Part shown: positions 1 through 64,000 of the stretch, one piece after another
How the letters are laid out: each line of letters begins with the position of its first letter
How positions within the stretch are numbered: the first letter of the stretch is position 1
DNA from: an uncultured Neomegalonema sp.
GTDB lineage: Bacteria > Pseudomonadota > Alphaproteobacteria > Rhodobacterales > Rhodobacteraceae
Reading direction: 5' to 3'
NCBI GenBank assembly: GCA_964549375.1
Contig: CAZJWF010000002.1
Span: 23,592 to 87,591, forward strand
DNA length: 64,000 bases
Position numbers and translations under genes: made by a program
Notes under the pieces: generated by a model
Seen by the model: only the letters and a program-made list of their open reading frames with translations
Told to the model about the DNA's origin: nothing
Database searches by the model: none

Positions 1-312
1 TTGGGCGACTTTCGCCGAGGCCGTGGTGTGATCAACGAAGGTCGCACCTTCTTTGAGGCCCGAAAACGCCCCGCCATCAGCGATTGTCACGCTCCGCAGG
101 TCATCGTCATTTCCCACGCAAGCCATCACAAAATCACACCCTTCGGCGGCTTCTTGTGGTGAAGCAGCCATAGCGCCACCATATTCCGCCGCCCATTTCT
201 CGGCCTTGGCCGTGGTTCGATTGTAGACGGTTGTTTCATGTCCGGCTTTTTGCAGATAACCCGCCATCGGGTATCCCATAACGCCCAAACCAATAAATCC
301 GACCTTCGCCAT
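1..312 (-). CDS. NAD(P)-dependent oxidoreductase, 3-hydroxyisobutyrate/6-phosphogluconate dehydrogenase NAD-binding family (N-terminal part; gene runs off the window)
   Basis: Reverse translation from ATG at 312: MAKVGFIGLGVMGYPMAGYLQKAGHETTVYNRT..., a GxGxxG Rossmann N-terminus typical of HIBADH-type enzymes. Open to the window edge and not in the ORF track. Confidence 0.75.
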   Translation of the reverse strand, partial: MAKVGFIGLGVMGYPMAGYLQKAGHETTVYNRTTAKAEKWAAEYGGAMAASPQEAAEGCDFVMACVGNDDDLRSVTIADGGAFSGLKEGATFVDHTTASAKVAQ

Positions 313-451
313 TTTTCCCTCCAGATACGCCATAAATACGCGACAGACTTGACCTGCACGCGCATCGCGGCGACACAACTGCGATGCTGCACACGATGGC
401 ATTGGCCCCTACCGCGTCAAGGGGAACCAATGTTCAGGAGAAAAGAAACTC

Positions 452-3013
452 ATGTCTGCGCTCTGGCGATGGTTTGTAAGGTTACTGTTTGGGGTCATGT
501 TGATCGGCTTGATCGCGGTCGGTGCGGTCTATTGGTATGCGTCGCGCTCGCTTCCCAATATCGACGGTGAGGTCCAAGTTGCCGGTTTGGACTCAGAGGT
601 TGAAATCATTCGAGATGCCTATGGCGTGCCGCGCATTCTCGCCGAGTCAGAGACCGACGGCTTGTTCGCGCTCGGGTACGTCCACGCCAGTGACAGACTT
701 TGGCAAATGGACCTCTCAAGGCGATTGGTGCAAGGCCGGATGTCGGAACGGTTTGGCGAACGGGCCTTGGCCACCGACCGGCTTATGCGCGCGCTTGATC
801 TCGATGGATATGCTGAACGCAGCCTTACCGCACTGCAAGTCGACACCGTCGCGCTGCTTGAATCCTATGCCGCTGGGGTAAATGCCCGCCTCGATGAAAT
901 TGAGAACGGCGATAAAGGAGCGCCAGAATTCACAATTTTCGGCGGGGATATTGATCCTTGGCGCCCCGCAGACTCGCTGTCGGTCGTCAAGAGTATGGCA
1001 TTCCAAATATCGCTCGCATCTTTACTCAGAGAAAGCGCGAGAGGCCGCATAAGCTTGGCGCTCGATCCAGCGCAAGTGCGTGATCTCTATCCAGAGTATC
1101 CAGGAAAAGGAATTGATGCTTTTCCAGCTGAAGAAGAACAAGAAACTCGCCTCTCATCGCCGACCCGAACCACAGCAACCACCTCGCCGAACTTTCCGCC
1201 GGTCAAATCTGCACGTACTGGCCCGTGGAGCACACCGCAACCCTATGATCAGGCGCTTGGGTTTATTGGCCTAGATACGCCGCAAATGGCAGGTGCCTCT
1301 AGCGCATGGGCAGTCGAAGGTTCCCGAACAGCGGGACGCGCGCCTTTGCTGGCGTCTGACCCACACCTTCCCCTTACCGCGCCCTCCATATGGCATCCGG
1401 TTCAGGTTACGGCCCCTGGACTATCAGTCATCGGTGCGACCCTGCCAGGTGTGCCGGCCATCGCCTACGGACGCAGCGAAGACATTGCGTGGGGCCTAAC
1501 CGCAACCCAACTCGATGACATCGATATTTTCATTGAGAAACTCGCTCCCGACGACGCCGAGAAATACGTCGGCCCTGAGGGACCATTGGAATTCGAAACG
1601 AAAACAGAAATTGTCAATGTGAAGGGAAGCACCCCAGTTGAACTGACCCTTCGAAAAAGCCGTCATGGTCCAGTTATGCCGCTGGACACGGCTGGTTTGG
1701 CCGCTGTGACACCGGACGATCACGTTGCAACGATCGCATGGACTGCGCTGGCAGATGATGACACCACCATTGAGGCGCTGATGGCGCTCAATCGTGCCTC
1801 GTCTGCCGAGGATGCCATCAAAATCGCGGCGCAGGTCGTGGCCCCTGCCCTCAACCTGATTGTCGCCGACAAAGAAACAGTTGGCATTGCCGTCGCGGGA
1901 CGTGTTCCGCTTCGGCGCTTTACGGCTCCATTCCAAGGACGCTTGCCCTCACCCGGTTGGTCGGATCGGAATGATTGGACAGGGTGGCTGCGTGATACTG
2001 CACTGCCACGCCTCATCGAACCAGAAAGCGGCGCTGTTGCAAACGCGAATAATCGCATCGGGAATGCCCCCTTCCCGCGTCATCTATCTTTCGACTGGGA
2101 CGCTCCCTATCGCATCAATCGTATCGAAAAGTTGCTAAATGCGCGCGAAGCACACTCGATTGAAAGCTTCAAAGCCATGCAGTCAGACACGGTGTCTGGA
2201 ACGGCCCGCGCGTTACTACCTCTCATCGCCGCACCGCTATGGGATGAAAAACAGCCAAGCGATGCCCATCCACTCCGCCAAAGCGTTCTCCTTCGCTTGC
2301 GGTTGTGGAACGGCGAGATGAGCGAACACGATCCTGAGCCGCTGATATTCTCGGCATGGCTCAATACCCTCTTGCCGCTACTGGTCAAAGACGAATTGGG
2401 CGAGTTGATTAGCAGTTATCATGGACCGCGTCCGCTATTCCTCGAACGCGTTTTCAAAGACATCAATGGCGCGTCCCGATGGTGCGACGACATCACAACC
2501 GAAGACCGCACCGAAATCTGCACCGAGATCGCTGCAAAGGCGCTGGATGAGGCGTTGGAAAAGCTGACCGCCGCGTATGGAGATGATGACCGCGCTTGGC
2601 GTTGGGGCATGGCCCATACTGCCCTTCATCGCCATGCAACGCTCGGCAGCATCTCGACAAAAGTTCTAGGAGTTCGCCTTGGGCTGGATCGTTTTGTGAA
2701 CATAAGTCAGGAAACAAGCGGCGGCGACGACACGCTGAATCGAGGCGCGATGGCGCACCGAGGTCGAAATCCGTTCAACAATGTCCACGGAGCCGGATTT
2801 CGGGGGGTCTACGATTTTTCGGACCTCAACCGTTCGCAGTACATCGTTTCAACAGGCGCTTCGGGACACCCGTTTTCCGAGTATTACGCAAACTTATCGC
2901 CATTATGGCGCATTGGCGAATATATGCCGATGTCTCTGGAACGCGCAGACTTCGAACCAAGCGCAGTTGGAACCCTCAATTTGCAACCGATAACACCGGA
3001 TGCAAAAAATTAG
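452..3013 (+). CDS. Penicillin acylase family Ntn-hydrolase (possible acyl-homoserine-lactone/beta-lactam acylase)
   Basis: 853 aa with an N-terminal TM/signal segment. GYVHASDRLWQMD motif and internal GASSAWAV (a candidate Ntn serine after a spacer). AGGAGA Shine-Dalgarno upstream. Confidence 0.9.
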   Translation: MSALWRWFVRLLFGVMLIGLIAVGAVYWYASRSLPNIDGEVQVAGLDSEVEIIRDAYGVPRILAESETDGLFALGYVHASDRLWQMDLSRRLVQGRMSERFGERALATDRLMRALDLDGYAERSLTALQVDTVALLESYAAGVNARLDEIENGDKGAPEFTIFGGDIDPWRPADSLSVVKSMAFQISLASLLRESARGRISLALDPAQVRDLYPEYPGKGIDAFPAEEEQETRLSSPTRTTATTSPNFPPVKSARTGPWSTPQPYDQALGFIGLDTPQMAGASSAWAVEGSRTAGRAPLLASDPHLPLTAPSIWHPVQVTAPGLSVIGATLPGVPAIAYGRSEDIAWGLTATQLDDIDIFIEKLAPDDAEKYVGPEGPLEFETKTEIVNVKGSTPVELTLRKSRHGPVMPLDTAGLAAVTPDDHVATIAWTALADDDTTIEALMALNRASSAEDAIKIAAQVVAPALNLIVADKETVGIAVAGRVPLRRFTAPFQGRLPSPGWSDRNDWTGWLRDTALPRLIEPESGAVANANNRIGNAPFPRHLSFDWDAPYRINRIEKLLNAREAHSIESFKAMQSDTVSGTARALLPLIAAPLWDEKQPSDAHPLRQSVLLRLRLWNGEMSEHDPEPLIFSAWLNTLLPLLVKDELGELISSYHGPRPLFLERVFKDINGASRWCDDITTEDRTEICTEIAAKALDEALEKLTAAYGDDDRAWRWGMAHTALHRHATLGSISTKVLGVRLGLDRFVNISQETSGGDDTLNRGAMAHRGRNPFNNVHGAGFRGVYDFSDLNRSQYIVSTGASGHPFSEYYANLSPLWRIGEYMPMSLERADFEPSAVGTLNLQPITPDAKN

Positions 3014-3098
3014 GCGGCGGAATAAACCTAAATGACTTGCGCGTAACGGATCAACGGCTACGGTCAGTCTCTCAAGACGTTTAGAGAGGTCGGCATCT

Positions 3099-3536
3099 AT
3101 GGAACCGAAAATCTGGGTTTTCTTCTTCGGAGCCTATATCAATTTCTCTGTGCTACGTGAAATCAACCTGATACCGGAAGAATATCGGGTGGCCACGTTG
3201 AATGGTTATCGCCTGAACATCGAGCCAACCGCGACCCTGTCGCGAGAGCCCGGTTCAACGGTATGGGGAATAATGGCCACAGCGACCCATGAAGAATTGC
3301 GTCGCCTGTATGTCGATCACGCTAAAATCTTCTTAGGCGGTGACTATTTCCCACGGGCTGTGACCGTCACCGACATGAACGACAATATCATCCCAGCTCT
3401 TTGCTACATATGCGATGACATGAAGCCCGTTGCCGCAGAAGCGGAGTATATCGAAAAGATTGCGCGCCCTGCAGAAGAGTACGGTTTCCCCAAGGATTAC
3501 GTAGAAATGATCCGCAGCTTTGGGCCAGATGCGTAA
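3099..3536 (+). CDS. Gamma-glutamylcyclotransferase-fold (AIG2/GGACT-like) protein
   Basis: 145 aa. Pattern FFFGAY..., L.GYRL, VWG..., ...ALCYI resembles the AIG2-like fold, but the canonical YGSN motif is not conserved. Confidence 0.55.
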   Translation: MEPKIWVFFFGAYINFSVLREINLIPEEYRVATLNGYRLNIEPTATLSREPGSTVWGIMATATHEELRRLYVDHAKIFLGGDYFPRAVTVTDMNDNIIPALCYICDDMKPVAAEAEYIEKIARPAEEYGFPKDYVEMIRSFGPDA

Positions 3537-3545
3537 GGCGGGATG

Positions 3546-4226
3546 TTAGCTCGCCGCCTGTCGGATGGCGGCAATATTTGCGCCGTAGACATCGGGGTTG
3601 GACACGGAACCGCCTTTGAAGACAGCCGATCCGGCGACGAGTACGTCCGCGCCTGCTTTTGCCATTAGGGGCGAGGTTTCAGGCGTAATGCCCCCGTCAA
3701 TTTCGATGTGGATGGGACGTTCCCCTATCATCGCGCGTAATCTGCGGACTTTTTCGATCTGCGAATGTAGAAAGCTTTGTCCGCCAAATCCGGGATTGAC
3801 GGTCATCACACAGACTAGATCAATCTTATCCAAGACATATTCAATCGCCGTTTCAGGTGTCGCGGGGTTCAAGGCAACGCCAGCCTTGCAGCCTAGCTCA
3901 GCGATAGCGCCAAGGGTTCGATCCAAATGCGGGCAAGCCTCGACATGTACGGTGAGCCTGTCGGACCCCGCCTCGGCGAATGGCGCAAGATACGCATCGG
4001 TCGGTTCGATCATGAGGTGAACATCCATGACCGTTTTGACGTGAGGGCGGATCGCTTTGACCAGCGGCGGTCCGAAAGTCAAATTAGGCACGAAATGCCC
4101 GTCCATGACGTCGATGTGAACCCAATCGCAGCCTTGCTGTTCAATTGCTTCACATTCCGCACCAAAATTCGCAAAATCGGCGCTGAGAATGGAAGGAGCA
4201 ATCTTAATTGACCGGTCAAACGCCAT
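3546..4226 (-). CDS. rpe: Ribulose-phosphate 3-epimerase
   Basis: IAPSILSADFANFG...HIDVMDGHFVPNLTFGP...MTVNPGFGGQSF motifs over a full-length 226 aa. Confidence 0.95.
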   Translation of the reverse strand: MAFDRSIKIAPSILSADFANFGAECEAIEQQGCDWVHIDVMDGHFVPNLTFGPPLVKAIRPHVKTVMDVHLMIEPTDAYLAPFAEAGSDRLTVHVEACPHLDRTLGAIAELGCKAGVALNPATPETAIEYVLDKIDLVCVMTVNPGFGGQSFLHSQIEKVRRLRAMIGERPIHIEIDGGITPETSPLMAKAGADVLVAGSAVFKGGSVSNPDVYGANIAAIRQAAS

Positions 4227-4286
4227 CTTTTCCCCCTGAGAATTTTCTTAGGGAGATAAGGCAGGGATCAGCTCAAAGCGCAAGCC

Positions 4287-4823
4287 TCAGTCGTCGGTAT
4301 CGACTGCGGCATAGGTCTCAGCGGCAATAATGGCCAAGCGGAGACGCGAGGGGTTTTCGGCATAGAGCGGGAAAACCCCGCGATATTGCATGATAAACGC
4401 TCTTTCGACAGACGGAACGGTGCCGCGCGAAAACATCGGCTTGCGCAGGACCGAGGCGGTAATCGCTTCATGATAGCGCGACTCAACAAACTCCTCGTCG
4501 AGCGTTTCGCTCATCCAACCTTCGCGCATGTGGTCCGAAGACGGCGCATCAAGTTGTTCGCCTTGCGAAAGGACGTAAAAATCAACGATTCCATCGACTT
4601 CTACGGGCTCGACGTGGCGGACCCACCGCAAAAGCTGCCTTACACCCGGCTGAGCAAGCAACACCAATTCGTCCGGCAGCAGATGCCCTTTGCAAAACTG
4701 ATCATACCAACCGGCAAACACCGAAACCGGGTGATTTTCCGGCAGAGCATCGCGCTCAAGCGATGTCAGCCCATAGCTGCGACTTAACGACTCGTTTGTT
4801 TCATTCATTGCAACAGCGGACAT
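4287..4823 (-). CDS. Conserved hypothetical protein, PAS_5-like
   Basis: 178-aa ORF with coding-like composition. Loosely resembles the small alphaproteobacterial PAS-domain-containing family. No catalytic motif recognised. Confidence 0.5.
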   Translation of the reverse strand: MSAVAMNETNESLSRSYGLTSLERDALPENHPVSVFAGWYDQFCKGHLLPDELVLLAQPGVRQLLRWVRHVEPVEVDGIVDFYVLSQGEQLDAPSSDHMREGWMSETLDEEFVESRYHEAITASVLRKPMFSRGTVPSVERAFIMQYRGVFPLYAENPSRLRLAIIAAETYAAVDTDD

Positions 4824-5053
4824 AAGCGGCCTCCAACGGGGTCGTTCTGGAACGTCGAACAGTACCGAAGACCTGCTAACGGACGTTTAAGGGATCTAAG
4901 TTTCTGATTTTTATACACCTCACGTTTTGAACCAAATGATGTTAGAAAATCCCCAGATATTTCGGGGAAAAAATGCGACAATTCCCGCGATTCCCCGGTA
5001 AAAGTCGTTAAGCGTTTCTGTAGGACGGATTAAGCGGGGATAATCGGGAGTTT

Positions 5054-5521
5054 ATGTCACCTAAAGCGACAACCAACGAAGCGCCGCTCCTTCATCTCGT
5101 CAAGCTGAGTGTCGGCTCTGAAAGCGTTGAAGGTCTGGCGGAGTGGCAAGATCTTCGCCGAGCCGAACGCGAGACTGCGGGCGAAGACAGCCGCCCTCGC
5201 CACGTCACTAGGATGACGCCGAAGCGCGGCACTGAATTGCTCGCTGGTGGCTCAATCTATTGGGTCATTAAGCGGAATATTGTGGCGCGGCAAAAGATCG
5301 TCGCACTAGAACCGATTGTCGGTGAGGACGGTATTTCGCGCTGTGCGATTATTCTTGATCCGATCCTCGTGCGAACGGAAATGCGTCCAAAGCGGCCATT
5401 TCAGGGGTGGCGGTATTTAACACCAGCCGATGCCCCGCCGGATTTGACCGATGAGGGAGAAGTGCTCGCCGACATGCCGGGCGCAATGCGTGAGGCTCTT
5501 GCCTCTTTTGGAGTACGCTAG
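5054..5521 (+). CDS. DUF1489 family protein
   Basis: LHLVKLSVGSESVEGLAEWQ ... GGSIYWVIK ... pattern typical of DUF1489. Confidence 0.7.
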   Translation: MSPKATTNEAPLLHLVKLSVGSESVEGLAEWQDLRRAERETAGEDSRPRHVTRMTPKRGTELLAGGSIYWVIKRNIVARQKIVALEPIVGEDGISRCAIILDPILVRTEMRPKRPFQGWRYLTPADAPPDLTDEGEVLADMPGAMREALASFGVR

Positions 5522-5905
5522 ATGACGGGAGAGACTGATCTCAACGCTTTACTGCGTGAAATGAAGCCGGTTCTTGATCCGAGGCGGTTTGTTTTTTCAA
5601 CCCATACGGACATGACTCTGGAAGAAGCCGCAAAGTTATCGCCGATTGCCATGTTTCAAGAACCTGAGGGCATGACGCTGATCTACGAAAGCGATGAGCA
5701 ACCGCGCTATGCCATGATTACCTTGACGGTTCATTCCAGTTTGGAGGCCGTCGGATTAACCGCCGCAATTTCTGCTGCTCTGACGAAACAGCGGATCAGC
5801 GCGAACGTCGTCGCAGCCTTTTATCACGATCATATTTTCGTTTCAGAAAGTGACGCGGATCGTGCGATGGCTGCGTTACTGGCCGTATCCGAAGACGCAG
5901 CGTGA
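5522..5905 (+). CDS. ACT domain-containing protein (ACT_7 type)
   Basis: 127 aa. LEAVGLTAAISAALTKQRISANVVAAFYHDHIFV C-terminal motif. The start abuts the previous stop (TAGATG). Confidence 0.6.
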   Translation: MTGETDLNALLREMKPVLDPRRFVFSTHTDMTLEEAAKLSPIAMFQEPEGMTLIYESDEQPRYAMITLTVHSSLEAVGLTAAISAALTKQRISANVVAAFYHDHIFVSESDADRAMAALLAVSEDAA

Positions 5906-7158
5906 TCGCCCCTGAGACGCTGTTAAAGGGGATGTTTGATGCCGCCGTTCGTGCGGCTGATCCGATGACATGCGTTCCATCTCACCTTCCCAAACCGCCT
6001 AAGGGCCGGTTGATCGTGATCGGTGCTGGAAAGGCGTCGGCGCGAATGGCTCAAGCGGTCGAAGCGCATTGGCAAGGTGAACTGAGTGGCACCGTTTTGA
6101 CCCGCTACGGGCACAGCGCGCCATGTGAACGGATCGAAATTATTGAAGCGGCCCACCCAGTCCCGGACGCAGCAGGTGTCGCAGGCACTCGAAAAATTTT
6201 CGATACAATCTCTGCTCTAAACGAAGACGATCTAGTGCTCGCGTTGATTTCAGGTGGTGGATCCGCGCTGCTCACCTCACCGGCAAACGGCATTACGCTC
6301 GACGAAAAAATCGCCGTGAATCAAGCTCTGCTGAAATCAGGGGCAGCGATTGGCGAGATGAATACCATTCGAAAACACCTAAGCGCCGTGAAAGGCGGTG
6401 GCCTCGCGGCGGCGGCTTATCCCGCGAGAGTTTTAGCGCTGATGATCTCTGACGTACCGGGCGATGATCCGGCGGTGATTGCGTCCGGTCCGACAGTCGG
6501 AACCGACTCGCATCCCACAGATGCTTTGGCTTTGCTCGAACGTTTCGACGTCAAAGTACCACCCTCGATCGAACGGCATCTCGCAACGGGAACACCGCCA
6601 CCTAGCCCGTCCAGTCAAGCTATCGCGCGGGTCGAGAACCGCGTGATTGCCGCCCCTCAAATGTCATTGGAAGCGGCGGCAGAGGTCGCGGTTCAATCTG
6701 GCGTTACGCCGATCATTCTCGGTGATGCGATTGAGGGAGAATCGCGAGACGTCGCAAAGGTTCACTCCGGTATTGCCAATCAGGTTCTTCGACATGGCCA
6801 GCCCGGAAAAGCGCCTTGTGTTGTGATCTCCGGTGGAGAAACGACCGTCACAGTACGCGGAAGCGGGCGCGGTGGGCGCAATGTCGAATTCTGTCTTGCC
6901 CTCGCCTTAGCGCTCGAAGGCAATAAGAGAATTTGGGGAATTGCTGGAGATACAGACGGCATTGATGGGGCGGAAGAAATTGCCGGAGCCATTGTCACCC
7001 CCGATACGCTCGCGCGCGGCGCGTCAGCAAATTTGAACCCGCGAGAGATGCTGGCCAATAACGACGGGCATCGGTTCTTTGAGGCGATCAAATCTCAACT
7101 CGTAACGGGGCCGACACTCACCAACGTCAACGATTTTCGTGCCGTCCTGATTTTATAA
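5902..7158 (+). CDS. Glycerate 2-kinase / hydroxypyruvate reductase family (DUF4147 + MOFRL)
   Basis: 418 aa. GAGKASARMA, ISGGGSALL, ISGGETTVTV, GTDGIDG motifs. GTGA overlap with the upstream gene. Confidence 0.85.
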   Translation: MIAPETLLKGMFDAAVRAADPMTCVPSHLPKPPKGRLIVIGAGKASARMAQAVEAHWQGELSGTVLTRYGHSAPCERIEIIEAAHPVPDAAGVAGTRKIFDTISALNEDDLVLALISGGGSALLTSPANGITLDEKIAVNQALLKSGAAIGEMNTIRKHLSAVKGGGLAAAAYPARVLALMISDVPGDDPAVIASGPTVGTDSHPTDALALLERFDVKVPPSIERHLATGTPPPSPSSQAIARVENRVIAAPQMSLEAAAEVAVQSGVTPIILGDAIEGESRDVAKVHSGIANQVLRHGQPGKAPCVVISGGETTVTVRGSGRGGRNVEFCLALALALEGNKRIWGIAGDTDGIDGAEEIAGAIVTPDTLARGASANLNPREMLANNDGHRFFEAIKSQLVTGPTLTNVNDFRAVLIL

Positions 7159-7168
7159 CGGCGCTGAT

Positions 7169-7693
7169 CTAAACGATTTCGACCATGCCTTTCCGAAATC
7201 GTTCGGCGTTGCGGACATAGTGATCTGCAGTCGCTTTCAACCCCGCAATCTGTCCGCTCGCTAACTCCCGAATAATCTTCGCAGGCGCGCCGAGCGCCAT
7301 ATGTCCGTCGGGCACCTCTTTGCCCTCCGGCAGTAATGCATTTGCGCCGACGAGCGATCCTTTGCCAACTCGCGCTCCATTCAACACAGTTGCCCCCATC
7401 CCGATCAGCGCCCCGGCACTGACAAAACACCCATGAACGACGGCTGCATGGCCCAGCGTCACATCTTTTTCGAGTGTGAGGGGAAAGCCGGGGTCGGAAT
7501 GCAATACACACCCGTCTTGCACATTACAGCGCGGGCCGATTGTCACTGGTTCATTGTCACCCCTAATCACGGCATTGAACCAGACGCTCGCACCTTCGCC
7601 CAATATAACGTTGCCAACGATGACGGCACCCGGTGCAATCCAAGCGGTTGGATGAACTTGAGGCGCAATGCCATCTAGTGAGAAAATTGGCAT
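7169..7693 (-). CDS. Gamma-class carbonic anhydrase-like hexapeptide-repeat protein (YrdA/PaaY family)
   Basis: 174 aa. Left-handed beta-helix repeats, with VIRGD and HG motifs. Confidence 0.9.
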   Translation of the reverse strand: MPIFSLDGIAPQVHPTAWIAPGAVIVGNVILGEGASVWFNAVIRGDNEPVTIGPRCNVQDGCVLHSDPGFPLTLEKDVTLGHAAVVHGCFVSAGALIGMGATVLNGARVGKGSLVGANALLPEGKEVPDGHMALGAPAKIIRELASGQIAGLKATADHYVRNAERFRKGMVEIV

Positions 7694-7812
7694 GTCGATT
7701 TCCCGATCAATTCAGTACCTTCGCCCAAAGAATGATATACTGCCCTCGAACGATATGCGGATGTCTATACGCGTCGCCTTACAGCGCCATGAAGTCTACC
7801 GGGGGATACACC

Positions 7813-8262
7813 ATGACCCAAAAGAAGCAAGTCACAGGCTCCTGCCTTTGCGGCGCTGTAAAGTTTACCGGCACGCCATCAGATCGCGGAATCGGGGTGT
7901 GCCATTGCAAAATGTGTCGGGTCCAGTCGTCCGGCCCCTTTTTTGCCGCACGAATGGAGGATGGCGTGTCATTGACCGAACAACGCGGCCTCAAGTGGTA
8001 TGACGCCTCAGACATTGGCGAGCGCGGGTTTTGCAGCGAATGCGGGAGCACGATGTTTTGGCGTGAGAAAGATGCGGCACCCGGTCAATGGTTTGTCAGC
8101 GCAGGCACCTTGCCAGACGACTCCATCGCGCCGATTTTCGAGCATATTTGGAATGATGATAAAGCACCCTACTATGAGTTTGCGGATACAACGCCAAGAC
8201 GGACAGCGGCAGAGTGCCTTGGCGGGAACCCAGCACCAAAGCCACATGGAGAAGTAATGTGA
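7813..8262 (+). CDS. GFA (glutathione-dependent formaldehyde-activating/CENP-V) family protein
   Basis: Internal ATG at 7813 gives MTQKKQVTGSCLCGAVKF...CHCKMCR...FCSECGS zinc-Cys motifs. The longer ORF from 7633 overlaps the divergent gene and is unlikely. Confidence 0.85.
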   Translation: MTQKKQVTGSCLCGAVKFTGTPSDRGIGVCHCKMCRVQSSGPFFAARMEDGVSLTEQRGLKWYDASDIGERGFCSECGSTMFWREKDAAPGQWFVSAGTLPDDSIAPIFEHIWNDDKAPYYEFADTTPRRTAAECLGGNPAPKPHGEVM

Positions 8263-8609
8263 CGTTTGGAAAGTTCATCGACAAACGTGCCCGCATCGTC
8301 GCCGCAGGCTGTGCTGTGATACTGGTGGGGGTGGGCCTTACAGGTATCACCAAATCACACGCCTTCGAAGCGGGCCAACGCTGGACTTGTCTCACGGATC
8401 AAGGTGAACACGCGTTTCTCGCTGTGTCGAAAGTAGAAGGCGAAGCCGTTTCTTTCTCTTGGGGCACCCTGAAGGACGATCAAAGCCTATCCGTGCTGTG
8501 CAACAAGCGCGATCAGCTTTCCCTTCAGGAGATACGTCAGTTTTGCGAACTGTTGGGACGTGAGTATTCCGCTGGGCATTCGAGATTAGATCAAGCTTGC
8601 AGCAAATAA
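8259..8609 (+). CDS. Hypothetical membrane-anchored/secreted small protein
   Basis: GTG at 8259 overlaps the GFA stop (GTGA), with GGAGA 7 nt upstream. Hydrophobic segment IVAAGCAVILVGVGLTG. No family recognised. Confidence 0.35.
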   Translation: MTFGKFIDKRARIVAAGCAVILVGVGLTGITKSHAFEAGQRWTCLTDQGEHAFLAVSKVEGEAVSFSWGTLKDDQSLSVLCNKRDQLSLQEIRQFCELLGREYSAGHSRLDQACSK

Positions 8610-8630
8610 CTCCGTCTTGCCCGCGTATCC

Positions 8631-9617
8631 TCACGTATCCGGCGTCACATCATCCCACTGCTGTCCAAGATATCCGATGAGCCAGTTGAGCGCTCTGTGA
8701 CGTTCTAACGCGACGCCAGGATCTAAGCCCGCAGGGGGGTCACGATCATTCATCCCAGCATCGACCAAGGCCCAGCGATACCGATAGATTAAATCCGCCT
8801 GATCCAAAATTTCTTCCATTGGTCGCAGGGACGTCTTCGCCAGCAAGGTTCCAACATTCTCGCCGCGAACAATCTCGGCAATCGCGCGGACATCAACAAT
8901 TTCCTTCGGTGGAGGTAAATCATCTACCGACGACAATGCCCATAACATGACCCACGCCGCCTCATAACGCCACGCGAATTGAACCTTGTCCGCCGTGCGC
9001 GGATTAGGCAACGCGATAAAGGCCGCTTCTTTTGGGGACAGACCATCCTGAATTCCAAAGTCTGCAATCAAGGCGTTGACGGTCTCTTGTGGCAACCCCT
9101 CTCCTTTGACCGCAGTCACGAGGATCGCAAGTGTTCGAACGACCACTTCTCGATGCGTTCGCCCCGTTGTCTGGCTCGAGTCGGGAATAGGAGGTAACTT
9201 CAAATTCAACGGAATACCGCCCGCACGCAAGACCCGCTCTGAGCCCGCCTTTCGCGCTTTGGCCGCCGGTGTTGCAACCGCCCCTGTCCTACCGATCCTG
9301 ACTTTTCGAGTTTGCGCCTCACGCGGCACGATACCCAAAGACTCGACCGGAACCGGAGCCGTAATCGCGTTCACCCGTGTATTATCAGATGCGCCCTGTT
9401 GTTTCAGACTTCCCAACTCGGCCTCTGACGCGGGAATGATGGCCGGCGAGGGAGTTTCGCCGTCTTTGTCTTTCGGCTTTGATGTCTCTGCGGTAATGAT
9501 TTCTAACGTTTTTTCGTAGAGCGCACCGAGCGGGTCCGTTATACGCGCCTCATCTTCCGCCATTCCTTGCGGTGCGAAACCAAGTGAAGCGATCAAAACT
9601 GCCCAGAAAGCTCTCAT
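8631..9617 (-). CDS. Secreted hypothetical protein (C-terminal region possibly DUF4272-like)
   Basis: Signal peptide MRAFWAVLIASLGFAPQGMA. C-terminal FAWRYEAAWVMLWAL...YRYRWALVDAG pattern. Family assignment is from memory only. Confidence 0.6.
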   Translation of the reverse strand: MRAFWAVLIASLGFAPQGMAEDEARITDPLGALYEKTLEIITAETSKPKDKDGETPSPAIIPASEAELGSLKQQGASDNTRVNAITAPVPVESLGIVPREAQTRKVRIGRTGAVATPAAKARKAGSERVLRAGGIPLNLKLPPIPDSSQTTGRTHREVVVRTLAILVTAVKGEGLPQETVNALIADFGIQDGLSPKEAAFIALPNPRTADKVQFAWRYEAAWVMLWALSSVDDLPPPKEIVDVRAIAEIVRGENVGTLLAKTSLRPMEEILDQADLIYRYRWALVDAGMNDRDPPAGLDPGVALERHRALNWLIGYLGQQWDDVTPDT

Positions 9618-9712
9618 GACAAGAAAACTACCCAGTTACGCTCAGATGGCAATGCTTGACGCATCAAGCGTTTTCGCGTTCCGATAATCTCTCGAACTCG
9701 ATAGGGAAACGT

Positions 9713-12091
9713 ATGAAAGCCACGACACGGGCGGTCGTTATCGGCGGCGGAATTGCAGGTTGCTCGGCAATCTATCACCTGACGCAAGAAGGATGGACCG
9801 ACGTTGTCCTGATCGAACGCGATGAGCTGACAAGCGGAACAACTTGGCATTCTGCAGCCCAAGTCACCAACTTTGGTGGGATTCAGGTCATGGTTGGGCT
9901 GAAAAGCCATTCGATCCGCCTTTATCGTGAACTCGCCGATGATCCTGAGTATCCAATCAACTACAATCATGGCGATGGTGGGCTTCGACTTGCGTCTAAA
10001 GAGTGGCATCTCGAAGGCTATCGTCATTTTCAGTCAATGGCGAAGGGAATGGGTGTCGATTATGAGGTATTGGACGCAGCGGAATGTGGCCGCCGTCATC
10101 CGCTTATTTCAACGGAGGGCCTCGCTGGGGCGCTGTGGGACCCGCATGACGGGGATATTGATCCCGCACAGCTATGCCAAGCGCTCGCCAGACGTGCCCG
10201 AAAAGCCGGAGCAGAGGTCTATCGAAGTACGCCCGTAACGGGACTGTCACAACGCGAAGATGATAGTTGGACAGTGCACACCGCAAATGGCGATATCGAC
10301 TGTGAAGTCGTGATCAATGCGGGCGGCTATCGCTGCAATGAAATCGGTAAAATGATGGGTGTTACGCTGCCTGTCGTTTCGATGGAGCACCAGTATTTCG
10401 TCACTGAAGAAATCCCTCAGTTGGCTGAGCTTGATCATCGCGTGCCGCTGCTGCGTTGTCCGACGGACGATTTTTACTCACGGCAGGACAAAAAAGGGCT
10501 TTTGCTCGGCTTTTACGAACAAGGCTGCAAGACATGGGGCACCGATGGCATTGATCCCGATTTTACCAATGCGCTCTGCCCCGATGACCTCGACCGGATC
10601 ATGCCGGTGCTAGAAAACGTTTTCGAACGGGTGCCTGCCGCCGCCGAAGTCGGGATTCATACCGTTGTCAACGGCCCGATTACCTACACGCCGGATGGCG
10701 TGCCGCTGGTCGGTAAGATTCCCGGCAAACGAAATGCCTATTGCATTACCGGCCTGCGGGCTGGTGTCGGTGAGGGCGGCGGTCACGGATGGCTGCTCGC
10801 GCAAATGGTCGTTCACGGAGAAGCAGAGTACGACACATGGGCGCTCGACCCTCGGCGGTTCGGCGCATGGGCGGGTCAAGACTATGCAGCGGCGAAAGCC
10901 GTGGAGGACTATCAGAACGAGTTCCGCTTTCACAAACCTCACGAGCAACGTCCCGCAGGTCGAAACCTGCGCCTAAGCCCGTTGCATGAGACACTCAAAT
11001 CCGAAGGAGCACGGTTTGGTGTCGTCAATGGTTGGGAACGCGCTTTGGTCTTTGCGCCGGATGGGTTTGAGGAGGAACCCGGATTCGGTTTTACCAACGC
11101 GCATGACATCATTGGTACGGAAGTTGATACCATTCAAAACGCAGTTGGCGTCGCCGAAGTGAACGGCTTTAACCGTTATGAGATCTCTGGCGAGGGCGCT
11201 CTCGATTGGCTCGATAAAATCGTTTGCTCGCGCGTTCCGCGCAAGGCCGGAAAAATTTCTCTCGTCTACGCCTTGAATCATCAAGGCGGCATCAAAACCG
11301 AAGCGACTTTGGCGCATTTGCCGGATGGCCGGATTTGGTGGGGATCAGCCGCCGCAGCCGAGTTGCATGACCGCGACTGGCTCGATGAACTGGGGCCGCC
11401 CGCGGGTGTAAAAATCGCACCCATGACAGACAGCCATACGATCCTCGTGGTAGCTGGACCCAAGTCAACCGAGGCATTGTCTGCTGCTCTCCCGGATGCC
11501 GACTGGACATATCGCTGGCTTACCGCGCAGCAACAACCGAATGGCATTGTCGCGATGGCGGTCAGTTTCTCTGGCGAAATTGCATGGGAACTGCACATCC
11601 CGAACGAAGTCCTGATCGAAACCTATCAGGCGATCCGCAAGGCAGGGGCGAAACCCTTTGGGCTTTACGCCACAGAGTCGATGCGGCTGGAGAAAGGGTA
11701 TCGACACTGGAAAGCTGATCTCATCACGGAATTCAATCCAATCGAAAGCGATCTGAGCCGCTTTGTTGCTGACAAAGAATATGTCGGCAAAGCAGCGGTC
11801 GAGGCGCAAGCGATCCGCAGAAAGTTTGTTTCGCTTATCCTCGATACGGATGCCTATCCCGCCCATGCGGGCGACTCCATCATGGCGAATGGCGCAGTCG
11901 TCGGCACCGTGACTTCCGCCGGATGGGGCCACCGGACGAAAAAGAACATCGCGATGGGTTTTGTTGATCCCGCTCATGACACGGTGGGCAGCGCATTGAG
12001 CATATGGACCAGCCACGGGGAACTGTCGGCATCGGTGTGCGAGCCTTGTCTCTACGATCCCGAATACAAGCTGGTGCGTCAATCCTCATGA
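9713..12091 (+). CDS. FAD-dependent oxidoreductase fused to GcvT-type folate-binding domain (dimethylglycine/sarcosine dehydrogenase family)
   Basis: ATG at 9713 gives MKATTRAVVIGGGIAGCSAIYHL (dinucleotide fold). The C-terminal half has aminomethyltransferase-like ESMRLEKGY and GWG motifs. Confidence 0.9.
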   Translation: MKATTRAVVIGGGIAGCSAIYHLTQEGWTDVVLIERDELTSGTTWHSAAQVTNFGGIQVMVGLKSHSIRLYRELADDPEYPINYNHGDGGLRLASKEWHLEGYRHFQSMAKGMGVDYEVLDAAECGRRHPLISTEGLAGALWDPHDGDIDPAQLCQALARRARKAGAEVYRSTPVTGLSQREDDSWTVHTANGDIDCEVVINAGGYRCNEIGKMMGVTLPVVSMEHQYFVTEEIPQLAELDHRVPLLRCPTDDFYSRQDKKGLLLGFYEQGCKTWGTDGIDPDFTNALCPDDLDRIMPVLENVFERVPAAAEVGIHTVVNGPITYTPDGVPLVGKIPGKRNAYCITGLRAGVGEGGGHGWLLAQMVVHGEAEYDTWALDPRRFGAWAGQDYAAAKAVEDYQNEFRFHKPHEQRPAGRNLRLSPLHETLKSEGARFGVVNGWERALVFAPDGFEEEPGFGFTNAHDIIGTEVDTIQNAVGVAEVNGFNRYEISGEGALDWLDKIVCSRVPRKAGKISLVYALNHQGGIKTEATLAHLPDGRIWWGSAAAAELHDRDWLDELGPPAGVKIAPMTDSHTILVVAGPKSTEALSAALPDADWTYRWLTAQQQPNGIVAMAVSFSGEIAWELHIPNEVLIETYQAIRKAGAKPFGLYATESMRLEKGYRHWKADLITEFNPIESDLSRFVADKEYVGKAAVEAQAIRRKFVSLILDTDAYPAHAGDSIMANGAVVGTVTSAGWGHRTKKNIAMGFVDPAHDTVGSALSIWTSHGELSASVCEPCLYDPEYKLVRQSS

Positions 12092-13008
12092 TCCGAAGAA
12101 CCTTCTTCGCGGGTCTGTTTATCCTGTTCGGAGCGACTGCCTGCGCGTGGACACCAGATATTCCGCGCGCAGAGCTTGCGGAGAAATACCTCGCCGCCCC
12201 CTCTGATTTAAAAGAGGTTGATGGCACGGTTCTTCATGTCCGTGATACTGGTCCACGTAATGCGCGGGTATTGGTGCTAATCCACGGGTTTGGGTCAAGT
12301 TTACACACATGGGATGCGTGGGCGAAAGAACTTGAACGGTCTTACCGTGTCATCCGTTTCGATATGCCCGGTGCTGGCTTATCGCCACCAGACCCGAAAC
12401 GAGATTACACAGACCCGCGTGTGACCGGATTGATTGCCTCCCTCATGGATCAGGTAAACATCCCCCATGCAACGTTGATCGGAAACTCCATCGGTGGACG
12501 GATTGCGTGGACAATGGCGGCATCTCACCCCGAACGGGTTGACGCTCTGGTACTGATCGCCCCGGATGGATTTGCTAGCCCATTCCTGCAGTACGGCGAG
12601 ACAATCAAAGCTCCGGTTATTCTCAAAGCGTCAAAATATTTCCTGCCGCAATGGGCGTTAAAACCAAACCTCGCAGCCGCCTATGCGGACAAGGAAAAAC
12701 TGAGCGATGAAACGCTTAATCGGTATCACGAACTGCTGCTGGCATCCGGCAATCGTGCGGCTTTGATTGATCGATTGGAGCAAACTGTCATTACTGATCC
12801 GATACCTCGGTTGAGAAGTATCACGGCACCGGTGTTGCTATTATGGGGTGAAAAAGACGGCATTATTCCGATTTCAAACGCGCAAGATTATCTCGACGCC
12901 CTCCCCAACGCACGTCTCGCGACCTTGCCCGGACTGGGTCACGTTCCAATGGAGGAAAACCCTGAGCAATCGCTCGCGCCGGTTCAAGAATTTTTAAACA
13001 AGAAATAG
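12088..13008 (+). CDS. Alpha/beta hydrolase (lipoprotein signal)
   Basis: ATGA overlap with the upstream stop. MIRRTFFAGLFILFGATAC lipobox. HGFGSS and GNSIGG nucleophile elbow, with C-terminal GH. Confidence 0.85.
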   Translation: MIRRTFFAGLFILFGATACAWTPDIPRAELAEKYLAAPSDLKEVDGTVLHVRDTGPRNARVLVLIHGFGSSLHTWDAWAKELERSYRVIRFDMPGAGLSPPDPKRDYTDPRVTGLIASLMDQVNIPHATLIGNSIGGRIAWTMAASHPERVDALVLIAPDGFASPFLQYGETIKAPVILKASKYFLPQWALKPNLAAAYADKEKLSDETLNRYHELLLASGNRAALIDRLEQTVITDPIPRLRSITAPVLLLWGEKDGIIPISNAQDYLDALPNARLATLPGLGHVPMEENPEQSLAPVQEFLNKK

Positions 13009-13055
13009 CCGCCGCAAATCTTGACGCCGGATGCCAGTCATGGTGCATCACCCGA

Positions 13056-13967
13056 ATGTTAGCGATTGCCCTTCTCCTTGACGCAGTTTTCGGCGAGCCG
13101 GAATGGCTGTGGCGGCGTGTCCCCCATCCAGCCGTCCTTATGGGGCGCGCAGTGAACTGGCTTGAAACCAGAATGAACCACGGTGAGGGTCGCTATGTGA
13201 AAGGCATCGGCGCAACCTTGCTGTTGATCATTCTAGCGTTGCTCGTGTCTGTCCCGCTGTCATGGTCAGGGTTTTATGGCGTTTTCGAAGTCTTAGGTCC
13301 CGCAATCCTCTTGGCACAGCGTAGCCTGTCACAGCACGTCAACGCCGTCGCGTCTGGCCTGAACATCTCTCTGGAAGAAGCCCGGAAGCGGGTTGCCATG
13401 ATCGTTGGCCGTGATCCAGAAACGCTCGACGAAAGCGGCGTCGCGAGAGCCGCAATTGAAAGTGCCGCCGAGAATTGGTCGGATGGCGTCATCGCCCCCG
13501 CGTTTTGGTTTCTAGTCGCCGGTCTGCCGGGTATCACCGTTTATAAGATGGTGAACACAGCGGATTCGATGATCGGCCACCGCTCTCCCCGGTATGCTCA
13601 ATTCGGATGGGCGGCGGCGAGACTAGATGATGCCCTCAATTGGATACCTGCCCGACTGAGCGGCCTTATCATCTGCATGATCGGTGGGCGGCGTCCTGCG
13701 CTTAAGGTTGTGTGGCGCGACGCGCGAAAGCACAAATCACCCAATGCTGGTTGGCCTGAAAGCGCACTTGCCGCGACGCTACGTATCGCCGTCGCTGGTC
13801 CACGGACCTATGATGGGGTGACAACGAACGATCCGTTTTTGAACGCTGAGGGGCGGAAGAAACTGGATGCCGTCGATGTCAGTGACGCAATGACGACGCT
13901 GTGGATGGCTTGGATCGTCGTCCTTGTACTGGCCAGCATTTACGGCGTGCTGAATTACGCCTTCTGA
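13056..13967 (+). CDS. cobD: Adenosylcobinamide-phosphate synthase CobD/CbiB
   Basis: 303 aa membrane protein. EPEWLWRRVPHP, VNTADSMIGH and NAGWPE motifs. Confidence 0.9.
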   Translation: MLAIALLLDAVFGEPEWLWRRVPHPAVLMGRAVNWLETRMNHGEGRYVKGIGATLLLIILALLVSVPLSWSGFYGVFEVLGPAILLAQRSLSQHVNAVASGLNISLEEARKRVAMIVGRDPETLDESGVARAAIESAAENWSDGVIAPAFWFLVAGLPGITVYKMVNTADSMIGHRSPRYAQFGWAAARLDDALNWIPARLSGLIICMIGGRRPALKVVWRDARKHKSPNAGWPESALAATLRIAVAGPRTYDGVTTNDPFLNAEGRKKLDAVDVSDAMTTLWMAWIVVLVLASIYGVLNYAF

Positions 13968-14839
13968 GCCTTTTCAAACTGCTGTTGTCGCTGTGCAAAT
14001 CGTTCACGATCACTTTCTGAATATTCATCAACGCACAATGGGCAGCTAACCCCCTCGCGATAGTCTGGAGACATCTGCGCCTCTCGCGAAACGGGACGGC
14101 CACAGGCGCCGCAGGCGGAATGGTCGCCCTGCTCCAACCCATGTTTAACGGAAACCCGTTTGTCGAAGACATAGCATTCGCCATTCCAACGGCTTTCCGG
14201 CTCAGAAACCGTTTCAAGGTATTTTAGAATTCCACCCTTCAAATGATGAACATCAGTGACGCCCTGATCGATCAACCAGCTCGTCGCTTTTTCGCAACGA
14301 ATTCCGCCTGTGCAGAACATCGCAATTTTTTTACCCTCAAATTTTGAAGCATTGTCGCGCCACCAATCGGGAAATTCACGGAAGGTCTCAGTCTGCGGGT
14401 CGAGTGCTCCCTCAAAACTACCAATCATCGTTTCGTAGGTGTTGCGCGTGTCGATGACCGCCACGTCATCGCGACCAATCAAATCGTTCCAGTCCTGAGG
14501 CTCGACATACGTCCCTATGCGGGCGCGGGGGTTGGTGTTCGGTTCGCCCATCGTAACGATCTCGGCTTTCAAGCGAACCTTCATCCGGCGAAACGGCATT
14601 TCCGTCGCTTCTGAACGCTTCCATTCGAGGTCCGCGCAGCCGGGTAGAGACCGCAAGTGCCGCAGGACAGTCTGAATTGATGCCTCGTCGCCAGCAATCG
14701 TGCCGTTCACCCCTTCGTTTGCCAGTAACAACGTGCCCCGAATTCCGCCGTCTTCGCATAATTCAAGCAAAGGCGGACGTAACGATGCGGGATCGTCGAA
14801 TTGCGTAAAATGATAAAGGGCTGCAACAGTGATCGTCAT
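13955..14839 (-). CDS. trhO: Rhodanese-domain protein, tRNA uridine(34) hydroxylase TrhO/YceA (UPF0176) family
   Basis: 294 aa. ALYHF..., DTRN.YE..G.F, CTGGIRCEKA active-site loop and a C-terminal Cys cluster. Confidence 0.85.
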   Translation of the reverse strand: MTITVAALYHFTQFDDPASLRPPLLELCEDGGIRGTLLLANEGVNGTIAGDEASIQTVLRHLRSLPGCADLEWKRSEATEMPFRRMKVRLKAEIVTMGEPNTNPRARIGTYVEPQDWNDLIGRDDVAVIDTRNTYETMIGSFEGALDPQTETFREFPDWWRDNASKFEGKKIAMFCTGGIRCEKATSWLIDQGVTDVHHLKGGILKYLETVSEPESRWNGECYVFDKRVSVKHGLEQGDHSACGACGRPVSREAQMSPDYREGVSCPLCVDEYSESDRERFAQRQQQFEKAQKA

Positions 14840-14870
14840 GCAGGTTCCTTACTCGCCCGAGCGGTCCGGC

Positions 14871-15725
14871 TCAAGCCGCATAGGCTTCGCGGACATAACG
14901 CCCGAATTCACGACCTAGATCTTCGTTGGCCGTATTGTCAGCGATATAGAGATTGATGAAAAATTTGGGAAGTTCAGGCAATTTCCCGTTGTGCGGGACC
15001 GCCTCTAGCCTGTCGTCATAAGACCCCTCAAGAACCGCCATAATCGACAAATCCGCCGCCGTAGCCATCGTGGCCCCTAAATCGGTGTCAGTTTCAACAC
15101 CCGAACACCACTGCATATCTGCGTTCTCCAACGCCCGTTGCGCGACGGGTTTGAATGCACAGTTCTTCGCGCTGGCAAGGCAAACGGGATCACGGGTCCA
15201 CGCTTTGCCGCCCGGTGCGCCGAACCACATCAAAGGTTGGACTGCGAGGCATTCCGCTGCCGGATTGGCTTTCGCCTCGGTCGTTAGGATCACATCCAGC
15301 TTTCCAGCTTGGAAATCTTCCAGCAGCTTCGCCGAGTAGGAACTGGCGAAATTCACCTGCACACGTGGAAAGTCGCGGTCGAAACGGCTGAGGATTTCAG
15401 GCCCATGTGGATAAATAATATCGCACGGAATGCCGAACGAAACCGAGCCTTCGAAGCGCGGCGCGATCATACGATCTACGGCGTCGTCGTTCAGTGCGAT
15501 CATTTTTCGGGCGTATTCAAGCAATTGTTCGCCCTCGTTCGTCACAGTGACGCCCCGCCCCGTCCGGTCCAGCAAAGTCGTATCGAGGTTTTGCTCCAGC
15601 CTCTTGATCTGCATCGAAACCGCCGATTGGGTCAGGTTGAGCCGTGATGCAGCGCGCGTCACCCCTCCGGCATCAACCACGGCAGCAAAGCTGCGAAGCG
15701 TGCCGACATCCAGATTTCTCAACAT
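14871..15725 (-). CDS. LysR family transcriptional regulator
   Basis: HTH LRSFAAVVDAGGVTRAASRLNLTQSAVSMQIKRLE. ATG at 15725 is preferred over the longer ORF to 15749. Confidence 0.9.
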   Translation of the reverse strand: MLRNLDVGTLRSFAAVVDAGGVTRAASRLNLTQSAVSMQIKRLEQNLDTTLLDRTGRGVTVTNEGEQLLEYARKMIALNDDAVDRMIAPRFEGSVSFGIPCDIIYPHGPEILSRFDRDFPRVQVNFASSYSAKLLEDFQAGKLDVILTTEAKANPAAECLAVQPLMWFGAPGGKAWTRDPVCLASAKNCAFKPVAQRALENADMQWCSGVETDTDLGATMATAADLSIMAVLEGSYDDRLEAVPHNGKLPELPKFFINLYIADNTANEDLGREFGRYVREAYAA

Positions 15726-15912
15726 GTCTCTCCCCATCAATGAACGCAATGAATGGCATCACAAACATTCGATTTACTGATGGGATCATGTCTGCGAGTT
15801 ATCATTCCGTCAAGTGATGGAGAAAGATCAATTCATCATCATTTGTGAATACCGCCATCAACGCGAGTGTTGATCCAGGGTTTGTCCCCATCACCGGCAT
15901 TCAGATGCCCAG

Positions 15913-16143
15913 ATGAAAGAGAGAATGGTTATGGCCAACGTCGTCACTTCCCAATCCCGTCACTGGTTCGCAGGCGCAATCGCGGCACCGTTGTACGCGA
16001 TTGTAGATTGGTACAAAATTTCTCAGGAACGCGCTGAGTTGCAGAAATTACCGGCGGATCGCTTGTCCGACATGGGTTTGACGCAGCGTGAAGTTGAATA
16101 CGAGTTAGCGCGTCCTTTCTGGCAGGTAAGCCGAAACGATTAA
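15913..16143 (+). CDS. DUF1127 domain-containing small protein
   Basis: C-terminal ELQKLPADRLSDMGLTQREVEYE motif typical of DUF1127. Divergent from the LysR gene. Confidence 0.75.
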   Translation: MKERMVMANVVTSQSRHWFAGAIAAPLYAIVDWYKISQERAELQKLPADRLSDMGLTQREVEYELARPFWQVSRND

Positions 16144-16200
16144 TGCTACCAATCATCCGCTTGCAATCTAGATAACCCTCAACAGCGTTGAGGATATCAA

Positions 16201-17607
16201 TTGACGGCGACATTGTATTGGGTACGTAAAGATTTTCGTCTCGCCGACAATGCCGCGCTGTTGTCCGCGCTGGACCGCGGCGCGCTCGTCATTCCTGTCT
16301 GTATTCTGGATGAAGTCGTCGAAACCTATGGGGCCGCGCCGAAATGGCGTTGGGGTGAAGGCGCTAAAAACTTTGCGGAAGCGCTAAAAGCCAAGGGATC
16401 TCGGTTGATCTTCCGCCGCGGACACGCGCTTCATGCCCTGCGGCAGCTTATCTCAGAAACCGGTGCTACTCAGGTCGTGTGGGGCCGCCAATATGACAAG
16501 GCGGCCAAGGCGCGCGATACCGAGGTCAAAGCCGCGCTGAAAGCGGATGGTGTCGACGCGCGAAGCGTTCGAAATCACCTATTGGTCGAACCGTGGGAGA
16601 TCGAGACCAAAACAGGCGGGCCATACCGCGTCTACACTCCCTTCAAAAATGCCTGCCTCAATAGAGATCAGTTCCCAACACCAAGCCCTGCACCGACCGT
16701 TCTCAACCCGCCAACAGACTGGCCTGAGTCCGAAGTGATTGATGATTGGCATCTCGGTCATTCCATGAATCGAGGCGCAAACGTCGTTTCTCACTATGCA
16801 GCGATTGGAGAAGATGCCGCGCGTGACAGGCTCGACATTTTTCTCGAAACGATCGCTGACTACGCCATCGCGCGCGATACGCCGTCTATCGTCGGCACGT
16901 CTCGACTGTCAGAAAATTTGGCATGGGGAGAGATTTCTCCAGCGACGATTTGGGCTGCAATTCAAGGGGCTGCCGGAGCAAATACGGACGGCGCGAAGGT
17001 GTATCTTTCGGAGATCCTGTGGCGCGAGTTCGCGTATCATCTGACCCATCATTATCCAAACATTGGCGATGCGAATTGGCGAGATGAATGGGACAAGTTC
17101 CCGTGGCGCGATGACAATGCGGATGCGGAAATCTGGCGGCGTGGCATGACGGGCTTGCCGTTTGTTGACGCCGCAATGCGCGAACTTTACACGACCGGTA
17201 CCATGCACAATCGCCTCAGGATGCTGACCGCCAGCGCGCTGACCAAACATCTGATGACCGATTGGCGCGTTGGCGAAAAGTGGTTTGCGGATTGCTTGCT
17301 AGACTGGGATCCGGCCTCGAACGCGATGGGTTGGCAATGGGCTGCCGGTTCCGGCCCTGATGCGTCGCCTTTCTTCCGGATATTCAATCCAGAGACACAG
17401 CGACATAAGTTTGACCGCCAAGGCCGCTATGTCGAAAACTGGCTCGCGGAAAAAGCCCTCAAGACGTCCGAAGACGCCGCGCGGTTTTTTGAGGCGATCC
17501 CGCGCAGTTGGGAGATGCGCTCGAACCAATCCTATCCCGCCCCCATCGTTGATCTGAAAGCTGGCCGCGAACGCGCGCTTGCGGCCTATAAGGAACTACG
17601 CGCATGA
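16201..17607 (+). CDS. phrB: Deoxyribodipyrimidine photolyase (class I CPD photolyase/cryptochrome family)
   Basis: TTG start gives (M)TATLYWVRKDFRLADNAAL. SRLS..L.WGEIS, WREF, TG.P.VDA.MREL, MHNR.RM and WQW.AG motifs. Confidence 0.9.
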   Translation: MTATLYWVRKDFRLADNAALLSALDRGALVIPVCILDEVVETYGAAPKWRWGEGAKNFAEALKAKGSRLIFRRGHALHALRQLISETGATQVVWGRQYDKAAKARDTEVKAALKADGVDARSVRNHLLVEPWEIETKTGGPYRVYTPFKNACLNRDQFPTPSPAPTVLNPPTDWPESEVIDDWHLGHSMNRGANVVSHYAAIGEDAARDRLDIFLETIADYAIARDTPSIVGTSRLSENLAWGEISPATIWAAIQGAAGANTDGAKVYLSEILWREFAYHLTHHYPNIGDANWRDEWDKFPWRDDNADAEIWRRGMTGLPFVDAAMRELYTTGTMHNRLRMLTASALTKHLMTDWRVGEKWFADCLLDWDPASNAMGWQWAAGSGPDASPFFRIFNPETQRHKFDRQGRYVENWLAEKALKTSEDAARFFEAIPRSWEMRSNQSYPAPIVDLKAGRERALAAYKELRA

Positions 17608-18920
17608 AGATTGCTGTCATTGGTGCTGGGATTTCTGGCCTTGGGGCCGCGATGGCGTTGAAGGGCGATCACGACGTCACCGTTTTTGAGAAACAATCCC
17701 GGTTGGGGGGGCACGCCAACACAGCCCTGGTTGACTATCCGCTCGGCGACGGGCGCACCAAAGAGATCGCCGTCGATACGGGCTTTATCGTTTATAACCG
17801 AAAGACCTATCCGAACCTGTGTGGGTTTTTTGACCATCTTGGCGTCGAAACAGAATGGTCGGATATGTCGCTTGGCTTTTCCATCGATGGTGGACGCATT
17901 GAATGGGCGGGAGACAATCTCAACAAAATTTTCGCGCAGCGCCGAAATCTGATCCGGCCTAGTTTCATCAAAATGGCGCGTGAAGTTCTCAAGTTCAACG
18001 ACGAGGCATTGGGCGATTTTCACACCGGGATGAACGGGGATTTGTCGATCGGTGATTGGCTCGATACGCGGGGATATTCTGACGAATTCAAGCGCTGGTA
18101 TCTTTACCCAATGGCCGGTGCGATTTGGTCAACGCGCAGTACGGCTATCGCTGATTTTTCAGCGCGAGCACTGTTCGGATTTTATGAGAACCACGAGCTG
18201 TTCGCGGGACTTGGCGGCGCGGTGCAATGGCGGACGGTCACGAATGGATCGCGACAATATGTCGAAAAAGTCGCCAACGAGTTGGGCGAGCGTATCAAGT
18301 TGAATGCCGAAACGGTCAGCGTTGAGGGGACGGGCGTTGTCCATTTTTCAGATGGATCGTCCGAGAAGTTTGATGAGGTCATTCTAGCGATACATTCGAA
18401 CGAAGCTCTCGCGCTTCGGAGTGATGCCGATGGCGAGACGAAAGATCTACTCTCGGCGATCCGGTACGCGCCCAACAAAGCCTACCTGCACCGCGACGAA
18501 AATCTGATGCCACGCAATAAACGTGCTTGGTCAAGCTGGAATGCCCTGACCGGCGGTACGGCTGAGAGCAAAGGGGCCAGCCTGAGCTACTGGATGAACC
18601 GCCTCCAAAATATCGACATGGCAACACCGCTGTTCGTGACTCTGAATCCCGAACAAGCCCCTGACCCTGACTTGACGTTCCTGTCCGTTGAGTACGCGCA
18701 CCCACAATACGACGCCGCCGCTTTTGCAGCGCAAGACCGCTTTGACGCGATTCAAGGACGAAATGGAATCTGGTATGCTGGCGCATGGCTTGGATATGGA
18801 TTCCATGAAGACGGCTTGCGCGCAGGTGTTCGGGTGACGGAAGCGCTTGGCTCTCGTCCCGCTTGGGTCGCAGATACTGGGATTCCCATTCGCTCCGAAA
18901 CACTACGAGCCGCTGAGTGA
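17604..18920 (+). CDS. NAD/FAD-binding amine-oxidase-like oxidoreductase
   Basis: MKIAVIGAGISGLGAA...VFEK...GGH dinucleotide motif. ATGA overlap with the photolyase stop. Confidence 0.85.
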   Translation: MKIAVIGAGISGLGAAMALKGDHDVTVFEKQSRLGGHANTALVDYPLGDGRTKEIAVDTGFIVYNRKTYPNLCGFFDHLGVETEWSDMSLGFSIDGGRIEWAGDNLNKIFAQRRNLIRPSFIKMAREVLKFNDEALGDFHTGMNGDLSIGDWLDTRGYSDEFKRWYLYPMAGAIWSTRSTAIADFSARALFGFYENHELFAGLGGAVQWRTVTNGSRQYVEKVANELGERIKLNAETVSVEGTGVVHFSDGSSEKFDEVILAIHSNEALALRSDADGETKDLLSAIRYAPNKAYLHRDENLMPRNKRAWSSWNALTGGTAESKGASLSYWMNRLQNIDMATPLFVTLNPEQAPDPDLTFLSVEYAHPQYDAAAFAAQDRFDAIQGRNGIWYAGAWLGYGFHEDGLRAGVRVTEALGSRPAWVADTGIPIRSETLRAAE

Positions 18921-19750
18921 TGCTGCACACGCCATCGATATATGTGACGCGCGTCATGCATCTGCGGATGCTAACCGAACGCCAGCGGAAACATCAGTTT
19001 CGTTATTCGGTATTCCGGTTCTGGCTGAATGTTGATTGTATCGAGGAGACTCTCGGCAAGCTTCGCTCCGTGGGTCATAATCGGTTCAACCTGTTCGGTT
19101 TCTACGAACGCGATCACGGCCCAAGAGATGGGACGTCGCTGCGGCTCTGGGTAGAGCACTTGTTAGCACGCGGGGATGTCTCGCCGCCGTCGCGCATCAT
19201 GCTGTATTGTTTTCCACGCGTCTTGGGATATGAGTTTAATCCGCTCGCGATGTATTGCGCCTATGACGCGGAAGGCACTTTGACAGCTGTCGTCTATCAG
19301 GTGCGAAACACGGATGGCGACTTGACGCCATATGTCGCGAATATCGAACGAGACGGGTTGCGTCATGACACGGACAAAACGTTTTATGTCTCGCCCTTCA
19401 TCGACGCCGAACAACGATATGGTTTTGCCCTGCGTCCACCGGAAGATACCCTCTCTTTGCGGATCAGGTTGGATGGCCCATCGGGCCTGACCATGATCGC
19501 AACAGAAGTCGGCGAGGTCAGACCTTTGACCGATCGCACTTTGTTGAAACTCTCGTTTCTCAGACCGTTGATGAGTTTCAAAATCACCGCTGGAATTTAT
19601 TTCGAAGCCGTGAAGCTGAGGATAAAGGGCGCTCCCTTTTTCAAACATCCCGGAAACGGCGGGTTGTATGCTTCGCCCCCGCGGCGCGACGGCTCCGAAA
19701 CTCAACGAACAATGGTCACTCATCCACAGGAAGTTCGAGAACAGCTATGA
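18917..19750 (+). CDS. DUF1365 domain-containing protein
   Basis: V.H.R....H.F.Y.VF...+D pattern. 4-nt overlaps on both sides. Typical partner of CFA-synthase-like genes. Confidence 0.8.
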   Translation: MMLHTPSIYVTRVMHLRMLTERQRKHQFRYSVFRFWLNVDCIEETLGKLRSVGHNRFNLFGFYERDHGPRDGTSLRLWVEHLLARGDVSPPSRIMLYCFPRVLGYEFNPLAMYCAYDAEGTLTAVVYQVRNTDGDLTPYVANIERDGLRHDTDKTFYVSPFIDAEQRYGFALRPPEDTLSLRIRLDGPSGLTMIATEVGEVRPLTDRTLLKLSFLRPLMSFKITAGIYFEAVKLRIKGAPFFKHPGNGGLYASPPRRDGSETQRTMVTHPQEVREQL

Positions 19751-20970
19751 CCCCAACTAACGAACGCATCACTGATCTGAAATCGGCTGGCAAACTTCCC
19801 CGGTGGTTCCATACGGTCTTTAGCACGGTTCAATGCCTGGAGCGCGGGCGTCTCGAAATCACGCTTCCTGATGGTCGGACATTTGTTGCGGAAGGCCAAG
19901 ACGACGGGCCAGTCGGCATCGTGCATTGCCACAACAACAAAACATGGGGCCGCACCATTCGAGACGGTGCCGATATTGGCTTTGCCGAAGCTTACGTCGA
20001 TGGATGGTGGTCAACGCCAGACCTGCATGCCGTTCTGGACGTGTCGCTTCTGAACAACGAGGAGATGGCACGAAACCTGACGATGACGCCCGTCGCACGC
20101 TTCGTTGAAGGATTCCGCCATTTGATGCGGCGAAACACACGCAAGGGATCGCGCAAGAACATCCATGCTCACTATGATCTCGGCAATGCGTTCTATGAGT
20201 TGTGGCTGGATCGCAGCATGACGTATTCCTCCGCGCTCTATTCTTCGCCGGGCGACACGCTTGAGATGGCACAGCAAAATAAGTACGCGGCGCTCTGCGA
20301 CAATTTACAGTTAGAGAGGGACCAATCCGTTCTGGAAATCGGCTGTGGTTGGGGCGGTTTTGCCGAATACGCCGCGAAAGAACGCGGCGCAAAAGTGACT
20401 GGCGTGACCATTTCTCAGGAACAGCACGATTATGCGAAAAAGCGCATTTTCGACGCAGGACTGAATGAGCGCGTTGAGATCGTGATGCGCGACTATCGCG
20501 ACGAAACTGGCCAGTATGATCGCGTTGCATCGATTGAAATGTTTGAAGCCGTCGGCGAAAAGTTTTGGCCGGTATTTTTCAACTCGCTTCGTGACCGCCT
20601 CGTTCCCGGTGGCCTTGCCTCGATGCAAGTCATCACCATCGCTGATCACTTGTTTGAGGGGTATCGCGGTAAGGTGGATTTTGTGCAAAAGCACATTTTT
20701 CCAGGCGGGATGTTGCCATCGCCCAGCGCGTTGCGTGAGCAAACGAGCAAGGCCGGTTTAACTTGGCACGGATCGCAGGAATTCGGCCAAAGCTACTCGA
20801 CCACCCTGCGGAAATGGTCCACCGAATTTAACGACAAATGGGACGAAATTGTCCCGCTCGGTTTTGATGAATCCTTCCGCCGTAAATGGAACTTTTACCT
20901 CGCGAGCTGTGCGGCTTGTTTCCTCGCCGAGACAACCGACGTCACGCAACTAACCCTACAAAAAGCGTAG
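19747..20970 (+). CDS. Cyclopropane-fatty-acyl-phospholipid synthase family SAM-dependent methyltransferase
   Basis: HYDLGN.FY..WLD..M.YSSA, VLEIGCGWGG SAM motif, and IFPGG.LPS. Confidence 0.9.
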   Translation: MTPTNERITDLKSAGKLPRWFHTVFSTVQCLERGRLEITLPDGRTFVAEGQDDGPVGIVHCHNNKTWGRTIRDGADIGFAEAYVDGWWSTPDLHAVLDVSLLNNEEMARNLTMTPVARFVEGFRHLMRRNTRKGSRKNIHAHYDLGNAFYELWLDRSMTYSSALYSSPGDTLEMAQQNKYAALCDNLQLERDQSVLEIGCGWGGFAEYAAKERGAKVTGVTISQEQHDYAKKRIFDAGLNERVEIVMRDYRDETGQYDRVASIEMFEAVGEKFWPVFFNSLRDRLVPGGLASMQVITIADHLFEGYRGKVDFVQKHIFPGGMLPSPSALREQTSKAGLTWHGSQEFGQSYSTTLRKWSTEFNDKWDEIVPLGFDESFRRKWNFYLASCAACFLAETTDVTQLTLQKA

Positions 20971-21039
20971 CGCTCACAAAGATTGCGATTCGGATCGTTT
21001 CGTGGAATTTCTTGTTGTGATGACAAAGGGATTCTTACA

Positions 21040-22260
21040 ATGAGCGCGACGGTTGATTTTCAAACTCCAAAACGCAGCAGCTATGACGTAATTATCGTCG
21101 GCGGGGCAATGTATGGCTCGTCGGTTGCATGGTGGCTGTCGGACAATTCGGATTTTGATGGTACTGTTCTGGTCGTGGAGCGGAATCCCACTTACGAAAA
21201 CACATCCACAACCTGCACCAACAGTTGTATTCGCCAACAATTTTCCAACGAAATCAACGTTCAAGTTTCTCAATTTGGCGCTGAGTACATTAAGAATTTC
21301 CGAGAATTCATGGGCAATGACGACCGCGTTCCTGATGTCGTGTTGCAAAGCTATGGATACATGTATCTGGCCGACACGGAAGAGTTCGCGCAGACTCTCC
21401 GGGAAGCGCAAGCCGTCCAACAATCGCTCGGGTCGGCCACCAAACACATGACCCGCGATGAGATCGCACGCGATTACCCGTTCTATATGCTCGACGATAT
21501 TATCGGCGCGAACCACAACCTCGTCGATGAGGGGTATTTCGACGGCAATACGCTGTTTGACTGGTGGAAGCGATCCGCACGAGAGCGTGGGGTTGAGTAT
21601 CTGACCAACGAAGTAACCGCGATGACCAAAAATGCGGCGGGCACCACCGTTGAGAGCGTGACGCTCTCAACCGGCGAAACGCTCTCTTGCGGAACCGTCA
21701 TCAACTGTTCCGGCCCGCGCGCCATTCTGACGTCGCGCATGGCTGGCATCGAAATCCCAGTCGAGCCACGCAAGCGCTACACGTTCATCTTTGACGCCGA
21801 GCAACCTTTGGACCGCGACTTGCCTTTGACGATTGATCCCTCCGGCGTGCATATGCGGACCGATGGCCAGTATTATCTCGCAGGCTGTCCACCGGATGAA
21901 GACCCCGCCGTCGATTACGATGACTTCGTTCAGGATCACTCGATCTGGGAGGAAAAGGCGTGGCCTACGATTGCCAACCGCATCCCGCAATTTGAGGCAA
22001 TCAAGCTGATCAATTCATGGGCGGGGCATTACGCCTTTAACGTCCTCGATCAGAATGCGATCATTGGGCCGCATAACGAGGTATCGAACTTTATTTTCGT
22101 CAACGGGTTCTCTGGCCACGGTTTTCAACAGTCACCCGCGATGGGACGCGGCGTGGCCGAGTGGGTCGCGCATGGGGAATATCGGTCCCTTGACCTGTCG
22201 CCCTTCGGATATGATCGCGTTGCCGAAGGACGGAAGTTTCTGGAAACTGCCATTATCTAA
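21040..22260 (+). CDS. FAD-dependent oxidoreductase (DAO family)
   Basis: ATG at 21040 gives MSATVDFQTPKRSSYDVIIVGGAMYGSS. C-terminal GFSGHGFQQSPA motif. Confidence 0.85.
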   Translation: MSATVDFQTPKRSSYDVIIVGGAMYGSSVAWWLSDNSDFDGTVLVVERNPTYENTSTTCTNSCIRQQFSNEINVQVSQFGAEYIKNFREFMGNDDRVPDVVLQSYGYMYLADTEEFAQTLREAQAVQQSLGSATKHMTRDEIARDYPFYMLDDIIGANHNLVDEGYFDGNTLFDWWKRSARERGVEYLTNEVTAMTKNAAGTTVESVTLSTGETLSCGTVINCSGPRAILTSRMAGIEIPVEPRKRYTFIFDAEQPLDRDLPLTIDPSGVHMRTDGQYYLAGCPPDEDPAVDYDDFVQDHSIWEEKAWPTIANRIPQFEAIKLINSWAGHYAFNVLDQNAIIGPHNEVSNFIFVNGFSGHGFQQSPAMGRGVAEWVAHGEYRSLDLSPFGYDRVAEGRKFLETAII

Positions 22261-23054
22261 TGCTGAACCCAAGCAGCAAGTTTCTCGTCTTTACGGATAT
22301 CCACATTGATGTGGACCCAAGGGCTGATGCGCCCAATGCGGAAGAACGGCTGATTACTGGCATTCGCCATGCCATAACACATCAGCCCAATGCAGAGCGG
22401 GTTATCATCACTGGTGATCTGACCCACAAGGGAGACATCGCATCTTACGAACGGCTACGCGAGTTGCTGACGTCGTTAAAGATGCCAGTCCATTTGCTGC
22501 CGGGCAATCATGATAATCGCGACAACTTCCTGAGGATCTTTCCTGAGACCGTCACCGATCCCAATGGCTTCGTTCAAGATGTTATTGAGACGCCCGACAC
22601 AAGGTTGGTTTTGCTCGATACGCTTTTCGGCCCGCCCTACGACTATCCGGAGTCTCATGCCGGAAAATTATGTGAACATCGGTTGGGTTGGCTTGAAAAA
22701 ACGCTGTCGGAATCCACGAAGCCCTGCGTCATCTTGATGCACCACCCCCCGATGCCGACGGGATTTGCGGCGATGGATTCCATCATGCTGCGAGATAGCG
22801 ATGCGTTCTATCACGTGGTCGAGAAAGTTGGGAATGTGCGGCATTTGATTTGCGGCCACATCCATCGAACGATTTCCGGTACCTACCGCAACTTATCTTA
22901 TTCAATGTTAAAGAGTTTTGTCGGCCAAATGCCGATGGATTTAGCCACGACGAACACCTGTATCGAAGTCAATGAGCCGCCAGCTTATGCCATTGTTTTG
23001 ACCTCACCCAAGGGAATTACAGTACATTATGAGGACTTTTTGTTGAATACTTAA
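22260..23054 (+). CDS. Metallophosphoesterase, GpdQ/CpdA-like phosphodiesterase
   Basis: TDIH, GDLTHKGD, GNHDN, HHPP and GHIH metal-ligand motifs. TAATG 1-nt overlap with the upstream gene. Confidence 0.85.
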   Translation: MLNPSSKFLVFTDIHIDVDPRADAPNAEERLITGIRHAITHQPNAERVIITGDLTHKGDIASYERLRELLTSLKMPVHLLPGNHDNRDNFLRIFPETVTDPNGFVQDVIETPDTRLVLLDTLFGPPYDYPESHAGKLCEHRLGWLEKTLSESTKPCVILMHHPPMPTGFAAMDSIMLRDSDAFYHVVEKVGNVRHLICGHIHRTISGTYRNLSYSMLKSFVGQMPMDLATTNTCIEVNEPPAYAIVLTSPKGITVHYEDFLLNT

Positions 23055-23148
23055 GAATGTTTAATTCCGTTAACACATAGAATTTTATAGATATTTATCG
23101 CTAAATTGTGCTCAGTAACTAATTTTCTGGCAACAGACCTAGAGTACA

Positions 23149-23511
23149 ATGGGCTTCTCAAATTCAGGGGAAGTCATGTCATCTGCCTCAGCACTTCAGG
23201 ATCCGGTGATCGACCGCCAAGCTCTAGATCGCCACACGATGGGCAATGCTGCGCTTCAGCAAGAGCTCTTCATCCTCTTTTTTGACCAGATGCCGGTCTA
23301 TCTGGATCAACTCGACGAGGCTGTTGCCAGCAACGATAAAGATAGCTGGCGCATGGCCGCTCATGGCATCAAGGGCTCCAGCCGCGCTCTTGGTTTCACG
23401 CGGCTCGCGAAGATGTCTGCTGAATGCGAGACTATAATGCCTCAGGCTGAAGCGCTTGAAGAACTCCGCAGCGCCATCCAAGAAACGCGCAACAATCTTG
23501 AAGGGGCATGA
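23149..23511 (+). CDS. Stand-alone HPt (histidine phosphotransfer) domain protein
   Basis: AAHGIKGSSRALG phospho-His motif. A better start is probably ATG 23176, preceded by GGGGA. Confidence 0.75.
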   Translation: MGFSNSGEVMSSASALQDPVIDRQALDRHTMGNAALQQELFILFFDQMPVYLDQLDEAVASNDKDSWRMAAHGIKGSSRALGFTRLAKMSAECETIMPQAEALEELRSAIQETRNNLEGA

Positions 23512-23515
23512 CCAA

Positions 23516-24517
23516 TTAGGCTCCTTCGATACGGACAACGACCTTTCCGGTTGCTTTTCGATCCTCTAACAACTTAAGACCGTCCGCCGCATTTTCGAGT
23601 GGATACACATCTGAAATTAAGGGCGAAATCTTACCGTCGACGGCCCAATCAAACAGCCGCGAGAGGCTTTCGGCCATAACATCCGGCGCGTGATCGAAAT
23701 AAGCGCCCCACCAAAACCCAACCACATCGATATTTTTGACCAGCAGGTGATTAGCCTTCAGTGGCGGAACGTCGCCTGACGCGAAACCAATGGGCATATA
23801 CCGCCCTTCGAATGCGCACGCGCGCAGCAAAGCGGTGCCCAGCGCACCGCCAACTGGATCGTAAATCACATCGGCCCCTTTGCCGGAGGTCAATTCCCGA
23901 ATGTGATCCCGTAAAGCTGAGGTTTCGAGGTCGAAATCATCGGAATCAAGGACGATCTCCGCGCCCTTATCCCGCGCAGCGCTCGCTTTTTCTTCGCCGC
24001 GCGCCACCGCAATAACCCGCGCACCCATTAACACGCCCAGTTCAACGGCTGTGAGACCAACTCCGCCGCCAGCCCCCGCAACGACCAATACTTCGCCCGC
24101 CCGCAATCGCGCCCGCCGGGCGAGGGCCAATTCGGATGAGCCATAGGCAATGGGGATGGCCGCGACCGCGTCGTCACTCAATCCATGAGGGGCCGCCGCG
24201 CAGGCGTCGGCCTTGACCACCGCATATTCGGCTAAGCCGCCAGAACCACAATAGGCGGCGACGCGCGTGCCGCGCCATCCGGGGTCTAAACCTTCACCAA
24301 CCGCATCAATCTGGCCGCAGATTTCACCGCCCGGAGAAAACGGCAGCAGCGGCGTTTGTTGATATGTGCCGCGGGTCATGAGCAAATCGGCAAAATTCAG
24401 CCCGCACGCTGAAACTTTCACCCGGACCTTACCTGGCCCCGGCTCCAGTTCATCCACCTCTCGCATCGCAACATCATCAAGGCCGTTAAAGCTTTCGCAA
24501 AGAAGTGCCTTCATCAT
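23516..24517 (-). CDS. NADPH:quinone oxidoreductase family (MDR superfamily)
   Basis: 333 aa. VKVSACGLNFAD and AGAGGVGL cofactor motif. Confidence 0.9.
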   Translation of the reverse strand: MMKALLCESFNGLDDVAMREVDELEPGPGKVRVKVSACGLNFADLLMTRGTYQQTPLLPFSPGGEICGQIDAVGEGLDPGWRGTRVAAYCGSGGLAEYAVVKADACAAAPHGLSDDAVAAIPIAYGSSELALARRARLRAGEVLVVAGAGGGVGLTAVELGVLMGARVIAVARGEEKASAARDKGAEIVLDSDDFDLETSALRDHIRELTSGKGADVIYDPVGGALGTALLRACAFEGRYMPIGFASGDVPPLKANHLLVKNIDVVGFWWGAYFDHAPDVMAESLSRLFDWAVDGKISPLISDVYPLENAADGLKLLEDRKATGKVVVRIEGA

Positions 24518-24620
24518 TTGTTTATATATTCCAATTCGTTGCGAACGAGGCGTTTACCCTTTTGAGGTACATTAAACAAGTTGTGCAGATGTAGAAACTA
24601 TTTGCATCCAAGGAGTTCGG

Positions 24621-25205
24621 ATGTCAGGCGCCAATTACCGTAGAGCCACCAAGAACCATGCGGTTCGGGTCGATCATACTGATGGCAGTGTGACGAACGG
24701 TTTCGTGCCGGTTCCCATGGGTATGGATTTCGTTGGCACGATGATGCAAGCGCAGCATTTCCTGCATTTCGAAACCGATGATGGTGAGTTGACGTTGATG
24801 AACGTCGCGGCGATCAAACGGATTACCAGTGTCGAGGATGTAGAAGCAAACGCCAGAGAAGCACAAACCAAAGCAGATAAAATTCGCGCTGAACGCGAGG
24901 CAGAAGACGCTCGAAAACGTGCCGAAGAGGAAGCCGAGAGAAAAGCCGAAGCAGAGGCGAGAGCGCGTGCGAGCGGCATCAACTGGACCGCAGCAGAATA
25001 CGACGCGCTGGAAATCCTTGGCCTCAAGGCAAAGACCACCAAAGACGAAATTTCCACCGCTTATCGAAAATTGGTCAAGCTGTATCACCCTGACCGCTTG
25101 CGGGGCCTTGGCGTCTCGCAAAAGAAGATCGCGTTTGCAGCAGACCGGCTTGCCGAGATCAATGACGCTTACCGCCTGCTTACTAGTTCGGAAAAGGCAG
25201 CCTAG
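24621..25205 (+). CDS. J domain-containing protein with uncharacterised N-terminal domain
   Basis: C-terminal YDALEILGL....EISTAYRKLVKLYHPDR (HPD) motif. Central E/R/A-rich charged linker. Confidence 0.8.
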   Translation: MSGANYRRATKNHAVRVDHTDGSVTNGFVPVPMGMDFVGTMMQAQHFLHFETDDGELTLMNVAAIKRITSVEDVEANAREAQTKADKIRAEREAEDARKRAEEEAERKAEAEARARASGINWTAAEYDALEILGLKAKTTKDEISTAYRKLVKLYHPDRLRGLGVSQKKIAFAADRLAEINDAYRLLTSSEKAA

Positions 25206-26155
25206 CGTCGATTTGCGAGGCGTTCTAGCGCCGCAATCACGTCGGATTGTGCGACCTGATGCGCCATGTGACCGACGCCGGGCAGCTCGGTTAAACGAAC
25301 CGCCCGGTTCGTCGCCTTGAACCGCCTTGCGTGTTCCTCAATCGGTACAATTTTATCCTCGGTTCCATGCAGCAACTCGACGGGTACTTTCAGTGCCGCA
25401 TAGCCTTGGGAGGTAATCCTCATGGCCTGATTCACGTTGGTAATATCCCGACCATTTTCCCGAAACGTCGCGGGACGCGACGCCAGCTCTGCGCCGATAA
25501 AGTCGACATACCCCTCTGGCGGAGTTTGAGGACGAAACACACGCCTCACCGCATTTTTGATGCCCCCATTCAAGGCGCGGTTTCGGACAAGTGCATTAAC
25601 GGGTGGGCCGAACACCGCCGTTGCAGCGGCGGCATGATAGGCGTTGTCCCCGGCAGGCCAAGGATAGGTCAATCCCGATACGATTACCGCTCCGGCAAGG
25701 CTCTCCGGCGCATCCACCGCCCAAGCCGCAGCCACCGCCCCGCCATAGCTGTGACCCAATACAATCGGCTTTTGCACCCCAAGCTCGGCGGCACCAGCGC
25801 GCAAGATCGCCGCTTGTATGGAGGGTGTATCGGCGCGCCCTGTTCCCCTTTCGGAATAGCCGTGGCCCGGACGATCAAACGCAAGGGCGGTAAAGCCTCG
25901 TTCCACGATGGCGTCGCTCAATGCGAACGTAAAATCACGCAAATTGCCCGACGCGCCGTGAATTAAAACAACCGTCGGACCTGACCCACGTTTGTCATAG
26001 TGAAGGCGGGTTCCCGCCGCTGTCACGAACTCTCCAATCGGCGGGTATTGCGCCTCAATCGTCGCAACGAACTGTGAGGCTGGCGGCGAACACGCGATTA
26101 CAAGACCCGTCGTTCCAAGCCCGAGCAACGCTGCGCGGCGTGTCCATCGTGACAT
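25202..26155 (-). CDS. Alpha/beta hydrolase (Tat/lipoprotein-like signal)
   Basis: ATG at 26155 gives MSRWTRRAALLGLGTTGLVIAC. HGASGN and GHSYGG nucleophile elbow, with GH near the C-terminus. Confidence 0.85.
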   Translation of the reverse strand: MSRWTRRAALLGLGTTGLVIACSPPASQFVATIEAQYPPIGEFVTAAGTRLHYDKRGSGPTVVLIHGASGNLRDFTFALSDAIVERGFTALAFDRPGHGYSERGTGRADTPSIQAAILRAGAAELGVQKPIVLGHSYGGAVAAAWAVDAPESLAGAVIVSGLTYPWPAGDNAYHAAAATAVFGPPVNALVRNRALNGGIKNAVRRVFRPQTPPEGYVDFIGAELASRPATFRENGRDITNVNQAMRITSQGYAALKVPVELLHGTEDKIVPIEEHARRFKATNRAVRLTELPGVGHMAHQVAQSDVIAALERLANRR

Positions 26156-26302
26156 CGCGTTTTCCTTTATGATGAGCATCCAAGTAGGATTCCGGCTCAC
26201 CGACTTCAATCCACCCGCACCGAACTCACATCGTTTTGAGCAGATCAGAAAATTTTCCATTGACATTCGTTCTTTTTATGTTCTAGTTAGCGGTGTTATT
26301 TT

Positions 26303-26893
26303 TTGACGGAAGGCAAAAGCAGCGTGGACTTCGAACAGACCTTGGAAACTCAGCGGCTTCGCCTGCTCCGCATTGTCGCGGCGCTGGTTGTTGCGGTGGG
26401 AGTTCTGGCTTTAGGTCCGGTATCACGCGGTTTTTCGGAGTGGACCCTTGGTTTTGTCGGATCGATTTTGTCGCGCGCTGAGGCAGCAGCACGGTATTTA
26501 TTGATTGCGCAGGCCCGTTCGATGGTTTTTCGCAGCAATTCTGATCTCGACACCCATCAGATATTCGAGATGTTTGCCCCAGATTTGGCCCCGGACGAAA
26601 CGGATGTTTCGTTGTCAGAGTACCAGAGGCGGCTAAAGGCATTGCATGCCGTGCTGATGGACTTGCCGTTCCATGCCGCGCGTTTGCTTCGCCGGTTCGA
26701 GAAACAGATGCGCCGAGCGGCGGGATCGAAAGGTCAGCTTTCACGCCTCCCTCATCTCGACCAATCGCCTTTATTCTGCGCGTGGCATCTGACTGCCAAC
26801 CGTATTGAGCGTCCGCCTGACAAATGCGCGACAATAACACCTCGGATCGTTTCAACTCCCTCCGGTTTCCGGGCGGGAGGCGTAGTCGGTTGA
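26303..26893 (+). CDS. Hypothetical protein (one TM segment)
   Basis: 196-aa ORF with a more protein-like translation than the antisense 190-aa ORF (26283..26855). No family recognised. Confidence 0.4.
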   Translation: MTEGKSSVDFEQTLETQRLRLLRIVAALVVAVGVLALGPVSRGFSEWTLGFVGSILSRAEAAARYLLIAQARSMVFRSNSDLDTHQIFEMFAPDLAPDETDVSLSEYQRRLKALHAVLMDLPFHAARLLRRFEKQMRRAAGSKGQLSRLPHLDQSPLFCAWHLTANRIERPPDKCATITPRIVSTPSGFRAGGVVG

Positions 26894-27038
26894 GCCATCA
26901 CGCGATAGCTCACGAAAAGCGGATATTCTAGTTTTCCCACTGCCGCATTCGCAGCCAAATAAATTTGCCAATTTTCCCGGTCTATGCCACCCCAGTGGGG
27001 AACCGTGCATTCGGTAAAAGCACAAACTTTATATGTGA

Positions 27039-28340
27039 ATGGGGAAGAAAATGACGGATATCAATGAACTCGGATTCGACACACGCATGATCCATGCGGG
27101 AGCGGTGCCCGATCCCGCAACTGGCGCACGGCAGACCCCAATCTATCAAACAACCTCGTTCGTCTTCAAAGATGCCGCCCATGCCGCGCGCCTGTTCAGT
27201 TTGCAGGAAGTTGGCTACATCTATTCACGTCTGACCAACCCGACCGTTGGCGCTTTGCAAGATCGCTGTGCCTCGCTGGAAGGTGGTGTTGGGGCCGTGG
27301 CTACGTCGTCTGGACACGCCGCGCAGATTCTCGCCCTCTTCCCGCTCATGAGTCCGGGGAAGAATATCGTCGCTGCCCGGAAACTCTATGGCGGATCAAT
27401 CAACCAATTCTCGAATGCCTTTAAGCGGTTTGGATGGGACGTTAAGTTCGTTGAAGGCGATAATATTGACGAAGTCGCAGCAGCCGTTGATGACAACACC
27501 CGCGCCCTTTTTTGCGAGAGCCTCGCAAACCCCGGCGGCGTTGTTACGGACCTAGAAGGCTGGGCAAACACCGCGAATGAGAAAGGCTTACCGCTCATCG
27601 TCGACAACACGATGGCCACCGCTGCGCTGTGCCGACCCATCGAACACGGTGCAACAATTGTCGTGAACTCGACGACAAAATTCCTGAGCGGTAATGGTAC
27701 GTCTATCGGCGGCGTTGTGATCGACAGCGGAACGTTTGACTGGACAAAGAGCGGAAAGTTCCCGTCGCTGTCCGAACCCGCCCCGGAATACAACGGTATC
27801 AAATTCCATGAAGCCCTTGGACCAATGGCATTTACATTCTTCGGAATTGCCGTTGGTCTGCGCGATCTGGGTGCCGCACAGACGCCGCAAAATGCATTCT
27901 ACACGCTGCTCGGCATGGAAACGCTTTCGCTGCGGATGGAACGCCATTCCGAAAACGCGCTTAAGGTGGCCAAGCACCTCGAAGGACATGCAGCGGTCGA
28001 GTATGTCAGCTATGCTGGCCTCGACTCGTCGCCGTACAATGCCGCCGCGAAAAAGTACCTGCCGAACGGCGCGGGTGCTGTCTTTACTGTCGGCCTGAAA
28101 GGTGGGTATGACGCGGGCGTGTCGCTGGTCGACAACTTACAGCTTTTCTCACATCTCGCGAACATCGGCGATGCGCGGTCTTTGGTTATCCATTCGGCCT
28201 CGACCACGCACTCGCAACTCTCGGACGAAGAAAAGACCGCTGCCGGAGCCGGGCCTGAAGTGGTGCGCCTGTCGGTCGGTCTGGAGAATGCAGAAGACCT
28301 GATCGCGGACTTGGATCAAGCGCTGGCGAAGAGTGCGTAG
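27039..28340 (+). CDS. metY: O-acetylhomoserine aminocarboxypropyltransferase/sulfhydrylase
   Basis: GF.TR.IHAG, YSRLTNPT and NSTTKFL.GNG (PLP lysine) motifs. The start may be ATG 27051. Confidence 0.9.
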   Translation: MGKKMTDINELGFDTRMIHAGAVPDPATGARQTPIYQTTSFVFKDAAHAARLFSLQEVGYIYSRLTNPTVGALQDRCASLEGGVGAVATSSGHAAQILALFPLMSPGKNIVAARKLYGGSINQFSNAFKRFGWDVKFVEGDNIDEVAAAVDDNTRALFCESLANPGGVVTDLEGWANTANEKGLPLIVDNTMATAALCRPIEHGATIVVNSTTKFLSGNGTSIGGVVIDSGTFDWTKSGKFPSLSEPAPEYNGIKFHEALGPMAFTFFGIAVGLRDLGAAQTPQNAFYTLLGMETLSLRMERHSENALKVAKHLEGHAAVEYVSYAGLDSSPYNAAAKKYLPNGAGAVFTVGLKGGYDAGVSLVDNLQLFSHLANIGDARSLVIHSASTTHSQLSDEEKTAAGAGPEVVRLSVGLENAEDLIADLDQALAKSA

Positions 28341-28365
28341 GCCCAACGCTCCCATCCATCCTTTT

Positions 28366-28395
28366 GTTGCCCGGCATGTCCGGGCAATTCATCTT
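28366..28395 (+). terminator. Rho-independent terminator after metY
   Basis: TTGCCCGG-catgt-CCGGGCAA perfect 8-bp stem followed by TTCATCTTT. Confidence 0.6.
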
Positions 28396-28409
28396 TAGGA
28401 ACAACTTCA

Positions 28410-29405
28410 ATGAAAGCTCTCGTTTATACTGGCGTCGGTGAACTCGACTACCGCGATGTACCGGACACCGAATCCAGTACCGAGCTTTCTAAAGTCAAAG
28501 TGGAAGCGGTTGGCATTTGCGGTTCAGATATGCACGCCTATCACGGTGCAGATCCGCGCCGGATGCCGCCATTGATCTTGGGACACGAGGCATGCGGGAT
28601 CGCGGAGACAGGTCGCTATGCCGGGCAGCGCGTGACCGTAAACCCCATGACGACATGTGGCAGGTGCCGGTATTGCATTGAAGGCCGCGACAACATTTGC
28701 CCTGATCGCAAACTGCTTTCTATCCCGCCAAACGAAGGTGCCTTCGCAGAATACTTGGTTATCCCCGACAGCAATCTGGTTCCGGTCCCTGATGGCGTCG
28801 CCCCCGAACAGGCCGCGCTCGCTGAACCAATTGCGTGCGGATGGCATGCGATCCGATTAGGCGCGGAGAGGCTGTCGCAGCCGCTTTCGACAGCGCGGGT
28901 GCTGATTATTGGCGGAGGCGCCATCGGCGTCGGCTCTGCGCTTTGTGCGGCGGATCAAGGCGCGAAAGATATCTGGATCGCCGAACCCAGTGCTGAACGG
29001 CGCGCGACAGCAGCGGCGGCTGGCCCCTTCAAAACCTATGATCCTCGCGCGGGCGGCCCCGAAGAGTCATCCGCTGATCTTGTCATCGACGCCTATGGTT
29101 CAGAAGCCTCTCGCGCTGATGCCTCTCGCTTGGCAGCGCCGGGCGGTGTGATCGCGCATATTGGGTTGGCCGGAGGAGATGCTGGGCTTGATACTCGGAA
29201 AATGACCCTGCAAGAGATCACCTTCATCGGCACGTACACGTACACAATGGCCGATTTTCACGCGACAGCTCAGGCGATCTTTGCGGGACGGATGGGCGAT
29301 TTTAATTGGATCGAACGCCGTCCTCTCAGCGATGGAGCGCAGGCGTTCAAAGACCTCGACAATGCAGCTGTCGGAGCAGCAAAGGTCGTCCTGATCCCAT
29401 CTTGA
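28410..29405 (+). CDS. Zinc-binding alcohol dehydrogenase family (threonine/sorbitol dehydrogenase-like MDR)
   Basis: GICGSDMH.YHG, GHE..G, C..C..C......C structural zinc motif and GGGAIG. Confidence 0.9.
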   Translation: MKALVYTGVGELDYRDVPDTESSTELSKVKVEAVGICGSDMHAYHGADPRRMPPLILGHEACGIAETGRYAGQRVTVNPMTTCGRCRYCIEGRDNICPDRKLLSIPPNEGAFAEYLVIPDSNLVPVPDGVAPEQAALAEPIACGWHAIRLGAERLSQPLSTARVLIIGGGAIGVGSALCAADQGAKDIWIAEPSAERRATAAAAGPFKTYDPRAGGPEESSADLVIDAYGSEASRADASRLAAPGGVIAHIGLAGGDAGLDTRKMTLQEITFIGTYTYTMADFHATAQAIFAGRMGDFNWIERRPLSDGAQAFKDLDNAAVGAAKVVLIPS

Positions 29406-29417
29406 CTGCACAGAAAC

Positions 29418-29451
29418 ACCAGAAAATTGTCGCTTATTTTCTGGTTTTTTT
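29418..29451 (+). terminator. Rho-independent terminator after the dehydrogenase gene
   Basis: ACCAGAAAAT-tgtcgctt-ATTTTCTGGT perfect 10-bp stem followed by TTTTTT. Confidence 0.8.
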
Positions 29452-29554
29452 GCAAGAAATACAACATATTAAAACTAACTTTCGCGGCTGTCATTTAGTT
29501 ATTCTCTACCTCGATGAGGCACCCTACGCCTGTTGCCATATTGAGGGATTGATC

Positions 29555-30304
29555 ATGCTGGTCGCAGAAAAATTTAGTACACCCGTCGAAATTCAACGTC
29601 GCGCGTCCAACCGTGTGCCGTACATTGAACCTTGTTTCGCCCAAACCGACAACCACTCGCTGTGGGTAAAATCCATCAATTTGTCTGAAGGTGGAATGTG
29701 CATCGCCGTTGATCGCCTTGGCGTTCTAAAACGGGGGACAGGTGTCGCAATTTTTATCCAAAATTTTCCGGCACTCGATGCGCGAGTCCAATGGACTCGT
29801 GCGAATATTGCGGGCCTCAAGTTCACCTCTCCCATTGAAGAAAATCCAGATTTCATTGCGCTGATCGAACGCCTTAAATCTGGCGAACCCGCCTGGTTGC
29901 CCGTTGCAAAGCCTGACATCGACTCCGTTGTTGGGCACAGTATCCACGACCTGCTCAACCCAAAGTCAAAGGTGCCTGAACCCACGGTAACGGAAGTCGC
30001 CACGCAACCACTCGCCCAAGTCCGCGCGCATGAACGTCTGAATTTCGACGAAACCTGTTGGGTTGAAACCGATAAGCGGAAGTTCCAAGCACAAGGAATG
30101 AATATCTCGGAGGGCGGAATGTGCCTGCGCCTGAACGGCTTAGGAACCATGCATAATGGCACAGATGTTCGCATTACCTTCGAGGGTCATTCACCCATCG
30201 ACGCCACGCTGCGCTGGAGCAAAGAGCGCGTGATGGGGTTTCAATTCCTGACGCCAATCAAAGATCATCCCATCCTGCGGGATCGAACACCAATTGAGGA
30301 CTGA
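29555..30304 (+). CDS. Tandem PilZ domain protein (putative c-di-GMP receptor)
   Basis: ATG 29555 preceded by GAGGGA. Domain 1 has RRASNR and NLSEGG. Domain 2 has RAHER and NISEGG. These are the RxxxR and D/NxSxxG PilZ motifs. Confidence 0.8.
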   Translation: MLVAEKFSTPVEIQRRASNRVPYIEPCFAQTDNHSLWVKSINLSEGGMCIAVDRLGVLKRGTGVAIFIQNFPALDARVQWTRANIAGLKFTSPIEENPDFIALIERLKSGEPAWLPVAKPDIDSVVGHSIHDLLNPKSKVPEPTVTEVATQPLAQVRAHERLNFDETCWVETDKRKFQAQGMNISEGGMCLRLNGLGTMHNGTDVRITFEGHSPIDATLRWSKERVMGFQFLTPIKDHPILRDRTPIED

Positions 30305-30310
30305 ATAATA

Positions 30311-30358
30311 GGCAGGAAGAGGTGCGCCTGCTCCAGCGCGCCAATCCTGCCGTTTTTT
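30311..30358 (+). terminator. Rho-independent terminator after the PilZ gene
   Basis: GGCAGG...CCTGCC outer stem with an imperfect GC-rich inner stem, followed by GTTTTTTCT. Confidence 0.6.
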
Positions 30359-30572
30359 CTACGTTTCAATGCCTCAACCGATGTCCACCCATTTGCGCCA
30401 GTTGGCGGTAGCATACCGTTCGGCTGTGAGGATTGTTGGTCCACTATTCGTCTGCATTCTGATCACATATTCTCGCGAATTCGTGGACCCGTAGGCAATT
30501 ATTGCTATGCGTTCTATTATCTGATTGATCAGTGGCACTATTGCCATCGAAAAGTCCGGATAGTTACCCGCG

Positions 30573-32507
30573 ATGAAAAAAATCGAACTGTGCGAATCTG
30601 AAATCAATATCCCCTCCCTCCGGAGGGCTTCATTTCAGAGCGACGTACGGTCCAACGAAGACCGCCATCTAGCGATCTGCCTTACCCTCTACAATGAGCC
30701 ATCCAATCTGCTTAAGTCATCATTGGATTCAGTGATCCACAGTCTGGATACTTTGAATCGCAAAAATGCTCATTATCGCCGGGCAACCATCTCAATTATT
30801 GCGGATGGCGAATCTGAAGTTTCACATTCTACCCGCGCGTATCTCAAAACACTTGGCCTACAGCCATGCGCCCATTCACTTACAGATTTTGATGGCAGCG
30901 TTCGGGCAACCCTGCTGTCCCCTTCTAATCCGTCTGCTTCGCTGACGCGCCGCAGCCCGTCGGGAATGGAAATTAGGCTACAAGTCGTCACCAAAGCCCA
31001 AAACGCGGGAAAGTTGGACTCGCACTGGTGGTTCTATCAAGAAATTTGCCCTCCACTTCGCCCGGATTATTGCTTTCAGATCGACGCAGGAACGGTCCTA
31101 TCGCCGAATGCATTTTTCGAGATTTGCGACGAGTTCGATGGAAATCCTGAGACCGCCGGAATAGCTAGCAACGTTATGATCTCGCCGCCGAAAGACGGCA
31201 ACTTGCTGGAATGCTTCCAGTGCGGGGATTTTGCGGTACAGAAAACGATCCGTTGGCCTTCAGAGGTATTCAGCGGTTTTCTCTCCGTCATTCCCGGTCA
31301 GTTTAGCGGTCTGCGTTGGCGGGCTTTTTCTGAGCAAAACTCGAACAACGATCCCTCTCCGAAGGACCGATACTTGCGCGGGCAAACCTGCGATAGCGCG
31401 ACCGAACGCATGATGTATCTGTCTGAAGATCGTATCCTGGGATTTGAGCTGGCGACAGAACCGGACACAATTAATCGGCTTGACTTTGCCCCGAAGGCGG
31501 ACTGCCACACCGACACCTGCAATACCCTTTCAGAGCTGTTGCAGCAGCGGCGCCGTTGGTTGAATGGTAGCTTGTTCTGCCGAAGTTGGATGATCCACAA
31601 AATTCTCAGCATCTTCTCTGATCAGACTCAACCACGATTGAACCGGACCCGCTTTGCTCCGGCATTGTTGAACTTGTGCGTGCAGCATATGTTGGAATGG
31701 TTCCTGCCGTTGCTGAACATCCTACTGCTTGCTGTGACGTGGAATTCGCTGGGAACTCTGGTATCGCCAATATCGGCGACTGCTATTTTCGCCGCATTGG
31801 CGGGAATTTGGGTGCTTCCGACTGCACTAGCTTTGTCCGGTAAAATTGAACGCCTAAGTCCGCAGCATGTTCAAATTTTACTCCAACTAGTGAAAACGGT
31901 CTTCTTTACGATCATCGCGATCAACCTGGTGAGCTTAGCGCAGAAGTCAGATTCTTTTGCGTATCTCTACTATCTATCCATGCCGTTCGCATTGACTGCA
32001 GGTGCGTTCATTGGTGCATTTATCTCAAATCGGACTTTGGTGAAACATCTGAGATCGTCGATCCTGACATTTATCTCTCTCGCGCCTTCTATGTGGCTGA
32101 TGATGTCGTCTTACGCGTTCTTCAACCTTCATGACGGCAGTTGGGGGACCAAAGGACTTTGCCAAAAAGATGCGTGTGCGGCAGGTACAGAGCAGGACAT
32201 CGCAAGACAGTTCAAACGTTTGCGGTTGACGATCGTGTCGGCGTGGCTCGCCTCTAACTTGATCTTAGCGGTTGTCTTAGTGCAAACAGCGGGAATGAGC
32301 ATTGCGCTGACAGTTGCAGCCAGCCTTCAGATCCTAATGATCGCAACGGGGATGATGGGCGTTGTTTCAGCTAAGATGAAACGGTCTGGAGAGCCGCTGT
32401 CGAAAATCCAAAGCGCGGCACATATAACTTGGCGGCGTATCCTCAAATCATTCGTGCGCCGTCCCAGATACTTTCCCGCCGGGAACGACGCACATAAGTT
32501 GCCTTAG
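30573..32507 (+). CDS. Family-2 glycosyltransferase with eukaryotic chitin-synthase-type motif set (chitin-synthase-like processive polysaccharide synthase), multi-TM C-terminus
   Basis: ICLTLYNE (30675..30698), KLDSHWWF, QIDAGT, FLSVIPGQFSGLRW, YLSEDRILGFEL (EDR at 31425..31433), QRRRWLNGS (31545..), HDGSWGTKG (32139..32156). Several hydrophobic helices after residue 360. Confidence 0.85.
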   Translation: MKKIELCESEINIPSLRRASFQSDVRSNEDRHLAICLTLYNEPSNLLKSSLDSVIHSLDTLNRKNAHYRRATISIIADGESEVSHSTRAYLKTLGLQPCAHSLTDFDGSVRATLLSPSNPSASLTRRSPSGMEIRLQVVTKAQNAGKLDSHWWFYQEICPPLRPDYCFQIDAGTVLSPNAFFEICDEFDGNPETAGIASNVMISPPKDGNLLECFQCGDFAVQKTIRWPSEVFSGFLSVIPGQFSGLRWRAFSEQNSNNDPSPKDRYLRGQTCDSATERMMYLSEDRILGFELATEPDTINRLDFAPKADCHTDTCNTLSELLQQRRRWLNGSLFCRSWMIHKILSIFSDQTQPRLNRTRFAPALLNLCVQHMLEWFLPLLNILLLAVTWNSLGTLVSPISATAIFAALAGIWVLPTALALSGKIERLSPQHVQILLQLVKTVFFTIIAINLVSLAQKSDSFAYLYYLSMPFALTAGAFIGAFISNRTLVKHLRSSILTFISLAPSMWLMMSSYAFFNLHDGSWGTKGLCQKDACAAGTEQDIARQFKRLRLTIVSAWLASNLILAVVLVQTAGMSIALTVAASLQILMIATGMMGVVSAKMKRSGEPLSKIQSAAHITWRRILKSFVRRPRYFPAGNDAHKLP

Positions 32508-32520
32508 CGGTCGTGAGACT

Positions 32521-33195
32521 CTACTGCACTTTTTGACCCGCAAGATCGCAATAGGCACCGCCGGTATTCATCTCCCAGCCCCGTGTTAGAAACTGTCCGC
32601 TTGATTGGCGTAGGTTGAGGATGCCGATGTGAACTTCGGCGCCGGTGAGGCTATTTTGAGCCGCCATGACATAAGTCACGACACTTCCGTTTCGACGCAG
32701 TTCCAGAATTTCGCCCTGACCTTTGAAAGAGTCACCAGAACGGAATGAGCTTTCGCCATCCAAACCACCTGTCGCAGCAACTTTGAAGAGCTGCTCACTT
32801 TGCGCCTCGACATCTTGGACGAAGAAGTTGACGTCACAGGTCGCCTTATGCGCCCAACGACCCGCTAACGCCGTGTCGCTCAATCCGGGCAAAGCATCAT
32901 TCGCTCGGTCACGCCACGCTGTTTTATCTGCGACTTGCGGTGTCCATGCTTCGCCGGTTTCTTGCTGGTAGAGGCGCGCCGCACGATCAGCAAACCGACC
33001 ATTCGTAAAGTGCAGCAAATAGGCAGAGATAATTCCGGTATTTTCAGTCCGTTCGGCGGCGGCCCAAAAACTCTCTTCCGCCTGCAGGAGGTCATTTGTC
33101 GCGGCGATGCCGTGATTGGACGCGGCAAAAACGAAAAAGCCTGCGATCAGTGTCGGCAAGGTAAAGCGAAGCCGTTTCAAATGATGTCTCCTCAA
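32521..33195 (-). CDS. Secreted hypothetical protein
   Basis: N-terminal signal-like LPTLIAGFFVFAASNHGIAA. No catalytic motif recognised. Convergent with the synthase gene, with 13 nt between the stop codons. Confidence 0.6.
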   Translation of the reverse strand: MRRHHLKRLRFTLPTLIAGFFVFAASNHGIAATNDLLQAEESFWAAAERTENTGIISAYLLHFTNGRFADRAARLYQQETGEAWTPQVADKTAWRDRANDALPGLSDTALAGRWAHKATCDVNFFVQDVEAQSEQLFKVAATGGLDGESSFRSGDSFKGQGEILELRRNGSVVTYVMAAQNSLTGAEVHIGILNLRQSSGQFLTRGWEMNTGGAYCDLAGQKVQ

Positions 33196-33211
33196 AAAGT
33201 ACGCTCGGCAT

Positions 33212-33237
33212 AGAAAAGGCCGCCCATACGGACGGCC
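33212..33237 (-). terminator. Rho-independent terminator after yceI-like gene
   Basis: On the minus strand, GGCCGTCC-gtat-GGGCGGCC (one mismatch) followed by TTTTCT. Confidence 0.55.
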
Positions 33238-33269
33238 TCATCACTCAATGGAAAACGTTCAGCGCGCAA

Positions 33270-33863
33270 TTACCAACCGCCCGCCTTCATCTCGGAATTG
33301 ATCACCAGCCGGACCCGGTCAGATGTCAGCGGCGCAAACATTCCAACGCCAAAATCAGAACGGAGAATCGTCCCTTCTGCTTTGATACCAATCCAATCAC
33401 CTTCGTAGTGGGGAATGAATTTGCCAAGAGGGTGCGCGCCTTTGTGAATTAGCTTCACATCCAGCGTGATTGGCTTGGTCGTATCTTTGATTGTTAGATC
33501 GCCTTCGACCTTCAATCCGTTCGCCGAGACCTGTGTTGCGCTCGTCGAGACGAATTTGATTTCAGGGTACTTATCCACCTCAAAGAAATCCGCATTGCGC
33601 AGGTGCTTGTCGAGGCCCTCAACTCCCGTATTTACACTTGCCGCATCAATCTTGACTTCGACCTTGGTTGCGGCTGCGTCTTCCTCGTCAAATTTAACCG
33701 TACCCTCTAGGGTGTTCCAACGGCCAGACTGCTCAGAAACGCCCGCGTGGTCCCAGAAGAACCGAATATCGGTATGACTTTTTTCAAGATGGAATGTCTC
33801 CGCCATTGCTGGCGCGGAAACAAACAAAAAAGCGGCAAGAACTGATGTCGTGAATGTACGCAT
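33270..33863 (-). CDS. YceI family periplasmic (polyisoprenoid-binding) protein
   Basis: Signal peptide. HTDIRFFWDH.G and GDLTIKDTTKPITLDVK motifs. Confidence 0.9.
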   Translation of the reverse strand: MRTFTTSVLAAFLFVSAPAMAETFHLEKSHTDIRFFWDHAGVSEQSGRWNTLEGTVKFDEEDAAATKVEVKIDAASVNTGVEGLDKHLRNADFFEVDKYPEIKFVSTSATQVSANGLKVEGDLTIKDTTKPITLDVKLIHKGAHPLGKFIPHYEGDWIGIKAEGTILRSDFGVGMFAPLTSDRVRLVINSEMKAGGW

Positions 33864-33952
33864 GGCTTTTCCTTACATGAGAATATTGCGCCAATTTTTC
33901 AGACTGAGGGGTATCAGCAATACAAGAGTCCGTGATCGCCTGTTACAGCAAC

Positions 33953-33978
33953 AAAAAAGGCCGCCCCGAAGGGCGGCC
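33953..33978 (-). terminator. Rho-independent terminator after glnA
   Basis: GGCCGCCC-cgaa-GGGCGGCC perfect stem. The A6 run on the plus strand gives a T6 run downstream on the minus strand. Confidence 0.85.
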
Positions 33979-34003
33979 CGTTCTCTTTGATCGCGAGAAT
34001 TGA

Positions 34004-35413
34004 TCAGCAACTATAGTACATTTCGAACTCGACTGGGTGAGGCGTGTGCTCGTAGCGGTAAACCTCTTCCCACTTCAGATCGATGTAACCGTGGATTTGA
34101 TCTTCGGAGAATACGCCGCCTTTGGTGAGGAACGCATGATCTTCAGATAGCGAGTCGAGCGCTTCGCGCAGCGACCCACAAACGGTTGGGATGCCTGCCA
34201 GTTCCTCTGGCGGAAGGTCGTAGAGGTCTTTCTCAGACGGATCACCGGGATGGATCTTGTTCTCAATGCCATCGAGACCAGCCATCAGCAGCGCTGCAAA
34301 GCACAGATACGGGTTTGCCGCCGGATCAGGGAAGCGAGCCTCAACGCGCTTCGCCTTTGGCGACTCCGTCCACGGAATACGAACACAGCCCGACCGGTTA
34401 CGTGCGGAATACGCGCGGAGGACTGGCGCCTCGAAACCCGGGATCAGACGCTTGTAGCTGTTCGTGGATGGGTTAGTGAATGCATTGAGTGCTTTCGCGT
34501 GTTTCAGCACGCCGCCGATGAAGAAAATCGCTTCGTCGCTGAGGTCCGCGTAACCATTCCCGGCAAACAGTGGCTTATCGTCTTTCCAGATCGACATGTT
34601 GACGTGCATGCCCGTCCCGTTGTCGCCAGCGATTGGCTTTGGCATGAAGGTCGCCGACTTGCCGTATGCTGCCGCAACGTTGTGAATGACGTACTTGTAC
34701 TTTTGCAGGTTGTCCGCTTGCTCTACGAGACCGCCAAAGATCATGCCCAACTCGTGCTGAGATGCCGCAACTTCGTGGTGGTGCTTATCGACCTTCATGC
34801 CGATCTGCTTCATTGTGGAGAGCATTTCAGAACGAATATCTTGAGCGGAATCAGTTGGATTTACCGGGAAGTAGCCACCCTTAACAACCGGACGGTGGCC
34901 AAGGTTGCCCATCTCGAAATTCGTACCAGAGTTCCACGGGCTGTCTGCCGCATCAACTTCATAGCCGACTTTGTTCATCTGGACGTCAAAACGAACGTCA
35001 TCGAACAAGAAGAACTCTGCTTCTGGTCCCCAGAATGAATTGTCACCAACACCGCTCGATTTCAGGTAAGCTTCTGCCTTCCGCGCTGTTCCGCGCGGAT
35101 CGCGCTCGTAAGCTTCGCCCGTATCAGGCTCGACAACATCCGCGAAAATTGCGAGCGTCTTTTGTGCATAAAACGGGTCGATGTAGGCGCTCGCGGCGTC
35201 CGGCATTAATTTCATGTCGGAGTTATCAATACTTTTCCAGCCGGCAATCGACGAACCGTCGAACATCCAACCTTCGGCGAACCAATCTTCATCGATAATG
35301 TCGACGATCGCCGTTACATGCTGCATTTTCCCGCGTGGGTCAGTGAAGCGGATATCAACATACTCGATACCCTCATCTTTAATCATTTTGCAGATCGTTG
35401 CTGCGTCGCTCAT
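34004..35413 (-). CDS. glnA: Glutamine synthetase type I
   Basis: 469 aa. FDGSSI, GMHVNMS, NPSTNSYKRL and the adenylylation-site region. Confidence 0.97.
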   Translation of the reverse strand: MSDAATICKMIKDEGIEYVDIRFTDPRGKMQHVTAIVDIIDEDWFAEGWMFDGSSIAGWKSIDNSDMKLMPDAASAYIDPFYAQKTLAIFADVVEPDTGEAYERDPRGTARKAEAYLKSSGVGDNSFWGPEAEFFLFDDVRFDVQMNKVGYEVDAADSPWNSGTNFEMGNLGHRPVVKGGYFPVNPTDSAQDIRSEMLSTMKQIGMKVDKHHHEVAASQHELGMIFGGLVEQADNLQKYKYVIHNVAAAYGKSATFMPKPIAGDNGTGMHVNMSIWKDDKPLFAGNGYADLSDEAIFFIGGVLKHAKALNAFTNPSTNSYKRLIPGFEAPVLRAYSARNRSGCVRIPWTESPKAKRVEARFPDPAANPYLCFAALLMAGLDGIENKIHPGDPSEKDLYDLPPEELAGIPTVCGSLREALDSLSEDHAFLTKGGVFSEDQIHGYIDLKWEEVYRYEHTPHPVEFEMYYSC

Positions 35414-35445
35414 AGGGGCTTCCCTCTTAATGCTGGGGTGATGAG

Positions 35446-35841
<396 letters not shown>

Positions 35842-35842
35842 T

Positions 35843-35859
35843 TAGCATTAACCGTGCCA
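35843..35859 (-). promoter_or_regulatory. Candidate sigma54 (-24/-12) promoter for glnB-glnA
   Basis: The minus strand reads TGGCAC-GGTTA-ATGCT (consensus TGGCAC-N5-TTGCW). GG and GC spacing is correct. About 60 nt upstream of the glnB ATG. Confidence 0.5.
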
Positions 35860-35975
35860 TATTTTTATGTGTTGTTTTTCAATAGATTAGTCAAAATAAG
35901 CAGAATTATAGCGCTTATTTTTTAGGCAGTGTGATGAAAAATTAGGCGGATTACACGTTGTATTGCAAGAAAACT

Positions 35976-35992
35976 GCGGCAATTTTTGCCGC
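35976..35992. repeat. Perfect palindrome GCGGCAA-TTT-TTGCCGC (possible enhancer-binding-protein site or hairpin)
   Basis: Read directly from the sequence. The centre lies about 125 bp upstream of the candidate -24 element, with an AT-rich spacer between. Confidence 0.4.
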
Positions 35993-36541
35993 TCAACGAA
36001 GCCATACCGCCTGACCCACCCTCGGGCCACTACTGCGTTGATCGCCGCCACGACGAACGTCCTTCGTGCTCTGCCGAACGAACCGCTTTCGATGCGAGCC
36101 ACCATCAATCTCTTCACGAACCGGGCATTCAAATCAAAGGATATGTAACGGAGATTACCGACTCAGTTCCGAGTTCGCAAAACCGCAAAATCGGCGCCCC
36201 GTATCATTAGAGATGTGAACTGCTTCACAATTAAACAACAGCAGAGCGGCGGGGAAAATCTCGGCTTAATAGCAATAAGTTGTTCGCGTCGAGAGCACCG
36301 CGATTCCCAACAGTGATCGTCTTGTGAATGGCCACCCCCGGCATCAAGGTCGGGTTCAAAACCCTCTATGCCGCTTGAATCAATTCAATAATTCTTTGCC
36401 AATGAAATTCGAGCATCGAAACCCGACAGCAATATTTTTCTGACATACTCGTTAGCAGGTGAGGCACAAGCCGGTTGGCGTGGATTTTGTACTTGGAATG
36501 CACGCTAATCGGGGTAGGCTGATGAAATCAGCGGGGGCTAA

Positions 36542-36748
36542 ATGATGACTACTAAATTAGGCAAGCTTTTGGGTCGAAGTGCCGAAGGCACTGAAAAAGA
36601 GACAATCGGCGAGGACATGGTCCCTTCGCCAGACGCGCTAGCGCAAAGATCTGCTCTTTCCGACGCCACAGATTTTTCGCATCCGAAATCGTCCACTGGG
36701 CCTTTTTCCAGCATAGCTCGTGCGCCTGTACGCGACTTTACTGGTTAA
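36542..36748 (+). CDS. Possible small hypothetical protein (68 aa)
   Basis: ATG preceded by GCGGGGG (SD-like) and a 6-bp hairpin. The translation is low-complexity or disordered. No family recognised. Confidence 0.2.
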   Translation: MMTTKLGKLLGRSAEGTEKETIGEDMVPSPDALAQRSALSDATDFSHPKSSTGPFSSIARAPVRDFTG

Positions 36749-36842
36749 GAACCCGTAAAGCGGAATTCTGCTGCCATTGACACTTCACGTGTACACGGGC
36801 AATCCATGATGCGTGGATTGAGACCGTGCGGGGTTAGATTTC

Positions 36843-38585
36843 GTGAAACAGGATAGAGAGGATGATGGGGATCCGACACCGGCCCATCAAATACCTCCAT
36901 TATTCGAAGCCCGCTCAGTCTCGAAAGCATTTGGGGCAGTTAAAGCCAACCAAGACGTTTCGCTCAATGTAAGCGCAGGCGAAAAGTTGGCATTGCTCGG
37001 CGAAAATGGTGCGGGCAAATCGACGTTGGTCAAGATGATCAACGGAGTTCTCAAACCAGACTCCGGCACCTTCATCTGGAAGGGCAAACCAATCTCTATT
37101 TCGTCACCGGCGGCGGCAAGACGAGTCGGCATCGGGATGGTTTTCCAGCACTTTTCAAGTTTTGAAGCGCTGACAGTTATTGAGAATTTGGCAATCGCCC
37201 TCCCTCATTTTTCAATGCGAAAAATCCGAAAAGAACTGACCGGGATCAATGAACGCTACGGGCTAACCATTGATCCGAACAGACAGGTAGAACGGCTTTC
37301 AGCAGGTGAAAAGCAGCGTGTGGAGATCGTTCGCGCACTTTTACAAAAACCGAAGTTGCTGATCCTCGATGAGCCAACATCGGTACTGACACCGCAAGAA
37401 GCTTCCAGCCTCTTTTCGACGCTGAACCGCCTCGCGGCGGACGGCATGGCGTTGATTTACATCTCTCACCGACTACCCGAGATCCAAGAGCTTTGCGACC
37501 GTGCAACCATCTTGCGACAGGGTGAAGTCGTCGGCTCCTGCATTCCCGCCGAAACGTCGGTCTCGCAAATTGCCGAAATGATGATTGGCAAGACAGCCGA
37601 CCCTATTCGCCGCGTAGACGCCTTCGTCGGGGGCGTGCGTTTGCAGGTTGAAGACCTAAGCTTACCCGTGAGCGATGGTGTGCCGCTGAAGAATGTGAGC
37701 TTCACGGCACGCCGAGGTGAAATTATGGGGATTGCCGGTGTCGCGGGCGAAGGGCAAGGTGCATTGTTCGCAGCGCTGAGCGGTGAAATCCGCGCGCGCC
37801 GCGCTCGAAACATCCAAATAGACGGGCAGCCCATCGGTGCACTCCCTCCCAAAGCACGGCGGAAACTTTTAGGAGCTTTTGCTCCTGAACAACGGTTAGG
37901 ACACGCGGCAATCGCAGAGCTGACGCTTTCAGAAAACCTACGCCTGACGCATCACGGGCTGGCGAGTTCTGGGCGACGAAACCTACGAACCCGCACGAAA
38001 AAAATCCGGTCAGAATACGACGTTCGCGCGGCCAGCGGTGATCCAAAAGCGGGAACCCTGTCGGGCGGCAATCTGCAGAAATTTGTCATAGGCAGGGAAT
38101 TGGATCGAGAACCCAGCGTCTTCGTCGTCGCGCAACCTACCTGGGGAGTGGATGCGGGGGCCGCGAGCTTTATCCGCAATGCGCTGCTTGATCTGACGCA
38201 ACGCGGTTCGGCGGTGGTACTGATCTCGCAAGACTTGGATGAAATTTTCCAGATTGCGGATCGCGTCGCTGTCCTGCACCGCGGCGAACTTTCCGAAACT
38301 TATCCGATTGACGATATGTCGCCCGATAAAATTGGGCTGTTGATGGCTGGCGCAGATATTTCCGATTATACACCGCCTCCGGCAAATAGCGCTCCGGCCG
38401 CATCTGATATCAAACCCAAGCCCCAACTTTCCTCATCTGCACAGCCCAAACTAGCCCCGGCATCCTCTCAAAAAGCTGCCGTTAAGTCACCTGAGGCACC
38501 CTCCATACGATATTCTACGAGCGGCACGATAACGGCGCCGTGGACGCCTCCTGAAGTGGTGCAAAGATTTGAGAGGCAGCCATGA
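36843..38585 (+). CDS. ABC transporter ATP-binding protein, duplicated ATPase (BMP/nucleoside-sugar type) with P/A/S-rich C-terminal tail
   Basis: GTG start. Walker A GENGAGKST, signature LSAGEKQRV, LILDEPTS. The second half has LSGGNLQKF. The last ~75 aa are low-complexity. Confidence 0.9.
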   Translation: MKQDREDDGDPTPAHQIPPLFEARSVSKAFGAVKANQDVSLNVSAGEKLALLGENGAGKSTLVKMINGVLKPDSGTFIWKGKPISISSPAAARRVGIGMVFQHFSSFEALTVIENLAIALPHFSMRKIRKELTGINERYGLTIDPNRQVERLSAGEKQRVEIVRALLQKPKLLILDEPTSVLTPQEASSLFSTLNRLAADGMALIYISHRLPEIQELCDRATILRQGEVVGSCIPAETSVSQIAEMMIGKTADPIRRVDAFVGGVRLQVEDLSLPVSDGVPLKNVSFTARRGEIMGIAGVAGEGQGALFAALSGEIRARRARNIQIDGQPIGALPPKARRKLLGAFAPEQRLGHAAIAELTLSENLRLTHHGLASSGRRNLRTRTKKIRSEYDVRAASGDPKAGTLSGGNLQKFVIGRELDREPSVFVVAQPTWGVDAGAASFIRNALLDLTQRGSAVVLISQDLDEIFQIADRVAVLHRGELSETYPIDDMSPDKIGLLMAGADISDYTPPPANSAPAASDIKPKPQLSSSAQPKLAPASSQKAAVKSPEAPSIRYSTSGTITAPWTPPEVVQRFERQP

Positions 38586-39697
38586 TCCGCGTTGAAAAGC
38601 GTCCTGCTCCGTCGACTTTGGCTTCACTTGTATCGCCGATTGTCGCCATTGCGCTGACGATTACCTGCGGATTGTTGATGATCAGCGCCGCAGGAAAGTC
38701 GCCATCCGAGGCATTGGATGTCTATTTCCTTTTCCCGTTCAATGATCTGGTCGCATACTTCAACGCGCCGCCAGATGAACGTAGCGGCCTGCTCTATCAG
38801 CCTGCCGAAGTTTTGGTGAAGGCCATCCCATTGGCGCTGATTGGTGTTGGACTGGCCATCGCTTTCCGGGCGGGCATTTTCAACATTGGTGCTCCAGGAC
38901 AGTATATTTTGGGCGCGATATTCGCGGGCGGCGTTGCGCTTCACGTTCCAGACGAGACGCCTCGCCTGGTCGTTCTGCCAGCTTGCCTGATCGCCGGTGC
39001 AATCGGTGGGTTACTCTGGGCCTTTATTCCAGCGTTTTTGAGAATTCGCACGGGCGCGAATGAAATTCTGACGAGCCTGATGCTGAGTTACGTCGCAGCC
39101 TTGCTGCTCGATTGGCTCGTCCGCAGCCCTTGGAAGGATCCTCTTGGTTTCGGCTTTCCGCAAAGTCGCGACTTTCCAGATTCAGCGATTATTCCGCTTT
39201 TGCTGGAGGGGACGCGGCTGCATTGGGGTCTTGTACTCACCCTGATCATCCTTGCGCTGCTCTGGTTTGTCATGTCTCGCACGGTAACGGGGTTCAGAGT
39301 AACCGTTACCGGCCTCGCACCGCGCGCCGCACATTTCGCGGGGTTCAAGCAATCAACGACGATCTATTCCGTATTTTTGCTCTCGGGCGCTCTTGCAGGA
39401 TTGGCGGGCGCGGTAGAGGCAACATCTACGATTGGACAGCTTCAACCTGAAATTTCCGCTGAATACGGGTTTGCGGCGATCATTGTCGCGTTCCTTGGTC
39501 GGTTACACCCGCTCGGTGTCCTGTTTGCCGCCCTAGTACTCGCGATAACCTATATCGGTGGTGAGAACGCGCAAATTCTGCTTGGCCTTCCCAAAAACGC
39601 GACGCTGGTTTTTCAAGGGATGCTGTTATTATTCCTGCTCGCCTGTGACGCCATGATCCATTATCGCCTTCGCTGGCGTTCGATGCGGAGGGCTTGA
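38582..39697 (+). CDS. ABC transporter permease (BMP/ribose-type)
   Basis: 371 aa polytopic protein. ATGA overlap with the ATPase gene. Confidence 0.9.
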   Translation: MIRVEKRPAPSTLASLVSPIVAIALTITCGLLMISAAGKSPSEALDVYFLFPFNDLVAYFNAPPDERSGLLYQPAEVLVKAIPLALIGVGLAIAFRAGIFNIGAPGQYILGAIFAGGVALHVPDETPRLVVLPACLIAGAIGGLLWAFIPAFLRIRTGANEILTSLMLSYVAALLLDWLVRSPWKDPLGFGFPQSRDFPDSAIIPLLLEGTRLHWGLVLTLIILALLWFVMSRTVTGFRVTVTGLAPRAAHFAGFKQSTTIYSVFLLSGALAGLAGAVEATSTIGQLQPEISAEYGFAAIIVAFLGRLHPLGVLFAALVLAITYIGGENAQILLGLPKNATLVFQGMLLLFLLACDAMIHYRLRWRSMRRA

Positions 39698-39698
39698 T

Positions 39699-40688
39699 AT
39701 GCGAGGATTTCGTATTCTGCTCCTGCTGATCTTGGGTCCGCTATTTTTATTGCTGTTGGCACTGACAGTTGGAAAATTTGTCCCTGAATCATTTTTGATC
39801 GCCGTTATCATTGCCGCAACGCCGTTCCTTTACGCCGCTACAGGCGAACTAATTGCCGAGAGATCCGGGGTTTTGAACCTTGGTGTTGAAGGCATGATGT
39901 TACTTGGCGCGATCGCAGCCTTCGCGACATCTTTGACGACCGGATCCAGTATGCTCGGCATCGCGGCTGGCGCGGCGGCGGGCGCGGCGGGCGCACTTAT
40001 CTTTGTAATTGTCGCGTTGGGGTTTACCGCTAATCAGGCTGCCACAGGTTTGGCGCTAACAATTTTTGGTGCGGGGGCGAGCGGGTTGATCGGTCAGGGC
40101 TATGTCGGGCAAGCTATATCGCCACTTCCCAAATTGAACATTCCCGAAGCCCTCGCAGAATTCCCGGCCTCGCGCATCCTTCTTGGTCATGATGGCATGG
40201 TTTACGGGGCCTTCGCCCTAGTTATCGTCACTTGGTGCTACTTGCGGTTTACGCGCTCTGGCCTGCGCCTTCACGCGATTGGCGATGATCACCACTCTGC
40301 ACAAGCTCAAGGGTTGTCAGTTTTGCGCGTCCGCACGTTTGCGGTGCTTTTTGGTGGGGCTTGCGCTGGGTTAGGAGGTGCTTATCTTTCACTCGCCTAC
40401 ACCCCGCTTTGGGCCGAGGATATGACTGCTGGACGGGGTTGGATCGCGCTCGCCTTGGTCGTTTTTGCGAGTTGGCGCTTATTCAGGGTCACAGTTGGGG
40501 CGCTAATATTCGCAGCAGCCGATCAAGCAGGGAACTACCGCGAAACGCTAAACATCGAAATTCCCTCACAATTTCTCTCGATGGCGCCGTATCTAGCAAC
40601 CATTATTGCCCTAGTGATCATCTCCATCGCCAGTCGGCGCTCCGACACCCCAACTTGTCTTGGACGAGAATTCAGGCCCGATCGTTAA
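39699..40688 (+). CDS. ABC transporter permease (BMP/ribose-type)
   Basis: 329 aa polytopic protein. Starts 1 nt after the previous stop. Confidence 0.9.
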   Translation: MRGFRILLLLILGPLFLLLLALTVGKFVPESFLIAVIIAATPFLYAATGELIAERSGVLNLGVEGMMLLGAIAAFATSLTTGSSMLGIAAGAAAGAAGALIFVIVALGFTANQAATGLALTIFGAGASGLIGQGYVGQAISPLPKLNIPEALAEFPASRILLGHDGMVYGAFALVIVTWCYLRFTRSGLRLHAIGDDHHSAQAQGLSVLRVRTFAVLFGGACAGLGGAYLSLAYTPLWAEDMTAGRGWIALALVVFASWRLFRVTVGALIFAAADQAGNYRETLNIEIPSQFLSMAPYLATIIALVIISIASRRSDTPTCLGREFRPDR

Positions 40689-40811
40689 TTTTGCCGCAGC
40701 GACAATTTTTCGCCGTAGACCTTTAATGTGTCGCGTTAGAGACTTGCGCCAATACGGCGCGCATGTTTGTCTTGCCGCCGGACGGATTACGCGCGAGCTG
40801 TTGGAGGCTTA

Positions 40812-41900
40812 ATGGCCGATACGGGGAGATCAGACGACTTTGTCGTTTTTGATCAGGTTCAGAAAAGTTACGACGGCGAAACGCTGGTCGTCAAAAACCT
40901 CAATCTTGCGATTGGGCAAGGTGAGTTTCTGACGATGCTGGGGCCATCGGGTTCCGGCAAAACGACTTGTCTGATGATGCTCGCAGGGTTTGAAACTGCA
41001 ACGCACGGTGAAATCCGTCTTGCTGGGCGACCTATCAATAATATCCCACCGCATAAGCGTGGGATTGGGATGGTGTTCCAGAATTATGCCCTCTTCCCGC
41101 ATATGACCGTTTCGGAAAATCTCGCATTTCCGCTGCAAGTGCGGAGAATGAGCAAAGCGGATACCCGTGAAAAAGTCGCCAAAGCACTCGATATGGTGCA
41201 GATGGGCGCATTCGGGGACCGTCGTCCGACACAGCTTTCAGGTGGACAGCAACAGCGCGTCGCACTGGCCCGTGCCCTCGTATTCGAACCTGAGTTAGTT
41301 CTCATGGACGAACCCTTGGGCGCACTCGACAAGCAACTACGCGAGCACATGCAGTACGAAATTAAGCACATTCACGAACGCCTTGGCGTGACTGTTGTGT
41401 ACGTGACTCATGACCAATCTGAGGCTCTGACAATGTCAGATCGGATAGCGGTATTTGATGACGGCATCATCCAGCAGCTCGCGCCGCCATCGGTTCTTTA
41501 TGAGAAACCTGAGAACGCTTTTGTGGCATCATTTATCGGCGAAAACAATAAGTTGGGCGCGAAAATTAATAACGTATCGGATGGCGTAGCGACAGTCACG
41601 CTAAGCGACGATAGCGAAGTTCGCGCACTTGCGGTAAATTGTGGAGACAGCGGCAATACCTTATTATCCATCCGACCTGAGCGCGTTTTGCTTGCGGCTG
41701 ACGCTCCTAACCGCTTGGACGGCAAAGTGCTGGAACTTATTTACCTAGGCGACCATATTCGCTGTCGAATGGCGGTTGCCGGACATGACGAATTTATCGT
41801 CAAAGTCCCCAATTCCTCGGATCATGCAGCGTTGAATGTGGGCGAGACGTGCCCCGTTGGTTGGATGACCGAAGATTGCCGCGCACTTGATGCGGCGTGA
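40812..41900 (+). CDS. ABC transporter ATP-binding protein, PotA/polyamine-type
   Basis: ATG 40812 preceded by [37 protein letters not shown] and a C-terminal TOBE-like domain. Confidence 0.9.
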
Positions 41901-41968
41901 GATGACGCCAACCGTTCACGGTCGGTGAAGAAGAAGGTCGGATTATCCGGCAAAACAGGGAGAGTAAA

Positions 41969-43054
41969 ATGACCAGAGCAATCCTGCTCGCCGCAGCTAG
42001 CGGCATTGCCCTCACGGGTGCGGCGCAGGCCGCAGACACCATTACCGCGGTATCGTGGGGCGGTGCCTACACGAAGTCACAGGTAGAGGCCTATCACAAG
42101 CCTTGGATGGCGAAGACCGGAAACAAGATTATTTCCGAAGACTACAATGGTGGCCTCGCTGAAATCAAAGCACAGGTCGAAGCCGGCAACGTCACGTGGG
42201 ACATCGTTGACGTAGAATTGTCCGATGCGATCCGTGGTTGCGACGAAGGTCTGCTAGAAGAAATCGACCACTCGAAGCTGCCAGCAGCACCAGACGGAAC
42301 GCCAGCAACCGAAGATTTTATCAGCTTGGCTCTCCACGATTGCGCGGTGGCTAACATCGTTTGGTCGACGATCTTTGCTTACGATGGATCGAAGTACAAC
42401 GCCTTTGATCGCCCGCGCTCGATGGTTGATTTCTTCAACACCAAGGCGTTCCCAGGCAAACGTGGCCTGCGTAAGTCGCCAAAGGCTAACCTCGAAATGG
42501 CACTCGTCGCCGACGGCGTTGCGGCTGCGGATGTTTATGACGTGCTCAGCACTGACGAAGGTGTTGACCGTGCCTTTGCGAAACTCGACGAGATCAAAGA
42601 TGATGTCGTTTGGTGGGAAGCGGGCGCACAGCCTCCACAACTTCTCGCTGATGGCGAAGTACAAATGACTACGGCGTATAATGGCCGCATCTTCAACGCG
42701 ATGGCCTCCGAAGGTAAGCCATTTGAAATCGTTTGGGACGGTCAAGTATTTGACGTTGACCTTTGGGTAATTCCGAAGGGCGCGCCTAACAAAGAAGCTG
42801 CACTCGACTTCCTTGCGTTCTCAACCGACACACAACGTCTTGCAGACCAAGCAGCATGGATTTCTTACGGCCCTGCACGCCTGTCGTCTTCTGCACTTGT
42901 CGGCAGCTACAACTCCGACCCAGATCTCAAAATGGGTCCACACATGCCGACGGCTCCAGAAAACTTCGTCAACGCGATTGCAAATGGCTTTGAGTTTTGG
43001 GCTGATAACCAAGACGAGTTGAACGAGCGTTTCAACGCTTGGCTTGCTGGTTGA
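41969..43054 (+). CDS. ABC transporter substrate-binding protein (PotD/PotF-like, family 1)
   Basis: Signal peptide MTRAILLAAASGIALTGAAQA. SWGGAY N-terminal motif. Confidence 0.9.
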   Translation: MTRAILLAAASGIALTGAAQAADTITAVSWGGAYTKSQVEAYHKPWMAKTGNKIISEDYNGGLAEIKAQVEAGNVTWDIVDVELSDAIRGCDEGLLEEIDHSKLPAAPDGTPATEDFISLALHDCAVANIVWSTIFAYDGSKYNAFDRPRSMVDFFNTKAFPGKRGLRKSPKANLEMALVADGVAAADVYDVLSTDEGVDRAFAKLDEIKDDVVWWEAGAQPPQLLADGEVQMTTAYNGRIFNAMASEGKPFEIVWDGQVFDVDLWVIPKGAPNKEAALDFLAFSTDTQRLADQAAWISYGPARLSSSALVGSYNSDPDLKMGPHMPTAPENFVNAIANGFEFWADNQDELNERFNAWLAG

Positions 43055-43063
43055 TCTGATACC

Positions 43064-43100
43064 GGGCCGCCTCACACGGGGCGGCCCATTTCTTTTCTCA
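43064..43100 (+). terminator. Intra-operon hairpin/terminator after the binding-protein gene
   Basis: GGGCCGCC-loop-GGCGGCCC perfect 8-bp stem followed by ATTTCTTTTCTCAATTTTT. Confidence 0.6.
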
Positions 43101-43119
43101 ATTTTTCTGGCGCATATTG

Positions 43120-44388
43120 ATGACTGATGTCACCCCTCAGGTTGACCGAAGCGGCCTTCTTGTGACCGCTGATGGCGTGCCGTTGAAGAAAAAACTTCGG
43201 CGCGCTTTGTCGGTTAGCCGCCGCAGGGCATTTATGCTCGTTGCGCCACTGCTGATTTTTATTCTCGCCAGCTTCATTATCCCGATTTTGACTCTGATGT
43301 GGCAGGGCGTGAAAGACGGCACCTATTCCGAACGGATGCCGGCTTCTGCCGCGATTTTGCAAGAATGGGACGGCAACAGCGAGCCGACAGAAGAGATGGC
43401 CGCCGCGCTGGTTGCTGATTTGATCGAAAGCCGCAAAGCCAAGACCATCGGCAAAGTCGCGACCCGCGTTAATCGCGAACTGTCAGGCACGCGGTCCCTT
43501 TTCACCAAAACCGCCCGAAAAGCGAAAAAACTAGAAGCGCCGTTTCTTGCTGCACTTATTGACGTCGACAAGGATTGGGGTGACGTCAAAACATGGCAGG
43601 CGATGAAGATTGCCTCGAAGACATATACCCCCGCCTATTATGCCGCGGCCGTCGACATGAAATACAACGCGGATGGCAGCTTTACCGAGCAACCGGAAGA
43701 TCGGCAGATTTACGTATCTTTGTTCGTGAAGACCTTGCTCGTCTCAGGCGGCGTCATGTTCGCGTGCATCCTGCTCGGTTTTCCTGTTGCGTATTTGCTG
43801 GCTCATCTTCCTGCGCGGCAAGCAAACCTGCTTATGATTCTCGTACTCTTACCATTCTGGACCTCATTACTAGTGCGCACGACAGCTTGGATCGCCATGC
43901 TGCAAAGCCAAGGGGTATTGAATGACATACTCGTCTGGATTGGGATCACCGGTGACACTGCGAGGTACAGCCTGATCTACAATATGACGGGCACAATCAT
44001 CGCGATGACACATATCCTGCTGCCCTTCATGATCTTGCCAATCTACTCGGTGATGAAAGCCATCCCGCCCAGCCATGTCCGCGCGGCTAAAAGCCTTGGC
44101 GCGACAAACTGGACAGCGTTTTGGCGGGTATACTTTCCCGCAACGATCCCCGGCATTGGCGCGGGTGGCCTGCTCGTTTTCATTCTCGCCATCGGGTATT
44201 ACATCACGCCGGCATTGGTCGGTGGTCAGGATGGACAACTGATCTCGAACTTCATCGCCTATCACATGCAAAAATCACTAAATTGGTCACTCGCGGCAGC
44301 GCTTGGTGGAATTTTGCTGGTGATCGTTCTCTTCCTTTACTGGCTCTATGACCGCATCGTCGGCATCGACAATATGAAGTTGGGGTAA
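43120..44388 (+). CDS. ABC transporter permease (PotB-like) with N-terminal periplasmic extension
   Basis: EAA-like region AAKSLGATNWTAFWRVYFP. The ORF track starts at TTG 43117, and ATG is at 43120. Confidence 0.9.
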   Translation: MTDVTPQVDRSGLLVTADGVPLKKKLRRALSVSRRRAFMLVAPLLIFILASFIIPILTLMWQGVKDGTYSERMPASAAILQEWDGNSEPTEEMAAALVADLIESRKAKTIGKVATRVNRELSGTRSLFTKTARKAKKLEAPFLAALIDVDKDWGDVKTWQAMKIASKTYTPAYYAAAVDMKYNADGSFTEQPEDRQIYVSLFVKTLLVSGGVMFACILLGFPVAYLLAHLPARQANLLMILVLLPFWTSLLVRTTAWIAMLQSQGVLNDILVWIGITGDTARYSLIYNMTGTIIAMTHILLPFMILPIYSVMKAIPPSHVRAAKSLGATNWTAFWRVYFPATIPGIGAGGLLVFILAIGYYITPALVGGQDGQLISNFIAYHMQKSLNWSLAAALGGILLVIVLFLYWLYDRIVGIDNMKLG

Positions 44389-44391
44389 GTC

Positions 44392-45411
44392 ATGGCCAAA
44401 CTACCCCCCTATGCCACCACAGGTGAGCGCATATGGAAGTTCACATACTTGGCGATTTGCGCGCTGATCTTTGTTTTCCTGATCACGCCTATCCTGATCA
44501 TCGCGCCGCTGAGCTTCAACGCTGAGCCGTATTTCAGCTTTACTGACGGTATGCTGGCCTTTGACAAGGAGGCCTATTCGCTGCGTTGGTACCTCGATAT
44601 TCTAACCAACGGGATGGCTGACCCCGAACAAGAACGCTCTTGGGGTATTTTCTTCGACTGGTTATGGAAAGCACTCAGCCCATTTCACACGGCACCGCCG
44701 AGTTTCTTTACGGATGCGTGGGACAACGCCCAATGGGTGCGGGCGATGCGGAACAGCTTCTTCATCGGGTTCTTTGCGACACTCATTGCAGTCAGCCTCG
44801 GAACCTTAGCCGCCATTGGCCTGTCACGCTCAGAGATGCCAGCACGTAGCTTGATCATGTCCATCTTGATCTCGCCGTTGATTGTCCCGTTGGTCGTGAC
44901 AGCGGCGGGCATGTTTTATTTCTATTCGACGAACTTCAACCCTAGTTCATGGCTGCTGGGCGACCCCGACGCGAGTTCTTGGATTCTGGCGCAGACCTAT
45001 GCGGGCGTTATCCTTGCCCACGCTGCACTGGGGACGCCGTTTGTGATCATCACCGTGACCGCGACATTGGTTGGATTCGACAAAAGTCTTGTACGGGCCG
45101 GGGCATCGATGGGTGCTGGGCCAGCTCGGACATTCTGGAAAATCCAAATGCCGCTCATTTTACCCGGCGTCGTGTCGGGCGGTCTGTTTGCCTTTATCAC
45201 TTCATTCGATGAGGTCGTGGCTGTTTTATTCCTCGCAGGGCCGGAACACCGCACGATACCGCGTCAAATGTATTCGGGTATTCGGGAGCAAATTTCGCCG
45301 ACGATCTTGGCCGTCGCGACGATACTCGTGATCCTCTCGATCCTGCTGCTCACGACGCTTGAACTGTTGCGCCGACGCAGCGAACGGTTGCGGGGGATGA
45401 CTCCGGCCTGA
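44392..45411 (+). CDS. ABC transporter permease (PotC-like)
   Basis: RAGASMGAGPARTFWKIQMPL EAA loop. 339 aa polytopic protein. Confidence 0.9.
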   Translation: MAKLPPYATTGERIWKFTYLAICALIFVFLITPILIIAPLSFNAEPYFSFTDGMLAFDKEAYSLRWYLDILTNGMADPEQERSWGIFFDWLWKALSPFHTAPPSFFTDAWDNAQWVRAMRNSFFIGFFATLIAVSLGTLAAIGLSRSEMPARSLIMSILISPLIVPLVVTAAGMFYFYSTNFNPSSWLLGDPDASSWILAQTYAGVILAHAALGTPFVIITVTATLVGFDKSLVRAGASMGAGPARTFWKIQMPLILPGVVSGGLFAFITSFDEVVAVLFLAGPEHRTIPRQMYSGIREQISPTILAVATILVILSILLLTTLELLRRRSERLRGMTPA

Positions 45412-45458
45412 GTTTCGCCTATTTTCACGCGCCTGATTGCAAAAAATCGGAGAATATT

Positions 45459-45707
45459 ATGAAACCGCTATTTGCACTTGCTTTACTGGCCTCTATCGCC
45501 GGATGCAACACCGTTGAGGGTTTTGGACGCGACCTTGCTGCTGGAGGTGAAGCTCTTGAACAAGCCGCGACCGAGGCTCGCCCAGTAGATGAGCAACAGA
45601 CTCAATCGGTCTATCAGCCTGTTCCACAACAACAAACCATCTACCGTCAACAACCTGTCCAGCAGATTAATCCAGCCCCTATTCCCAATTCGACTTACAC
45701 ATATTGA
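45459..45707 (+). CDS. Entericidin A/B-like lipoprotein with Q/P-rich C-terminal extension
   Basis: Lipobox LLASIAGCNTVEGFGRDLAAGGEALEQAA matches the entericidin pattern. The tail QQTQSVYQPVPQQQTIYRQQPVQQ is not part of that family as I remember it. Confidence 0.65.
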   Translation: MKPLFALALLASIAGCNTVEGFGRDLAAGGEALEQAATEARPVDEQQTQSVYQPVPQQQTIYRQQPVQQINPAPIPNSTYTY

Positions 45708-45764
45708 TCACGGGCGGATCAACCCAGCCGCAGTATTTTCAGGCTAGGTTCGGCAATGTTGCGG

Positions 45765-46514
45765 TCATTCCCCAAGGGCCGCAATTACTTCGTCTGTAAA
45801 ATCAGCATTCGAAGTAACATTTTGGATGTCGTCGTCATCCTCTAACGCATCGATCAGCTTCATCAGAGATTTTGCCTGATCGACATCGACGGGATTTGTA
45901 TTCTGTGGGCGCCAGACAAGTTTCGCGCTCTCTGCTTCACCCAACGCCTCTTCCAACGCTTTTGACACGTCGTTCAGGTCAGTGTCCGCGCAGAAGATTG
46001 TGTGTCCGCTTTCTTCGTCGCTCTCAACGTCTTCAGCGCCAGCTTCAATTGCTGCTTCAAAAATCGCGTCGGCATTACCAGCACTGGTCGGGTAGAGAAT
46101 CTGTCCCACACGATCAAACATGAAACCGACAGAGCCGGTTTCACCAAGATTTCCGCCACTTTTCGAAAATGTAGAACGTACTGTTGAAGCAGTTCGATTT
46201 CGATTGTCCGTCAGCGCTTCTACGATCATCGCAACACCGCCGGGCCCATAGCCCTCGTAGCGGATTTCTTCGTAATCATCTCCCTCGCCCGCTTGCGATT
46301 TCTTGATCGCGCGTTCGATGTTATCTTTAGGCATGGACTGCGATTTTGCTTCGCGAACCGCCAGACGCAATCTCGGGTTTTTCTCAGGATCAGGGTCGCC
46401 CATTTTGGCGGCAACTGTGATTTCTTTCGAAAGCTTCGAGAACAGCTTGGAACGGAGCTTGTCCTGACGCCCTTTGCGGTGCTGAATATTGGCCCATTTG
46501 GAATGACCGGCCAT
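45765..46514 (-). CDS. YebC/PmpR family DNA-binding transcriptional regulator
   Basis: [15 protein letters not shown]...N-terminus over a full-length 249 aa. Confidence 0.95.
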
Positions 46515-46562
46515 GAGTCACCTCGTTATGAAGATTTAGATTTGTGGTGTTTATAGGGGTAG

Positions 46563-47579
46563 CTAACGGGAAACGGAAGCCCGCCTGAAGCTCGGCGCGC
46601 GATCTGTTTCGGCAGAGGCTTCCCAAACACCCCGCGCGACCGCCCTTGCAACACAATCTGCTGCCGCCGAACCGAGGTGAAGGATTTCTTCTGTATCAGC
46701 GATCGAAGGCATGTTTGGACATACTGCGAAAATTGTATCGCCATCGAACGGTGCATGGCTGGGCCGAATCGCGCGCGCCAAGCCATCTTGCGCCATGATC
46801 GCGATACGCCGCAGAGAGGCGCGATCCACCGGGACCGAGATCGCAATGATGCCAATGCACGTCGCCTGCCCAACGGCCACACCGCCTTTAGCGTCGCGGG
46901 GCAATGGATCGGAAATACGAGACGATGGATTGGGTTGGAGGCCACCGAATTCTTGACCGACCTCAAAGGGCCATGCCCAAAAACAATCTCCACTCGGCAT
47001 AACGGGAGAACCAATCGAGTTAACCGCAACCATCGCAGCAACTGCTCCACGGTCGCCCAAATCAAGCGACACCGTGCCCAAACCGCCAAGCCAAGCACCC
47101 GCCAGCGCACCAAATCCAGCGCCAACAGAGCCACACTTAACCTCTTTCGACGCGTACTCCATCGCTTGAGCAGCAAGGCGTCCGTAAGGTGGGCCTTCAC
47201 CCCAAGATTTATCACCGCCGTTGTTCAAATCATAAAGAGACGCCGCGGGTACAATGGGCACCGGAGGCGTACCCGCAACCGGAACGATTCCCTCCTTCTG
47301 AGCAGATAATTTTGTTGCAACGGTATCGGCAGCACCGAGGCCAAACACTGACCCGCCAGACAACGCAATCGCATGGGCAATGCCTAGAGTTCCATCAGAA
47401 CCAACCGCATGCGTTTCGCGAGTCGCTGGACCGCCGCCTCTAACATCCACAGCGCAGCGCAACGCATGATCAAACCGAACGATTGTCACGCCAGTTCGCG
47501 CGATGTGGTCCTCGGCATTCCCGACGCGAATACCGTCGATGTCCGTCAACGCATTGCGTTGCCCGGAACGAAACGTCAT
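46563..47579 (-). CDS. P1 (S58, DmpA-like) family aminopeptidase
   Basis: NALTDIDGIRVGN, TGVTIV and VDVRGGGPATRE motifs. Confidence 0.85.
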   Translation of the reverse strand: MTFRSGQRNALTDIDGIRVGNAEDHIARTGVTIVRFDHALRCAVDVRGGGPATRETHAVGSDGTLGIAHAIALSGGSVFGLGAADTVATKLSAQKEGIVPVAGTPPVPIVPAASLYDLNNGGDKSWGEGPPYGRLAAQAMEYASKEVKCGSVGAGFGALAGAWLGGLGTVSLDLGDRGAVAAMVAVNSIGSPVMPSGDCFWAWPFEVGQEFGGLQPNPSSRISDPLPRDAKGGVAVGQATCIGIIAISVPVDRASLRRIAIMAQDGLARAIRPSHAPFDGDTIFAVCPNMPSIADTEEILHLGSAAADCVARAVARGVWEASAETDRAPSFRRASVSR

Positions 47580-48970
47580 ACAGCAGTTGCCGTATCGGGG
47601 ATTGTTACGCGAAAACAGGTTCCCTCTGTGGTGCTGTCAAGCAACTCGACCGTACCGCCGTGGCCGCGCGCAAGTTCAAGCGCAATGGCCAACCCCAACC
47701 CACTACCGCCCTTTCGCACACCGCCCTTAAAAGCTTTAAAGAGGTTTTCACGCGCGACGATTGGCATGCCCGGACCGTCATCAATCACGTCTATCTCCGC
47801 TTTGTCATCGTATCGACGGGCCGCAAGAGAAACGGTTCCCCCCTTGCCCGTCGCCTCCAATGCCTGCGCCGCATTCCTCGCGAGATTATAGACAATCCGG
47901 TAAAGTTGATCAGGGTCTGCTTCGACATAGACCTCTGGCTTACAATCAACTTCGATTTTCACATTCTGGGAATGTGCGACCGACAAATGATCCTGAACCT
48001 CATTCAAAAACGTCGTCATGATGATCCGACGCCGTTCTGGTTCCAGTTCCTCAGCTTTTCCGAATTCCAAGGTACGCTCGCATAGAGCCGTCGCGCGGTC
48101 GAGAGATCGCAGCAATTTGGGCGCCGTCTTGGCAACCATCGGATCCTGACTTGTTTCTAGCCGATCCGTCAGAATCTGCGCCGACGCGAGGATATTTCGC
48201 AGGTCGTGATTGATCTTCGCAACCGCTTCACCCAATCCGGCAAGGCGCGTTTTTTGTTTTAAAGATGCACGCAGCTCTGTTTGCATGGCTGCCAGTTCGA
48301 GTTGAGCTTCACCAATTTCACCCCGGCCCGTTCCGGGTGAGATAATCGTTGCCGCTTCAGGCGCTTGGCGAAAAGCGATCATATTTGATGTGACTTGACG
48401 AATAGGCCGAACCAGCCACCGATTGAGGCTTACAAACACCAATCCGGCAGTCAGGAGCGAAATAACCAGCGAAACCAGTAAAACGCGCACGCCAAAGGCC
48501 ACCATTGCCTCTCGCAACTGTGTCTCCCTTAGGGTTATCTCGATCTTGTCTCCCATCGGGTTTCGCGCTGCTTCCGGCGAGCCCATCACTCGAATTACCC
48601 GCGTCGGATCATTGCGGGCCAACACAGCGAAGCCTTCAAGCAGATCGTCAAGGATTGAATGGTTATCTAAATCGAACGTCTCGTTGACCGGGTCAGCCCA
48701 ATTACCGCGCAAGACCGGCAGACGTGCCCCGTTCCGCTGCAAGGCAATTGATCGGACCTCAGCACTTTGTAGGAGGTCCATTTCATTGTCAGAAGCGACT
48801 TCACGATCCAACAAAGCGAGCGCCACGATATTCGATGCCGCTAGCCGCTCTTTAAGGTAGTCGACCCGAAACCGTGCGACAGACGGCGCAAACACGAGAA
48901 CCTCTGCCAGCATCACGAACAAAATCGTGAGAATAAGCAGTCGTCCTGACAAACTTCGCAACATTCGCAT
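47576..48970 (-). CDS. Sensor histidine kinase (2 TM, periplasmic domain, HAMP, HisKA, HATPase_c)
   Basis: H-box INHDLRNILASAQ, N-box LYRIVYNLARNA and G-boxes DDGPGM and GGSGLGL. Confidence 0.9.
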   Translation of the reverse strand: MRMLRSLSGRLLILTILFVMLAEVLVFAPSVARFRVDYLKERLAASNIVALALLDREVASDNEMDLLQSAEVRSIALQRNGARLPVLRGNWADPVNETFDLDNHSILDDLLEGFAVLARNDPTRVIRVMGSPEAARNPMGDKIEITLRETQLREAMVAFGVRVLLVSLVISLLTAGLVFVSLNRWLVRPIRQVTSNMIAFRQAPEAATIISPGTGRGEIGEAQLELAAMQTELRASLKQKTRLAGLGEAVAKINHDLRNILASAQILTDRLETSQDPMVAKTAPKLLRSLDRATALCERTLEFGKAEELEPERRRIIMTTFLNEVQDHLSVAHSQNVKIEVDCKPEVYVEADPDQLYRIVYNLARNAAQALEATGKGGTVSLAARRYDDKAEIDVIDDGPGMPIVARENLFKAFKGGVRKGGSGLGLAIALELARGHGGTVELLDSTTEGTCFRVTIPDTATAV

Positions 48971-48999
48971 ACAGGCGAAGCCTTTCTGTTGCCTTCGAC

Positions 49000-50418
49000 C
49001 TAGCCAAACCTAGAAAGGAATCTAACGATTTTTCTCGTCCGATCACTAAATAGCTTGGGAGTATAATAACTTCCAGCGACACGTTTACTCGCTTCGCCTA
49101 ACGTCGGATATGGCGCAACATATCCTGCCATTGCACCAATCTTGTGTTTGTTCGCAATGGCAAACGCCCACATGTGGATCATCTCGCCAGCCCCTTTTCC
49201 GACGATAGATGCACCAACGATCTTTGATCCTTTAAGAACAACTTTTATCAGGCCTTTTCCTGTACGCTCCGCCTGAGCACGGTCGGTTTCATTAGCGGCA
49301 AACCGTAAAACCGAAACGCCGTTCCCAAATTTTGTCTTCGCTTGATCTTCAGTCAACCCGACATGGGCAATTTCCGGGTCAACATACGTTACCCAGGGGA
49401 TATGATCAGTCGAAGCCTTCGCCCAAAACATCTGAAAAAGGGCGCTGCGAATGACAACACCGGCATGATAACCTGCAACGTGGGTGAATTGCAGCCCGCC
49501 GGTCACGTCGCCAATGGCAAAGACCTTTTTATTTGTCGTCTTTAGGTGTGCATCAACTGAGATACCTCGGCGGTTATACTCAACTCCGGCTTTTTCCAGA
49601 TCCAATCCGTCAACATTTGCCTGTCGCCCAACGGCCATGAGCAAGTGCGTGCCTTCCACGATTTCTCCACCTTGCAGGTAGACTTGAATTTTCCCATTTT
49701 CATTCGAGACCTTTTCCGCGAGTGCATTTTCGCGAATATCCAGTCCTTCAGCTCGGAGGTTCTCTAACGCGATTTCGGTTAACTCGGGGTCGTCTTTTCC
49801 AAGGGCTTTCGCACCTTCCAAAACCACCACATCAGCACCAAGGCGACGGTGTGCCTGCGCCATTTCCATCCCGATCGGGCCACCACCAACAATAATCAGC
49901 TTTTCGGGCAGTCCAGTATTGTCGAAAATTGTCTCGTTCGTGAAATAAGGGGTGTCCTGCAGACCCTCAATAGGCGGCACAAAAGGCGAGGAGCCAGTCG
50001 ATATCACAACGCGGCGCGCATCAATCGTGTATCCGCCCGCTTCGACAGTGGTTGGACCAACAAATTTCGCGCCATCCCGGATGACAGTGCATCCCAAACC
50101 TTCAAACCGCTCTTGACTGTCGTGTGGTGCAATACCTGCAATCACGGCTTTGACGTGGGCGTTTACAGCGACAAAGTCGACTTTTGGTTCATCGACAGCA
50201 ACACCATACTTCTCACCTGAGCGGTGCGCGTGAGCCGACTTCGCGGCGGCGAGCAGGGCCTTCGATGGCACACAGCCATAATTCAGGCAGTCACCGCCCA
50301 TTTCTCCCTTTTCAATCAGAGCTACAGAAGCGCCCATCTGCACTGCACCAGCCGCAACCGATAAACCGCCAGAACCCGCACCGATTACACAAAGATCAAC
50401 TTTTAAATTCTCAGACAT
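49000..50418 (-). CDS. Pyridine nucleotide-disulfide oxidoreductase (dihydrolipoyl dehydrogenase/mercuric reductase-like)
   Basis: GAGSGG and the redox disulfide GGDCLNYGCVPSK. C-terminal dimerisation domain. Confidence 0.9.
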   Translation of the reverse strand: MSENLKVDLCVIGAGSGGLSVAAGAVQMGASVALIEKGEMGGDCLNYGCVPSKALLAAAKSAHAHRSGEKYGVAVDEPKVDFVAVNAHVKAVIAGIAPHDSQERFEGLGCTVIRDGAKFVGPTTVEAGGYTIDARRVVISTGSSPFVPPIEGLQDTPYFTNETIFDNTGLPEKLIIVGGGPIGMEMAQAHRRLGADVVVLEGAKALGKDDPELTEIALENLRAEGLDIRENALAEKVSNENGKIQVYLQGGEIVEGTHLLMAVGRQANVDGLDLEKAGVEYNRRGISVDAHLKTTNKKVFAIGDVTGGLQFTHVAGYHAGVVIRSALFQMFWAKASTDHIPWVTYVDPEIAHVGLTEDQAKTKFGNGVSVLRFAANETDRAQAERTGKGLIKVVLKGSKIVGASIVGKGAGEMIHMWAFAIANKHKIGAMAGYVAPYPTLGEASKRVAGSYYTPKLFSDRTRKIVRFLSRFG

Positions 50419-51187
50419 CCGCCTCGTCTCTCACAGTATCGGGTTTGCCCCGTACCTTTTTGATAATAATTGGCATGATCGCCAAGGCCGTCAGAGCTGC
50501 AAAAGGCCCCCAGACTGCTGGCTCAGCAAATACATTCAGAGAAATCTCATCGCCCTTCGCAAACACCTCTCCGAGACCTGTGCCGATTGACGTATAAACT
50601 GCCGTTCCGGGCAAAATACCAAGGAAAGTTGTCCAAACATACGTAAACAGTGAAACGCCGAAAAATGCCGGTAATAGATTGGCGACGAAGAACGGCAGAG
50701 CTGGCACGAGGCGCAGCAGAAATAGGAAACTAATCTCGTTTTCTTGGAAGCCCTTCTCAAATTTTTCCATCCACGGGCCAGCGCGCTCTTTCAATGATTC
50801 GCCAAAGCTGGTTTTAGCAGCAAGGAAAATACAAGCCGCACCTGTCGTCGCACCAATGACTGTCAGCAGAGTTCCGGGCACCAAACCAAACAGGAAACCG
50901 CCTGTAAGTGTCATGAATGCAGCGCCGGGAATCGAGAACGCCACGACCGTCACATAAGCCGCGACGTACGCCAAAGCAGCGAGCAAGTAGTTGTTGTCCC
51001 GCCAGGCCAGCAACGCTTCTCGGTTCTCCTTGAGGGTATCTAACGTCAGATATTCACGCAGAAAAATGAACCCAAGGAGTGCCCCCCCCGCAAGAACGAA
51101 CACTGGAAGGAAGCGGGCGAACCCCTTTTCCTTATGCGACGCCCCTTGCGATGCGGTTGTGTCTGCCATGTCTTTTTCTTCCGTCAT
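50411..51187 (-). CDS. TVP38/TMEM64 (DedA-related) family membrane protein
   Basis: Polytopic protein. LRLVPALPFFVANL motif. 8-nt overlap with the downstream oxidoreductase gene. Confidence 0.85.
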   Translation of the reverse strand: MTEEKDMADTTASQGASHKEKGFARFLPVFVLAGGALLGFIFLREYLTLDTLKENREALLAWRDNNYLLAALAYVAAYVTVVAFSIPGAAFMTLTGGFLFGLVPGTLLTVIGATTGAACIFLAAKTSFGESLKERAGPWMEKFEKGFQENEISFLFLLRLVPALPFFVANLLPAFFGVSLFTYVWTTFLGILPGTAVYTSIGTGLGEVFAKGDEISLNVFAEPAVWGPFAALTALAIMPIIIKKVRGKPDTVRDEADV

Positions 51188-51333
51188 GGTTAATGAAACT
51201 AGCCCTTTCTGGCCGCTCTGGCGTTATCGCTGATTATGTTTATCGGAGTGAGGTACATCACAGTGCATTGAGCAAGCGTGAAATTCCCGCGAACGATTGA
51301 AACAATTCGATACTTTCTAAAGCGTTCCGCCCG

Positions 51334-51362
51334 TTGACGCGAGCGAATGCCGCGTCTATACA
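51334..51362 (+). promoter_or_regulatory. Candidate sigma70 promoter for rpmH operon
   Basis: TTGACG, a 17-nt spacer, then TATACA, about 90 nt upstream of rpmH. Confidence 0.45.
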
Positions 51363-51449
51363 GCCGCTCTCTCACCCAAGTCTGCAAGGCGGGGTGTTTT
51401 AGTAATTCTGTGATGTCGCAAGACCTCCAATAATAATAGGAGCGGCCCC

Positions 51450-51584
51450 TTGAAACGCACGTTTCAACCCAGCAACCGCGTTCGCAAGAACCGTCACGGC
51501 TTCCGCGCGCGTATGGCGACCAAAAACGGTCGTAAAATCCTCAATGCCCGCCGTTCCCGTGGACGGAAAAAGCTCAGCGCTTGA
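51450..51584 (+). CDS. rpmH: 50S ribosomal protein L34
   Basis: Not in the ORF track (44 aa, TTG start). Translation is (M)[43 protein letters not shown], with TAGGAG 7 nt upstream. Confidence 0.95.
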
Positions 51585-51594
51585 TAATTCCGGC

Positions 51595-51957
51595 ATGAGC
51601 GCAGAGCCATCTGCGCTCGTCGGATTGCGATACCGGCGGGACTTTCTCGCCGCAGCGAAAGCCCGAAAGGCCGTTACTGACGGATTTATACTTCAGAATC
51701 GGACCAGAAACGACGGTTTGGACGTAATCCGGGTTGGCTTTACTGCCTCAAAAAAGGTCGGAAACGCCGTTATCCGAAATCGTTCTAAGCGGCGATTGAG
51801 GGAACTTGCTCGGAAGATGTTACCCAAAATTGGTACTTCTGGCTGCGATTACGTGTTAATTGCCCGAAAAACTGCAACAATCGAACTGCCGTTTGAGAAA
51901 TTGCGCGCTGATCTAGCCCATGCGATCGAACGTTGTCATCCTTCGGTAAAACGATGA
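51595..51957 (+). CDS. rnpA: Ribonuclease P protein component
   Basis: Basic protein directly after rpmH. GFTASKKVGNAVIRNRSKRRLRE (RNR motif). ATG 51595 is preferred over 51544, which would overlap rpmH. Confidence 0.9.
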   Translation: MSAEPSALVGLRYRRDFLAAAKARKAVTDGFILQNRTRNDGLDVIRVGFTASKKVGNAVIRNRSKRRLRELARKMLPKIGTSGCDYVLIARKTATIELPFEKLRADLAHAIERCHPSVKR

Positions 51958-52202
51958 TCCGGCGCAATATCATCAGACTGATAAAACTCCCGCTTCATAT
52001 CTATCGCTTCGTCCTATCACCTCTGATTGCATCAAATTGTCGATTTCAACCCACATGTTCGGCATATGCACTGGAAGCGCTCGATCGTCACGGCCCGATC
52101 AAAGGAACATCGTTGGCCGTTCGCCGGGTGATACGCTGTAGGCCGGGCAGCGGAAGTGGCTTTGATCCCGTTCCTCCACCTGATGAGCCGCAAAACTCTT
52201 GA
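51954..52202 (+). CDS. yidD: Membrane protein insertion efficiency factor YidD
   Basis: YRFVLSPLI...CRFQPTCSAYALEAL..HG motif. ATGA overlap with rnpA. Confidence 0.9.
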   Translation: MIRRNIIRLIKLPLHIYRFVLSPLIASNCRFQPTCSAYALEALDRHGPIKGTSLAVRRVIRCRPGSGSGFDPVPPPDEPQNS

Positions 52203-52286
52203 CCTATTGGCCTCAGACCGCTTGAACCATCGCGACCAGCAAACAACCTGCTGTGGTAGAAATTTCCCAGACTTCGGAGCCAATGA

Positions 52287-54077
52287 ATGGGCGACCAGAA
52301 AAACCTGATTCTCGCAGCAGTGCTGAGTTTTCTCGTCATCGGACTTTGGGAAGCCTTCGTCATTGGGCCGCAGAGGGAACAAGCTCGAATCGCGCAGGAA
52401 ACGCAGGCAGCTCAGCAAGCCCTTAACCCTGCAAATGTTGAAAACGGAGCGTCTAGTCCGGGTGGGTTTGTTGCCCCGGCCCAAGCAGTCGTATTATCGC
52501 GTGACGACGCACTCGCCAAAAGCCAACGTGTCTCAATTGATAGCCCAGCCGTCGATGGCTCCATCTCTCTCATCGGTGGTCGTATTGATGACCTGAACCT
52601 GAAAGACTATCACGTCACCATTGAGGAAGGTTCTCCTGAAGTTACGCTTCTATCTCCGGAGAATGGCCCCAATCCTTACTATTCCGTCTTTGGTTGGTTT
52701 GGCGCAAATGCCGGTGAATTGCCCGGTCTCAAAACAGAATGGACTCAAGTTGAGGGGGGAACACTTGGCTTAGATCAACCCGTCGTTCTGGAATGGGTGA
52801 ATGATAAAGGTCTCATTTTTCGCAAACGCTATGAGATCGACAAAGATTACCTCTTCACTGTCACTCAAGACGTCACGAACCCACTCGAAGAGGCGGTGAC
52901 TTTGCGGCCCTATGGACTAATTGCCCGCCACGGTGAACCGGATACCCTCGGCATGTATCTCCTACACGAGGGTGCAATTGGAGCCTCTGACGGAATTACG
53001 GAAGAGTTGGATTACGACGAGTTCGCAGAATCGCCATTTGAGCGCGCTGAAAACGCGAATATCAAAAAGATCGATGTCGCCGAAAACGGATATATCGGTT
53101 TCACCGACAAATATTGGATGACTGCGCTGATCCCCGAACCGGGGAGAGCATTCACCGCCGCATATAAAGTTGGTGTCAAAGCGGAAGTTTATCAAACGGA
53201 TGTGCGCCTCGACGCCGTTTCCGTTGCTCCGGGTGAAAGCGCGAGTAGTAAAATTCACTTCTTTGCCGGCGCAAAGCGCGCCGAGGTCCTGAAACAGTAT
53301 GAAGACGCGCTTGGGGTCGACCGCCTCTATGATGCGATTGACTGGGGTTGGTTCTATTTTCTGACCAAACCATTCTTCTGGCTACTCAGCACCATTTACA
53401 AACTAGTCGGAAATTTTGGCGTTGCGATTATATTGCTGACCTGCCTCGTGAAAATGGTGATGTTTCCGCTGGCCTATAAATCTTACGTCTCAATGGGACG
53501 GATGAAAAAGCTTCAACCACAAACCGAGAAAATTAGAGAGAAACACAAAGAAGACCCGCAAGCGATGCAGCGGGCAATGATGGACCTTTACAAAAAAGAG
53601 AAGGTCAATCCGGCGGCTGGCTGTTTGCCGATCTTGCTACAAATCCCGGTGTTCTTCGCGCTCTATAAGGTCTTGTTTGTGACCCTAGAAATGCGCCATG
53701 CGCCATTCTTCGGTTGGATCAAAGACCTGTCCGCACCGGATCCGACAAGTATCTTCACTGGCTTCGGCTTATTCGATTGGTCACTGCCGACATTTTTGCT
53801 CATCGGGATTTGGCCGATCATCATGGGCATCACGATGTGGATGCAGATGCAATTGAACCCTGCGCCACCGGACCCGATCCAGAAGAAAATCTTCGCCTGG
53901 ATGCCGGTGTTCTTTACATTGCTGCTCGGATCATTCCCTGCGGGCCTCGTGATCTACTGGACCGCAAACAATATCCTTACGATTATCCAACAAGCCACGA
54001 TTATGAAGTCGCAAGGCGCGAAAATTGAGCTGTGGGATAATATGAAAGGTCTGTTCAGCCGCAAGAAAACGGAATGA
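52287..54077 (+). CDS. yidC: Membrane protein insertase YidC
   Basis: 596 aa. Large periplasmic P1 domain, then GCLPILLQIPVFFALY and the conserved C-terminal TM core. Confidence 0.95.
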   Translation: MGDQKNLILAAVLSFLVIGLWEAFVIGPQREQARIAQETQAAQQALNPANVENGASSPGGFVAPAQAVVLSRDDALAKSQRVSIDSPAVDGSISLIGGRIDDLNLKDYHVTIEEGSPEVTLLSPENGPNPYYSVFGWFGANAGELPGLKTEWTQVEGGTLGLDQPVVLEWVNDKGLIFRKRYEIDKDYLFTVTQDVTNPLEEAVTLRPYGLIARHGEPDTLGMYLLHEGAIGASDGITEELDYDEFAESPFERAENANIKKIDVAENGYIGFTDKYWMTALIPEPGRAFTAAYKVGVKAEVYQTDVRLDAVSVAPGESASSKIHFFAGAKRAEVLKQYEDALGVDRLYDAIDWGWFYFLTKPFFWLLSTIYKLVGNFGVAIILLTCLVKMVMFPLAYKSYVSMGRMKKLQPQTEKIREKHKEDPQAMQRAMMDLYKKEKVNPAAGCLPILLQIPVFFALYKVLFVTLEMRHAPFFGWIKDLSAPDPTSIFTGFGLFDWSLPTFLLIGIWPIIMGITMWMQMQLNPAPPDPIQKKIFAWMPVFFTLLLGSFPAGLVIYWTANNILTIIQQATIMKSQGAKIELWDNMKGLFSRKKTE

Positions 54078-54727
54078 CACCCTATACCGAAGCGGAAATT
54101 GAATCTGGGCGGCTGCTGTTCGCCCGCGAAGCCGAGTTCATTATTGGTGCCGCACGCTTGGAGCAACTGCCCGCTGGTGATCGTTTCGAAATCTGTTTCG
54201 CCGGTCGCTCCAACGTCGGCAAATCAAGCCTGATCAACGCACTCACGGGACGTAAAAACCTTGCCCGCGCATCAAACACTCCGGGACGCACGCAGCAGCT
54301 TAATTATTTTGCATTATCTCACCCGGATATTACCGATCTCTATCTTGTTGATCTGCCGGGATACGGCTACGCCAAGGCTCCAAAATCGGAGGTAGAACGC
54401 TGGCAAGGCGTGCTGCGAGGCTATCTGTCTGGGCGTGCAAGTCTGCGACGTTGCTTCCTCCTAATCGACTCTCGGCACGGCGTAAAAGCAGTCGATACAG
54501 AAATAATGGATATGCTCGATACAGCAGCGGTAAGCTATCAGACCGTGCTAACCAAAGCTGACAAGGTTAAAGCATCGGCACTCGATAAGGTCATCGAGGT
54601 GACCGCGAAGACCATAGGCAAACGCCCCGCCGCCTATCCACAGCTGATTATCACTTCAGCCGAACAACAAGAAGGCATCGAAGACCTGCGCGCTGCCATT
54701 GTCCGCTTGGCGTTAGAAATCGGCTAA
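54074..54727 (+). CDS. yihA: Ribosome biogenesis GTP-binding protein YihA/YsxC (EngB)
   Basis: GRSNVGKSSLINAL, DLPGYGYA and TKADK GTPase motifs. ATGA overlap with yidC. Confidence 0.95.
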   Translation: MTPYTEAEIESGRLLFAREAEFIIGAARLEQLPAGDRFEICFAGRSNVGKSSLINALTGRKNLARASNTPGRTQQLNYFALSHPDITDLYLVDLPGYGYAKAPKSEVERWQGVLRGYLSGRASLRRCFLLIDSRHGVKAVDTEIMDMLDTAAVSYQTVLTKADKVKASALDKVIEVTAKTIGKRPAAYPQLIITSAEQQEGIEDLRAAIVRLALEIG

Positions 54728-55308
54728 CGCAGCCCGTCTTCACCCTTTGCGTCTTTGGCTTCCAGTCCGCCCACGCGCGGCAGAGGGCGACCTGAGTCTG
54801 TCACCGAAATGGCAACCATGATCTCATTGGTGCGGGGGGCATCATTGATGCGGACCTCCATTCCATCAAAATGCGAGCGGACATAGGCGGCATCTTTATG
54901 ACCCAGAGGAATATCGAGTGGCGCACCCATCGATCCCATCTTTTTGGAGGACGGAACCAGCGCTGCACCTTTTTCAACAGCGGCGCGTAACGGTTTTCCC
55001 ATTTGCGGGTGTAGGAGCGCAGCGGCATGTTCCAGTTCTCCGGTCTCGCCTACCATTGCAGCCTTGCCGTAACTTTCCGCCTCTTGCGGCGTGATACCAA
55101 GCGCCGCAACGCATTTCTCTCCGAGCATCCCGCCAAGTTCCGCACCTATTTCCATCAAAAGTGAGAGATCTTCGACGTATTGACCGGCATATGGATTTTC
55201 GATCACGGCAATCGCTGCTGCGCGACGAGTCGGCGGTGAAATCGTTTGGCCTTGTTCCGACAGCGTCTCTTCAACAGTTACAACAATTTTGCGAATTTTA
55301 GCTTTCAT
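54724..55308 (-). CDS. Amino-acid-synthesis family protein (DUF1185)
   Basis: MKAKIRKIVVTVEE...AAAIAVIENPYAG...YGKAAMVGETGELEHAAALLH pattern of PF06684-type proteins (from memory). Confidence 0.8.
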   Translation of the reverse strand: MKAKIRKIVVTVEETLSEQGQTISPPTRRAAAIAVIENPYAGQYVEDLSLLMEIGAELGGMLGEKCVAALGITPQEAESYGKAAMVGETGELEHAAALLHPQMGKPLRAAVEKGAALVPSSKKMGSMGAPLDIPLGHKDAAYVRSHFDGMEVRINDAPRTNEIMVAISVTDSGRPLPRVGGLEAKDAKGEDGLR

Positions 55309-56189
55309 GCCGTTTCTCCCATGAGTGGCAATTCGTCTGATTGATTTAAAATAACGGGCTGAAACGTCTCACTCTTGATGAGCGTACACTGACCCTTTAG
55401 GCCAATGACAGCCACAGTGATCAAGCCGCGCTTTTGCATCGCCTTGGCACGCAATCGACCAGCGTTCAGTGCCGTCGATATCTCGACGTCAGAAAGGTAC
55501 CCAACGTCGACGGTCACCAACCGCTCTCCAAGATCACTGTCGGGAGATAAAGTCTCAGCAGGCGCACGCTTGACCGCCTCACATCCCGGCACGTCTACGG
55601 CATTCGCGATCAAGGTCGCCGCCGCATCGGCGATTGCGGAATCCTTTGCGAACACAGTCACAAAATCTGCGATCCCAAGTGAATGTGAGCGCCCCTGCCA
55701 GCCGCTCGTCGCAATACCGCCGATATGATCATTCGCGCGCAAGGTGACTGGATAGAGCATCATGCCTGCCGCGCCTAAATCACCAACTCCAACGATTGCC
55801 TGCTCTGAGTCTGATAACCACAGGGCGATGTCTCCTCCATTATTTACAATGGCCTTAGAGAGTCGTCGTCCTGCCCGCATTGCCGCAAGAATATGATCGG
55901 CCACCGATCCTGCAACTGCCGCCATCGGTGTAATAAACTCCGGATGGCGTGACGTTGCGTGGACCATGCGTTTTGCGACTGGGCCGCTTGGCTGTAGGCG
56001 GCAGGTTGCCTGCTTAAGAACGGCCAGTTCATCGACTAAAGTTTGCAGCATCGGTTCAAATGCCGCCCGAGCTTGCGCATACGCGGCACTAACCTCCTCC
56101 GCCTCACCCCAAGCCTCGACCATCAGATCAATAGGACCATGTTGCAGGTGTAAACGGGAGCCAAGCATGGCAGCTTGAGGCGGAATCAT
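55305..56189 (-). CDS. UPF0280 family (ApbE-like) protein
   Basis: 294 aa. N-terminal LHLQHGPIDL... and AVAGSVAD motifs as in UPF0280. ATGA overlaps on both sides. Confidence 0.7.
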   Translation of the reverse strand: MIPPQAAMLGSRLHLQHGPIDLMVEAWGEAEEVSAAYAQARAAFEPMLQTLVDELAVLKQATCRLQPSGPVAKRMVHATSRHPEFITPMAAVAGSVADHILAAMRAGRRLSKAIVNNGGDIALWLSDSEQAIVGVGDLGAAGMMLYPVTLRANDHIGGIATSGWQGRSHSLGIADFVTVFAKDSAIADAAATLIANAVDVPGCEAVKRAPAETLSPDSDLGERLVTVDVGYLSDVEISTALNAGRLRAKAMQKRGLITVAVIGLKGQCTLIKSETFQPVILNQSDELPLMGETA

Positions 56190-57658
56190 TTTGGTGCATC
56201 AATAGGGGTCGGCCACGGAACTCCAGAAACGGCACTTTCCCTTCGTTGCCCCGTCAAACGATGATCGTTCTGCAGCCCAACTTGCCCGGCCACGACGTCC
56301 TCGAGTGACATGATGTGATCAGCATGACCACCGAGCGAGAGGTACTCGTCTCTTGGCAAAGTGAATTCGATTGGCGCGACAAGCGCTGGGGTTGGGACAT
56401 ATCCGAAGGCATTTCGGGGCATCTGGGTAACATCCGCCATCACGGTGATACCGCCCCCCGGCCACAGATACGCTGGGGCACCGCCAATGGTAACATTGGC
56501 AAGCATCTGACGCACGGATCGGGTCAAGCGAACTGGGTTCTCGGTCACACCAGCACGTAACGACCCCCCTGCTCCGCCCATAAAGGCAACAGAACAGAGT
56601 GCTGGCTCGCAGTTTTCTTCTATGCGCTGAATTGATGGCAATAAGCGTTCCGGCATGGATTTTTCGACAGGTGACAAATCGTCATCCAACTCGAAATAAG
56701 CGAAGTTTTCGCCAGTCGTCGAGACCATCAGCATTGACTGCCCCGGCTTGGCGAAGTCCGGTTTAAAATCTTTTATGATAGTCAAGGGGTCGGTTAGGTC
56801 GGTCCCCCCCCATCCTGTTCCGGGTTCCGCAACCTGAAAATAGCGGCCCGGTGTCGAGCGCCGACCGTTGATACGCACACCGGACGCAGGCCAACCCAAA
56901 ACTTTGCCTGCCTGATGTTCAGAGACAACGCCGGTGATATGATCATCGACAACCACGACTTCATCAACAAGGCCCTGCCACTGCGACGCAAACATGCCCA
57001 CGGTCGCTGAGCCACAACCGACGCGCATTCTTTCTTCCGCAGCACCGTTAATAATTGGCGGGGCACCTGCCTCAACAACAATTGTTGAACCCTCATCAAT
57101 TGTCAGCTCAACCGCCTCACGATTGCATAGCGACAACAATGTCGCACAGGTCACGCGACCTTCCTTTTTTCCACCGCCCGTCAGATGATGAACGCCACCA
57201 AGAGACAGCATTTGAGAGCCATACTCCGCCGTGGTGACGTGACCGATCGGTTCTCCTTCGCAACGAACCAATGAACGTTCTGGACCGAGGTGCCGGTCCG
57301 TGTCGATCTTCACCTTAGCGCCGCAGTAGCTGAAGATACCCTCGGTTACGATCGTCACCGTATCGACACCATCAATCTCCGATGACACGATGAAGGGTGC
57401 CGGTTTATAATCGGGATAAGTTGTGCCAGCACCTATCGCGGTAACGAACATTTCTTTCGGCGCAAGGCTTCCGTCCCACTCATCGCCGACAAACGGCACC
57501 GCGTTCTGGGTTTTCTCAAGAATGACGTGGGGGTCCACACGAACGAGTTCTCCCCCTTCATTCGCATAACGATCACATGCACCGGATCGCCCGTCGGCGA
57601 TGTAGCACATCACCGGACACGCATCGCATCGGATTTTTTCCGGACGCTCCGCCATCAA
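56186..57658 (-). CDS. 6-hydroxynicotinate-reductase-like Fe-S protein
   Basis: N-terminal Cys cluster CDACPVMCYIADGRSGACDRY (CxxCxxxC...C). About 490 aa, like proteins annotated as 6-hydroxynicotinate reductase. The start is TTG 57658 or ATG 57655. Confidence 0.7.
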   Translation of the reverse strand: MMAERPEKIRCDACPVMCYIADGRSGACDRYANEGGELVRVDPHVILEKTQNAVPFVGDEWDGSLAPKEMFVTAIGAGTTYPDYKPAPFIVSSEIDGVDTVTIVTEGIFSYCGAKVKIDTDRHLGPERSLVRCEGEPIGHVTTAEYGSQMLSLGGVHHLTGGGKKEGRVTCATLLSLCNREAVELTIDEGSTIVVEAGAPPIINGAAEERMRVGCGSATVGMFASQWQGLVDEVVVVDDHITGVVSEHQAGKVLGWPASGVRINGRRSTPGRYFQVAEPGTGWGGTDLTDPLTIIKDFKPDFAKPGQSMLMVSTTGENFAYFELDDDLSPVEKSMPERLLPSIQRIEENCEPALCSVAFMGGAGGSLRAGVTENPVRLTRSVRQMLANVTIGGAPAYLWPGGGITVMADVTQMPRNAFGYVPTPALVAPIEFTLPRDEYLSLGGHADHIMSLEDVVAGQVGLQNDHRLTGQRRESAVSGVPWPTPIDAPK

Positions 57659-60354
57659 CTCACCTCCCTGAGCGCGGCGAGGACCTTATCAGGCGTTGCC
57701 GGCAAATGCCGAATCGGCGCCCCTGTCGCATGACGAATTGCATTCAAGATTGCGGGAGCGGTTGGAATCAAAACGTGTTCACCCAATCCCTTTGCGCCAT
57801 ATGGTCCCTCGGCATCTGGTACCTCGACGATATGATGCGTAAAGCTCGGCATATCACCGAATGTCGGAATAAGATAGTCGTGCAAATTTTCGGTCCTACC
57901 GGGCACGAAGTCTTCCATCAATGCCAGCCCGATCCCCTGCGCCACGCCGCCCTCGATCTGGCCTTCGATAAGCAATGGATTGATCGCACGTCCGACATCG
58001 TGCGCAGTTGTAATATGATCCAGTTTGACCGTCCCTAAGCGAGTATCGACTGTCAATTCGATCATCTGCGCCCCATACCCATAAACGGCATACGGAATAC
58101 CTTGGCCATTCTCATCCAACGCGGTGACAGGCGGATCGTAAGTTTCCTCGGCCATAAAGGCATACCCAAACTCGTTGATCGGGAGCGCACGAAGATCAAC
58201 GGCAGTTTCTTCAAATTGGATTTTTCCGTCTGCGATTGCAAAGACCGCATCCTCTGGCACATTGGCGTGACGAAATATAGCGGCGCGCAGAGCTTTACCG
58301 GACAGCATCGCGGCTGACCCTGTCACATAAGTCTGGCGAGACGCCGAGGTCTTGCCGCAATCTGGCGTAAGGTCAGTGTCTCCGCCGATCAAGCGAATGG
58401 AATGGACCGGGACGCCGAGCGCGTCTGCGGCGATCTGCGTGATGACTGTGTTGGCGCCTTGCCCAATGTCCATTGCACCTTGATGCAGAACAATCTCCCC
58501 TCCAGAAGTAATCCCCATTCGGACCGTGGACGGATTGGGCAACGATGTATTCCCGCAGCCGTACCAGCACGACGCAATACCAATTCCTTTTCGTAATCCT
58601 GAACCGTTTGCCATGCGGTTATAATCGGAAATGCGCTCGCCCGCGGCAGCCCATTCAGGCGCAAGGGCTTCAAGGCAAGCAGTAATTCCAATCCCCGTCT
58701 CAAAGACTTGTCCGGTCACCGTCGGCTGACCATCTCGCAAGGCATTCTTGAGGCGGAACTCAAGCCGGTCCATCCCCAGTAAGTCGGCAAGATCATCAAA
58801 CGCTACTTCCTGCGCAATTGCGGATTGCGGGACGCCGAAGCCTCGAAACGCACCCGACGGCGGACAATGGGTGTGAACGGCAAGGCTGCGCGCGCGATAG
58901 TCCGGGATGTAATACGGCCCTGACGCATGTACCGGTACACGGTTAGCAACCGTCGGCCCCCAACTCGCATAAGCGCCGGTGTTAAACGTGCCCTGAAAAT
59001 CAAACCCGCTGACAACACCGTCCGCATCGCATCCGACAGTCAAAGTAATTTCAGACGGATGGCGCTTGGTTGTGGAACGCATTGACTCGCTGCGTGTGTA
59101 GCAAATGCCAACAGGACAGTTCAGCCGCCACGCCGCCAATGCGATATACGGTTGGAACGAAACATCAAGCTTCGAGCCAAAACCGCCACCGCACGCCGTC
59201 GGAACGACCCGAACAGCATCCTTCTCCAGCGCCATAATTCCAGCTAGTTCTTCCCGGTCCATTGTTGCCGCTTGCGTACAACCATGAACGGTGATGCGAT
59301 CACCTTCACGGATTGCCCAACCGGCCTCCGGTTCAATATAAGCATGCTCAATAAAGGGCGTTGATGTTTCGACAGTAGAAATATGTTCTGCGTTGGAAAT
59401 GGCAGCCTCAGCATCACCGCGCTGGACCAATCCCGATATGAGGATGTTGTTTGGGCGCGAAGGATGAAGTGGTTCGGCCTCTAATGCCTCGTCTGGCCTC
59501 ATTGCATCCGCGTGTATTTTCCATGAAACTGGAAATTCTGTTTCGCGCAGAGCACGCACGACATCAGCGTCACCAACGACACACGCCACGGCCTCGCCGC
59601 GATACCGTGCGACCCCGTTCGCAAAGACGGGTTGATCGGCCAGCGGAGGGATCACGCCGAAGCAATTCTTGCCGGGAATATCGCTCGCATCTAGCCAAGC
59701 CGACAAACCATACTTGGACAGATACGCCTCAACATCGCCAAACGTAAACGCAGCATGAGGATGTGGCGAACGAATCACCCGCGCCAACAACGCCCCTTCG
59801 GGCAGCGCGTCATTGCCATAGGCGAGCGAGCCATCGACTTTTGCTTGCCCGTCGAGATGCCGGATCGCGCATCCAATGCTTTCGCCCGCAAGCGGCGCAT
59901 CGCCTTCAGAATTTAACGTAGTAGCTGCCATCACGGCATCCACGATTTTCGCATATCCGGTGCATCGGCAAAGAACGCCGCCTAACGCGTCTTCGACTTC
60001 TACTCGACTTGGGCGCGGCGTCTTTCGCAGCAGCGCCACGGCAGAGACCATCATGCCGGGTGTGCAAATTCCACACTGAGCCGCGCCATGATGCAAAAAA
60101 CTCTCGCGCAGGCGATTGGCAAGTGGATCTTCGGCCAATCCCTCCAGCGTGATGACCTCGGCACCGTTGAGTTGTCCCGCCGCCGTCAGGCAAGCGCAAG
60201 CAGTCTCTCCACCAATAAGAACAGTACAGGCCCCGCAATCGCCCGCATCACAACCGACTTTCGTCGCCGTCAGCCCTAAATCCTGCCGAAGCACCATCGA
60301 CAGCCGAGCAGCTGGATTTTTTGGCTGCGAAACTTCCGCTCCATTCACCTTCAT
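57655..60354 (-). CDS. Xanthine dehydrogenase family protein: fused [2Fe-2S] subunit + molybdopterin-binding large subunit
   Basis: N-terminus has GCDAGDCGACTV, QCGICTPG and CRCTGY (two 2Fe-2S motifs). This is followed by an a/b-hammerhead and a Moco domain (GGGFG, and the EP/AYGAKG.GE end). Confidence 0.9.
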   Translation of the reverse strand: MKVNGAEVSQPKNPAARLSMVLRQDLGLTATKVGCDAGDCGACTVLIGGETACACLTAAGQLNGAEVITLEGLAEDPLANRLRESFLHHGAAQCGICTPGMMVSAVALLRKTPRPSRVEVEDALGGVLCRCTGYAKIVDAVMAATTLNSEGDAPLAGESIGCAIRHLDGQAKVDGSLAYGNDALPEGALLARVIRSPHPHAAFTFGDVEAYLSKYGLSAWLDASDIPGKNCFGVIPPLADQPVFANGVARYRGEAVACVVGDADVVRALRETEFPVSWKIHADAMRPDEALEAEPLHPSRPNNILISGLVQRGDAEAAISNAEHISTVETSTPFIEHAYIEPEAGWAIREGDRITVHGCTQAATMDREELAGIMALEKDAVRVVPTACGGGFGSKLDVSFQPYIALAAWRLNCPVGICYTRSESMRSTTKRHPSEITLTVGCDADGVVSGFDFQGTFNTGAYASWGPTVANRVPVHASGPYYIPDYRARSLAVHTHCPPSGAFRGFGVPQSAIAQEVAFDDLADLLGMDRLEFRLKNALRDGQPTVTGQVFETGIGITACLEALAPEWAAAGERISDYNRMANGSGLRKGIGIASCWYGCGNTSLPNPSTVRMGITSGGEIVLHQGAMDIGQGANTVITQIAADALGVPVHSIRLIGGDTDLTPDCGKTSASRQTYVTGSAAMLSGKALRAAIFRHANVPEDAVFAIADGKIQFEETAVDLRALPINEFGYAFMAEETYDPPVTALDENGQGIPYAVYGYGAQMIELTVDTRLGTVKLDHITTAHDVGRAINPLLIEGQIEGGVAQGIGLALMEDFVPGRTENLHDYLIPTFGDMPSFTHHIVEVPDAEGPYGAKGLGEHVLIPTAPAILNAIRHATGAPIRHLPATPDKVLAALREVS

Positions 60355-61181
60355 AGCAATGCTGCCTTCGCAACTGCGCGCCGAATCAACTCAACCGCGG
60401 CATCGCGGCGATACAACTCAGTCGCTCGCACGTCAGAAATCGGCGACAAATTTTGCAAATGCTCTACGGCAACTGTTTCCGCACAGTCCGAAATAGGTAG
60501 ACCGACGAGCGCAACCTCAAGCGATGGAAGACGCACGGCAACTTCGGAACAAGAACCAACCGCCACTGCCGCCTGCGAAACTTTACCCGCTTCTACGACC
60601 AATCTCACAGCAACCATTGCGATTGAAATCACCAGATACTTCCGAGCCCCAAGCTTGAAAAAAGCTGAACTTCCTAAGCCAGACTTTTCAGGCACCCGTA
60701 TCGCCGTGACAATCTCTCCAGTCGCTAACGCCGTCCGGCGATTGCCAAGAACAAAGTCAGCGAGAGGCACAATACGTTGACCCTCTGCAGATCTCAATTC
60801 GACCGAAGCATCGAGAACCAACAAGGGAGGCACGCCATCCGCAGCCGGAGACGCATTGCAAAGATTACCCGCCAGTGTCGCCCGATTTTGAATTTGAATT
60901 GAACCCACTTCGCGCGCCGCCAGTTTCAACGTATCGAAAGCCGGGGGTAAATCCGCGCGGATAACGTCGGTCCATGTTGTCAATGCACCGATACACCATC
61001 CGTCAGCATCTCGTGTGATCCCGCGCAGTCCTTTAATCGCGGAAATATCAAGAATTGGTGCGGCAGGTGGTTCATCCCGAAGTCCGGGATAATAATCAGT
61101 CCCACCAGAAAGCACGTCCCACCCTCCCGCCGAGAGCAGGACTAGGGCTTCGTCGATTACTTTAGGTCTCGCGAATTTCAT
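60351..61181 (-). CDS. Xanthine dehydrogenase family FAD-binding subunit (CoxM-like)
   Basis: 276 aa. GGTD and IQNRATLAGNL motifs. ATGA overlap with the downstream gene. Confidence 0.9.
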   Translation of the reverse strand: MKFARPKVIDEALVLLSAGGWDVLSGGTDYYPGLRDEPPAAPILDISAIKGLRGITRDADGWCIGALTTWTDVIRADLPPAFDTLKLAAREVGSIQIQNRATLAGNLCNASPAADGVPPLLVLDASVELRSAEGQRIVPLADFVLGNRRTALATGEIVTAIRVPEKSGLGSSAFFKLGARKYLVISIAMVAVRLVVEAGKVSQAAVAVGSCSEVAVRLPSLEVALVGLPISDCAETVAVEHLQNLSPISDVRATELYRRDAAVELIRRAVAKAALL

Positions 61182-61204
61182 CGCTCGATCCTAGAAGCTT
61201 CTCG

Positions 61205-61717
61205 TCAGAAGAACAACCATCTGGGCGTCTTTGCCGCATAGACATCATACGCCGAACCAAAGGTCGCGCTGAGAATGGTTTCCTCAGACCGGATAATGAA
61301 GGCAGTCATAGACCAGATGTAAATCGCAGCAGCAGCTAGAGCCGCCGGAGTCGAATAATACCCAATCGAGAAGATCGGCAACAAAAAGGCGACATAAATT
61401 GGGTTGCGCGTCACGCCAAACACACCGCTTGTCGTAAGCGTCTGCGGTTGCCCGTAAGAACTAGAGAGAAGGGATAGGCGCATGTGGCGTTGTACGAGCG
61501 ATGCACTCACAAAAAATAGCAGAATTGTCGTCGCTAGAATGGCGGCGCCGAGACCGCCTTTCGCGATGTCAAGCAGCACGGATGGCGTCAGCGCGAACAG
61601 TAAACCAAAGCTGTAGCACGACCAACTGACCCAACTGCTTGGGCAGATCTTGTTAAGTTTAAATGCTCCATATCGGGGTTTTGAGTGTTTCATGGTTCCG
61701 TATCTGTCTCGTTTCAA
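61205..61717 (-). CDS. Isoprenylcysteine carboxyl methyltransferase (ICMT)/phospholipid methyltransferase family membrane protein
   Basis: GVFGVTRNPIYVAFLL motif in a polytopic protein. The ORF-track start is TTG 61717, and ATG 61693 is an alternative. Confidence 0.75.
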   Translation of the reverse strand: MKRDRYGTMKHSKPRYGAFKLNKICPSSWVSWSCYSFGLLFALTPSVLLDIAKGGLGAAILATTILLFFVSASLVQRHMRLSLLSSSYGQPQTLTTSGVFGVTRNPIYVAFLLPIFSIGYYSTPAALAAAAIYIWSMTAFIIRSEETILSATFGSAYDVYAAKTPRWLFF

Positions 61718-61769
61718 TCCAAATATCCGACACGTTGATCGCGTCTGGGGTCGTTTATCAACGAGACAG
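61704..61769. repeat. 10-bp perfect inverted repeat CTGTCTCGTT ... AACGAGACAG with 46-nt spacer
   Basis: Read directly: arms at 61704..61713 and 61760..61769. It lies at the 5' end of the methyltransferase gene, in the intergenic region towards lysC. Confidence 0.5.
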
Positions 61770-62103
61770 CAAATGCCGGGCCACTCCCGTTGAGATTGCG
61801 CGGCTAACTGGAGAGAAGATCAGGTACCATACGCTTGTTTTCACGAAAAAACGCCCAAAAATTACCCAACGAACCAGCAGCAATAAACCTGACGGATTTT
61901 ATTCCAGGCACTCTGAAATCGTAGTTTGGGAGCCAGTGTGCAACTTAAGAGACATTGTTCTCGCGACGGCTTTTGATCTCACATGAAGCAGCATGAATTA
62001 TACGCCGCACGGCAAGCCCAATCTTGCTTCCGACTGCGTCCTCCGATACATCACCGCCACACGCGCAACGGCAAGGTTTTGCGCGAATTCCTGGAGCGGC
62101 CAA

Positions 62104-63321
62104 ATGCCCATTCTGGTCATGAAGTTCGGCGGCACATCCGTCGCCGATCCTGAGCGAATTTTGAACGCCGCGCATAAAGTCAAGCGCGAGGTGGATGCTG
62201 GCTGGCGGGTTGCGGTCGTCGTCTCAGCGATGTCTGGCGAGACGAACCGGCTTGTCGATCTCGTCCGAGGCATTTCGCCGTTATACGACGCGCGCGAATA
62301 TGACGCCGTCGTTGCATCGGGAGAACAAGTCACATCAGGGTTGATGGCCCTGACGCTGCAGTCTTTGGGCGTCCCGGCCCGGTCATGGCAAGGATGGCAA
62401 ATCGCTATGAAAACCGATGCCACCCACGGGGCCGCGCGCATCGACAGCATCGACACTGATCAAATGCTGACAAAGTTTGATGAAGGATTACATGCGGTCT
62501 GTGCTGGATTTCAGGGAGTCTCGCCAGATGGCCGTATCGCCACTTTGGGTCGCGGCGGTTCAGACACTAGCGCGGTAGCCTTGGCCGCAGCACTTAAAGC
62601 GGATCGTTGTGACATCTACACCGATGTCGATGGAGTCTACACAACCGACCCTCGTGTTGTACCTGAAGCACAGAAGATTGAGAAAATCGCCTTCGAAGAA
62701 ATGCTTGAACTCGCGTCGCAAGGCGCGAAAGTTCTGCAAACCCGCTCTGTCGAGCTCGCGATGCGCTACAACGTGCCCTTACAGGTGCGCTCCAGTTTCT
62801 CGGACGAGCCAGGAACCATAGTGTGCGATGAGGAAAAAATCATGGAAAGTGACGTCGTAACGGGTGTGGCGTTCTCGCGCGAAGAAGCAAAAATCACGCT
62901 GCAGGACGTAGACGACAGTCCCGGAATCGCCGCCGCCATCTTTGGTCCGCTCGCCGATGCCGCCGTCAACGTAGATATGATCGTGCAAAACATCTCAGAA
63001 GATAATCGCACGGATATGACATTCACCGTCCATATGGATCAGTTTGACCGCGCCGTCGCAACCATAGAAGCCGCAAAAGACAAAATTGGCTTCAAGGGGC
63101 TTGTTGCGGATAAAGACGTCGCAAAGGTCTCCGTTGTCGGCATCGGGATGCGCTCCCATACCGGGGTCGCGCAGCGCATGTTTGCAGCACTCGCGGATGA
63201 CGGAGTGAATATTCAGGTCATCACCACGTCAGAAATCAAGGTCAGCGTGCTGATACAGCGCCGATATATGGAGCTCGCTGTACGCTCACTTCATACTGCT
63301 TTTGGGTTAGAATCCACATGA
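62104..63321 (+). CDS. lysC: Aspartate kinase
   Basis: ATG 62104 gives MPILVMKFGGTSVAD. GRGGSDTSAVALAA and C-terminal ACT domains. Confidence 0.95.
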   Translation: MPILVMKFGGTSVADPERILNAAHKVKREVDAGWRVAVVVSAMSGETNRLVDLVRGISPLYDAREYDAVVASGEQVTSGLMALTLQSLGVPARSWQGWQIAMKTDATHGAARIDSIDTDQMLTKFDEGLHAVCAGFQGVSPDGRIATLGRGGSDTSAVALAAALKADRCDIYTDVDGVYTTDPRVVPEAQKIEKIAFEEMLELASQGAKVLQTRSVELAMRYNVPLQVRSSFSDEPGTIVCDEEKIMESDVVTGVAFSREEAKITLQDVDDSPGIAAAIFGPLADAAVNVDMIVQNISEDNRTDMTFTVHMDQFDRAVATIEAAKDKIGFKGLVADKDVAKVSVVGIGMRSHTGVAQRMFAALADDGVNIQVITTSEIKVSVLIQRRYMELAVRSLHTAFGLEST

Positions 63322-64000
63322 GCGACAAACCCACCTCCGGGTGGGGAGCCTCGCCGGCGCAAGCAAAGCCAGGTGGGGCCGTCGCTCCACGTCTTTTGCT
63401 CCGACGTTTGCGAGAGGCACTCGCGGCGCCCGGTGATGGCCGGTCTCGTCTTGATCAAATTGTCCGACTGATAGCGACAAGTATGGTTGCCGAAGTATGC
63501 TCGGTCTACCTGTTACGCGGTCGCGAGATGTTAGAGCTCTGTGCGACCGAAGGATTAAAACCCGAAGCGGTCAATAGTGCACGCCTGCGCGTCGGCGAAG
63601 GTCTCGTGGGAGTAATCGCGCGCGACGCGGAAACCGTCAACACGTCCAAGGCTCACGACCACCCTGAATTTAGGTATCTGCCGGAAACAGGTGAAGAAGT
63701 TTATAGCTCTTTCCTTGGCGTTCCAATTCAGCGTTTGGGCAGGGTGATCGGCGTTCTCGTGGTCCAGAACGAACGTCCCATGTTTTACAATGAAGAAGAA
63801 GAGGAAGCGCTGCGTCTTGTCGCGATGGTGATTGCCGAAATCGCCGACGCTGGCACGTTGCTGCCCCCCGATCCAACGGACGAAAATGGCGATCAAGGAC
63901 CGTTTCACGCCATTGGAACTGGCGCTTCTGATGGAGTCGCTATTGGTCACGTCCATCTACACGAGCCACGCTTATTGCTACCCAATCCAATTGCCGATGA
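63318..64000 (+). CDS. ptsP: Phosphoenolpyruvate-protein phosphotransferase PtsP (EI-Ntr), N-terminal GAF domain part; continues beyond the window
   Basis: ATGA overlap with lysC. GAF-like VCSVYLL...GEGLVG...FLGVPI.., followed by the SDGVAIGHV start of the EI domain. Confidence 0.9.
   Translation, partial: MSDKPTSGWGASPAQAKPGGAVAPRLLLRRLREALAAPGDGRSRLDQIVRLIATSMVAEVCSVYLLRGREMLELCATEGLKPEAVNSARLRVGEGLVGVIARDAETVNTSKAHDHPEFRYLPETGEEVYSSFLGVPIQRLGRVIGVLVVQNERPMFYNEEEEEALRLVAMVIAEIADAGTLLPPDPTDENGDQGPFHAIGTGASDGVAIGHVHLHEPRLLLPNPIAD

What the first reader, a model, noticed from the sequence alone, without database searches (positions are those of the whole stretch)
29418..33240. Candidate minimal c-di-GMP / chitin-synthase-like exopolysaccharide module without export or modification genes
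Between two ordinary genes (a Zn-dehydrogenase and yceI) lie only three ORFs: the di-PilZ protein, the synthase-like GT2 and a convergent secreted protein. There is also an unusually long AT-rich spacer (30359..30572). No Wza/Wzc, BcsB/BcsC, PgaA/B, deacetylase, glycoside hydrolase, transposase or integrase gene is present. If functional, the synthase would have to polymerise and translocate on its own, as eukaryotic chitin synthases do. That would be an unusual architecture for a Gram-negative bacterium, where crossing the outer membrane normally needs dedicated partners. Spot base counts suggest the 5' half of the synthase gene is more AT-rich. I counted 25-29 G+C per 60 nt on three sampled lines, against 33-36 in glnA and the dehydrogenase-like gene at 10.8 kb. 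A yidC line also gave 26 of 60, so a compositional island is not established.
Basis: inference. Interest (0 to 1): 0.65.

Follow-up and report, generated by a model that had tools for sequence, protein, structure and literature searches.

The report
Bacterial chitin synthase with periplasmic partner
An alga-associated alphaproteobacterium carries an intact eukaryote-type chitin synthase gene that always travels with a small, previously undescribed secreted protein, while the neighbouring c-di-GMP receptor gene looks like a neighbour, not a proven part of the system.

Summary
The three ORFs exist and no export or modification genes lie within about 15 kb. The 644-aa GT2 is a real division-1 chitin synthase (CHS). 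It passes Pfam Chitin_synth_1, keeps all nine PsChs1 catalytic and channel motifs, and its AF2 model overlays fungal and oomycete CHS structures at TM 0.72-0.75. Bacterial CHS genes were described in 2016 but have not been tested.

The new result is the convergent secreted protein (219 aa). It has a signal peptide, TPR-like helices and an 8-stranded beta-barrel with two invariant cysteines. It sits tail-to-tail with CHS in at least three different genomic contexts. Its family has only 15 members among 5.8 billion proteins.

The di-PilZ has canonical c-di-GMP motifs in both domains. However, it belongs by synteny to the OAH-sulfhydrylase/ADH block. In the sister clade that block keeps the di-PilZ while CHS and its partner lie elsewhere. 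In the window a terminator-like hairpin and a separately conserved promoter region separate the di-PilZ from CHS.

There is no compositional island (CHS GC3 z = 0.03), and the spacer is ordinary. So this is a two-gene CHS cassette, and c-di-GMP control is unproven. It is a new variant of a known kind, of moderate interest.

The parts
29418..29445 (+). Terminator-like hairpin (10-bp stem followed by T7) just after the ADH stop. It separates ADH from the di-PilZ gene.
   Evidence: Scan hit; sequence read.
29509..29548 (+). Conserved inverted repeat in the di-PilZ leader (CCTCGAT...ATTGAGGG). It pairs with the GAGGG Shine-Dalgarno sequence just upstream of ATG 29555.
   Evidence: Conserved in the window, L001 and L006. 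Folds have z-scores of -2.5, -1.8 and -1.6. Function untested.
29555..30304 (+). di-PilZ protein, 249 aa: two PilZ domains joined by a variable linker. Candidate c-di-GMP receptor.
   Evidence: Pfam PilZ E = 4e-21 with 2 stretches. The motifs RRxxxR + NLSxGG (domain 1) and RxxxR + xxSEGG (domain 2) are invariant or nearly so in 10 homologues. Homologues begin at MLVAEKF.
30311..30358 (+). Hairpin followed by a T6 run after the di-PilZ stop; a likely intrinsic terminator.
   Evidence: Fold of -29.1 kcal/mol, z = -4.0, 0 of 200 shuffles as stable. The sequence is not conserved in L001 or L006.
30460..30572 (+). Conserved block of about 110 nt directly upstream of the CHS start. It contains a promoter-like TAGGCA-17-TATTAT site (30492-30520).
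   Evidence: Alignment of the window, L001 and L006 spacers; promoter scan. Conservation in this spacer is concentrated here; farther upstream there are only isolated identical columns.
30573..32507 (+). Chitin synthase (GT2, division-1 CHS type, bacterial clade), 644 aa. It has a cytoplasmic GT-A domain, interfacial helices and a transmembrane channel.
   Evidence: Pfam. PDB sequence search: PsChs1 7wjm E = 1.6e-35 over residues 31-548. 20 invariant columns across 63 CHS sequences. AF2 pLDDT 90.2. Foldseek TMq 0.72-0.75 to CaChs2, ScChs1 and PsChs1.
32521..33180 (-). Periplasmic partner protein, 219 aa (the ORF extends to 33195). It has a signal peptide, TPR-like helical hairpins (about residues 34-110) and an 8-stranded up-and-down beta-barrel (112-222) with invariant Cys120 and Cys216. 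It lies tail-to-tail with CHS across a 13-nt gap.
   Evidence: Family of 15 proteins that forms one cluster in 1.84e9 representatives. AF2 pLDDT 83.7. Foldseek hits are nitrobindin, lipocalin and designed barrels. It is adjacent to CHS in L001, L002, L006-8, L011, L014/15, L069 and L070.
33218..33239 (-). Terminator-like hairpin (10-bp stem, then UUUCU) after the yceI stop, upstream of the partner gene.
   Evidence: Fold (z = -2.5); sequence.

Best explanation
The core of the locus is a two-gene cassette.

1. An inner-membrane, eukaryote-type (division-1) chitin synthase. It most likely polymerises UDP-GlcNAc into beta-1,4-GlcNAc chains in the cytoplasm and threads them through its own transmembrane channel into the periplasm.
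2. A co-inherited soluble periplasmic protein made of TPR-like helices and an 8-stranded calycin-like beta-barrel with two invariant cysteines that may form a disulfide. It most likely acts on the emerging product by binding, guiding or anchoring it.

The cassette is vertically inherited and under purifying selection in a narrow group of alga- and marine-associated Alphaproteobacteria related to Neomegalonema.

The upstream di-PilZ is very probably a real c-di-GMP receptor, but it is a separate transcription unit. It belongs by synteny to the ADH block, so its adjacency to CHS is clade-specific and control of CHS by c-di-GMP is only a possibility.

Shown: family membership, intact motifs, fold, synteny patterns and normal composition. 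Inferred: the substrate and product, the periplasmic location and role of the partner, and how or whether the product crosses the outer membrane.
For: CHS identity:
- Pfam Chitin_synth_1 at 71.8 bits (cutoff 25), plus Chitin_synth_2.
- Best solved relatives are chitin synthases only: PsChs1 E = 1.6e-35, aligned over residues 31-548.
- All nine PsChs1 motifs (defined in PMC9556331) are present: TLYNE 38-42, DGE 78-80, NAGKL 144-148, DAGT 171-174, QCGDF 216-220, VIPGQ 239-243, EDR 285-287, QRRRW 325-329, SWG 523-525.
- AF2 pLDDT is 90.2. Foldseek TMq is 0.72-0.75 to CHS, against 0.39 to hyaluronan synthase and 0.36 to BcsA.

Selection and inheritance:
- Relatives have intact 631-659-aa genes.
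- Of the 12 best-supported strain-level SNPs in CHS, 7 are synonymous and 5 non-synonymous. There are no stops or frameshifts.
- GC3 is host-like.
- The locus is fully syntenic in L001, L006/7 and L008.

Partner:
- It is convergent and adjacent to CHS in three contexts: yceI/glnA (the window's clade), radical-SAM/MaoC (L002, L011, L014, L070) and beta-lactamase-family (L069, next to a P0010-type CHS).
- The family is found only there.
- The confident model shows a signal peptide, helices and a barrel.

di-PilZ:
- The c-di-GMP motifs are conserved.
- It is unlinked from CHS in L012 and L013.
Against: - No biochemical or expression data exist. No RNA run holds the gene.
- Product identity and chain length cannot be read from sequence. 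Motif 5 is QCGDF rather than QxFEY, and motif 2 is DGE rather than DGR.
- The partner is transcribed convergently, not in an operon with CHS, and has no detectable carbohydrate-binding family signature.
- One CHS subclade (L009, L010, L016; 47% identity) lacks the partner within the available flanks.
- No route across the outer membrane is identified.
Confidence: 0.6

Rival explanations
1. One reading: di-PilZ, CHS and the secreted protein form one c-di-GMP-gated exopolysaccharide module. The di-PilZ would act in trans as the activating subunit, in the way the fused PilZ of BcsA or the PilZ of Alg44 does.
For: - Both PilZ domains keep the canonical binding motifs.
- The di-PilZ lies directly upstream of CHS on the same strand in every member of the window's clade examined.
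- It is unusually constrained there (80-84% identity, against 65-71% for CHS) but only 48% identical to the unlinked sister-clade orthologue.
- All 5 of the best-supported strain SNPs in it are synonymous.
- In the sister clade a single-domain PilZ gene lies 4.5 kb from CHS.
Against: - The di-PilZ stays with the OAHS/ADH block when CHS is elsewhere (L012, L013).
- A hairpin with a T-run follows the di-PilZ stop, and CHS has its own promoter block.
- There is no PilZ near about 40 other bacterial CHS loci.
- CHS has no conserved terminal segment that looks like a docking site.
- No paper in the library links bacterial CHS and c-di-GMP.
Confidence: 0.2
2. The enzyme makes short chito-oligosaccharides rather than polymer, in a NodC-like role. 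These leave through general porins and act as signals towards the algal host, so no dedicated exporter is needed.
For: - There are no export genes within about 15 kb.
- The organism comes from algae metagenomes.
- The oligosaccharide idea was already raised for bacterial CHS in PMC5122149.
Against: - The protein keeps the whole CHS transmembrane channel, the gate-lock VxPG loop and the SWG loop of processive synthases.
- It has no NodC hit in NCBIfam.
- There are no nod-type modification or NodIJ-type transport genes nearby.
Confidence: 0.15
3. The secreted protein is only a conserved neighbour and has no role in chitin synthesis.
For: - It is transcribed convergently and not co-transcribed with CHS.
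- It has no carbohydrate-binding or glycoside-hydrolase signature.
- The L009/L016 CHS subclade lacks it.
Against: - The tail-to-tail adjacency (13-nt gap, or a 4-nt overlap) is preserved across three unrelated flanking contexts and down to 46-58% CHS identity.
- The family is restricted to these loci.
Confidence: 0.12
4. The synthase is a decaying or silent relic of horizontal transfer from a eukaryote.
For: - Bacterial CHS are thought to derive from a eukaryote-to-bacterium transfer (PMC5122149).
- CHS and its partner are the fastest-evolving genes in the neighbourhood.
Against: - All motifs are intact, and 20 columns are invariant across 63 sequences.
- Full-length orthologues exist in many lineages.
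- GC3 is fully host-like.
- Synonymous changes are in excess, with no frameshifts among strains.
- The upstream promoter block is conserved.
Confidence: 0.05

Closest known systems
Bacterial division-1 chitin synthases (Goncalves et al. 2016, PMC5122149): Dickeya, Pectobacterium, Brenneria, Marinomonas, Teredinibacter and others
   Same: - Same Pfam domains and a short N-terminus without Chitin_synth_1N.
- In an NJ tree the window's protein nests inside the bacterial/metagenomic CHS radiation, next to the Marinomonas group.
- Function is untested in all of them.
   Different: - Only 27-32% identical.
- No DUF1800/DUF1501, epimerase or fused aminotransferase.
- Instead there is a convergent orphan periplasmic protein, and in one clade a di-PilZ neighbour.
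- The host is a Neomegalonema-like alphaproteobacterium from algal and marine samples.
Eukaryotic chitin synthases with solved structures (Phytophthora sojae Chs1 7wjm, Candida albicans Chs2 7stl, S. cerevisiae Chs1 7xs6)
   Same: - All nine catalytic and channel motifs, the GT-A domain, the interfacial helices and the transmembrane channel.
- Foldseek TMq 0.72-0.75.
   Different: - About 20% identity.
- It lacks the N-terminal MIT/NTD domains used for dimerisation and trafficking.
- Motif 5 is QCGDF instead of QxFEY.
- It would deliver product into a Gram-negative periplasm, not to the cell exterior.
c-di-GMP-gated synthase-dependent systems (BcsA-BcsB cellulose, Alg8-Alg44 alginate, PgaCD PNAG)
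   Same: - An inner-membrane processive GT2 with its own channel and the D,D,D,QxxRW signature.
- A PilZ protein encoded next door, in one clade.
- A TPR-like periplasmic component.
   Different: - Weak structural match (BcsA TMq 0.36), and PgaC NCBIfam at 18 bits against a cutoff of 422.
- The PilZ is neither fused nor conserved in linkage.
- No BcsB, no outer-membrane porin/TPR protein and no modifying enzymes.
NodC chito-oligosaccharide synthase of rhizobia
   Same: A bacterial GT2 that makes beta-1,4-GlcNAc chains, with a possible role in host signalling.
   Different: - No NodC match in NCBIfam.
- The window's protein is far closer to true CHS and keeps the full CHS transmembrane channel and SWG loop.
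- There are no nod genes nearby.
Calycin-type 8-stranded barrels (nitrobindin, lipocalins, Rv2717c)
   Same: The C-terminal half of the partner is predicted as an up-and-down 8-stranded barrel of this type (Foldseek E about 1e-4 to 1e-3).
   Different: - No sequence similarity. The only profile hit to the PDB is E = 0.13, and there is no relation to the adjacent YceI.
- It has an extra TPR-like helical N-domain.
- The ligand is unknown.

Membership tests
Chitin synthase (GT2; Pfam PF01644/PF03142) | Profile match above the curated threshold | tested here: met
   Chitin_synth_1 at 71.8 bits (cutoff 25) and Chitin_synth_2 at 40.7 bits (cutoff 27).
Chitin synthase (GT2; Pfam PF01644/PF03142) | The nine conserved motifs of the reaction chamber and channel entrance (TMYNE, DGR, KASKL, DVGT, QxFEY, VLPG, EDR, QRxRW, SWG; PMC9556331) | tested here: met
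   The window has TLYNE, DGE, NAGKL, DAGT, QCGDF, VIPGQ, EDR, QRRRW and SWG. The residues shown by mutagenesis to be essential are present (D78, D171, E285, D286, R326, W329, P241, W524). Motif 2 (R to E) and motif 5 (E to D, Y to F, F to G) carry substitutions.
Chitin synthase (GT2; Pfam PF01644/PF03142) | CHS fold including the polymer-translocating transmembrane domain | tested here: met
   AF2 pLDDT 90.2 and pTM 0.89. Foldseek TMq 0.72-0.75 over 630-700 columns to CaChs2, ScChs1 and PsChs1.
Chitin synthase (GT2; Pfam PF01644/PF03142) | Catalysis of UDP-GlcNAc to beta-1,4-GlcNAc polymer | not testable with these tools
   Needs an enzyme assay and product analysis.
Bacterial CHS clade of Goncalves et al. 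2016 | Short N-terminus lacking Chitin_synth_1N (PF08407), and grouping with bacterial CHS | tested here: met
   No PF08407 hit. About 30 residues precede motif 1. The NJ tree places it within the bacterial radiation, without support values.
Bacterial CHS clade of Goncalves et al. 2016 | Operon with DUF1800/DUF1501 and/or a sugar epimerase | tested here: not met
   Absent from the window. Present in Marinomonas L004.
Synthase-dependent exopolysaccharide secretion systems (Bcs, Pga, Alg, Pel) | Outer-membrane beta-barrel porin with a TPR scaffold | tested here: not met
   None within about 15 kb. The partner's barrel has only 8 strands, charged residues on both strand faces, two invariant cysteines and no C-terminal aromatic residue, so it looks soluble (reading of the sequence).
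Synthase-dependent exopolysaccharide secretion systems (Bcs, Pga, Alg, Pel) | c-di-GMP receptor that is part of, or obligatorily linked to, the synthase | tested here: inconclusive
   The di-PilZ is adjacent only in the window's clade. It is unlinked in L012/L014 and L013, and no PilZ lies near other CHS loci. Physical interaction was not testable.
PilZ c-di-GMP receptors | PilZ domain with the RxxxR and (D/N)xSxxG motifs | tested here: met
   Pfam PilZ E = 4e-21 with two stretches. R16/R20 and N42, S44, G47, and R157/R161 and S185, G188, are invariant in 10 homologues.
PilZ c-di-GMP receptors | Binding of c-di-GMP | not testable with these tools
   Needs ITC, DRaCALA or similar.
NodC / PgaC-type bacterial GlcNAc synthases | Match to the NCBIfam equivalog models | tested here: not met
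   Only PgaC_IcaA appears, at 18.2 bits against a cutoff of 422. No NodC model is reported at E <= 0.01.

The most novel reading that the evidence does not exclude
A self-contained bacterial chitin secretion system. In this reading a eukaryote-type chitin synthase is switched on by c-di-GMP through a free-standing di-PilZ subunit. Its product is then handled in the periplasm by a new TPR-plus-beta-barrel protein, with no dedicated outer-membrane porin. This would be the first demonstrated bacterial chitin producer and a new way of coupling c-di-GMP to a polysaccharide synthase.
Probability: 0.12. Interest if true: 0.8.

Novelty: new variant of a known kind. Interest (0 to 1): 0.5.

Why it matters
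Chitin is regarded as a eukaryotic polymer. Bacterial chitin-synthase genes were noticed in 2016, but no follow-up was found in the paper library searched here, and I know of no demonstration that one makes chitin.

This locus offers a compact and experimentally tractable case: one synthase with every catalytic motif intact, plus one conserved and previously undescribed periplasmic partner. It occurs in bacteria that live on algae.

If the enzyme is active, bacteria would join the producers of chitin or chito-oligosaccharides in marine surface communities. The partner family would also gain a function. It would allow a direct test of whether a chitin synthase can work in a Gram-negative envelope without a dedicated exporter. 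The neighbouring di-PilZ gives a simple test of c-di-GMP control.

Tried and rejected
- **Compositional island or recent insertion: rejected.** GC3 z-scores run from 0.03 to -1.1. The locus is syntenic in all close relatives. Four algae-metagenome runs show the region contiguous, with no well-supported deletion form.
- **Riboswitch or known RNA in the spacers: none found.** Rfam gave nothing at E <= 1 for 29000-33900, and nothing at gathering score for the whole window.
- **Unusual AT-rich spacer: rejected**.
- **Partner as a diverged YceI paralogue: rejected.** hhalign probability is 0.1%.
- **Partner as an outer-membrane barrel or mini-porin: considered unlikely.** Both strand faces carry charged residues, two cysteines are invariant and there is no terminal aromatic residue. 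The fold hits include a few outer-membrane-type barrels, so it is not excluded.
- **Known-family hits for the partner: none.** Pfam, PHROGs, NCBIfam and a PDB profile search gave nothing usable.
- **Expression data: none available.** No RNA run holds the gene.
- **PilZ as a general companion of bacterial CHS: rejected**.
- **A palindromic operator in the conserved CHS upstream block: no support.** Nothing was detected with 6-nt seeds.
- **A conserved docking tail on CHS: not seen**.
- **Literature on Meganema/Neomegalonema and chitin: nothing relevant**.

Full report
**1. What is there**

Between a Zn-dependent dehydrogenase (28410-29405) and yceI (33270-33863, minus strand) lie three genes.

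- The first encodes a 249-aa protein with two PilZ domains. The mechanical ORF starts at TTG 29306, but all homologues begin at MLVAEKF, which is ATG 29555.
- The second (30573-32507) encodes a 644-aa GT2. It passes Pfam Chitin_synth_1 (71.8 bits against a cutoff of 25) and Chitin_synth_2.
- The third, convergent with the second and 13 nt from its stop, encodes a protein with an N-terminal signal peptide. Its likely start is TTG 33180, behind a GAGGAG Shine-Dalgarno sequence, giving 219 aa.
- The ten genes on either side are housekeeping: cobD, a LysR regulator, photolyase, cyclopropane-fatty-acid synthase, glnA/glnB, ABC transporters and others. There is no Wza/Wzc, BcsB/C, PgaA/B, deacetylase, glycoside hydrolase, transposase or integrase.

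**2. Compositional claims**

- The region is not a compositional island. GC3 of the synthase is 0.574, against a window mean of 0.572 (sd 0.046). The di-PilZ and the partner are within about 1.1 sd.
- The somewhat low total GC of the 3.8-kb region (0.515, rank 7 of 301 windows of equal size) comes from first and second codon positions and from the spacers.
- The spacer before the synthase (268 nt, GC 0.50) matches the window's intergenic mean (0.49). Six other spacers in the window are longer.
- The 5' half of the gene is not more AT-rich than the 3' half.

**3. The synthase is a real chitin synthase**

- Against all PDB sequences the only matches are chitin synthases. Phytophthora sojae Chs1 scores E = 1.6e-35, aligned from residue 31 to 548. 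Candida Chs2 and yeast Chs1 also match.
- The nine motifs that build the PsChs1 reaction chamber and channel entrance (PMC9556331) are all present: TLYNE, DGE, NAGKL, DAGT, QCGDF, VIPGQ, EDR, QRRRW and SWG.
- The residues shown by mutagenesis to be essential are present, and most of them fall among the 20 invariant columns of a 63-sequence alignment of bacterial and eukaryotic CHS.
- An AF2 model built on that alignment is confident (pLDDT 90.2, pTM 0.89).
- The model superposes on the fungal and oomycete enzymes over 630-700 columns with TMq 0.72-0.75. Hyaluronan synthase gives 0.39 and BcsA 0.36.
- The protein has only about 30 residues before motif 1 and lacks the eukaryotic N-terminal domains.

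**4. It is a known kind**

- Goncalves et al. 2016 (PMC5122149) described about a dozen bacterial division-1 CHS. They interpreted them as a eukaryote-to-bacterium transfer followed by spread among bacteria.
- They noted the short N-terminus and an operon with DUF1800/DUF1501 or an epimerase. Function was left open.
- I found no later functional work, and no paper linking bacterial CHS to c-di-GMP.
- In an NJ tree without support values, the window's protein nests inside the bacterial/metagenomic radiation, next to the Marinomonas group.
- Its close relatives are few. Clade A is 65-71% identical (one is a MAG labelled Neomegalonema sp., Rhodobacterales). Clade B is 57% identical. Clade C is 44-49% identical.
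- The window itself is found in algae-metagenome runs.

**5. Synteny separates the three genes into two units**

- In clade A (L001, L006/7, L008) the order is OAH-sulfhydrylase / ADH / di-PilZ / CHS / partner (reverse) / yceI (reverse) / glnA (reverse) / glnB (reverse). This order is conserved, with a TPP enzyme inserted before the di-PilZ in L006/7.
- In clade B, CHS and the partner sit tail-to-tail between MaoC/ribF and a radical-SAM gene (L002, L011, L014/15, L070).
- In the same metagenome sample as L014, the di-PilZ orthologue (48% identical) is still found after abhydrolase / OAH-sulfhydrylase / ADH, with no CHS beside it (L012). L013 shows the same.
- A third context places the partner after a beta-lactamase-family gene. 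The end of that contig encodes, on the opposite strand, the C-terminus of a P0010-type (clade C) CHS (L069).
- The conserved unit is therefore CHS plus partner. The di-PilZ belongs to the left flank.
- About 40 more distant CHS loci from metagenomes have no PilZ and no partner homologue. Their recurrent neighbours are Trans_reg_C/TPR regulators, ABC and HlyD components, and occasionally AlgX/MBOAT.

**6. Transcription signals agree**

- A hairpin with T7 follows ADH.
- A strong hairpin with T6 follows the di-PilZ stop (-29 kcal/mol, z = -4). Its sequence is not conserved in L001 or L006.
- In the di-PilZ/CHS spacer, conservation is concentrated in the last ~110 nt before the CHS start, which include a promoter-like site.
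- A 10-bp hairpin with a U-run follows yceI, upstream of the partner gene.
- No hairpin fits between the convergent stops, which even overlap by 4 nt in clade B. The two transcripts must therefore run into each other.

**7. The partner**

- The family has 15 members in the 5.8-billion-protein collection.
- Its full length forms one cluster among 1.84 billion representatives.
- The alignment shows many invariant aromatic residues and two invariant cysteines, C120 and C216.
- AF2 (pLDDT 83.7) predicts a disordered signal peptide, four to five helices (34-110) and an 8-stranded up-and-down barrel (112-222).
- The barrel resembles nitrobindin, lipocalins and designed soluble barrels.
- The helical part matches repeat units found in periplasmic caspase-domain, PG_binding_1 and YfiO/TPR-like proteins.
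- It is unrelated to YceI.
- I read it as soluble and periplasmic. Both strand faces carry charges, two cysteines are invariant, and there is neither a lipobox nor a terminal aromatic residue. This is inference.

**8. The di-PilZ**

- Both domains carry the RxxxR and (D/N)xSxxG motifs, invariant or nearly so across ten homologues. c-di-GMP binding is therefore likely.
- Points that keep a link to CHS alive:
  - constant adjacency within clade A;
  - unusually high constraint there (80-84% identity, and all 5 of the best-supported SNPs synonymous) against 48% identity to the unlinked orthologue;
  - a single-domain PilZ gene 4.5 kb from CHS in clade B.
- These points are suggestive only.

**9. 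Selection**

- Between the window and L001, identities are: glnA 96%, OAHS 92%, ADH 92%, di-PilZ 84%, yceI 74%, CHS 65% and partner 64%.
- CHS and the partner are thus the fastest-evolving genes here, yet they remain intact.
- Of the 12 best-supported strain-level SNPs in CHS, 7 are synonymous and 5 non-synonymous. None hits a motif, and there are no indels in coding sequence.

**10. Verdict**

This is an intact bacterial chitin synthase with no export machinery nearby. Its real companion is a new periplasmic protein, and the c-di-GMP link is unproven.
- Most likely mechanism (confidence 0.6): the synthase polymerises GlcNAc in the cytoplasm and translocates the chain into the periplasm by itself, and the partner acts on the product there.
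- The fate of the product beyond the periplasm is unknown.

Noticed in passing
window 29509-29548 (also L001 about 6941-6982 and L006 about 4958-4998): The di-PilZ leader contains a conserved inverted repeat whose 3' arm covers the GAGGG Shine-Dalgarno sequence. Folds are moderately better than shuffles (z = -2.5, -1.8 and -1.6). It may be a translational control element. There is no Rfam match.
   Followed up: partly
window 30460-30572: In the di-PilZ/CHS spacer, conservation across relatives with 65-71% identical CHS is concentrated in a block of about 110 nt directly upstream of the CHS start codon. It includes GATCACAT-TTCTCGCGAA-GTGGACCCGTAGGCA and a promoter-like site. It may be a regulator binding site. 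No exact inverted repeat was detected.
   Followed up: partly
L014 17125-17472 (and L002 1081-1434): In the sister clade a 115-117-aa single-domain PilZ gene, 33-34% identical to part of the window's di-PilZ, lies between argF and hslO, about 4.5 kb from CHS. It could be chance, or a second hint of a PilZ-CHS association.
   Followed up: no
L006 3180-4808 and L007 1544-3172: A 542-aa thiamine-pyrophosphate enzyme is inserted between ADH and di-PilZ in one clade-A lineage. The junction to the left of the di-PilZ is therefore also a site of rearrangement.
   Followed up: no
window 32508-32520; L014 10654-10657; L070 2631-2634: CHS and its partner end tail-to-tail, with a 13-nt gap or a 4-nt overlap and no terminator between them. 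Convergent transcripts must overlap, which could couple their expression through antisense effects.
   Followed up: partly
Loci L016-L068 (soil, peat and freshwater metagenome CHS loci): Distant bacterial CHS genes (25-37% identical) are common in soil and peat metagenomes. Their recurrent neighbours include Trans_reg_C plus TPR regulators (7 of 126 neighbours), ABC/HlyD components, PEP mutase and, in two loci, AlgX plus MBOAT O-acetylation genes.
   Followed up: partly
window 29592-29907 and 30596-31011 (run X1): Two low-depth contig joints in one algae-metagenome run skip 314 nt inside the di-PilZ gene and 414 nt at the 5' end of CHS. Depth is about 5, against 27 for the intact form, and the anchoring sides are short. 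They are probably assembly artefacts or minor strain variants.
   Followed up: no
window 35785-36842 and 12092-13055: Two stretches of about 1 kb have no ORF in the greedy gene list. One lies upstream of glnB and one lies before cobD. There is no Rfam family at gathering score anywhere in the window.
   Followed up: no
P0003 (clade-A CHS homologue): One close homologue reads SWGRKG instead of the otherwise invariant SWGTKG in the loop of motif 9.
   Followed up: no

Follow-up and report, generated by a model that had tools for sequence, protein, structure and literature searches.

A chitin-synthase-like glycosyltransferase of the bacterial clade and its secreted neighbour in a Neomegalonema relative

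Chitin is usually regarded as a eukaryotic polymer. The gene considered here, which lies in DNA from a relative of the bacterial genus Neomegalonema, raises the question of whether a bacterium may make something similar, with what kind of enzyme and with which partners. The stretch of DNA that was analysed, 64 kb in its entirety, is referred to as the window. A first-pass annotation, made from the letters of the window, had described the protein as a bacterial GT2 enzyme nearer to the eukaryotic division 1 chitin synthases than to BcsA, PgaC, NodC or hyaluronan synthase, and had read its acceptor motif as degenerate, such that the product need not be chitin. We will deal with the family and fold of the protein, then with the clade to which it belongs and with its gene neighbourhood, and finally with the reaction that it would catalyse.

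The synthase and its nearest structural relatives

The gene and the parts of its product are as follows, with PsChs1 denoting Chs1 of Phytophthora sojae.

30573..32507, plus strand: bacterial-clade division-1-type chitin synthase gene, ATG start, 644 aa (Pfam, PDB, AlphaFold2, Foldseek)
30660..31532, plus strand: cytoplasmic GT-A catalytic domain, about aa 30-320 (residue-by-residue alignment to PsChs1)
31218..31232, plus strand: QCGDF, aa 216-220, on interface helix 1, by the channel entrance and the acceptor site (pairs with QHFEY 429-433 of PsChs1)
31287..31301, plus strand: VIPGQ gate-lock (switch) loop, aa 239-243, counterpart of VLPGA (sequence comparison; loop role from the literature)
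31425..31433, plus strand: EDR motif, E285-D286-R287, with D286 the predicted catalytic base (invariant in 59/59 sequences)
31545..31559, plus strand: QRRRW, aa 325-329, interface helix, predicted to bind diphosphate and stack on the acceptor sugar (invariant; roles from the literature)
31635..32453, plus strand: membrane domain, about aa 355-627, with a predicted polymer channel made up of helices 362-517 and 539-627 (AlphaFold2, hydrophobic segments, structural alignment)
32139..32156, plus strand: SWGTKG loop, aa 523-528, separating the two sets of membrane helices (nearly invariant)

The motifs listed in the first-pass annotation are all found in this open reading frame and in the order given. 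They are ICLTLYNE at residues 35-42, QNAGKLDSHWWF at 143-154, QIDAGT at 169-174, QCGDF at 216-220, FLSVIPGQFSGLRW at 236-249, YLSEDRILGFEL at 282-293, TDT..QQRRRWLNGS at 313-333 and FNLHDGSWGTKG at 517-528. Among Pfam profiles the best match is Chitin_synth_1 (PF01644), which is covered in full (1-163 of 163) at 71.8 bits and E=8.5e-20, the gathering cut-off being 25 bits. Glyco_trans_2_3 (49.3 bits) and Chitin_synth_2 (40.7 bits) follow, and Cellulose_synt gives no match at E<=1. The sole NCBIfam match, PgaC_IcaA (TIGR03937), falls far below its cut-off, at 18.2 bits against 422.3. A sequence search of the PDB returns only eukaryotic chitin synthases, namely PsChs1 (7wjm), Candida albicans Chs2 (CaChs2, 7stl) and Saccharomyces cerevisiae Chs1 (ScChs1, 7xs6), with E-values of 1.6e-35 to 5e-33. 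Each match is a single collinear alignment, that to 7wjm pairing residues 31-548 of the query with 230-766, so that the order of the motifs also holds when the proteins are properly aligned.

The AlphaFold2 model of the synthase (pLDDT 90.2) leads to the same relatives. The top 20 Foldseek matches in the PDB are all chitin synthases (CaChs2, ScChs1 and PsChs1), with TM-scores of 0.70-0.74 and E-values of 4e-28 to 3e-23, and these alignments span 630-700 columns, membrane channel included. The runners-up are hyaluronan synthase at a TM-score of 0.38 and BcsA/CesA at about 0.3-0.36. The resemblance to chitin synthases is far beyond chance, and the placement proposed in the first-pass annotation is borne out by Pfam, NCBIfam, the PDB and Foldseek alike.

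Donor and catalytic residues, like the fold, the order of the motifs, QRRRW, SWGTKG and the membrane channel, are held in common with PsChs1, CaChs2 and ScChs1. Alignment to PsChs1 places uridine binding in the GT-A domain at T38-L-Y-N-E42, D78-G79, N144-A-G-K-L148 and D171-A-G-T174, residues that are invariant or nearly so across 48 bacterial and 11 eukaryote-type sequences. D78, D171, D286 and Q325-R-R-R-W329 align to D291, D382, D496 and QRKRW of PsChs1, which gives the D,D,D,QxxRW signature, and of the signature motifs of chitin synthases EDRIL and QRRRW are present, with QCGDF at the position of QxxEY. The catalytic and donor-site residues are identical to those of the characterised enzymes, and the catalytic ones are invariant in all 59 sequences. 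Residue roles are taken here from two published studies (PMC9556331, PMC10409773) and those of the uridine pocket from Chen et al. 2022. In PsChs1, D496 has the role of catalytic base (Chen et al. 2022), and exchanges in the SWGTKG loop (W742A of PsChs1, W969A/G970A of ScChs1) leave the enzymes non-functional (PMC9556331, PMC10409773). The small residues S357, T385 and L412 of PsChs1 are histidines in the cellulose synthase BcsA (Chen et al. 2022). Their counterparts in the window protein, G146, T174 and V201, are also small and, by analogy, would leave room for an N-acetyl group.

Relative to the eukaryotic division 1 enzymes (class I-III type), with which identity is about 20-25%, the bacterial protein lacks the N-terminal domain. 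Only 30 residues precede the catalytic domain, Pfam finds no match to Chitin_synth_1N (PF08407) in the 644-aa protein, and this domain is missing from all of the bacterial homologs. The bacterial enzyme would also be embedded in the inner membrane, with its product delivered into the periplasm. With BcsA (cellulose), PgaC/IcaA (poly-beta-1,6-GlcNAc), NodC and hyaluronan synthase it has in common the GT2 GT-A fold, the D,D,D,QxxRW residues and the coupling of synthesis to translocation. Its matches to these bacterial processive enzymes are nevertheless much weaker, BcsA itself reaching a TM-score of 0.31-0.35. The window protein has no fused PilZ domain, as judged by Pfam and as the first-pass annotation had stated, and no BcsB, PgaA/B or porin partner is found nearby.

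The bacterial clade and its acceptor gate

The family of the window protein is already known. Division 1 chitin synthases of bacteria, which have a short N-terminus and lack the Chitin_synth_1N domain, were reported in 2016 from Pectobacterium, Dickeya, Brenneria, Agrobacterium vitis, Pseudomonas cichorii, Teredinibacter and Cellvibrio (Gonçalves et al. 2016, BMC Evol Biol 16:252, PMC5122149), and the window protein is one of these "bacterial chitin synthases". In unrooted neighbour-joining trees of 59 and 66 sequences, the split between bacterial-type and eukaryote-type sequences has a bootstrap support of 100/100. The trees group the window protein with the bacterial sequences, apart from eukaryotic division 1, and Teredinibacter (P0040) and Pectobacterium/Brenneria (P0047-49) fall on the same side. 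Members of the clade are found in Alpha-, Beta- and Gammaproteobacteria, Desulfobacteraceae, Geobacter, Bacteroidota, Cyanobacteria and one Desulfosporosinus. Such a wide spread, together with the clean separation from eukaryotes, could reflect an old bacterial lineage rather than a recent transfer from a eukaryote to a bacterium. A search of the literature found neither an enzyme assay of any member of the bacterial clade nor a report of the product made by any bacterial synthase of the eukaryotic type.

The window protein shares with the members described in 2016 the signatures QxDxGT, Qxx[D][F], xPGQ and TDxC, as well as the short N-terminus. It differs in belonging to a distinct subclade (bootstrap 100), with only 23-33% identity to the published proteins, and in coming from a Neomegalonema relative that is no plant pathogen. 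Most, though not all, of the published members sit in an operon with DUF1800, DUF1501 and sugar epimerase genes (PMC5122149). These genes are present at 10-12 other loci of the family and were not found in the 64-kb window, which also has no aminotransferase fusion and no NRPS cluster. The window synthase is instead paired with a secreted beta-barrel protein that is restricted to its own clade.

The acceptor motif has to be viewed against this clade. Among 48 bacterial sequences the counterpart of QCGDF has Q in 48, D in 41 and F in 39, whereas the E and Y of QxxEY are found in 11 of 11 eukaryote-type sequences. What had been taken for a degenerate motif of one protein is the clade consensus Qxx[D][F], and the changes from E to D and from Y to F are conservative. 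In PsChs1 a salt bridge joins E432 to R536, and Y433 is packed against W539 (PMC9556331, PMC10409773); D219 with R326 and F220 with W329 can, by analogy, play the same roles. Other changes to the gate are also clade-wide, VLPGA becoming VxPGQ (VIPGQ here) and TDVP becoming TDxC (TDTC here), and LLD is QID in the window protein. Q243 is invariant in the bacterial clade where eukaryotes have A, and Q169 and C316 are invariant in the clade too. A near-invariant tryptophan, W228, replaces a lysine (ScK662) on the floor of interface helix 1, and the positions of ScS657/N658 are taken by Q223/K224 in the window protein. The K662M and S657F/N658F mutants of yeast Chs1 are non-functional (PMC9556331, PMC10409773). 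Since the gate differs from that of the characterised chitin synthases, and since these mutants lose function, the product or the acceptor could differ as well. Of the first-pass interpretation, then, the chitin-synthase-like bacterial GT2 stands, while the private degeneration of QCGDF does not; its caution about the product holds, though for the bacterial clade as a whole, and the family had already been described.

Neighbours of the synthase gene

The features that flank the synthase gene are these.

29555..30304, plus strand: gene for a tandem PilZ protein of 249 aa, probably outside the system (Pfam PilZ, two stretches)
30311..30358, plus strand: hairpin followed by a U6 run, 3' of the PilZ gene, a probable intrinsic terminator separating it from the synthase gene (RNA fold)
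30445..30572, plus strand: about 130 bp 5' of the synthase gene, probably its own promoter/operator (conserved in an alignment of the window, L001 and L062; function inferred)
32521..33195, minus strand: co-inherited partner gene, encoding a secreted protein of about 195 aa (convergent neighbour of the synthase gene)

The partner protein consists of a signal peptide, a TPR-like helical part and an 8-stranded beta-barrel, in which two cysteines are invariant. Its gene is adjacent and convergent to the synthase gene at loci L001-L004 and L062-L065, in two unrelated genomic contexts. It is the sole constant neighbour of the synthase in the subclade and represents a new family, known only from there, with 18 homologs. 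The protein has no Pfam match. Its AlphaFold2 model (pLDDT 85.6) finds only generic 8-stranded barrels by Foldseek, that is, designed barrels, nitrobindin and lipocalins, and a profile search of 1.84 billion representatives returned one full-length cluster together with TPR-like repeat matches to the N-terminal helices. The protein may handle or bind the product in the periplasm. The two genes, being convergent, are not co-transcribed, and the link between them is one of co-inheritance within a single clade.

The genes that flank this pair are bacterial ones (glnA, glnB, ABC transporters and yidC). No direct or inverted repeats were found to flank the synthase-partner cassette, no plasmid-borne homolog was found in PLSDB, and the GC content is slightly below that of the flanks. 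The presumed promoter region contains a sigma-70-like match at 30492-30520, and Rfam gave no regulatory RNA in the window. Among the 41 larger ORFs examined, of about 60 in the 64-kb window, no gene for a porin, deacetylase, chitinase, glycoside hydrolase, outer-membrane export or diguanylate cyclase was found, which agrees with the earlier remark that porin, deacetylase and hydrolase genes are lacking nearby. The same annotation had overlooked the stand-alone tandem PilZ gene directly upstream of the synthase.

Proposed reaction and its alternatives

On the preferred reading, to which we give a probability of about 0.6, the window protein would reside in the inner membrane, where it synthesises and exports a beta-1,4-linked GlcNAc (chitin-like) chain. 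Family membership, fold, conserved motifs and the linkage of the two genes are observed, whereas activity, product identity, chain length and the role of the partner are inferred, and the mechanism is modelled on the solved eukaryotic homologs. UDP-GlcNAc would be bound by the cytoplasmic GT-A domain, with the uridine in the pocket formed by T38-E42, D78, N144-L148 and D171-T174 and the diphosphate held by a divalent metal and by R328/Q325. The acceptor sugar would be stacked between P241 of the VIPGQ loop and W329 of QRRRW, near D219 and F220, and the 4-OH of this non-reducing-end sugar would be deprotonated by D286 of the EDR motif. Transfer with inversion at the anomeric carbon would then form a beta-1,4 link, and the growing chain would pass through the enzyme's own membrane channel (helices at about 362-604) to the periplasm. 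The gene would be expressed from its own promoter region and travels with the convergent beta-barrel gene.

Two alternatives concern the nature of the product. Instead of a long polymer, the enzyme might make short, NodC-like chito-oligosaccharides, to be released or further modified for use as signals or building blocks, a possibility already raised for the clade (Gonçalves et al. 2016, PMC5122149). NRPS genes adjoin 16 of 60 family loci, which points to small-molecule pathways in the lineages concerned. In addition, no machinery for outer-membrane export was found in the window, and changes are seen in the gate loop and on the floor of interface helix 1. Yet the processive-type channel is kept, over the whole length of the structural alignments, as are QRRRW and SWGTKG, and the window locus has neither NRPS nor tailoring genes, so we regard this outcome as unlikely. 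That the whole clade uses another donor or acceptor and makes a non-chitin polysaccharide, which extends the suggestion of the first-pass annotation from one protein to all, also seems unlikely to us. It would account for the clade-fixed changes of the gate (Q243 for A, W228 for K, D219/F220 for E/Y, Q169 and C316), and among the relatives there are fusions to an aminotransferase and cases with a sugar epimerase gene alongside. Against this, the uridine pocket and the residues that would accommodate the N-acetyl group are as in chitin synthases, the D and F replacements are mild, and the locus has no gene for modifying sugar nucleotides. A broader proposal, speculative but conceivable, is that the clade, with its Q169, Q243, C316, W228 and D/F motif, is not made up of simple chitin synthases and employs another primer or produces a beta-glycan that is modified or of another kind. 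Synthase and beta-barrel protein of the Neomegalonema-type subclade would then form a minimal two-gene system, which could deposit a chitin-like structural polymer in the envelope, septa or filament surface of a filamentous bacterium from sludge.

The remaining alternatives concern the control and the integrity of the gene. It appears quite improbable that the enzyme is a c-di-GMP-controlled exopolysaccharide synthase for which the upstream protein acts as a separate receptor, comparable to the PilZ domains of BcsA and Alg44. The PilZ gene does retain both pairs of RxxxR and (D/N)xSxxG motifs and shares its strand with the synthase gene, 269 bp upstream of it, and the two remain neighbours in L001 and L062-L064, even with a gene inserted upstream of PilZ; these loci, however, are syntenic close relatives and count as a single observation. 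PilZ homologs of 48% identity occupy the same CysMet-ADH-PilZ block, but no synthase gene follows there, and a synthase clade at 57% identity, along with its partner gene, is found in a different context with no such PilZ. The intervening hairpin is strong (-26.6 kcal/mol, z=-4.6), none of 200 shuffles folding as well. The PilZ gene belongs to an older gene order of the site, the comparison of contexts argues that its adjacency is incidental, and a role for it as c-di-GMP regulator of the synthase is unsupported. That the gene is an inactive remnant of a horizontal acquisition is highly improbable. Its nonsynonymous rate is 5 to 14 times that of the flanking housekeeping genes, and obvious pathway partners are missing from the window. 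But an unbroken frame of about 640 aa persists throughout a clade of 45-99% identity, the catalytic residues are without exception invariant, and the promoter-proximal region is conserved. Between the window and L001, synonymous sites are saturated (proportion different 0.79) and nonsynonymous divergence, at 0.28, lies far below; this comparison, which is qualitative only, indicates purifying selection.

The finding reveals no new kind of system, the family having been known since 2016. What the window provides is close to its simplest version, a synthase gene that is short and self-contained, has a promoter region to itself and comes with one small secreted partner, all set among housekeeping genes, and this simplicity makes the locus convenient for expressing the enzyme and analysing its product. 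The clade-wide differences in the gate provide concrete mutations for testing product identity or chain length. Neomegalonema, the likely host genus, is implicated in sludge bulking, and a chitin-like surface polymer in such a genus, if true, would be of practical interest.

Family, fold and host of the synthase

The gene under study encodes a division 1-type chitin synthase of the bacterial clade, here called the synthase, and its own residue numbers are used below.

30573..32507, plus strand: synthase ORF, ATG start, 644 aa

The first-pass annotation had read in this ORF the motif series of eukaryotic chitin synthases; every motif string that it quoted is found in place and in order, and the likeness is as strong as it claimed. 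In Pfam, residues 39-188 match the complete Chitin_synth_1 domain (model 1-163 of 163) with 71.8 bits, against lower scores for Glyco_trans_2_3 (49.3 bits) and Chitin_synth_2 (40.7 bits) and no match to the cellulose synthase models. The NCBI bacterial family models give only a trace of PgaC_IcaA, at 18 bits against a cut-off of 422. Sequence matches to PDB chains are solely to eukaryotic chitin synthases, namely PsChs1 from Phytophthora sojae, CaChs2 from Candida albicans and yeast Chs1 (E=1.6e-35 to 5e-33), each in one collinear alignment over residues 31-548. An AlphaFold2 model built from 59 homologs (pLDDT 90.2, pTM 0.88) has only chitin synthases among its best 20 structural neighbours in the PDB (TM 0.70-0.74, E down to 4e-28), with weaker matches to hyaluronan synthases (TM 0.38) and to bacterial and plant cellulose synthases (about 0.3-0.36). 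The membrane part of the model superposes over its whole length on the chitin-conducting channel of the solved enzymes. By profile, sequence and structure, neither a better match to an ordinary bacterial GT2 nor a non-collinear motif order was found.

Division 1 chitin synthases were described in about a dozen bacteria by Gonçalves et al. (2016; PMC5122149), namely from Pectobacterium, Dickeya, Brenneria, Agrobacterium vitis, Pseudomonas cichorii, Teredinibacter and Cellvibrio. These proteins have a short N-terminus without Chitin_synth_1N, some are fused to an aminotransferase, and the gene settings described are operons that also contain DUF1800, DUF1501 and a sugar epimerase, as well as secondary-metabolite clusters. 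The same authors stress that the activity of these proteins was untested. A literature search found no biochemical work on bacterial chitin synthases after 2016, and a 2025 review still lists them as functionally unannotated.

Searches of homologs and genomes returned 70 homologs and 60 genomic loci, the latter covering Alpha-, Beta- and Gammaproteobacteria, Desulfobacteraceae, Geobacter, Bacteroidota, Cyanobacteria and one Desulfosporosinus. This last, a distant homolog at 24% identity in a member of the Firmicutes (L060), extends the clade past the Gram-negative phyla. In neighbour-joining trees bacterial-type and eukaryote-type sequences separate with bootstrap 100/100, and the synthase falls on the bacterial side together with Teredinibacter, Pectobacterium and Brenneria. 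Its own subclade (bootstrap 100) is sister to a group that includes Marinomonas (bootstrap 97). The gene adds a divergent new member to the clade described in 2016.

Neighbouring genes vary by lineage, DUF1800 and DUF1501 being found in 10-12 family loci. NRPS genes lie no more than 6 kb from the chitin synthase gene in 16 of the 60 loci (L008, L016, L017, L019, L024, L025, L027, L029, L030, L038, L041, L048, L049, L052, L056 and L059); in L027, a 2557-aa NRPS ends 121 bp upstream of it. This widens the secondary-metabolite link that Gonçalves et al. gave for Teredinibacter and Cellvibrio. Two genomes carry two chitin synthase copies each, the Alteromonadaceae MAG NVXL01 (L008 and L024) and the alphaproteobacterial MAG CAVXVZ01 (L013 and L021).

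The synthase gene is flanked by bacterial housekeeping genes, among them glnA, glnB, ABC transporters, photolyase, cyclopropane-fatty-acid synthase, yidC and aspartokinase. The genome scan places its nearest relatives, at 57-65% identity, in four metagenome-assembled genomes that carry the label uncultured Neomegalonema sp. One of these, L001, shows synteny with the window, its proteins being 96% identical for glnA, 97% for P-II, 92% for the Cys/Met PLP enzyme and 92% for ADH. Together these results identify the host as a relative of Neomegalonema (formerly Meganema). A public sequencing run holds a copy with 99% protein identity. Elsewhere in the window, overlapping ORFs of 190 aa (minus strand) and 196 aa (plus strand) occupy 26283-26893; one or both may be spurious, and the former has no Pfam match. 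Between glnB (P-II) and the ABC transporter gene, an interval of about 1 kb (35785-36842) has one of 81 aa as its only ORF and gave nothing in Rfam; the equivalent interval in locus L065 contains two genes, one with an MGS domain and one of 83 aa.

Donor site and acceptor gate

The residues to which the solved enzymes assign catalysis or the binding of uridine, metal or diphosphate are all conserved in the synthase (T38, Y40, N41, E42, D78, N144, K147, L148, D171, E285, D286, R287, D314, Q325-W329 and S523-G528), and this set is invariant or nearly so across the family alignment. Chen et al. noted that S357, T385 and L412 of PsChs1 are small where the cellulose synthase BcsA has histidines, leaving space for the N-acetyl group. 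By PDB sequence alignment the equivalents here are G146, T174 and V201, all likewise small; in the bacterial clade G146 does not vary and T174 hardly does. Most likely, then, by analogy with the solved enzymes, the synthase would make a beta-1,4-GlcNAc chain and export it to the periplasm. Product identity and length are putative throughout the bacterial clade.

The QCGDF sequence had been called a degenerate acceptor motif. In PsChs1 the corresponding QHFEY is part of interface helix 1, at the entrance to the channel. There a salt bridge joins E432 to R536 (of QRKRW) and Y433 packs against W539, alanine substitutions at both positions impairing activity; the equivalent E653 and Y654 of yeast Chs1 belong to the GlcNAc acceptor site. 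The acceptor-site label is therefore fair. The motif is no private defect, since Qxx[D][F] is the norm of the clade: in 48 bacterial-type sequences Q occurs 48 times, D 41 and F 39, as against E and Y in 11/11 of the eukaryote-type. Because aspartate keeps the charge and phenylalanine the aromatic ring, the pairs D219/R326 and F220/W329 can plausibly replace the eukaryotic contacts.

Gate differences in alignment A2 (48 bacterial-type against 11 eukaryote-type sequences)
Q243, gate loop: bacterial VxPGQ, Q 48/48; eukaryote-type VLPGA, A 11/11
C316: bacterial TDxC, C 48/48; eukaryote-type TDVP, P 10/11
W228 (yeast K662): bacterial W 40/48; eukaryote-type K 11/11
Q223, K224 (yeast S657, N658): bacterial Q, K commonest; eukaryote-type S/A, then S/N/T
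Q169: bacterial QxD, Q 48/48; eukaryote-type LLD, L 10/11
E80 (DGR motif): bacterial, arginine lost; eukaryote-type R 10/11

All 48 bacterial-type sequences share Q169, Q243 and C316, and all 11 eukaryote-type ones have another residue at these three positions; with W228 they distinguish the bacterial clade from eukaryotic division 1 chitin synthases. The QCGDF change is one of a clade-wide set clustered at the acceptor gate. In yeast Chs1 the mutants K662M and S657F/N658F lose function. Together with the clade-wide differences, this upholds the warning that something other than plain chitin may be made, and extends it to the whole clade.

Gene neighbourhood and constraint

32521-33195, minus strand: secreted partner gene, convergent, with 13 bp between its stop codon and that of the synthase; signal peptide, two invariant cysteines
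29555-30304, plus strand: tandem PilZ gene, 249 aa, directly upstream of the synthase; both c-di-GMP-binding motif pairs intact
30311-30358, plus strand: strong hairpin with a U6 run after the PilZ stop, a probable terminator (-26.6 kcal/mol, z=-4.6)

The partner gene stands beside the synthase in both genomic contexts and is always convergent, with an overlap of 4 nt in locus L002. Its family has 18 homologs, all at least 44% identical, and no Pfam match. In a structural model (pLDDT 85.6) a short helical part leads into an up-and-down barrel of eight strands, which a structure search likened to designed barrels, nitrobindin and lipocalins. Against 1.84 billion representatives the family profile found one full-length cluster, the helical part also matching a TPR-like repeat of unrelated large proteins. 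The family is restricted to the Neomegalonema-type synthase clade, and its co-inheritance prompts the guess that the partner binds or handles the product in the periplasm. No porin, TPR export protein, deacetylase, chitinase or diguanylate cyclase occurs among the 41 larger of about 60 window ORFs.

The PilZ ORF was overlooked in the first-pass annotation. It also adjoins the synthase in L001 and L062-L064; these are syntenic close relatives, so the adjacency counts once. PilZ homologs at 48% identity lie within the same Cys/Met-ADH-PilZ block on two further contigs (L066 and L067) with no synthase downstream, and the synthase subclade at 57% identity has a very different setting, with MaoC, ribF and PRK on its upstream side, radical SAM on its downstream side and no such PilZ. 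These results argue against PilZ as a functional partner. In the spacer, the 130 bp or so before the synthase start (30445-30572) is conserved in the window, L001 and L062, with blocks that include GATCACAT..CTCGCGAA..GTGGACC.GTAGGCA..GTTCTATT, whereas the PilZ-proximal part is not. The conserved segment may be a promoter or operator; with the L002/L004 subclade it gave no alignment. Along with the contexts above, the probable terminator and the restriction of conservation to this segment suggest that PilZ belongs to an older gene order beside the synthase cassette.

Comparison of the window with L001 shows saturation at synonymous sites in all genes; dN is 0.02 for glnA, 0.05 for ADH and the Cys/Met PLP enzyme, 0.10 for PilZ, 0.17 for YceI, 0.25 for the secreted partner and 0.28 for the synthase. 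The last two are the least constrained in the block; both are clearly under purifying selection, which counts against a dead gene.

Three points are new here: the list of fixed acceptor-gate differences; the Neomegalonema-type subclade, whose cassette of two genes includes a secreted partner confined to the clade; and the result that the neighbouring PilZ is unlikely to be a partner. The locus is no new kind of system, and the synthase is a simple, good candidate for testing a bacterial enzyme of this family biochemically for the first time.
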